This document shows positions 1-38,129 of a DNA stretch of 38,129 nucleotides, piece by piece. The position numbers and the translations under genes were made by a program. This DNA comes from Thecamonas trahens ATCC 50062 (lineage: Eukaryota > Protista > Apusomonadida), in NCBI RefSeq assembly GCF_000142905.1, contig NW_013657671.1:546465-584593 (forward strand). The letters run 5' to 3'. Numbering within the stretch: position 1 is the stretch's first letter; the number at the start of each line of letters is the position of its first letter. The notes beneath the pieces are model-generated. The model saw nothing but the letters and a program-made list of their open reading frames with translations. It did not search any database and was not told the DNA's origin.

Positions 1-3000
1 GTTGTGGTGTCGGGCGACGGGGTGCTCGAGCCGACCGAGGTGCTCGACCTAGGCCTTATCGCCAACTACGGCGGCGCGGAACTGGCGGCTGACGGGGTCA
101 ACGTGACCGCGACGATCACCAACGATGACGCGGCGGTGGTGACGATGGCGGCCGGGACGGCTGCAGCGACCGAGCCCGGATCGGGGACGGTCAACGTGCC
201 GATCACGGTGACGATGGACACGACGGCGTCGTACGACGTCGTGGTGGATGTGGCGACGAGCGTGTCGTCGGGCTCGCTCGCGACGGGCGGGACCGACTTT
301 ACGGTCGAGACGACGACGGTGACGATCCCAGCCGGGTCGACGAGCGCAGTGTACAATGCGGTTGTGGCCGCAGACGCATGGTACGACGGCGGTGAGACGT
401 TCGACGTCAAGCTGACCGGCACGTCTACCCCTGGCGTTTCCGTGGGCGTGGCAGACACAACGGTGGTCACGATTGCCGACTCTGGCCCAGCACCTGTGCT
501 GACGGTGAGTGTGGCTGACGGTGGAACGACCGGCGTTAGCGGCGACGGAACGTCGTCAATTTCTTTGGTGGCTCTCGAAGGTGGCACAGGCACGACTAAC
601 GAGGTTGTGCTCACGACATCGCTCTCGCGGCCTGCGGAGCACCCGACTCAGGTGGTCGTGGAGATCGACCCGGCGTCGACGGCAGTGCTGCCGGATGATG
701 CAGCGATTCTCGACTCGGTGACTCGGGGCAGCAGCCCGCTTACGATCCCGGCGTATGCCACCGAGTATAATGTGTCTGTGGTGGTTTCGGGCGACAGCGA
801 GCTGGAGCCGGATCACGTTCTAGACTTTGGACTGGTGGGTCATCTACGATAACGTGGTGAGTCCTCGCCAACGTCTCGGTGACGATTGNNNNNNNNNNNN
901 NNNNNNNNNNNNNNNNNNNNNNNNNNNNNNNNNNNNNNNNNNNNNNNNNNNNNNNNNNNNNNNNNNNNNNNNNNNNNNNNNNNNNNNNCCAGGTCGCTAT
1001 CATTGCCGCCAACAAGCTCATATGACCATTGGTCTTGTCAACACAACGGTTGTGACAATTGCCGAATTCTGGACCGGCGCCGGTGCTTACCGCGACGGTG
1101 GTCGGCGGAACGACGACCGCTGTGTCGGGCGACGGGACGGATGTTATTGATGTGACCGGTCCCGAGGGCGCGGCGTCGACGACCAACGAGCTTGTGGTCG
1201 AGCTGGCGCTGTCACGGCCATCCGAGTACGCGACTGGACTCGTTGTCGAGGTCGATGGCGTGACGTCGACGGCGGATGTGAAAATAAAAATGCGACGATT
1301 GTTGACACTGTGTTTTTGGACGGGAAGCCCGATGACGATCCCGGCGCTTGCGACGACACACCAGGTGTCTGTTGTGGTGTCGGGCGACGGGGTGCTCGAG
1401 CCGACCGAGGTACTTGAGCTCGGCCTTGTGGCCCAGTACAACGACATGCCGGCGACGATCGACGTGGTCAACGTGACTGCGACGATCACCAACGATGATG
1501 CGGCGGTGGTGACGATGGCGGCCGGGACGGTTGCGGCGACCGAGCCCGGATCGGGCGTGGTCAATGTGCCGATCACGGTGACGATGGACACGACGGCGTC
1601 GTACGACAATCATGATGGAATGTGGCGACGAGCAAAATAGTCGGGATACACTCGCGACGGGCGGAAACCGACTTTACGGTCGAGACGACGAAGGGTGACA
1701 ATCCCAGCCGGGGTCGACGAAAAACAGTGTACAACGCGGTTGTGGCCGCAGACGCATGGTACGACGGCGGCGAGACGTTCGACGTCAAGCTGACCGGCAC
1801 GTCTACCCCTGGCGTTTCCGTGGGCGTGGCAGACACGACGGTGGTCACGATTACCGACTCGGGACCGGCACAGGTGAAAACCGCGACGGTGGTCGGCGGA
1901 ACGACGACCGCTGTGTCGGGTGCAGGCACGGATGCACTGTCTGTGTCTGGGCCCGAGGGTGCGGCGTCGACGACCAACGAGCTTGTGGTTGGCTTCGCTG
2001 TCACGGCCATCCGAGTACGCGNNNNNNNNNNNNNNNNNNNNNNNNNNNNNNNNNNNNNNNNNNNNNNNNNNNNNNNNNNNNNNNNNNNNNNNNNNNNNNN
2101 NNNNNNNNNNNNNNNNNNNNNNNNNNNNNNNNNNNNNNNNNNNNNNNNNNNNNNNNNNNNNNNNNNNNNNNNNNNNNNNNNNNNNNNNNNNNNNNNNNNN
2201 NNNNNNNNNNNNNNNNNNNNNNNNNNNNNNNNNNNNNNNNNNNNNNNNNNNNNNNNNNNNNNNNNNNNNNNNNNNNNNNNNNNNNNNNNNNNNNNNNNNN
2301 NNNNNNNNNNNNNNNNNNNNNNNNNNNNNNNNNNNNNNNNNNNNNNNNNNNNNNNNNNNNNNNNNNNNNNNNNNNNNGACGGCGTCGTACGACGTCGTGG
2401 TGGATGTGGCGACGAGCGTGTCGTCGGGCTCGCTCGCGACAGGCGGGACCGACTTTACGGTCGAGACGACGACGGTGACGATCCCAGCTGGGTCGACGAG
2501 CGCAGTGTACAATGCGGTTGTGGCTGCAGATGCATGGTACGACGGCGGCGAGACGTTCGATGTCAAGCTGACCGGTACGTCTACGGCCGGTGCGTCGATC
2601 GGTGTGGCAGACACGACGGTTGTGACGATTGCCGACTCGGGACCGGCGCCGGTGCTTACCGCGACGGTGGTCGGCGGAACGACGACCGCTGTGTCGGGTG
2701 CAGGCACGGATGCACTGTCTGTGACTGGGCCCGAGGGTGCGGCGTCGACGACCAACGAGCTTGTGGTCGAGCTGGCGCTGTCGCGGCCATCCGAGTACGC
2801 GGCTGGACTCACGGTTCAGGTCGATGGCGTGACGACGACGGCGGATGTGCCGTCCGATGCGACGATTGTTGACACTGTGGCGCGGACGGGAAGCCCGATG
2901 ACGATCCCGGCGCTTGCGACGACACACCAAGTGTCTGTTGTGGTGTCGGGCGACGGGGTGCTCGAGCCGACCGAGGTACTTGAGCTCGGCCTTGTGGCCC

Positions 3001-6000
3001 AGTACAACGACATGCCGGCGACGATCGACGTGGTCAACGTGACTGCGACGATCACCAACGATGACGCGGCGGTAGTGACGATGGCGGTCGGGACGGCTGC
3101 GGCGACCGAGCCCGGATCGGGGACGGTCAACGTGCCGATCACGGTGACGATGGACACGACGGCGTCGTACGACGTTGTGGTGGACGTGGCGACGAGCGTG
3201 TCGTCCGGCTCGCTCGCGACGGGCGGGACCGACTTTACGGTCGAGACGACNNNNNNNNNNNNNNNNNNNNNNNNNNNNNNNNNNNNNNNNNNNNNNNNNN
3301 NNNNNNNNNNNNNNNNNNNNNNNNNNNNNNNNNNNNNNNNNNNNNNNNNNNNNNNNNNNNNNNNNNNNNNNNNNNNNNNNNNNNNNNNNNNNNNNNNNNN
3401 NNNNNNNNNNNNNNNNNNNNNNNNNNNNNNNNNNNNNNNNNNNNNNNNNNNNNNNNNNNNNNNNNNNNNNNNNNNNNNNNNNNNNNNNNNNNNNNNNNNN
3501 NNNNNNNNNNNNNNNNNNNNNNNNNNNNNNNNNNNNNNNNNNNNNNNNNNNNNNNNNNNNTCGCGGCCGTCCGAGTTATTCCACCCCAGATGGTGCTCGA
3601 ACTGGACTCTGCGGCAACGACGGTGTCGATTCCCGCGGATGCCGAGCTTGTGGGCACCACAGACCGGACGACTGGGCCGTTTGTGCTGAGTGGGCTTGAG
3701 ACGCATGTCAATGTCTCGATGCTGCTGAAGGGCGACGCTATTGTGGAGCCGCACGAGGTGCTGCAGTTTGGTGTGGTAGCGATCCATGGTGGCGCCGAGG
3801 GCGCAGTTGTGGTCGCCAACGTGACCGGAAACGTGTTCGATGAGGACACTTCTGTGGTCACCATGGCGGTGGCATCTGTGGCGGCAACCGAGCCGAGTTC
3901 AGGTTCTGTCTCTTTGCCGATTGTGATCGAGATGACATCTGTCGTTGCGTCGGACACGGTTGTCAACATCACGGTGGCGCCGTCGTCAGGCTCACTTGTG
4001 ACGAGCGGGACCGACTTTGTTGCCGAGACGGTGACGCTGGTCATTCCTTCTGGCTCGAGAAGTGTGGTGTACAACGCATCAATTGCCGCGGACGCATGGT
4101 ACGATGGGGGTGAGACGTTCGACGTCGCAATTACGGGTGTGTCGGAGCCAGCTACAACTGGCTTGCAGGACACGACGGTGGTTACCATCATTGACTCGGG
4201 ACCGGCGCCGACGATGGTCGCAACTGTTTCGAGCGGGGCAGTCACTGGTGTGACCGGCACTGGCACCAACGATCTCGCTATTACCACCGCTACAGAGGGC
4301 GATGCACCAGCTACCAACGAGATTGTACTGGATGTGACGCTCTCGCGACCGGCCGAGCACCCCACTAGCCTCCAGCTGGTTACTAGCCCCACCTCGACGT
4401 CAGACATCGTGAACGTGTCGACATCGTAGGCACTGTGTCGCGGACTGGCCCGACCGTTCCCTCGCTCGCGACGTCCTACCAGGTCTCGCTTGTCGTCAAN
4501 NNNNNNNNNNNNNNNNNNNNNNNNNNNNNNNNNNNNNNNNNNNNNNNNNNNNNNNNNNNNNNNNNNNNNNNNNNNNNNNNNNNNNNNNNNNNNNNNNNNC
4601 TAGAGACTGATGAGTGCTTGACGTGGCGATGTCGCCTCGTACTACAGTCGCGGCGACCCTCAACGCGACGGTCAGTTGCCCAATGACGACACGGCCGTGG
4701 TGACGATGGCGGCCGGGACGGCTGAAGCGACCGAGCCGGGATCGGGGACGGTCAACGTGCCGATCACGGTGACGATGGACACGACGGCGTCGTACGACGT
4801 TGTGGTGGATGTGGCGACGAGCGTGTCGTCGGGCTCGCTCGCGACGGGCGGGACCGACTTTACCGTCGAGACGACGACGGTGACGATCCCAGCTGGGTCG
4901 ACGAGCGCAGTGTACAACGCGACTGTGGCCGCGGACGCATGGTACGACGGCGGCGAGACGTTCGATGTTAAGCTGACCGGCACGTCTACCCCTGGCGTTT
5001 CCGTGGGCGTGGCAGACACGACGGTTGTGACGATTGCCGACTCGGGACCGGCGCCGGTGCTGACCGCGACGGTGGTCGGCGGAACGACGACCGCTGTGTC
5101 GGGCGACGGGACGGATGCACTGTCTGTGACTGGGCCCGAGGGCGCGGCGTCGACGACCAACGAGCTTGTGGTCGAGCTTGCGCTGTCGCGGCCATCCGAG
5201 TACGCGGCTGGACTCGTTGTCGAGGTCGATGGCGCCACGTCGACGGCGGATGTGCCGTCCGACGCGACGATTGTTGACACTGTGGCGCGGACGGGAAGCC
5301 CGATGACAATCCCGGCGCTTGCGACGACACACCAGGTGTCTGTTGTGGTGTCGGGCGACGGGGTGCTCGAGCCGACCGAGGTGCTCGACCTTGGCCTTAT
5401 CGCCAACTACGGCGGCGCGGAACTGGCGGCTGACGTGGTCAACGTGACCGCGACGATCACCAACGATGACGCGGCGGTGGTGACGATGGCGGTCGGGACG
5501 GCTGCGGCGACCGAGCCCGGATCGGGGACGGTCAACGTGCCGATCACGGTGACGATGGACACGACGGCGTCGTACGACGTCGTGGTGGATGTGGCGACGA
5601 GCGTGTCGTCGGGCTCGCTCGCGACGGGCGGAACCGACTTTACGGTCGAGACGACGACGGTGACGATCCCAGCCGGGTCGACGAGCGCAGTGTACAACGC
5701 GGTTGTGGCCGCAGACGCATGGTACGACGGCGGCGAGACGTTCGACGTCAAGCTGACCGGCACGTCTACCCCTGGCGTTTCCGTGGGCGTGGCAGACACG
5801 ACGGTGGTCACGATTGCCGACTCGGGACCGGCGCCGGTGCTTACCGCGACGGTGGTCGGCGGAACGACGACCGCTGTGTCGGGTGCAGGCACGGATGCAC
5901 TGTCTGTGACTGGGCCCGAGGGTGCGGCGTCGACGACCAACGAGCTTGTGGTCGAGCTGGCGCTGTCACGGCCATCCGAGTACGCGGCTGGACTCGTTGT

Positions 6001-8280
6001 CGAGGTCGATGGCGTGACGTCGACGGCGGATGTGCCGTCCGACGCGACGATTGTTGACACTGTGGCGCGGACGGGAAGCCCGATGACGATCCCGGCGCTT
6101 GCGACGACACACCAGGTGTCTGTTGTGGTGTCGGGCGACGGGGTGCTCGAGCCGACCGAGGTGCTCGACCTTGGCCTTATCGCCAACTACGGCGGCGCGG
6201 AACTGGCGGCTGACGTGGTCAACGTGACCGCGACGATCACCAACGATGACGCGGCGGTGGTGACGATGGCGGCCGGGACGGCTGCAGCGACCGAGCCCGG
6301 ATCGGGGACGGTCAACGTGCCGATCACGGTGACGATGGACACGACGGCGTCGTACGACGTCGTGGTGGATGTGGCGACGAGCGTGTCGTCGGGCTCGCTC
6401 GCGANNNNNNNNNNNNNNNNNNNNNNNNNNNNNNNNNNNNNNNNNNNNNNNNNNNNNNNNNNNNNNNNNNNNNNNNNNNNNNNNNNNNNNNNNNNNNNNN
6501 NNNNCGCCGTCGTCAGGCTCACTTGTGACGAGTGGGGCCGACTTTGTTGCCGAGACGGTGACGCTGGTCATTCCTTCTGGCTCGAGAAGTGTGGTGTACA
6601 ACGCATCAATTGCCGCGGACGCATGGTACGATGGGGGTGAGACGTTCGACGTCGCAATTACGGGTGTGTCGGAGCCAGCTACAACTGGCTTGCAGGACAC
6701 GACGGTGGTTACCATCATTGACTCGGGACCGGCGCCGACGATGGTCGCAACTGTTTCGAGCGGGGCAGTCACTGGTGTGACCGGCACTGGCACCAACGAT
6801 CTCGCTATTACCACCGCTACAGAGGGCGATGCACCAGCGACCAACGAGATTGTACTGGATGTGACGCTCTCGCGACCGGCCGAGCACCCCACTAGCCTCC
6901 AGCTGGTTACTAGCCCCACTTCGACGTCAGACATCGTGAACGATGTCGACATCGTGGGCACTGTGTCGCGGACTGGCCCGACCGTTCCCTCGCTCGCGAC
7001 GTCCTACCAGGTCTCGCTTGTCGTCAATGGCGATGCAGTGCTAGAGACTGATGAGGTGCTTGACGTGGCGATGGTCGCCTCGTACTACCAGGTCGCGGCG
7101 ACCCTCAACGCGACGGTCACGTTGCCCAATGACGACACGGCCGTGGTGACGATGGCGGCCGGGACGGCTGAAGCGACCGAGCCGGGATCGGGGACGGTCA
7201 ACGTGCCGATCACGGTGACGATGGACACGACGGCGTCGTACGACGTTGTGGTGGATGTGGCGACGAGCGTGTCGTCGGGCTCGCTCGCGACGGGCGGGAC
7301 CGACTTTACCGTCGAGACGACGACGGTGACGATCCCAGCTGGGTCGACGAGCGCAGTGTACAACGCGACTGTGGCGCGGACGCATGGTACGACGGCGGCG
7401 AGACGTTCGATGTTAAGCTGACCGGCACGTCTACCCCTGGCGTTTCCGTGGGCGTGGCAGACACGACGGTTGTGACGATTGCCGACTCGGGACCGGCGCC
7501 GGTGCTGACCGCGACGGTGGTCGGCGGAACGACGACCGCTGTGTCGGGCGACGGGACGGATGCACTGTCTGTGACTGGGCCCGAGGGTGCGGCGTCGACG
7601 ACCAACGAGCTTGTGGTCGAGCTGGCGCTGTCACGGCCATCCGAGTACGCGGCTGGACTCGTTGTCGAGGTCGATGGCGTGACGTCGACGGCGGATGTGC
7701 CGTCCGACGCGACGATTGTTGACACTGTGGCGCGGACGGGAAGCCCGATGACGATCCCGGCGCTTGCGACGACACACCAGGTGTCTGTTGTGGTGTCGGG
7801 CGACGGGGTGCTCGAGCCGACCGAGGTGCTCGACCTTGGCCTTATCGCCAACTACGGCGGCGCGGAACTGGCGGCTGACGTGGTCAACGTGACCGCGACG
7901 ATCACCAACGATGACGCGGCGGTGGTGACGATGGCGGCCGGGACGGCTGCAGCGACCGAGCCCGGATCGGGGACGGTCAACGTGCCGATCACGGTGACGA
8001 TGGACACGACGGCGTCGTACGACGTCGTGGTGGATGTGGCGACGAGCGTGTCGTCGGGCTCGCTCGCGACGGGCGGAACCGACTTTACGGTCGAGACGAC
8101 GACGGTGACGATCCCAGCCGGGTCGACGAGCGCAGTGTACAATGCGGTTGTGGCCGCGGACGCATGGTACGACGGCGGCGAGACGTTCGATGTCAAGCTG
8201 ACCGGTACGTCCACGGCCGGTGCGTTGATCGGTGTGGCAGACACGACGGTGGTCACGATTGCCGACTCTGGCCCGGCGCC
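1..8280 (+). repeat. Coding tandem array: 780-bp (260-aa) unit with two Calx-beta domains, interspersed with a second module type
   Basis: GTTGTGGTGTCGGGCGACGGGGTGCTCGAGCCGACCGAGG occurs at 1, ~1371, ~2937, 5342, 6122 (5342+780) and ~7787. A distinct module (..CGCCGTCGTCAGGCTCACTTGTGACGAG..) occurs at 3978 and 6505. Confidence 0.95.
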
Positions 8281-10729
8281 TACCTTTGTGGCGCGGCTAG
8301 TGGACGGAGATACTGCGGGCGTATCGGGCCAGGATACCGCGAATGTTGGTGTTATCACTGGCGAAGGCGACGCGCCGGCGACTAACGAGCTCGTGATGGA
8401 GCTGACCCTCTCGCGGGTGTCGGAGCACGCGATTGACCTTCGAACTGCGCTGGATCCCGCATCGTCGGCGGAGCTTCCGTCCGACGCCACTGTGATTGGG
8501 ACCCTTAGTCGCGCTGAACCGTCAGTGCCTGCACTGGCGACAAAGTACAACGTGTCGATTGTTGTTTCTGGCGATGACGAGGCTGAGAACGATGAGGTGC
8601 TTACGCTCGGCCTCGTGGGTGACTTTTACGGCGAGACCAACGCGGCGAACGTGTCAGTCACGATTACCAACGATGACACGATGGCCTGGCTGGATCGCGA
8701 CTCGCTGATTGTGGTCGAGCCGGTGACTCCTGGCGGAGAAAGTGTGGGCTTCTTTGAGGTCGTGCTCTCTCACCCCGTAGATCGGGCTGTAGACGTCACG
8801 GTTGCGCGGTCGGCGATCACCGGTGGGCTGGCAACTGCGGGGGTCGACTTTGTGGACTCGCCGGTGACGGTGACGATTCCGGGTGGCAGCACGCGCGGGC
8901 GTTTCAACGTCACGGTCCTTGCCGACGAGTGGTATGATCCGGACGAGTCGTTTGAGGTCATGATCACATCAGCTACCGGGGCATCACTCGCGCCGGCTGA
9001 TAACCGAACGGCCACCGTGTTTGTCGAAGAGTCCGGCGGGGTGCCGATCTTGATTGGAACAGTGACTGGCGCCAGCGGCTCTGGTTCGAGCAACGTTGCC
9101 TTTGACGTGGTGGAGGGCAATGTTGGCGACGAGACCGAGGTTGTCATCGGCCTGCAGCTGAGCCGGCCGGTGGAGCGCGAGATGCGGGTCGAGACCCAGC
9201 AGCGGTCGACGAGCACGGCGACGCTCGGCACCGATGGCGTGGCCCGCGATACGGCTACGGGAGGTACCACGCTGGTCATCCCGCCCAACACTGTGGCATA
9301 CAACGCGTCTGTGGTGGTTGTTGGTGACATCGACTATGAGCGCGATGAGGTTCTCGACCTGGCGTTCACGCTGCCAGACGCTCCTGCTATCGCGCCGCTT
9401 AATGCCAACGTGACGATTCCGAACGACGACGCACAGCCTGGTGTCAAGCTGGCTGCGACGCAGAGCTCGAGCCCCGAAGGCACGGTCTCTGGCAACTCGG
9501 CCAAGAACAGGGTCAACATCACGATCGAGCTGGAGGCGAACTCGTTCGAGTCTGTTGTTGTCAGCCTCCGGATTGTGTTCTCTGAAGGCGACGGGGCGTT
9601 TGCGGACCCGTCGGATGTGGTCGGGTTTGACCCCGAGACGGGGACGATGACCATCGATGTGGTGATCCCTCCGGGACAGACCTCGATCACGGTTCCGATC
9701 TACCTGGTCGGCGACGACGTGATTGAGGGCGACGAGACGTTCGAGGTGGAAATCACAACGGTGGTCAATGGCGAGCGGCGTGCTGATGCGGCGCGCCTGA
9801 CGGTGACGATTGTGGAAGACGACGAGGTGTCTGCGGCGGTGCGCTCGTTCCGCAACCGCGGCGACTGGTGGTGGATCTTTGTGCTCTCATGCCTGCTGTT
9901 CATCTGCTGCTGCATCTGCTGCTGCGTGGCGGCGGTGTACTTCCGCGAGAGCCGCGAGTACTTTGACGAGGCCAAGGTCCTGTATGAGGAGTCCAGCCAA
10001 GAGGGCATGGGCTCGACCCAGATCATGACTTCGTCGGTTGTCGACCATGGAACGTCGACGACGCTTGCGACATACTCGTCGACGACTACGTTCACTACCT
10101 CGACCGGGCTTGATCGCCAGTCGACGAGCTCGGTCTTCCACCCTACTCTCTCGAAGATCCCGTCGGACTCGTCAAGCTCGAGCAGCTCGCTCACCTCGGC
10201 ACCAAAGAGCTCGAGCTCTGACTCGAGCTCTGGCTCCAAGTTGAGCGACGAACCGAGTCGCTCCGCAGCCAAGACGGTGCATACGTTGACCGAGTCGTCA
10301 TCCGAGGTACGTGCAGCGGCTGGGCTGGGCAGGGACGGCGCGGTCAAGGTTGATGGCAAGACACTTGTCAAGCGCAAGATTCGCGTGTCACGCTCGGTCT
10401 CGCGGTCGCAATCGGATTCTGGTAGCGACGACGACACGCTGCGGCGCAAGGTGCGGCGTCGGGCGGTGATCAAGTCCGAGGACTCAGCCGACGGCGATGA
10501 GTGGACCAAGCAAAAGCGGCGTGTCAAGGTCGTCTCGCAAGCCGCAGACGGCGGCGCCGTCGTGAAGCGGCGGCGGCGGATTGTCCGCAACTCCTCGTGG
10601 TCCGAGTCGTACTCGATCTCTGGCGACGAGGCCGCGACGACGACGACGACCCGGCGCCGGGTCAAGATCGCCGTCCCTGGCGACTCGACATCGGCATCCA
10701 TGTCTGGATCGGGTTCCGGCCGGTGGTGA
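1..10729 (+). CDS. Giant Calx-beta-repeat type I membrane protein (5' end outside window; interrupted by assembly gaps and small indels)
   Basis: ORFs 4-852, 1059-1640, 1920-3689, 3590-4429, 4676-6640, 6369-7421 and 7448-10729 encode the same T/V/A/D-rich beta-sandwich repeats with Calx-beta-type signatures (GTDF..TVTIPAG, AD.WYDGGETFDVKL, GD.V.E..E.L.L.L, TI.NDD). One hydrophobic segment, WWWIFVLSCLLFICCCICCCVAAVYF (~9866-9943), is followed by a Ser-rich then Arg/Lys-rich tail; stop at 10729. Confidence 0.85.
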
Positions 10730-10949
10730 GTAGGCGCTGTAGACGATGCGAGTGAAAGCAAAAATCCTTTTCAGGTCGACGACGAGTGGGCAAAGTGTGA
10801 GCGAGTGGGCGAGAGGCGGGAGCTGGAGGGCGGCAACACGCGACTCGGGCGTGACGAGTGCGAGGACCGGCGGCAGCGAGCGGGAACAGAGCGAGGCAGG
10901 GCGCTCGAGGGCGAGAGAATAGGAGAGAAGGGAGAGGGGCAGGGCCGAG

Positions 10950-12423
10950 ATGAACCACGTGCGGTACCGTGGAGAGTATGTCCGAGACTGTCCGTATTGC
11001 GGGAGCGAGGGGACGAGGGTAGCTCGCGGTATGCTGGCGAGGGAGCTGTCGGCCGAGGCCATGCTGAGGCTGCTTAATCGGGGCTGGGCAAGATCTGGTA
11101 CTTGGGTCTATCTCCCGGTCAATGCTCCTGCTTGTTGTCCACAGTATCAGATCAGAGCTGACGCTCGGTCATGGCGTCCATCAAAGACCTGCGCGGCAAG
11201 TGGCGCAAGTTTGTCAAGGCCATCAAAGAGCGACCGGAGCTGGAGGCTGCGGCTGGTGATGGAGCGGGTTGCTCTGCGGGTGGTGAGGGCTTTGGACGAT
11301 GGACGGTAAGCTGCTGCAAGGCACGGTTCTCGACAGAGGCATACCAGCTGTATGTCAAGTACCAGGCTGGGGTGCATGACGACACGTCGACGTCGCCGAC
11401 GGGTTACACCCGGTTCCTGGTCGAGACACCACTCAACAGGTCGCCGTCGGTGTCGCGGTTCGAGTCCGGCTCTGCGTACGCGGCAGTGTCGCCGATCGAG
11501 ACTGTGGGCAAGATGGGGGAAGGTGGAGCGAGGGCGTTGGGGCCGCAGACGAGGTTGCGGCGGGTGAGGGCAGCAGCGTCAGTGGCGGCTACAACGAGAG
11601 CAACGCAACGCTGGATGTGGTGTCCGAGTACGGGACATACCATTTTGAGCACCGGCTCGACGGCGAGCTGGTCATGGTGTGCGTGGCTGATCTACTGCCG
11701 GGCGCGTTTGTCTCGTGCTACTGCTTCTACGACCCGGCGATCCGGCACCTCTCGCCTGGTCTGATCTCAGCGATGTACGAGATGCGGTGGGTCCAGCGGC
11801 GCAGCGCCGAGTTTGCGCACTACCTCATGGGCTACTACGTGCCTACCAATGCGCGGATGCAATACAAGCTCCGGTTTGCACCAGCGGAGCTCCTATGTCC
11901 CGTCTCGTATCGGTGGGTGTCTGCGTCGGCGGTGGCGGCGAGCACGCTGGCGCGCCAGGAGCAGTACGGGTGCTTTGTGGTCGACTCTGGAAGCGGTGCT
12001 GAGCCGCTGCCCGAGCTGGTGGCGGCGATGGAGGGCTTTGGGCTCGAGCAGACGACCGACGTTGCTGCTGCGTTTGCCGGGGCGCTCGACGCGTATGCAG
12101 CTGGCGCAGAGCTGGGCGTCCTCGCCGAGTCAAGCCACACCGGGTACTGCGCGATGCGGGCGCTCGAGACCTGCGCGGCAGCGATGGCAGTGCTGACGAC
12201 GGCTGGCCGCGGAACCTGCGAGTGGGACCTGCCGCAGCCGAGCGAGCCAGATCCCGGCATGCTGGTAACGTACGCCGGCATGGTGCTCACATACCAGGCG
12301 TTAATTGTGCTAGGCGAGGGCGCCGTCATCACCTCGAGCCTCCGCCACCATCTCTGCGTCTTCAACCTCTCTGTCGGCCCGGAGCTCTCACGACAGCTGG
12401 TCTACTGGCTGTCTGGGCCGTGA
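10950..12423 (+). CDS. ATE1: Arginyl-tRNA--protein transferase (ATE1), split over three frames by two apparent -1 frameshifts
   Basis: N-domain CPYC..LLNRGWARSGTWVYLP...CCPQYQIR (10950 frame); middle STEAYQLYVKYQAGVHDD..YTRFLVETPL (11171 frame); C-domain YGTYHFEHRLDGELV..D.LP...S.YCFYDP..LSPG..SA.YE..YLMGYYV...MQYK.F.PAELLCP (11617 frame). Shifts at ~11184 and ~11515-11530; the second could instead be a short intron. Confidence 0.9.
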
Positions 12424-12589
12424 GCGATAGCGCATACACAATCACCGGTCCTGCAATGTGTGTCTTGCTCGATGGCAAAGCCCGGGGCATGTCGGCACAA
12501 CAGCGTATCGTGGTCGTGATGGCGACGGTGGCAAGCACTCGTCTTTGTGGCGGAGAGCGGGAGAGACGACAGCCGGACGAATCAGGCGA

Positions 12590-12686
12590 ATGGGACAGTG
12601 TTTCGGGCTCTGCAACAAACGCCCGTATCCCAAGCACGAGTATGGCCCCGGGTATGAGACAGGTACGTATGTGTGTGTGTGTGTGT

Positions 12687-12748
<62 letters not shown>

Positions 12749-13356
12749 TGGTGGTGCCTGCGGGTCGTTGGCGAGTGGTGGAAGGAGGCGTCGGTGGCGT
12801 TGGTGGGGAGGGAGGGAAGGAGGCACTTATGATGATGATGATGATGTTGGTGGTGGTGGTGGTGTGTGTGTGTGTGTGTGTGTGCGTGTGCGTGCGTGTG
12901 GCTTATGGTTTGCTTGTCTGTGTGTGGTCTTGGTGTATGGGTGCGTGTGTGGTCCGTGTGGGCGGTGGTCGGTTGGTGCCGGCTGTGTGCGCAACATGGC
13001 TGGCGGGTCACGTGATGGGGGTGATGGGGGGTGATGGGGGGTGATGGGTGGGATGGGGTGCTGGGGGATGGGCTAAAATGTGTTGGGATGGTTCGGGGGG
13101 GGGGGGGGGGGTGGATAGCGCAACTGCTACCGTTGACGGCGGGATCGACTTCGGACGGCGAGGGCGATGACGACTGGTTGGATGACGCTGCGCCGCTAAC
13201 GCAGAGGCAGATATCCCTGCTGACGCTCAAGCTGTCGCTGGATGATGCACAAGAGCTGCAGCGTGCAGCGCGGATGGAGGACGACATGCTGGAGGAGGAT
13301 GCGTTTCTGGATGCACAGCGCGCGGCGCTCGCGGCGGACGAGGCAGCGACAGCCAA

Positions 13357-13388
<32 letters not shown>

Positions 13389-13783
13389 GGTCGGGGGAAG
13401 TGGCGGGGGCGGGGGCGGCAGCAGCGGCGGCGGCTCCGTCGGCGGCTGAAGAAAGCAGCGATGGACGTCGGGCGTCACCGGCGGTTGTCGACGTCTTTGG
13501 CGACGCACAGACATCGAGCAAGGAGTTTTCACTGGATGGCCTCGCCGACCAGGATGTCGAGGACGCACTGGGCGCTCCCGACACCTGGGCCGGCACCTCG
13601 CCCGCAGACTCGATCGAGGACGACTTTGAGGCTTTTCTCGCTCAGGCGCAGGCGAGCATGGCATCATCCAAGGCCGTCACCACACCGCCACCACACGTTC
13701 CGCGCATCGCCGGCCCGAACGCCACCACGCCCGAGCCGCGGGCTAGAGAGACGCGCGAGCCGGCGCCGCTGCTCCAGCTGTAG
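12590..13783 (+). CDS. AP1AR: AP-1 complex-associated regulatory protein (Gadkin/gamma-BAR)-like; join(12590..12662,13119..13783), 245 aa
   Basis: Exon 1 MGQCFGLCNKRPYPKHEYGPGYET ends at donor G|GTACGT (12663); acceptor GATAG|CG at 13118 restores the frame of ORF 13031-13783. Ordered motifs QCFGL, PLTQRQI, LEEDAFLDAQRAA and EDDFEAFL match my recollection of animal AP1AR (QCFGL, PLTEEEI, LEEEALYAAQREAA, EDDFESCL). Confidence 0.65.
12670..12746. repeat. (GT)n microsatellite inside the AP1AR-like intron, followed by (GAT)n/(GGT)n/(GT)n and G-run tracts to ~13111
   Basis: Directly visible. Confidence 0.97.
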
Positions 13784-13833
13784 CGCAGTCGCCATGGATT
13801 GAATGTTGAGCAGCCGGCACATGTCGGAGTGCA

Positions 13834-14406
13834 TTAGCGCCCGTCGCTCTCGTCGCTGCGTGCGTCGTTGTCGACATCGAGGACAACGTCAAACTCTGAT
13901 GCGAGTGTCGTAAACTCGGGCGAGTCAGCCCACGCCCGAAGCGCAGCGTCAAAGCCGGGATTGGGTGTAGCAAGCCGGCGGGAGCGGCGAAGAAAAGCAA
14001 GCGCAGCATCGTAGTCGAGGCTCGCACCCAGCATGAGGACGGCGACGATGATCGAGGCCGATCGAGAGATGCCGCCCTCGCAGTGGACAAGAACTGATTG
14101 CTCCGGCGCCTGCGAGGAGCAGATGAAGCGAAACAGACGACGAGTGAGCAAGCTGGCGATGTCTGCATCGGCATCATCGTCGATGGCCACCCGCATGTAC
14201 TCGATGCCATGCTGGGCGTGAGGGAAGCCGCACGAGTCGGGCGCGGTGGCGACCACGACGCGAGTTATCGACGCCTCGTTGAGCATGGTCAACGACTTTG
14301 CCGTCGTCATGTCCGAGATGTACAGCCATGGAAGGACACGGGTGGGAGGAAGGCGGCCACCATACATGAAACGCATGAGGGCGTCGGTCTCGGCGGTCGC
14401 TGCCAT
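13834..14406 (-). CDS. Small atypical dual-specificity protein phosphatase
   Basis: PTRVLPWLYISD, acidic loop IDDDADADI, catalytic VLVHCEGGISRSASI, R..ATPNPGF..AL. Likely start MAATAET at 14406. Confidence 0.9.
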   Translation of the reverse strand: MAATAETDALMRFMYGGRLPPTRVLPWLYISDMTTAKSLTMLNEASITRVVVATAPDSCGFPHAQHGIEYMRVAIDDDADADIASLLTRRLFRFICSSQAPEQSVLVHCEGGISRSASIIVAVLMLGASLDYDAALAFLRRSRRLATPNPGFDAALRAWADSPEFTTLASEFDVVLDVDNDARSDESDGR

Positions 14407-14660
14407 GTGGCCTGGATGAGTGGCGCGAGTTGAGCGTGCGTCCGCATCCGTACGGGTAGTTTGGGTGGCGGCTCGCCATGCGAAGACAGACAAGGAACTT
14501 TACTCTAACGCGAGCTTGCGACGGCAGTTCACGTCCGCGCGGCTCACCGTGTCAAGCCAGCAGAGCGACTGCTCGGCAGGCTCCGTTTACGCCACGGCTC
14601 GCCCGCGCGATCACAGACGAGCGATGCGCTGTCCTCCTGGGTTTTATGTACCGTTAAGGA

Positions 14661-15548
14661 CTAAACAGTGTCGAGATCAGCATAGACTACAGTGGCGCGG
14701 CCAGCAGGAGCAGCAGTGGTGGCAGCCGCTACGCCAGCGACATAGATGGAGACATGGCCGCCTTCGTTGGCGGCGAGGACGGTGGTGCCATGGAGAGCGG
14801 ACCAGGTCTTGACGATGGCCGGACCGACAAGGCCCTGGGCGACGGCATAGGGGAAGATGCGGATGCCCTGGTCGACGAGGACGGTGCCGGGAGAGTGAAA
14901 GGCAATGTCGAAGCAGATCATCATGCCGACAGCACGCGGGGCGCCGCCCCAGGTGGCGTTGAACGAGACAAGGTCCGGGACAACCGGCTCGTCGTAGGCC
15001 TTCCGGAACCAGACGTGCGACTTGCGGTACTTGGCGACGAGGGCACCGGTGGCGTCGAGCACGACATCAGCGTTGTACAGCTTGTCGCCATCGGCCTCGA
15101 CGAGGTTGGCAACGAGCCAGAGACGAGTACGGGCGGCGATGCACGCCAGCTGCTGGGTCTGCCACGCAGAGTCAAAGCGGGCGTCCCCGCACGGCATCAT
15201 CGGCTGACCGCCCGCAGCAGCAGCAGCGATGGCGGCCTGCGACGGCAGCGGCTGGGCAAAGGCCGTCAGCGCCGCCCGCTGATCGGCGGCCGAGCCAGAG
15301 AAGACCTCGCCAGACGAGACGCCAAACTCGGGATAGACCAGGAGCTCGACGTCTGCCGCCGCCGCCGCCGCTGCCGCGTCGGCATATGCCGCCAGGTTGC
15401 TCGCCGCCACCTGCGTCGCGTTGGCTGTCGCCGTGTACGGAGTCGGCGTAAAGGCCACCACGCCGCCTCGCCAGGTTGGCGTCGCCGACACCAGCCAAGC
15501 AGCCGAGAGCAGGCAGAGTGCGAGTATGAGGGAATGGGTAGTAGGCAT
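14661..15548 (-). CDS. Secreted vanin/biotinidase-like carbon-nitrogen hydrolase (nitrilase superfamily)
   Basis: Signal peptide MPTTHSLILALCLLSAAWLVSA; catalytic triad in LLVYPE, YN..V.D..G.LVAKYRK and ICFDI; L.CIA..R.WLVANL is typical of the vanin branch. No C-terminal vanin base domain. Confidence 0.85.
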   Translation of the reverse strand: MPTTHSLILALCLLSAAWLVSATPTWRGGVVAFTPTPYTATANATQVAASNLAAYADAAAAAAAADVELLVYPEFGVSSGEVFSGSAADQRAALTAFAQPLPSQAAIAAAAAGGQPMMPCGDARFDSAWQTQQLACIAARTRLWLVANLVEADGDKLYNADVVLDATGALVAKYRKSHVWFRKAYDEPVVPDLVSFNATWGGAPRAVGMMICFDIAFHSPGTVLVDQGIRIFPYAVAQGLVGPAIVKTWSALHGTTVLAANEGGHVSIYVAGVAAATTAAPAGRATVVYADLDTV

Positions 15549-15780
15549 GGCAAGGCGGGAGCAAGAGAGGATTGTACCATGACTTGAACGTGCTCTAGTC
15601 GTAGCTCATGCCCTAGCCAGCATTTGTTCGAATCGAAGTCTCGAATCCTCTCCTCTCCTCCCCCCCAGTTCTTCCAAAGACATGGATGAGGGTGAGGATG
15701 GATGAGGCCCTCGGATTGCTTCGGTTGGACGTTGGCTGCAACAATTTGACCGGTTCTCGCAACACACATCTTCATTTACT

Positions 15781-16697
15781 ATGGCTTCCAAGTCCAAGTC
15801 CCGCTCGTCCAAGTCTGCCTCCAAGGCCAAGGGCAAGGCTAAGGCCTCGTCCTCCAAGGCCAAGGGCAAGGCTAAGGCCGCTGCCTCCAAGTCCAAGTCG
15901 AAGGCCAAGTCCTCGTCCCGCAAGTCCGCCCGTACGTCCCTTGCTGCCCAGTATACCCCCTCCCCTTGGCTTGTCTAACCGCGGCCAGTGCCGGCGGCGG
16001 CCAAGAGGATCAGCCGGCCGTTTTTTTGGCGCCCCTACCCGCTTCTCCCAGCGCCGCTCTACAGCGCGCTGCTCGTTGCCCAGCGCTCCCACACTCCCCA
16101 ACCCACGCCCTCCTCCCGCTACGCGTCGAAGACCTGTCCCCATTCTCCGCATTGCGTTTCCCTGCGCGACAGCGCCAGCAGTCTCGCCGCCCCCCTCAGG
16201 CTATGAATTTTCTTCCCACGGCTGCACTCGGTCGTTTGGCGGTCGTTTGGCGACCGAACAAAACAAAATTCGCAGCTGAGCCGCGCGCGCGTTTGTCGGA
16301 CATTTTTTTTTTGCGCGGGGACTCGAACAATTTTTTTGCTCCGTCGGCGACTCCGGGCACGCACGCAAGCAAAACTCACCTGTGGAATGTCTACCGGATG
16401 GCTAAAATGACAGGCACCTCGGGCCGCTCGTCGCAGAAGGCTGCCTCCGGCGGCTGCTGCGGTGGCTCGGCTGCCGACTCGCGCCGTGGCTCGTCGCGCG
16501 CCTCGGGCAAGTCGTCCAAGGCCGCCAAGGGCAAGAAGGCTGCCAAGGCCGCCAAGGGCAAGGGCAAGGGCAAGGGCAAGAAGGCCGCTTCGTCGTCCGA
16601 CGACTCGTCCGACGAGTCTGAGGAGTACTCCGAGGAGGACTCGGAGGACTACGACGAGTCCGAGGAGGAGGACTCGGAGGAGGAGTCGTCGTCCTAA
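15781..16697 (+). CDS. Small Lys/Ser/Ala-rich protein with acidic C-tail (linker-histone-like); join(15781..15931,16414..16697), 144 aa
   Basis: Exon 1 MASKSKSRSSKSASKAKGKAKA... ends at C|GTACGT (15932). Acceptor GCTAAAATGACAG| at 16413 gives in-frame RTSGRSSQK...KAAKGKKAAKAAKGKGKGKGKK...DDSSDESEEYSEEDSEDYDESEEEDSEEESSS*. Strong AAG/GCC/TCC codon bias. Confidence 0.7.
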
Positions 16698-16831
16698 TCG
16701 ACCGACGTGCCAGCTTCTCTCCCGTGCCCCCGTGCATCAGCGGGTGCGGGCCTTCTGACACGCTGGACTCTTCTCGCGTAGGGACCTTGCTGTCATCGCC
16801 CGTGCATTGAACGCTCTCTGTTTAGCCAAGC

Positions 16832-17160
16832 CACACGCACACACACACACACGCACACACACACATACCTGTCAGCCGTCTGCCGTACTCTGAATCTGCT
16901 CGCCTTTTTGGCGTGGTGGTCGGCGACTTTTACCACCGGCAGCGACCATTACCGACGAAAGGCACTCTCGGCTCTTTGCCAGTCGACGACAGCTTTTCAG
17001 GTGGACGACGAGTGTTGTGGGGAAGTGAGGCAAGGAGAGCCCAGGTTGGAGCCACACCACGAGCGACCACACCCGTCCGACCACATACATACATACATAC
17101 ATACACACATAGAGTGTGTGTGTGTGTGCGAGAGAGAGAGAGAGTGTGTGTGTGTGCGGG
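16832..17160. repeat. Cluster of microsatellites: (CA)n, (ACAT)n, (GT)n, (GA)n
   Basis: Visible at ~16832-16866 and ~17083-17156. Confidence 0.9.
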
Positions 17161-17213
17161 TGGCGTAAGCATGTGGGCTCTTAGTACAAGTCCCCCACCG
17201 TCTGCCCACAGCC

Positions 17214-18983
17214 ATGACGGTACGGCAAGGCCAGGACCATCACCACCACCAGAAGCAAGGTCACCATCATCATCATCATCATCACCGCCACCACCACCAC
17301 TGCCACCACCATCTGCTCTACCACCACCATCTGCCCTTGACAATTCCAGCCCATCCCCTCCGCCTAATGATGCCGATAGCCGTCAAGACACATTCTCCTT
17401 TGACACCTCTGCCAGCTGCGCCTTCCTCGCCCTCGCAACCTGTGCGCATCATCGAACGAAGTGATTCGCTGGTCTCTCGCTCGAGATCAACCTCGTCGAC
17501 CTCGCGCGGTCATCGGACCAAGGTCCGAATCCGGACGCGGACAAAGGTGGTGGCGTCGACAGGGTCGAGCGGTCGAGGGAGGTCATCGACCGCATCGTCG
17601 GCGCACTCATCGTCCGAGCTGAGCGCGGCCATGGTGGCTGCTGCTGCTGCTGCCGCGTCGGTGGCGGTAGCGGGCAAGAGTGAGGCCTTTACCGAGAGCA
17701 GTGACGACGATGAACGGAGCCTGCCGCCGGTGCCTGTGGGCATTGCAGAGACCGCCGCTGATGGCGGGTCTGGCGGCGGCGGCGGCCATCGGAGGCCGCC
17801 GCCGCGACCGCGGCGCGAGACGCTCTCGCCGACGCCCGAGGCTTCGGCACGGGCGATGATTCCGCCGCGGTCGCCCAAAGCGATGGGCGGGGCCGGGACT
17901 GGCTCATGTGAGTTTGGGTCGCGGGCGAGCCCGGTGCTTGCGCCGCTTGCGACCGGAGCAGGGCGAGTGTTGAACGAGATGCCGCGGGCGTCGTCAGCGC
18001 CTAGTATGGGCGGGTGGGCCGCGAGCCTGAGCGGCGGCTCGCCGCGGCCGGTTGCGCCGCCGCCGTCGATCCCATCACGTGGCTCGTCGCTCGTGGCGTC
18101 GGAGCGGTACTCGCGGAGCTCGTCGTTTGTCTCGGGCTCGGGCTCGGACTCGGACGACTCGTCAATTTCGTCGATCTCGTCGCTGTCGTCGTCGGCGGCG
18201 GCGGTGAGCGGGAGCGGCGGCGGGAGCGGACGGCACCCGATGGGCCCGACCAAGTCGCAGGCGCGAGCGCTCGGTACGCTGCTCTCCGAGCTTGATCTCG
18301 AGTCCAAGGCGTACCTCATGGAGGAGGTCCTCCCGTCGGGCCGGATGCGGTCGGTGCAGGTAGTCATCGGGCGCGACGCCATCATGACCTGGCTCATCAA
18401 GCCGCTTGCCGGCGGGAGTGGAGCCAGTGACGGGAAGCGGGCCAAGCTGCCTGCGGCGCCGCAGCTGACGCTGCAGTACAAGCACAACTTTCCGCGCATT
18501 CTGGAGTTCCAGACCAACGACGTGAGGCGACTTTTCATGTACAAGTACGAGCCCGGCAAGGGCGATGTCCAGCTGTTCCGCTACTTTTCGCCGGCCGAAC
18601 ACCACGTGGTCTTTGACGCCGTCATGGAGCGGGTGGCGGTCATCGCCGCGTACCTGGAAAAGCTGCGGCGGAAGCAGTTTGTGGCGAGGGTGAGCGATGG
18701 CGCACACTCACCGAGGCGACGGCGGCGGCGGCGACGGCGGCCCGAGGCCACCGCGTCGTCGGCACCCGGCGGCTTTCTCTCCCCACCGGCGGCGGCGACG
18801 TCGTCGGGGTGCGGCGGGAGCGGCGGCGGCGACGTGGAGGCCGCGTGGTCGTGGATGACGTCGACCAACACCGACGACGCCGGCGACACGCTCGACACGT
18901 ATGACTCGGATGTGTTTGAGAGCGACGACGACGACGAGCACGATGTGTTTGCCATGATGCCCGGCACGCCCGACATGGTGTAA
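17214..18983 (+). CDS. Hypothetical protein: His/Ser/Gly low-complexity N-half, ~150-aa globular domain (possibly PH/PTB-like), acidic C-tail
   Basis: 589-codon ORF with genome-typical codon usage; ordered region ESKAYLMEEV...VFDAVMERVAVIAAYLEKL at ~18300-18680. Start uncertain (17214 or 17368). Confidence 0.7.
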   Translation: MTVRQGQDHHHHQKQGHHHHHHHHRHHHHCHHHLLYHHHLPLTIPAHPLRLMMPIAVKTHSPLTPLPAAPSSPSQPVRIIERSDSLVSRSRSTSSTSRGHRTKVRIRTRTKVVASTGSSGRGRSSTASSAHSSSELSAAMVAAAAAAASVAVAGKSEAFTESSDDDERSLPPVPVGIAETAADGGSGGGGGHRRPPPRPRRETLSPTPEASARAMIPPRSPKAMGGAGTGSCEFGSRASPVLAPLATGAGRVLNEMPRASSAPSMGGWAASLSGGSPRPVAPPPSIPSRGSSLVASERYSRSSSFVSGSGSDSDDSSISSISSLSSSAAAVSGSGGGSGRHPMGPTKSQARALGTLLSELDLESKAYLMEEVLPSGRMRSVQVVIGRDAIMTWLIKPLAGGSGASDGKRAKLPAAPQLTLQYKHNFPRILEFQTNDVRRLFMYKYEPGKGDVQLFRYFSPAEHHVVFDAVMERVAVIAAYLEKLRRKQFVARVSDGAHSPRRRRRRRRRPEATASSAPGGFLSPPAAATSSGCGGSGGGDVEAAWSWMTSTNTDDAGDTLDTYDSDVFESDDDDEHDVFAMMPGTPDMV

Positions 18984-19007
18984 CGCGCTTATTGTGTTCT
19001 TTGTCTC

Positions 19008-20498
19008 TCAAGTCGAGAGGAGCATCTCACGGTTGTCGTATGCCCAAAAGCCGGCAACGTCGGTGAGAATGTTGACGACGGTCCCTCCGACGCCCGAGGC
19101 AATCAGGTCGTCGAGGGTGATCCGGGTCGGGTGTGCCGGCTTGACCATGTCAAAGATCTCGCCCATGACGTCCTCTTTGCGCACAAGTGGATAGCCTGCC
19201 GCGGCCATCTCAGCGAGCACGTCCTTGAAGAACACGTTGAGCTCAAAGTACGAGAGTGCTCCGGTCTTGGAGATGTCAAGGATGCGGAAGAGCCACGAGA
19301 GCGCCTGAGGCTCGGACTTGTTCTCCATGGCGAGGACAAAGTCGACGTAGGTCTTAAAGTCCATCTCGCCTCCGTAGGTGTGGCACTCTTCAAAGACCCG
19401 GTCCAAAAAGGTCGGCGTGAGGGTGCGAGAGCCAAAGGCGGCAAGCTCGCTCCGCGAGAGCATGCCGTTCTGGTCAGTGTCGAGCCGGAGGTAGTCGGCG
19501 TAAATGCGCCGGGCCGAGAAGAGCGAGAACCAGTTCGTCGGCGGGCCCGATGGCGCACCCGACGCGCCGCGCGAACGCTCGATTTCGTCGGGAACCAGCG
19601 CGGCTTCGGCTGGCTGGTCCTCGAGCTCAAAAAACTCGGAGAGGACCGGCGAGAGGAGGATGGACTTAATGGCCACCCGGCCCATGCGGAGCGGGTCGAG
19701 GAAGAACATAAACTTGCGGACAGCGGTACAGACGTAGAAGACCTCAAAGGTCGGATCGAGCGCCGCCAGGCACGGCAAGTCCTTCACAGACTGCATGATG
19801 AACCGCTCCATGTCGACCTCGGTGAGGTAGCCCGAGCCCTCGGTGTCGTGGGCGGCGAGCATGATGCGGGTCTTGCGGAGCGAGGCCCGGCCGACGGCGT
19901 ACTCGTACACGAGCTCGACAGGAACCCGACCAAGCGGATCCGACCGGAACCGATAGAAAGCGGCCGGCGTGAGCAGCGCGGCGACCTTGGGCTCGAGTAC
20001 ACGCGCCGCTGCGTTGTACCCGGCGTAGTCGATCATCAGCTCCGAGTCTGGCGCGTCCTCGGGTGCACGCGGCAGGCCGAGGATGTCCAGCTTGTCACGC
20101 CCGGCATCGTCGCCGTCGCCGTCGCTTGCTCCAGACTCGGAGGCTGGATCCGGAAAGCCGACGGTGGCCTCGTTGGCAAGAGCTGACCAGAGGAGCTCGA
20201 GCGCCTCGCCATCAGCCAGCTGGTCGATCATCCTGCCGAGAAAGCGCAGCCTCGCCTCGCGATGGAGCAGAGCCGCCGCCGGCGATTCCGGTGCCGACGG
20301 AAAATGGAACCGCGGAATGGCTAGGCCTGTCGTTGTCCCTGGTGCCCCATCATTGTCGCGGATCTCGCCCGCATCATGAGACGGTTGCGGCGCGAGGAGA
20401 GTGGCCAAATGAGCGCGGGTCTGTTCTTCCAAGGTTGTCGACGACGGCGGATGAGGTGCAGCCGCGGCCGCACGGCGGAGTCGGGCGAGGGTAGACAT
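19008..20498 (-). CDS. PPP2R3C: PP2A regulatory subunit B'' gamma (PPP2R3C-like, EF-hand)
   Basis: IPRFHFP, L.REAR.RFL, FYVCTAVRKFMFFLDP...G...IK.IL.SP.L.E..EL, NWFS..SA.R.Y..YL.LD.DQNGMLS..EL, MDFKTYVDFVLA.EN, EIFDMVKP, D..GFWAYDNRE. Likely start MSTLARL at 20498. Confidence 0.92.
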   Translation of the reverse strand: MSTLARLRRAAAAAPHPPSSTTLEEQTRAHLATLLAPQPSHDAGEIRDNDGAPGTTTGLAIPRFHFPSAPESPAAALLHREARLRFLGRMIDQLADGEALELLWSALANEATVGFPDPASESGASDGDGDDAGRDKLDILGLPRAPEDAPDSELMIDYAGYNAAARVLEPKVAALLTPAAFYRFRSDPLGRVPVELVYEYAVGRASLRKTRIMLAAHDTEGSGYLTEVDMERFIMQSVKDLPCLAALDPTFEVFYVCTAVRKFMFFLDPLRMGRVAIKSILLSPVLSEFFELEDQPAEAALVPDEIERSRGASGAPSGPPTNWFSLFSARRIYADYLRLDTDQNGMLSRSELAAFGSRTLTPTFLDRVFEECHTYGGEMDFKTYVDFVLAMENKSEPQALSWLFRILDISKTGALSYFELNVFFKDVLAEMAAAGYPLVRKEDVMGEIFDMVKPAHPTRITLDDLIASGVGGTVVNILTDVAGFWAYDNREMLLST

Positions 20499-20734
20499 GG
20501 CGGGTATATGGTGTGTGTGTGGGTGGGGGGGTGGGGGGTGGGAGGCTGGGGTGTGTGCATTTGGGCGCGCGCGCATTTGGGGAGCAAACAGCGGCAGCGG
20601 CAGATGCAGCCGAAGGGATGCCGTGGACATGCGTGTGTGACAAGAGTGTTTAAACAAAGTGAAGGGGAAGAATGTGGTGATGATGATGATGATAATGGTG
20701 ATAGTGATAGTGGTTGGTGGTGGTGCTGTTGCTG

Positions 20735-22338
20735 CTAATGTGCACCGGCAAAGGTGGTCCACGGCTGCGACGGGCGCGAAGTGAGGACCGATTTCTGCCA
20801 GGCCCACTGCGGGTTGTCAGCGATAAAGGCATCGGCGTCAAAGGGAGCGCCGTTGGCGCGGCCAAAGATGGCGGACATCTCCATTCGGGCGGCCATGTCG
20901 GCCGAAGTGACCTTGCCGTCGACCGAGCCGGCAGGGGTGAAGGGAACGTTCCACACGGCGTTGGGGTCCGAAACGTAGTACTGCGGGTCGACGTCGTACA
21001 TGCCGCAGATGCAGCGCGAGCTGGGGTTCTCCTTCTTGAGGTAGACATCGTAGGTGTCGCCGAGCATGGACTGGCCGGCGGCGACGGAGATGTTGCCGTA
21101 GTGGCCATTGAGGAGCTGCGGCCAGCGGGTGCGGCGGGCACCGGTCTGCTGGCGGACGTCGGAGAAGCCGGTGTCGGCACACTCGAGGTTGCGAATCTCG
21201 GGCGAGTTGGCGACGTTGTCACCAAAGATGTAGCCGTCGGCAAGCTTGTTGGTGTAGGTGTAGGTGAGGCCCTGCTCGTACTCGGCAATCTCGTTCGAGT
21301 GAATGTCGGCGAGGAGCCAAGAGTTGGCGTACCCGCCGTTGTTCCCGCCCTCCATGATGGCGATCCACTCGTCGATGGTGGACGCGTACTGAGTGGCATT
21401 ACGGACGCGAATAAACTCGGGAATGCCCGCGGTGTCAAAGCCCTGGAAGCCAGCGAGGGTGGTCTCGGTCACGACGAGGCCGCCCGAGTTGAGCCAAAAG
21501 TCGGTCATGGACGAGAGGTACAGATAAGAGGTCTGCATGAGGATGGCGTTGCCCGAGGTCGGCTTGAGCGAGAGCATGACGTTCATAAAGGCACCGTTCC
21601 AGAACGAGGTAAAAGTCTCGTGCCCGATGACGATCTTGCCGTCGGCGGTGGCCGAGCCGGTGGCCACAAAGGCCGAGCAGTGCGAGGTGGAGAAGCGGGC
21701 GCCGTCGTTCTTGGCTGACGCATACTTGCTGACAACAGTGGGCCACCAGTAGCCGGTCAGGCCCATGTACGCGTTCCACCCGACAATGTCGGCGAGGGTG
21801 GCGCGGACGCCGGCCTTGGTGGCGCCGTCGGCCATGCCCTGCATCTCCTGCATGTACTCGTCGGTGATGAGGTGGGCCTGCATCTCGTTGGCCTTGTCGA
21901 CAAAGAACTGATACGTCATGCCGGTCGTCTGCAGCGTCATGTACTCGTACGCCTGCACCGCCGCCGCCCACTCCTTGGCCATGGTGTATCCGTTCTGGAA
22001 GCCCATCTCGTACGGGTCGCCCGAGATGTTGACATAGATCCACCCGTTGACATCCTTCCGCGACGCCTTGGCCACCATAGCCTCCTCGGCAGGCGTCAAT
22101 GGCAGTGGCTTGCCCGTATCGCGCGACGCGGGCATCATCGACGCGTAAAACGCCTCCTGGTTCCGCGGGTCCATCCCGCCAGCTGCGACCAAAGCCACAA
22201 GCGCAAGCCTACGAGACGGGAGGAAGGGAGGACGTGAGTGTGTGGAAGAACAGACGGAAGGACACGGGGAGGGGCGGAAGGCGCGCAACATGCGTACATG
22301 GCCGTGGCAGCAAGTGCAAACATAGTGGTGGCTTGCAT
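20735..22338 (-). CDS. Secreted phospholipase-B-like / peptidase C45 family Ntn hydrolase; complement(join(20735..22208,22298..22338))
   Basis: Removing intron 22297->22209 (GTACGC...CTCAC...TAG) creates signal peptide MQATTMFALAATAMLALVALVAA. Motifs GWIY..I.G.PYE.GFQ.G, nucleophile H-CSAFVATG, ETT, PEF.RVR.A, NNGGYAN.WL, P.GS.DGK. Confidence 0.85.
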
Positions 22339-22793
22339 GTTTCTGTTGCAAGTCGCGTCTGCCGTCTTCTCCCTTCTCCCTTGCCCTCGCCGTCGTGCGT
22401 TGGCAATTATCGCCTCCGCCACAGTGTCAAGAAAAACACGGCTGACGAAGAGTCGGGTGTGACGAGGATTGCCACATGGTGGGCAGTTCGAAGGAGAGGG
22501 GGGCTTGTGGGTGGGTAGAGGGCATGTGGCGTGGTTGGTTGGGGAAGATAGAAGGTCGTGCCTTCCATCGCGAGTGTTGGCCTTTGAAGAGTCGGCAGCG
22601 GCGAGTAGAGCGGCAGTCGAGCGCAGGGGGAGGGCAGCGGGCGATCATCGGCTGGGGATAGGGATGGGGAGATGGATAGGGGCAGGAGCGCAAAGAGCAC
22701 AAAGTCAGTAGATTGCTCACGTGCATGCCCACGTCCGATCTTCATCGGCTGCGGCAGTTGGCTGTGGTCAGGGCACGCGCAGGTCAAGCAGGC

Positions 22794-22865
22794 GGTTGAT
22801 CGATGTGTTATTCTGCCCTCACTGCAAGGGAGGGGGGTGCGCTCTAATAAGAGCGCAGGTTGTTG
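22794..22865 (-). promoter_or_regulatory. H2B 3' element: histone-type stem-loop plus conserved downstream block
   Basis: Minus strand reads CAACAACC-TGCGCTCT-TATT-AGAGCGCA-CCCCCCTCCCTTGCAGT-GAGGGCAGAATAACACATCGATCAACC; the stem starts 59 nt after the H2B stop. Confidence 0.85.
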
Positions 22866-22916
22866 CTTGGCTGCCTGCCTGCGAGCAGATGCTCACGGAC
22901 GGGCGAGGAGAGGCGC

Positions 22917-23239
22917 TTAGGCAGTCGAGGTGGTGTACTTGGTGACGGCCTTGGTGCCCTCGGACACGGCGTGCTTGGCGAGCTCACCGGGGAGGATGAG
23001 ACGGGCAGCGGTCTGGATTTCGCGGGAGGTGATGGTCTGCTTGCCCGAGAACTTGGCAAGGCGCGAGGCCTCGAGGGCGATCTTCTCAAAGGTGTCGTTG
23101 ACGAACGAGTTCATGATCGACATAGCGCGGCGGGACATGCCGGTGTCGGGGTGCACCTGCTTGAGCACCTTGTAGATGTACGACGAGTACGACTGCGTCG
23201 GCTTGCGACGGCGGGGGCGGACGACGACTTCTTGGCCAT
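22917..23239 (-). CDS. H2B: Histone H2B (107 aa after correcting a 1-nt deletion in a C run)
   Basis: [41 protein letters not shown]...[33 protein letters not shown]. The ATG at 23239 (MAKKSSSAP) is out of frame by one base at the G run 23213-23217. Confidence 0.96.
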
Positions 23240-23460
23240 GTTGATAGGTTGAGAGTAGTGGATGCAGACGAAAGTCGCGTCGGCGCGCGCGCTGCCGGTG
23301 CGAGGTTTTATACTTTTGGGACTGGCCGAGATATACACTTGTGCAACATGCACTACTGTGTAACTGGGACACGACCAGCACCTCAAAAACAGCCAACCTT
23401 TTCGCTCCTCCCTCTCTCGCTCCGTTCGACATACTTCATTCTCATTACCTAACAGACATA
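23240..23460. promoter_or_regulatory. Bidirectional H2B/H2A promoter region (221 nt)
   Basis: Divergent ATGs at 23239(-) and 23461(+); locally AT-richer; TATAAAA on the minus strand at 23306-23312. Confidence 0.7.
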
Positions 23461-23926
23461 ATGGCTGGCAAGGGTGGCAAGGGCAAGGGCGGCCGCGGTG
23501 GTACGGACACTTGCTGACACATCATGCCCCTCATCCCATCTCTTTTCTCCTCCTCCACTCACCATCATCTCCACGCCCACAGGCAAGTCCAAGTCGCGCA
23601 CGCGCTCCTCGCGCGCCGGGCTTCAGTTCCCGGTTGGCCGTATCCATCGGTTCCTCAAGGAGGGCCGCTACGGCAAGCGCATCGGCTCGGGTGCTCCGGT
23701 CTACCTCGCTGCTGTCCTCGAGTACCTCGCGGCCGAGATCCTCGAGCTCGCTGGCAACGCTGCCCGCGACAACCGTCGTGCGCGCATCAACCCGCGCCAC
23801 ATCCAGCTCGCCATCCGCAACGATGAGGAGCTCAACATGCTGCTCAAGGACGTCTCGATCGCCCAGGGTGGTGTCCTCCCCAACATCCACGCCGTCCTCC
23901 TCCCCAACAAGTCGAAGAAGAAGTAA
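23461..23926 (+). CDS. H2A: Histone H2A (canonical type, no SQ[ED]Y tail); join(23461..23500,23583..23926), 127 aa
   Basis: [13 protein letters not shown]|[86 protein letters not shown]; phase-1 intron GTACGG...CAG at 23501-23582. Confidence 0.97.
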
Positions 23927-23979
23927 GCAAGCTTCGCCTTTCGGCTCGCGCACGCGTGCTCTGGACCTAACACGTCCTA

Positions 23980-24050
23980 CAACAACCTGCGCTCTTCTTA
24001 GAGCGCACCCCCGTTCTCCAGCGAGGGCAGAATAACACAATCGATCAACC
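23980..24050 (+). promoter_or_regulatory. H2A 3' element: histone-type stem-loop plus conserved downstream block
   Basis: CAACAACC-TGCGCTCT-TCTT-AGAGCGCA-CCCCCGTTCTCCAGC-GAGGGCAGAATAACACAATCGATCAACC; the stem starts 61 nt after the H2A stop. Confidence 0.85.
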
Positions 24051-24203
24051 ACCGTGCTCATCATTTCCCCGCCACTACCACCGCCTCAGCTCGTCCCGTC
24101 GTCCGACTCCCGCGGGCGGCACCCGGCTGCCTGCACCACCGCCACCAGCCCCGCACCGTCACCACCGCCAGCCACACACCTCTTCTCCCACCGCTGGTCC
24201 ATC

Positions 24204-25685
24204 ATGCTGCACCTCACACGCACGATGACCTTTGCCCGCATGGCACAGCCACTGTACGTGCCCCCCCCCCCTCTTCCCGCTCTTTCCCTCTCCCCTACCC
24301 CACCGGCCACACGTCCGTGCCGCGCTCCATCGACAGCTTTTGGCGCCAAGGCCAGCTCCGGTCGCCGCTCTCACCAGCTCCCCCCTCCCCCCTCTCCGCC
24401 CCCGCGTCATCACAGGAGCATGGGCCTGCACTCGGCAGCAAGCGTGTGGAAGGGCAATGGAAAGGCCAAGGCCAAGGCAGCAGGCCAGAGCAGCAGCAAG
24501 GCGGCAGAGATGTTCGAGCCGGCTGAGCGGTCGTCCGAGGTGGAGGCGTTTTTGGCGGGAAACTTTGAGAGCTCAGCGAGCGAGGGCTCAACGAGCACGG
24601 GCTCGGCGAGCAGCGCCAAGGACGCGGGCGAGCGGTCGTTGCCGACGCCGCCGACGGCGTATGCGGCGGATCCTCCGGCCGACTACGACTATGAGCGGCC
24701 GAAGATCTCGGTGGTGGGCGTGGGCGGCGCCGGCGGCAACGCGGTCAACAACATGATCCTGTCGCAGCTAGAGGGTGTGGACTTTGTGGTGTGCAACACG
24801 GACAACCAGGCGCTGTCACAGGCGGCGACCGACGCTCGGATTCAGCTTGGATCCAAGGTGACGCGTGGGCTCGGCGCCGGCGCCAACCCGGACATCGGGC
24901 GCGAGGCCGCGCTCGAGTCAATGCCGGACATTCTGGCTGCTGTCGGCGACGCCAACATGGTGTTCATCACCGCCGGTATGGGTGGCGGAACCGGGACTGG
25001 AGCGGCGCCCGAGATTGCGCGGCACATTGCGTCGCGCGGTGTGCTGACGGTTGGCGTCGTCACCCTCCCGTTCGACTTTGAAGGCCGCAACCGGCAGCGG
25101 CTTGCGCTCGAGGGCCTGGCCAAGCTCGAGGAGTCTGTCGACACGCTCATTGTCATTCCCAACCAGAAGCTGATGACCAAGGTGACGGCACGGACATCGC
25201 TGCGCGACGCGTTTGGCCTCGCCGACTTTGTGCTGCAGGCCGGCGTGCGGTCGGTTACCGACCTCATGGTCATGCCGGGCCTCATCAACCTCGACTTTGC
25301 CGACGTCCGGGCGGTCATGTGGGAGCAGGGCCGGGCCATGATGGGCTCCGGCCAGGCGTCCGGCGAGAGCCGTGCGGTCGACGCGGCCTCGGCCGCCATC
25401 TCCAACGACTTGCTCGCCGACTCGGACCTGTCGTCGGCGTCGGGCATGCTCATCAACATCGCCGGCTCGACCGACATGACGTTGTGGGAGATCAACGAGG
25501 CCGCCAAGACCGTGCAGGAGGTCATCGCTGACGACGACGCCAACATCATCTTTGGCTCGACCTACGACGCCAACCTGCCCGAGGACACCGTCCGCGTCTC
25601 GGTCGTCGCCACCGGCATCGGCGGCCCGGTCTCGCTCAACCTCCGCTCCACCGACCAGTGGGGCAACGAGCGCGCGGCTGCGTGA
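24204..25685 (+). CDS. ftsZ: Mitochondrial-type FtsZ; probable join(24204..24253,24416..25685), with an optional micro-exon 24337..24360
   Basis: [35 protein letters not shown], tubulin signature [25 protein letters not shown]7 loop [20 protein letters not shown]...VSVVATG. The spliced N-terminus [29 protein letters not shown] is Arg-containing and acid-free, like a presequence. Confidence 0.95.
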
Positions 25686-25846
25686 AGCCGCGTCTAGCCC
25701 AGCTCTATGTTCTCTGCTAAATCCTCACCTGTATCCTGCGCATGCAAGGCATTGCTAGGCGGTTGCGCACCACACTGCCAGAACGGGCCACTCGAGCAAA
25801 CTGGCCACACCGCGATACACTCGGCTTGCGAGGAGACGGCGGCAAC

Positions 25847-28800
25847 ATGGAGTGGCAGCCAGACGCAAACATCATGACAGAGATCTGCCAGTTGCTGCAG
25901 ATGGCACAGACATCCTCGACAAGCGTCCACCATGACGTGTACCAGGTGCGTACTTGGCCGTCTTCACCATGCCTCCCACGGGCGTGCTGGAGCACGTGGT
26001 CCCCGAGGGGGAGAGAGAGAGAGTGTGTGTGTGTGCGGCGAGGATGGCCATCCATCGGCCATTGCCGGCCGACGGGGGAAATTGCCCACGCGAGGCACAG
26101 GCGACAAAGCCAGCAGCATGCTAGCGAAATGCTTTACAGGCATGGCACGAGCTTGAGGTGTGCGCGGGGCTATTGTGGTTGTTAGCTTTATCGCGGCGCT
26201 TTGCATGGCTGTGTGAGACCGGGTCGGCGGTGGCGGTGGCCGCCAAAGTCTTGGGCTCTCCCCACCCCCCTCGTGGTTGTGGTCCAAGTCAAGGGACATT
26301 CCTTCGAGCACCACAGGGCGGAAGACACAGCACGACGGAGGATGGCGGGCAAGTCATGGGAGCTGGCATGAGCGGATGTTTTTGCGGAAGGGGGGGGGGG
26401 GTGAAGGGGAGGCGAGGGAGGGGGAGGGGGGTATGGACTCACAGCGATGGCTGCGGTGGGTCTGTGGACGAGATAGAGGCTAGAGCAGTACGAGCAGATG
26501 GAAGAGTTCAACTGCTATCTGATGTTTGTGCTTGTGCACATGACGGCTGCTGCCGAGAACGTGCGGGCTGCGGCAGGGCTCCTCCTCAAGCGCAATGTCA
26601 TGCACGGGTTTACGCGGCTGCCGAGTGATGTGCAAACGTACATCAAGATGCAGGTTGTGCAGGTGATTGGCAATGAGCACGCGCTCATCCAGGCGACTGC
26701 GGGCGTGATCATTGCGACGATCATCGACAACATCAACTTTTCGGGATGGCCCGAGCTCCTCGACGGTCTCTCGTCGATGTGTGACTCGGACAACGAGCTC
26801 GACGTGGTCGGCTCGCTGTCGGTGATGCGCAAGCTCTGCGCGGACCATGCGTATGAGATCCACCGATTCCAGAACGGTATGGCGCTCGAGTACCTAGTGC
26901 CCAAGTGGATGGCGTTCTTTACGCACGGGAACCACAAGATCCGGCGCAACGCGCTGGCGTGCGTCAAGGAGTTTATCCTGCTCCGGTCTTCCGGCTTTCT
27001 CAAGGTGGCGGAGGACTTTGTGGCAGGTCTGTACCACCTGGCGACGGACGAGCACGTACCGATTCAGCGGATGGTGTGCGACGCGATGGTGCAGATGCTC
27101 GAGGTGCGTGCGGACTTGTTCCTGGACCAGATGGACCAGGTGGTGCAGTACATGCTGGTGTGCACGGCATCGGACGACGAGCTCCTTGCGCTCGAGGCGT
27201 GCGAGTTCTGGGCGACGTTTGCCGAGGCTGCCGTTGCCGAGAAGCTCATCCGGCCACAGCTCGACGTCCTTGTCCCGGTCCTGCTCAAGAACATGATCTA
27301 CTCTGAGTTTGACCTTCTCATGCTCGGCGGTTTTGAGGACGACACGCACGAGCCGGACCTTGCCAAAGACATTGCGCCGCGGTTCCACGCCTCTGCCATG
27401 GTCTCGCACGGACACGAGCAGCTCTCGGACGACGAGGAGGAGGAAGAGGGAGCGGACCAGTATTCTGCCGAGTGGAACCTGCGCAAGTCTGCGGCGGCGG
27501 CTATTGACGTGCTCGCGGGAGTGTTCAAGGAGGAGCTCCTCCCGCACGTCATGCCGGTTATCATGGAGATGATGAACTCTGAGGAGTGGTCCGAGCGCGA
27601 GTCGGCCATTCTTGCGCTCGGGGCTATTTCGGTGGGGTGCGGCGCCGGGCTCGCCGAGTTCCTACCCGAGACGCTGAGCCACTTGCTCGGCGTGACGCTC
27701 GAGGACCCTGTTCCGCTCATTCGCAAGATCACGTGCTGGACGCTCTCGCGGTATGCCGAGTGGGTGGTGTGGATGGAGCAACCGGAGGAGACGCTCTACC
27801 CGTTTGTGCAGGCGCTGCTGGGGCGCGTCCTCGACCGCAACAAGCAGGTGCAGGAGGCGGCGTGCTCGGCGCTGGCTGTGGTAGAGGAGAAGGCGTCGAC
27901 AGCCCTCATTCCGATGTTTCCGGCCATTCTCAACACGTACGTCCAGGCCATGGAGATGTACCAGATCCGGTCGCGGCGGCTGTTGTATGACGCCATTGGC
28001 GCGCTCGCCGAGAACACCAACAAGGAGCTGCGGCGTGAGGAGTACGCGGCGATTCTGCTCCCGGCGCTGATGGCGCAGTGGCAGGCGGTCTCGATCGACG
28101 ACCCCTCACTGTTCCCGCTGATGGAGGCACTGACGTCGGTCTCGTCGGCCGTGGGCATGTACTTCCTTGACTACGCGCCGGCCGTCTTCCTGCAGTGCGC
28201 CACGGTCATGTCCGAGACGCTCAACGCGTGGGCCGACCCGTCGTCGGTCAACGACTTGCCATCGAAGGAGTTCCTTGTTTGCTCGCTCGACCTGCTTGCC
28301 GGCGTTGTGGACGCCATCGGCGCCGAGGTTGAGCCGCTGGTGGTGGAGACCAAGATGATGGACATGGTGTGCGCGTGCGTGGTCGATGACGTCGCTGACG
28401 TTCGGCAGTCGGGCTTTGCCGTCCTCGGCGACCTTGCCAAGGCCGTCATCCACATTGTGGGTGGCTACCTTGAGCAGCTGCTGCCGATTCTCATTCAGAA
28501 CCTCGACCCGCAGCACTCGTCGGTGTGTAACAACGCGGTGTGGGCCATCGGCCAGATTGCCATGCAGGTGGGCGACTCGCTCGTGCCATACGTCAACACC
28601 ATCCTCGAGCGGCTCATTCCCATCATGAACCGGCCAAAGACCTCGCGCTCGCTTCTCGAGAACACCGCCATCACCCTCGGCCGGCTCGGCATCCACTGCA
28701 CGGACCTCGTCGCCCCGCACCTCGACTCGTTCCTGATGCCGTGGTGCACCTCGCTCTCATCGATCTTTGATGATCCCGAGAAGGACTCGGCCTTCCGCGG

Positions 28801-29029
28801 CCTCTGCCTCATGATTGCCGCCAACCCGGACGGTGCCACTGAGAACTTTCCGCTCGTCTGCGGTGCCATTGCCTCGTGGAAGTCGCCGCCCGACGATCTG
28901 CGTGAAATGTTTGGCCAGATCCTCTTTGCCTTTAAGTCATCGATGGACCTCGCCAACTGGGCCGAGTACTACGCCAACTTTCCGCCCGACCTCAAGGACA
29001 CCCTCTTCAACTTTTACGGCCTCAACTGA
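25847..29029 (+). CDS. TNPO1: Transportin-1 / importin beta-2; join(25847..25945,26477..29029)
   Basis: MEWQPD..IC.LL; spliced VYQ|RLEQYEQMEEFNCYLMFVL; AAGLLLK; ALEACEFW; acidic H8 loop PD...DI.PRFH...DDEEEEEG; WNLRKSAAAA.D; R.ITCWTLSRY; NK.VQEAACSA; VRQS.FA.LGDL; SVCNNA.WAIG; LLENTAITLGRLG. Intron GTGCGT...ACTCAC...TAG. Confidence 0.95.
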
Positions 29030-29292
29030 GTGCTTGACCGTCGTGAGCCCGGGGGGCCAGCGGCCGAGGGTTCGATGCCAGCATCTTGCTTGGCCAAAAG
29101 AGGCTCATCCACCGTAGCGTGGTCCTCGTACTCTGCCCCGGCCTCTGCCCAGGCGCTCGTGCCCACCGAGTCAGATTCGCCCACAGGGTGTCACTATCCA
29201 CTGGCCGGCCATCAGCCAGTTGTCGGGCGAGCCGTCGCCTCGGCCCGTCACCCGCCGACACCCGACTCTTTCTCTTCCCCCCTCATCACCAA

Positions 29293-30480
29293 ATGAACTA
29301 CCGCGGCCACATCCAGGTCATCTTCGGCCCCATGTTCTCGGGTACGCCACACAACAGCGCCCCCTTCCCCTCTCCCCCTCCCTCTCCCCCTCTCCCGCGC
29401 CTCCCACGTCCACTCACTCAATTGCCTTCTTCATACCCCAACTCAGGCAAGTCGACTGAGCTCCTTCGTCGGGTCAAGCGATACACCATTGCCAACAAGC
29501 GGGTGGCCCTCCTCAAGTACCACGCCGACGCACGGTACTCGGAGACATCTGTGGCGACCCACGACAAGTACGTACTCCCCCTTCCACCTGTATCCATGTT
29601 CTCTGTCTCTTGTGGAGCCCCTCGTCCCCGTCCCCCCCCCCCCCCCCCCCTGGCCAGCGCGCCGAGTGATGGGTAGAATCTTCAGCCGCGAAGCGCGGGG
29701 CACTCACCACAGTCAACCGGGCATGGATGGGGATAGGCAAACACTGGAGGCGTTCTCATGCGAGCGTCTGGAAGATGCCCGTGCATATGTCGCTGATGCC
29801 CAGGTTGTGGCCATCGACGAGGGTCAGTTTGTACGTACTCTCTATGGATAGGGTGGGCGTGGGTTGCCGTCGCTGAAAGTGGCTCGTCGGCCCGCTGACC
29901 GGTTGGCGCCAACCTTTGCGCACTTTTTGGCATTGCGTGGAATCTATTGCCAGGGGCCAGGGCGGCGGCGCAGGGTGCAGAGAAGGAGATGAAGGTCACT
30001 AACATGTTGCGGGTGGGTTGATTTGGCTGGTTGTTGGCTGTGGGCGAGGTGCAGTTCCCGGACACGGTGGCGTTTGCGGAGGAGATGGCCGATGCGGGCA
30101 AGGTGGTGATCGTGGCTGCGCTTGATGGCACGTTCCAGCGCAAGGCGTTTGGAGATATCCTTGCGCTGGTGCCGCTTGCGGAGGAGGTGACCAAGCTCAA
30201 CGCAGTGTGTATGGTGTGCTACGGGCCCGGCTCATTCTCGAAGCGGCTGGGGACCGAGACGGCGGTGGAGGTCATCGGCGGCGCTGACAAGTACGTCGCC
30301 GTCTGCCGGCGGTGCTACAACCTGCCGGCATCCAAGGTGTACGAGGAGGCTGCGGCTGATGCCGAGGAGACCGCCGCGCATGTCGTTGATGATCAGGCTG
30401 CGGCGCTCAAGATCATCTCCATGGGCGCAGCTCCGCAGACCACAATGTCGGTCGGCATGTCGTCGGGCCGGGCACTGTAG
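29293..30480 (+). CDS. TK1: Thymidine kinase (TK1 type); join(29293..29341,29447..29567,29737..29830,30055..30480)
   Basis: [11 protein letters not shown]|GKSTEL, KY..D.RY...THD|K, V.IDEGQF|[30 protein letters not shown]...E.IGGADKY.AVCR.CY. Three GTACG[CT]..AG introns keep the frame. Confidence 0.95.
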
Positions 30481-30671
30481 GTCGACTCATAACTACAACA
30501 AACAACGAGATGATCTTGCAAAGGGATGCGTTGATGGGAGTGCCTGTCTATGTGCTGCTGCTGAGCCAGGCATCGGTACAGTGCCCGGTAGCTGTGGGTG
30601 AGTAGAAAAAAATGCTCTTCTATGCCCTAGCCCGTCCTCCCTACTTACCGGGGCTGACAACACTCGACCCG

Positions 30672-33479
30672 ATGCGAGGGACACGGCCTCGGGTTGTGGT
30701 CTCGCGAGTACAACCAGAGCAAGCAGCAGTGGGTACGTGGTCACGAGGGTGATTTTTGTAGGGGTAGGGTGGACGGGGAGGGGGAGGGAACGTGGAGGAA
30801 GTGTGCCGTGTTGGGGGGGGAGGGAAGGGGGGAGGAACAGAGCCGTGTTCGACGACCTCAGCGCACACAGCGGGTTGAGAGGTCAGCGCACACGGGGGGA
30901 GGAGGGAGGGGAGGGGTGGGGAACTTATATTTGTGTTTGTCTTTGTATGGGGGGTGCGGGACGTGTACGGGGTTTGTGGTTTGGGGGTATGTCGGTCTGA
31001 CTGCGGCTGGTGGGCTAGACGGGTTGGCTGGCGTAGGCCAACGAGGCCGAGCGCGTCATGGAGAACAACAGATGCAGGCCAAAGTCGGGCCAGGCAGCGG
31101 GAGGAGGGCGAGTAGTGGTGTGGATGAGGAGACTATGAGCGAGTGGAGCAAGGTCGGCTGTGGCGCGGAGGCGTGGGATGGATCGGATGGAAGCCTGCCG
31201 CTGGATGCGGATGCCGGAGCCGGTGAGCAGATGCGGAGCTTGCCCAACTCGCCGACGGCGCGGCCCGACGACGGAATGGCACAAGCACCAGAGGGCAGAA
31301 TGCGGCAGCTTGCAGTACCAGACGGCGGGCTCGTCCACAAGAGCCACCGACGGGTGGCAGACGACCTGTCGCCAGCGACTACGGCGTCGTCGATGACATC
31401 GTCGGAGATGACCGGGTCAATGTCAACTAGCTCCAACTCGGGAGTGATACTGACGCGGAGCTCGGACTCGTGCGACGAAGACGCGTGCTCGTCAGGCGGC
31501 GGCGAGCTGCATGTGGAGGTGAAGGCGTCGGGGTCACCCAAGGGAGTGAGCCGACTGGCACTCCGCGCACTGTCGACGTCTGTGAGCTCGCTTGACTCGC
31601 CGGCGACGACGCCCGGGTCAAGCTCGCCGAGCGAGCGGATGCCGTCGTGGAGGCGGCGTCCGCCGTCGGTGCTAACGCCTACGTTTGCGTCGACACTGCC
31701 AGATGGGACGATGATGGCGGATGGGGTACTGATCGACTGCAACAACAATGTGTGTTTGTCAGACGGTGGATTTGTGTACTACGAGCCGCAGACGCGGCGG
31801 CTGCATGCGCTGCTCTCGCCGTCGATGAGCAAGCGTGTACAGAGCCGGATGATGCGGCGGGCGCGGAAGCAGCTTCTCGAGAGGCTGCCGGCGGGCGAGC
31901 GTGCGTCTGTGGAGGTTGTTCACGACGTCGGGCTCGGGCACGCCGACGTGTTTGGCAGCAAGGGCGAGGGTGGGAGGATTAAGGAACTCGGGTCGGGAGC
32001 GTTTGGCACGGTGGCGCTGTACCGGGCTGCGGCGGATGACACGCTGGTGGCCGTCAAGCGGATGCGGCTCGAGTACGACGTACGGAACCAGCACGTGTCG
32101 CGGCGGATTCTGACCGAGTGCAAGCTTTTGCATGCGACGTCGTCGGTGTCCAAGGACATTGTCAAGTTCCGTGGCGCGTTTGTGGTGCAACACGGCATGT
32201 ATCTGCGGCTGTATCTGTGCATGGAGTACATGGACCTCGGGTCGCTGGCAAGCGTGCGCAAAAAATGGGGACCTGTGCCGGAAGGCCCACTGGCTGACAT
32301 GGCAGCGATGCTCCTCCGCGGGCTGCGGTATCTGCAGACGGCGTGTGTGATGCACCGCGACCTGCGGCCGGAGAACGTGCTGCTCAACACGGGCGGGCGG
32401 GCGAAGGTGGCGGACCTTGGGCATGCCAAGTCGCTCGAGAGCGAGAGCGGCAAGCTCTCTGCGCACTCCAAGGGAGTGATTGAGCTCTCGTTGCCCGAGC
32501 CGGAGCGAGCGCGGCGCGGTCTTGTGCCGCTGGCGCACTCGCCGATCGGCAACAAGCTGTACATGGCGCCGGAGCGGCTCGACACGCGGCGGCGGGTGTC
32601 GGACTCTGAGCTGCAAGTGTACGACGAAAAGTGTGACATCTGGTCGCTCGGACTGGTGCTGCGCGTGGCAGCGATGGCCAGCGATGGGTACCCGTACGAC
32701 GTGTCGGAGGCCAAGACGCACCTCGACGTGGCACAGCTTATTGTTGAGTCGTCCGCGCCTCGGATGCCGCGCGACGTCGGGCTAACCCGCGACTTTTGCG
32801 ACTTTGTGGACGCATGTATGGCCAAGGACCCGCGGCACGTCCGTCTGCGGTCCAGCTGTTCGACATGCCATTCATGCTCCACGCCGTCGAGTCGAACGGG
32901 TCACGGCTGCGGCTGTGGACGACCAACATGTTGCAGCGTGACGCGATCGAGCGGGCACGGATGGCGGTCCTGTATCCCGATGACGAGGCGTACGGGCACC
33001 CGACGCCGCTGGACACGACGCGGTCAGACACGTCGGCTTTGATGGCGATGTGGTCGCCGCTTGTCTCGCCGATCCGCACCCCACCGTCGGAGCGCGGCCT
33101 GGTGCACTCTGCGGAAAACTCGCTCGACGACGTGGCGGTCGTCCACTATGACAATGCTTTCCCGCCGATGGACGCGACGACGACGACGGCGACGACGCAC
33201 TCATCCGGGTCAGCGACGCCAACGCAATCGAACTCGACCGGCATCGACCTTGCATACATCGAGACGCTGTTGACCTCGCCGCGGCGGTTGCGTCCGGTCT
33301 CGGAGCGTGACGTGGTGGTGGCGACCAATGACGTGTGGGCGGAGCAGGCGGAGGCAGCGCGGCGGATGCCGTCGCGGCGGCATGGCAAGCGAACGTCGAT
33401 CAAGTCACCAAGTCGGACGCTGCGGCGGAACCAGGGCACTTTTCCGGTGTTCTGGTCGAAGCAGGGACGGAAGCGTTAG
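30672..33479 (+). CDS. STE7/MAP2K-like protein kinase with long Ser-rich N-terminus; probable join(30672..30732,31037..33479) with a -1 frameshift at ~32830
   Basis: ELGSGAFGTV, VAVK, IVKFRGAF, LCMEYMDLGSL, HRDLRPENVLLN, ADLG, YMAPERL, Y..KCDIWSLG, F.DFV..CM.KDP|.ARPSA.QL...PF. Intron GTACGT(30733)...CTGAC...TAG(31036). Start uncertain (30612, 30672 or 31072). Confidence 0.85.
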
Positions 33480-33494
33480 GTCGCAGCAGGACCC

Positions 33495-34802
33495 TCACTT
33501 GCGGGAACTCGGTCGAGCGGCGAGGTAGAGCGTGCGGCGGAGGAGGATCACAGTCTCGTCCAACTCTGCGAGGTCAAAGCTTCCGCGCGTCTCGTCGTAG
33601 TCCATGGATAGGTTAACAACTTGCGATGAGAGACGTGTCTGCAGCTTGCGTGAGAGGAGGCGGTAGAGCGGAGCCTTGATGCGCGGCGACGGCGCGGATG
33701 AGGACGATGACGACGACGATGACGACGACGACAAGTCTGAAAGGCAAACGTGGCGAGACGGAATGTCGCGCGGAAGGTAAAGAAAGTCGTAGATGGCAGC
33801 AAGGGTAGCGTATCGAGTCGAGCGTGGCTTGCGGCGGTAGGAACAGACGCGGACGTCGCGGGGCGCATCGGCGACAAGGCGACGCATGGCGGCGGTCGAC
33901 TTTCGGTAGACGCGGGCAAGCTTGTTCGCAGCGTCGCAGGTCTTCCGCAGCCATCGCGAGGCGGGCAAGTCGGCAAGCGCATCGCATAGGGCAGGGAGCA
34001 CAATCTCGGCATCGAAGCGTCCGCGAAACTCTATGGCATCTGAACAGTACTTGGAGGGGCAGGTCGGCAGCTCGAGAGGGGCCGACGCGTAGGCGATGCC
34101 GAGCAGATCGACAAGCGGCGGATGGATACAGAGCTCGAATGGGGGAAGTAGCGGGACGCCGCAGTATTCAGTGACAGCGTGGCGGCGGGTGCCGAGCGGG
34201 TGGCGGTTCGACATGCGGTCGATAACAATGGTGTAGTTGGGCCGGCCGGAGGCTAGGAGCGTGTCCGGTAAGTTCATAGCGCCGGTCTGGCCAACCTCTT
34301 CGTACATGGAGAAGAGAACAAAGAGGCGAAGCGGTGGCGACCGCCTCGACGACAAGTCACAGGCCTCGCTTGCCTCGGAAAGGCCAGCGAGAAGACCAAG
34401 GATGGCCGCAAGTCCGGTTTTGTCGTCGAGACCAGCCTCGCCGCGCGGGAGCTCGAGCCTGGTGCCATCGTCGTCGAGCCGGGCAGCGCGGCAGCCAGCC
34501 TTGGTCAAGACGTCCGAATCAGTGTGGGCCACAAGAAGGACGGAGACTCGCGAGGCCCGCGGGGTGAGGTCAGCAAGGAACGGAGCAGCCCATGTGGCAA
34601 GGTCGGGGCACGCCAGGAGCGAGCCGACAAGGCGAGAAGGGACACGGAGCCACACGCCGTGGTCTGGGTCGTACGAGGCGTGGTCGGCAAGACCGAGGTT
34701 GTCGAGAGCGGCAAGGAGAGCGCCAACCAGGACCTGCTCGCCACCGGTGGGGTTGGGAATAGAAGCTAGGGTGGCCAGGTAGGCGGCGGCGGCGGTGGCC
34801 AT
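33495..34802 (-). CDS. M28/M20/M42-clan zinc-peptidase-like protein
   Basis: LLVAHTD (HxD), AGLDDKTG, FS.YEEVG..GA, IVIDR, SD, VNLS in clan-MH order. Likely start MATAAAAYL at 34802; no introns. Confidence 0.7.
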   Translation of the reverse strand: MATAAAAYLATLASIPNPTGGEQVLVGALLAALDNLGLADHASYDPDHGVWLRVPSRLVGSLLACPDLATWAAPFLADLTPRASRVSVLLVAHTDSDVLTKAGCRAARLDDDGTRLELPRGEAGLDDKTGLAAILGLLAGLSEASEACDLSSRRSPPLRLFVLFSMYEEVGQTGAMNLPDTLLASGRPNYTIVIDRMSNRHPLGTRRHAVTEYCGVPLLPPFELCIHPPLVDLLGIAYASAPLELPTCPSKYCSDAIEFRGRFDAEIVLPALCDALADLPASRWLRKTCDAANKLARVYRKSTAAMRRLVADAPRDVRVCSYRRKPRSTRYATLAAIYDFLYLPRDIPSRHVCLSDLSSSSSSSSSSSSAPSPRIKAPLYRLLSRKLQTRLSSQVVNLSMDYDETRGSFDLAELDETVILLRRTLYLAARPSSRK

Positions 34803-35076
34803 GGCCGGGGAGGTGCCAGCGGAGTGTGCGGGTACGACAGTCAGAAAGCCGATTCGGCCTGCCCGGTCGCTCGTCTGGGCTGTCGCTTTCTTCGGCCCGC
34901 CCGGAAGCGATGCGGTGCCGATGGTGATACGCAGTAGCTGGCTTGTTTGCGATGCATGGATCAATCATACGTCTCCCTCGTCACATCCCTCTACTCCTCC
35001 CTCTCTCTACTCAGCAGTCGCAGCCTCGTCCTCAGCCACGGTCACCGCCTCGGGTCGTCCTCCGCCATCGCAACCA

Positions 35077-35342
35077 TGAGCGCCGCCGCCTCAACCATCA
35101 CTCCCATCGCCAGCCATCGCCATCCCCCATCCCCGTCACTATCCTCAGCATCAGCATCAGCATTATCACTAACCTGGACATCGCCGCCTCGGATTGGGCT
35201 TCCTCTTCTCCCGCAGCAGCAGCAGCAGCAAGGCGCCCATGCCGGCGAGTGGCTGAGCGACGAGCGGCTGGCCGTGACTCGATCGCTCGCTGCTCGACTC
35301 GGCCTCGGCTCAAAGCAGCAGCGTTGGCTACAGCAGCCATAG
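35077..35342 (+). CDS. Possible small hypothetical protein (poly-Q)
   Basis: Short ORF MSAAASTITP...PQQQQQQGAHAGEWLSDERLAVTRSLAARLGLGSKQQRWLQQP, divergent from the peptidase gene; no recognisable domain. Confidence 0.25.
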
Positions 35343-35439
35343 CCATCACAACCATCTCACTCCAGCCATCTACACCCACTCACCTCCATTTCCTGTGACC
35401 ACACCAGCCACTCCCCCTGTATAGCCAGCAACAGGTCGT

Positions 35440-38129
35440 GCTGGGCTTGATCTAGCTTGATCTGGCTTGGCTGTGAGTGGTTGAGCGGGCGGGCGAGCGG
35501 GCGGCGAGTTGCTGGCCAGTGAGCAGTCGATAGGAGACGATGACACGGGTAACAGGACTCAAGATCGGGCGGCAGACTACTGCAGTCTTAACTACCACTG
35601 CACCCTCTATCTCTTCTCCCTCGCCCTCCTTCCCTTGCCCTGTACAGCCCACTGGCCTTGTCTGTCCTGGCGGTCCTCCGGCCAGCAGCTGGGTTGGTTG
35701 ACAGGTGGGCTGGGGCAGGATGGGCAAGGCGGGGAGAAGAAGGGGAGAAGGAGGTAGGGTATGGGACTGATAGTCATTGCCACCTGTCTCACTATCCACG
35801 GGTAAATCATACAATACTCGTGTTCTGCCTATCCTGATCGGGGTTGTGCCGGCGGTGGACGGGTCGGCTTGGGCGGCGATCGGTGGTGAGCAGCAGGCGG
35901 TCGGCAGCGATGCTGTCGACGGGATGGCGTCGGCTGATGTGCGTATCGGCGGGCAGGGAGTGGGTGGCTATGTTTGCAGGGGTGGTGCGTATGTGTGGTG
36001 TGGGTGTCGTGGTTGTGGGTGGAGATGATAGGGAGTGGGGGTCGTAGATGGGCCCGGGGCGGGGTGGTCAGCAGCATCGAAACGACACCAGGACAACAAG
36101 TTGGGCCTGAGCCGGCAGAACTCGGATTCCGGAATACTGCAGCTGTGGATTGGAGACAATGCATGGAGGTAGTATGTGTCTGTGGTAGGGTAGTAGTAAA
36201 ATCAGATTGGCCAAATCTTGCAATGAGTGTGGTGGGGGGCGTGTGCGGGGTCGGGCGGTCGAGGACGTGCTCAACCACCTAGGCAAAACAAGTCTACGCG
36301 CAAGGGAGCCGAGGTCGATGGGTATCGCTGATAGCGATAATGGTACTGGTGATAGTGTGGGGTGTGTGATGACATTGGGTGAGGTTGTGGGTAGCGTAGC
36401 TGGTAGTAGAAAGGAGCTAGGTGGTGATGAAGGTGGGCTGAACGGGCGAGCGGGCGGCGGCTGGCGGCTGGTGGTCGGCGAGGAGGGGACAGCTGAGGGG
36501 GCGTGATCGGGGCTGGGTGGCCCGGGATTGCTGTTGGCTGGACAATGGACAGAAAAACACGTGATGGTTGAGGGGTGGCAGTGTCGGGGTCGGGGATAAG
36601 GATGAGGGTGAGCTGGAGCGGGGAGAGGAGGAGGATGAGAAGGAAGAGGAAGCGGGGTGCGCGATGGGATGGTGGTGGGCGTGGCCATGGCAAGGGGTGG
36701 TGGTTGCGGCTAGGATGATAGTGATGGTGGTGGGTAGGGGTGGGGTGGTGGTTGGTGGTGACGGGTGGTAATGAGTATGGTAGGGGGGATGAGGGGGTCG
36801 TGACGTAGGGTCGTGACGGGCGAAATGGCAGTAGGAATGGCGATTGGGCTTGAGCATTGATGAAGGTGGGTATGATACGGCTGATGGATGTGTGTGGGGT
36901 GTGGTTGATGAGAGTGGAGCGGCTTGGGCGGCAGGAGGAGGAGGGCGGACGGGATTGAATTGAGATGGACGTCGATGGAGACGAGAGCTTGGGATTGGAC
37001 GACGAGGCAGACCACTGCACTCTGGCCCACCACTGCATTGAATATCGCTCGCCCTTGCCCTCTCTTGTTCTTCCTCGTCTTGGCCAGCCCGGTGGTCTCA
37101 TCGTCTGGCTCGGTGATCGGCAGTTGGGGCGGCTGGCGACGAGCAGGCCGGCGCGGGCTTTGACGGGCAAGGCCGGAGGAGGGAGGGTGACGGGCAAGGC
37201 CGGAGGAGGGAGGGAAGAAGTGGGTTGGAGAGCAAACTGGTAGGCATTGCCAATGATCTGGCTCTCCGTATGCATAGCCTCCGATGCTCCGTCGATGGCT
37301 AGCGTGCTCTCGGTGGTGCCGGCGGTGGTCGGTTGGCGGCGGGCGGCGGTCGGCGGCGAGCAGCAGGCGACGGACAGCCATGCTGTTGACGGGATGGTGT
37401 CGGCCGATGTAGATATCGGGGAGCAGAGAGTGAGTGGATACGTTTGCAGGTGTAGTGCGTATGTGTAGTGTGGGTGTGGTGGTTGTGGGTGGACAGGTTC
37501 GGGAGTGGGGGTCGGAGATGGGCCCGGGGAGGAGGGGTCAGCACCTTCGAAACGACACCAGGCCAACAAGTTGGGCCCGAGCCGGCGGAACTCGGATTCT
37601 GGAATACAGCAGTTGTAGATTGGAGACTATGCCTGGGGGTAGTGTGGGCATGTAGTAGGGTAGTAGTGAAATCAGATTGGCCATATCTTGCAATGTGTGT
37701 GGTGGGGGACGTGTGCGGGGTGGGGCGGTCGAGGGCGTGCTCAACCGACTAGGCAAAACAAGTCTACGCGGAAATGAGCCGAGGAAGATGGGTGTCGATG
37801 ACAGCGATATTGGTACTGGAGCTAGTGTGTGGCGAGTGATGACCTTGGGTGTATTCGTGGGTTGTGTAGCTGGCAGTGGGTGGGAGCTACGTGGTGATGA
37901 AGGTGGGCTGGCAGGGCGAGCGGGCGGCGGCTGACGGCTGGTGGTCGACGAGGCAGGGGCAGCAGAGGGAGCTGGGTCGTGGCTGGGTAGCCCGGGATTG
38001 GTATTGGTTGGACAATGGGTAGTATGGCTTGTGATGGTTGAGGGGTATGGGAGTCAGGGTCGGGGATGGGGAGTGGGGGTGAGATGGAGCGGGGAGAGGA
38101 GGCGGAGGAGGAGGAAGAGGAAGCGGAAT
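35440..38129. repeat. Diverged tandem duplication, unit ~1.47 kb, G/T-skewed, running off the window
   Basis: AGGCAAAACAAGTCTACGCG at 36281 and 37751 (offset 1470). 36061-36300 vs 37531-37770 align without gaps with 27 mismatches by manual count (~89%). Weaker similarity at ~35570 vs ~37005. Confidence 0.9.

Follow-up and report, generated by a model that had tools for sequence, protein, structure and literature searches.

A divergent histone gene pair in Thecamonas trahens

The window, by which we mean the whole 38,129-nucleotide stretch of DNA that was analysed, comes from Thecamonas trahens ATCC 50062, a member of the apusomonads, which are the sister lineage, or closest outgroup, of animals plus fungi. 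It holds a divergent histone gene pair (positions 22917-23926), with H2B on the minus strand and H2A on the plus strand. The H2B coding region (22917..23239, minus strand; stop codon, 22917-22919) shows an apparent 1-nt frameshift within a run of five C's (23213-23217); in an independent metagenome contig from this species, the run counts six C's and the 107-aa ORF is intact. The two genes share a divergent promoter region (23240..23461, unstranded), beyond which the H2A gene (23462..23926, plus strand) is split into exon 1 (23462-23501) and exon 2 (23583-23926; stop codon, 23924-23926) by an 81-nt intron (23502-23582; GTACGG donor, CAG acceptor). A search with exon 2 alone matched it at 100% identity to AMSG_03796 of Thecamonas trahens ATCC 50062.

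Two conserved blocks in the H2A and H2B 3' flanks

Downstream of its stop codon, each gene carries two distinct sequence blocks. Block 1 of H2A (23980..24012, plus strand) consists of a 5' flank, CAACAACC (23980-23987), a hairpin with an 8-bp stem and a 4-nt loop, TGCGCTCT-TCTT-AGAGCGCA (23988-24007; as RNA, UGCGCUCU-UCUU-AGAGCGCA), and a CCCCC tract (24008-24012). A pyrimidine-rich spacer, whose 10-nt remainder past CCCCC reads GUUCUCCAGC (24013-24022), leads to the purine-rich block 2, GAGGGCAGAATAACACAATCGATCAACC (24023-24050; also given as GAGGGCAGAAUAACACAAUCGAUCAACC), and the mutual resemblance of the H2A paralogue copies ends at approximately the 3' end of this block. On the minus strand, block 1 of H2B (22832..22865) is likewise made up of the 5' flank CAACAACC (22858-22865), a hairpin with an 8-bp stem and the 4-nt loop TATT, UGCGCUCU-UAUU-AGAGCGCA in RNA (22838-22857), and a CCCCCC tract (22832-22837). 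Its pyrimidine-rich spacer, UCCCUUGCAGU (22821-22831), is unconserved relative to that of H2A, and the purine-rich downstream element that forms its block 2 is GAGGGCAGAAUAACACAUCGAUCAACC (22794-22820). The form of block 2 common to the two flanks can be written GAGGGCAGAAUAACACA(A)UCGAUCAACC. The first-pass annotation of this DNA had placed a hairpin about 60 nt past both stop codons, and we located the sequences exactly where it put them: the stem begins 61 nt after the stop codon in H2A and 59 nt after it in H2B. The distance from the stem to block 2, given there as 15 nt (H2A) and 17 nt (H2B), was also confirmed.

We then compared the two flanks segment by segment against shuffled-sequence controls. 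Block 1 is identical at 32/33 positions (shuffled maximum, 24), and block 2 is identical at 26/27 positions with one indel (shuffled maximum, 21). The UTR between the stop codon and block 1 (31/53 identical; shuffled mean, 29.4), the spacer (6/12; shuffled mean, 5.9), and the sequence beyond block 2 (5/13; shuffled mean, 6.4) match no better than shuffled sequence, and the likeness of the two flanks is therefore restricted to blocks 1 and 2. The controls thus bear out the earlier statements that the UTRs are unrelated and that conservation is confined to two blocks, a restriction that argues against a simple homogenisation of the inverted flanks.

The bipartite signal marks the core histone genes

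The Thecamonas trahens genome that we scanned comprises 131 contigs with a total length of 28.7 Mb and contains seven exact copies of the H2A/H2B stem, every one of them behind an H2A (four) or H2B (three) paralogue; the middle of the copy on contig C32 reads N. A relaxed hairpin pattern recovered 14 matches in the genome, and its reversed-pattern control recovered none. All 14 hairpins lie behind core histone genes (H2A, four; H2B, three; H3, two; H4, five), 53-61 nt after the stop codon, and block 2 follows every one of them. The scan of histone flanks for both blocks that the first-pass annotation had proposed thus found hairpin plus block 2 in 14/14 cases and in all four classes. It had also raised the prospects that the element might be a dispersed repeat common behind non-histone genes and that the blocks might be absent from H3 and H4 genes; the confinement of the 14 hairpins to core histone genes, with a control of 0, speaks against the former, and both H3 genes and all five H4 genes carry both blocks.

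In the H3 flanks, the arrangement reads CAACC-UGGUUCU-UUUU-AGAACCA-CCCCC, a spacer, and then GGGAAACAGAAUGAACGCAACC; in the H4 flanks, it reads CAACAACC-UGUGUUCU-UUUC-AGAACACA-CCAC, a spacer, and then GGGCAGCAAAUGAAGAAACC. Block 2 accordingly comes in three versions, namely, GGGCAGAAUAAC (H2A and H2B), GGGAAACAGAAUGAAC (H3), and GGGCAGCAAAUGAAG (H4), which share the purine-rich general form GGG..CAG..AAU(G)AA and begin 15-19 nt past the stem. Each type was found only behind its own histone genes, with the exception of one orphan copy (contig C57). Between the classes, block 2 differs by substitutions in sequence as well as by indels, so that a single guide RNA could pair continuously with just 6-9 nt of each version. 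The variant histone genes that we checked (an H2A with an SQEY tail, an intron-containing H3, a second H2B, and a CenH3-like gene) lack a hairpin over the 260 nt that follow the stop codon, and block 2 is absent from these hairpin-less genes as well.

Conservation of the layout and covariation of the hairpin in a related species

A relative of Thecamonas is known from marine metagenome contigs, with an H4 identical to and an H2A 96% identical to those of Thecamonas. Among the records searched for DNA encoding these histones, there was none for H3, those for H4 and H2A were metagenome DNA only, and no transcript-derived contig was present. The H2A, H2B, and H4 genes of the relative carry hairpins 32-49 nt after the stop codon, with 7-bp stems (UGCGUCC or UGUGUCC) and the loops UCUA, UCUU, and UUUU, after which come CCCCC or CACC, a spacer rich in pyrimidines, and GAGAU(U)AAACC(AAAGAACC). 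The suggestion of the first-pass annotation that block 2 occupies the position of the animal histone downstream element (HDE) is thus borne out by its recurrence in H3 and H4 genes and in the related species. Across a set of seven non-redundant flanks from the two species, the purine content is 9-17% from +1 to +10 past the stem and 63-77% from +16 to +35.

The seven hairpins of this set have all of their stem cells (100%) paired, with compensatory changes on both sides at 5/7 pairs, and none of 500 shuffles attained a covariation score as high as that observed. Counted from the bottom of the stem, a U-A pair followed by a G-C pair is invariant, and the loops (UCUU, UAUU, UUUU, UUUC, and UCUA) have a U at positions 1 and 3 in every case. 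Both of these traits, the second-step G-C and the U residues in the loop, are known to be important for SLBP binding. An Rfam scan of the window did not find the histone stem-loop (RF00032), either at the gathering threshold or with the cutoff relaxed to E<=10. The H3 hairpin scored 21.8 bits (E 0.032) against the Rfam Histone3 model, the gathering score of which is 34 bits; the hairpins as a group fall below this threshold, and their stems have 7-8 bp, not 6 bp. The assignment of block 1 as an SLBP-type histone hairpin is nevertheless supported.

SLBP and an LSm11-like protein are encoded in the genome

Profile searches recovered an SLBP RNA-binding domain (Pfam PF15247; E 1e-24) at G000:C29:202867-203073, whose best matches among solved structures are the fly and human SLBP RNA-binding domains (E 1e-16). 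A six-frame search for LSM domains recovered 13 loci in the genome. Twelve of these we take, from a comparison by eye with human sequences, to be the ordinary Sm and Lsm proteins SmD2, D3, E, F, and G and Lsm1, 2, 3, 5, 6, 7, and 8. The thirteenth is an LSm11-like protein with a long N-terminal extension (G000:C42, L079:997-1680), which represents an extra Sm protein, since separate SmD2 and Lsm3 genes are present. Its best solved match is human LSm11 in the U7 snRNP structures (6v4x_D and 9n96_D; E 4e-9), with an alignment that spans the N-terminal region into the Sm fold, and a three-sequence profile built on it scored better against LSm11 (1.6e-15) than against LSm3 (1.3e-10), the next family. 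The FLASH-binding domain of human LSm11 spans residues 23-130 (PMC5636114). The Tara sample that yielded the H4 contig of the relative also contains a contig encoding a 50%-identical homologue of the LSm11-like protein. A database twin of the Thecamonas protein is listed with Pfam PF28412.

LSm11 is a hallmark of the U7 snRNP, outside which, to our knowledge, it has no role, and the LSm11-like gene, as judged from its sequence, offers the strongest support for regarding block 2 as the equivalent of the HDE. The presence of an LSm11 homologue also favours common descent over independent invention, which makes the independently evolved system that the first-pass annotation had entertained unlikely. 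Of the components for which it had proposed profile searches, SLBP and an LSm11-like protein were thus recovered; Lsm10 was not among the 13 loci of the six-frame search, which also missed SmB, SmD1, and Lsm4, probably because introns split these three genes.

Search for a guide RNA

The Rfam U7 model (RF00066) gave no match in the genome at E<=10 (65 of the 948 candidates were scored). Genome pattern searches for the complement of the core shared by the block 2 versions (AUUCUG and its flanks), in which wobble pairing was permitted and an Sm-like site had to come next, yielded chance-level matches, and the search for a complement-bearing RNA with an Sm-type site and a hairpin, which had been suggested earlier, thus returned nothing beyond these. 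Each of the guide candidates read from the pattern searches lies in apparent coding sequence or has no hairpin. The candidate at C31:103249, ATTCTGCCAATTTGTCCAG, has a striking U7-like Sm site, yet an open frame (..LDKLAES..) runs on the opposite strand, and the candidate's 19-mer recurs in 13 unrelated metagenome contigs. At C43:172564, an Sm-like site is combined with a hairpin, but the candidate is antisense to an open reading frame. Those at C16:118554 and C76:36190 both resemble the antisense of coding sequence, and that at C63:31647 is followed by a C-rich tail and lacks a hairpin. Two copies of block 2 with two mismatches (C66:50908 and C70:17225), situated in a 3' UTR and a 5' region, respectively, are at chance level.

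A duplex-energy scan of ~250 kb recovered just the antisense strands of the blocks themselves and the orphan copy on contig C57. This copy involves a 41-nt intron (G000:C57:193385-193425, minus strand) that is antisense to the H3 block at 21/22 positions. That this intron supplies a U7-like guide RNA is a more speculative variant of the interpretation developed below, and we would give it at best a very slender chance of being correct.

A proposed U7-type processing signal and competing interpretations

The proposal of an SLBP/U7-like system made in the first-pass annotation has therefore fared unevenly: the SLBP-type hairpin, the SLBP, and the LSm11-like gene are present, and the searches found no U7-like guide RNA. 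We interpret blocks 1 and 2 as the 3'-end processing signal of the replication-type histone pre-mRNAs of Thecamonas trahens. In the mechanism that we propose, the hairpin of block 1 would be bound by the Thecamonas SLBP, and block 2, from 15-19 nt past the stem, would be the counterpart of the animal HDE, its reader being a U7-type particle with the LSm11-like protein at its core, in which a putative small RNA would most likely pair with the block. With both factors in place, the shared CPSF73 endonuclease would be directed to cut between the hairpin and block 2, within the ACCCC tract and a few nucleotides past the stem, and the products would be histone mRNAs that end in the hairpin and lack poly(A). 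The binding, the guide RNA, the position of cleavage, and the absence of poly(A) are all elements that we infer. That the two blocks form an SLBP- and U7-type processing signal homologous to the animal one, and not an independently evolved one, is a conclusion on which we find the case evenly poised. What stands at the locus irrespective of this is a real and well-defined bipartite signal, which provides a precise and testable handle on pre-animal U7-type processing.

A bolder extension, which we hold more tentatively and rate somewhat short of an even chance, is that Thecamonas, and with it the common ancestor of apusomonads and opisthokonts, possesses a working U7-type RNA-guided histone pre-mRNA endonuclease, the guide of which has diverged beyond the reach of the Rfam U7 model and has as its target GGGCAGAAU(G)AAC. 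We know of no U7 RNA that has been shown experimentally outside animals, and if the proposal holds, a guide and its target would for the first time be defined together for a U7-type system outside animals. The combination of hairpin, downstream element, SLBP, and LSm11-like gene would place U7-type histone processing before the origin of animals, and the target sequence, 15-19 nt past the stem, offers a concrete bait for a non-animal U7 RNA.

The most durable competitor, which the first-pass annotation had itself named and which we regard as unlikely while granting it real weight, is that block 2 is a polyadenylation signal, with CPSF reading an AAUAAA-like hexamer, cutting and polyadenylation following 10-30 nt on, and the SLBP hairpin sitting inside a polyadenylated 3' UTR, where it would act in stability or translation. 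Hexamers one step from AAUAAA do occur in block 2, 20-27 nt past the stem, in both species (AAUAAC and AAUGAA in Thecamonas; AUUAAA and GAUAAA in the relative), so that every version of the block resembles the canonical signal in this respect except that of the relative's H2A, where UGUAAA is two changes away. The likeness among the H2A and among the H4 paralogues gives out ~15-25 nt past the hexamer, at about the position expected of a poly(A) site, and polyadenylated histone mRNAs that keep the hairpin, with coexistence of hairpin and poly(A), have been described (10.64898/2026.10.14.759114). The outcome of the Rfam U7 and pattern searches, in which no U7 RNA was found, is also in keeping with this possibility. 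Unlike a canonical AAUAAA signal, however, the block 2 hexamer is tied to the histone hairpin at a fixed distance, and conservation reaches past it, for example, into the GGGCAG stretch that flanks it on the 5' side. Moreover, hexamers of this family are rare behind non-histone ORFs in this genome (0.59 per kb and 9/75 flanks within 150 nt, in a small and noisy sample of 75 ORF ends), behind which the enriched words are different ones (ACAAAG and CACAAA). The hairpin-less variant histone genes do not carry block 2, and a polyadenylation signal leaves the LSm11-like gene with no role known to us, its only known one being in the U7 snRNP. If the histone mRNAs prove to carry poly(A), the locus would clearly exemplify a mixed hairpin and poly(A) state, which has been proposed as an evolutionary intermediate.

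We consider it improbable that block 2 is instead read by a protein, or acts as a termination or pausing element, and works with SLBP without a guide RNA. Such an arrangement would sit comfortably with the failure of the Rfam U7 and pattern searches to find a guide, and the shortness of the shared core and the indels between classes would suit a degenerate protein site equally well; it accounts less readily for an LSm11-like protein whose N-terminal region resembles the FLASH-binding region and for the agreement of block 2 with the animal HDE in both position and purine richness. Finally, the H2A/H2B likeness might have no function and stem only from the inverted flanks having recently been duplicated or having undergone gene conversion with each other. 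In favour of this view, the flanks bracket the gene pair as an inverted repeat, and the copies behind the paralogues differ very little; we give it next to no prospect of being right. The spacer separating the two near-perfect blocks is no more alike than expected by chance, and the view is already contradicted by H3, H4, and the second species, which have covarying hairpins and the block at the same place.

Comparison with other histone 3'-end systems

Set beside the animal SLBP/HDE/U7 signal, the signal of Thecamonas and its relative has in common with it a hairpin with a 4-nt U-rich loop, situated 32-61 nt after the stop codon across the two species; an ACCC-type tract past the stem; a spacer rich in pyrimidines, with a purine-rich element beyond it that starts about 15-19 nt past the stem; a limitation to core histone genes; and the coding of both SLBP and an LSm11-like protein in the genome. 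It differs from the animal signal in a stem of 7-8 bp, as opposed to 6 bp, in the two species and, in Thecamonas, in a 5' flank that reads CAACAACC in place of CCAAA, in a block 2 with its own sequence, GGGCAGAAU(G)AAC, in place of the animal HDE cores, in the intron of the H2A gene, which sets it apart from animal replication-dependent histone genes, and in that the Rfam U7 and pattern searches did not find a U7 RNA. Histone hairpins and SLBP were reportedly described in protists, including the green algae Chlamydomonas and Volvox, by Davila Lopez and Samuelsson in 2008. The Thecamonas system resembles those of green algae and other protists as one more non-animal lineage with a histone hairpin, SLBP, and purine-rich downstream regions.

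The view stated in the first-pass annotation that U7 and the HDE are animal specific is out of date. An October 2026 preprint reports homologues of LSM10, LSM11, and FLASH in green and red algae, plants, stramenopiles, unicellular holozoans, and amoebozoans, a predicted U7-like RNA in Rozella, and purine-rich "HDE-like" regions outside animals, which are scored merely as AAA or AAGA (10.64898/2026.10.14.759114). LSM10, LSM11, and HDE-like regions outside animals have thus already been reported, and the Thecamonas case adds to these. Apusomonads are not named in the text of that preprint (10.64898/2026.10.14.759114), and our literature search recovered no paper combining Thecamonas, histone, and stem-loop. 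In comparison with the scoring of HDE-like regions as AAA or AAGA, the Thecamonas motif is defined and position constrained and is found in four histone classes and two species.

Orphan copy of the H3 3' flank and a putative antisense intron

An orphan copy of the H3 3' flank, the version of the histone hairpin and the purine-rich element after it (block 2) that lies behind H3 genes, is present in direct orientation at C57:193372-193425 of the Thecamonas trahens genome, within the locus L061 (G000:C57:191534-194557). This copy, which lies ~320 nt further downstream than the genuine H3 flank and is probably a local duplication, is roughly 52 nt long. It spans the stem's 3' arm through to the end of the element, block 2 included, but has neither 5' arm nor loop. 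On the minus strand, the orphan copy coincides with a putative intron within a convergent gene; this intron would be 41 nt long, with GTACGG as its donor and CAG as its acceptor. The predicted RNA of this intron would have AUUUCUCAG at its end and would match the H3 block in antisense at 21 of 22 positions, and the orphan copy is the sole antisense copy of any block 2 genome-wide. Separately, a segment on another contig (G000:C43:243359-243380; TGGATACCGAATGAACGCAACC) matches 14 bases in the H3 block's 3' portion exactly.

Structure of the H2A and H2B genes and their surroundings

The replication-type, hairpin-bearing H2A gene of Thecamonas trahens is interrupted after codon 13 by an 81-nt intron (window 23502-23582), whereas the replication-dependent histone genes of animals are intronless. 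In H2B, encoded on the minus strand, the start codon and the histone fold are in different frames. The assembly has a run of five C residues at window 23213-23217 in this gene, as does the copy on contig C14, while an independent metagenome contig of the same species (L085) has six at this run and an intact ORF of 107 aa. The five-C run looks like either an assembly homopolymer error or a real frameshift.

Directly downstream of H2A is an FtsZ-type gene (window 24204-25685), probably a mitochondrial one. Three words (ACAAAG, CACAAA, and CAAAGT) show a 5-7-fold over-representation within 150 nt past the ORF end in a set of about 72 non-histone ORF 3' flanks, drawn from the window and the other loci analysed, and may form part of a general 3'-end signal in Thecamonas trahens.
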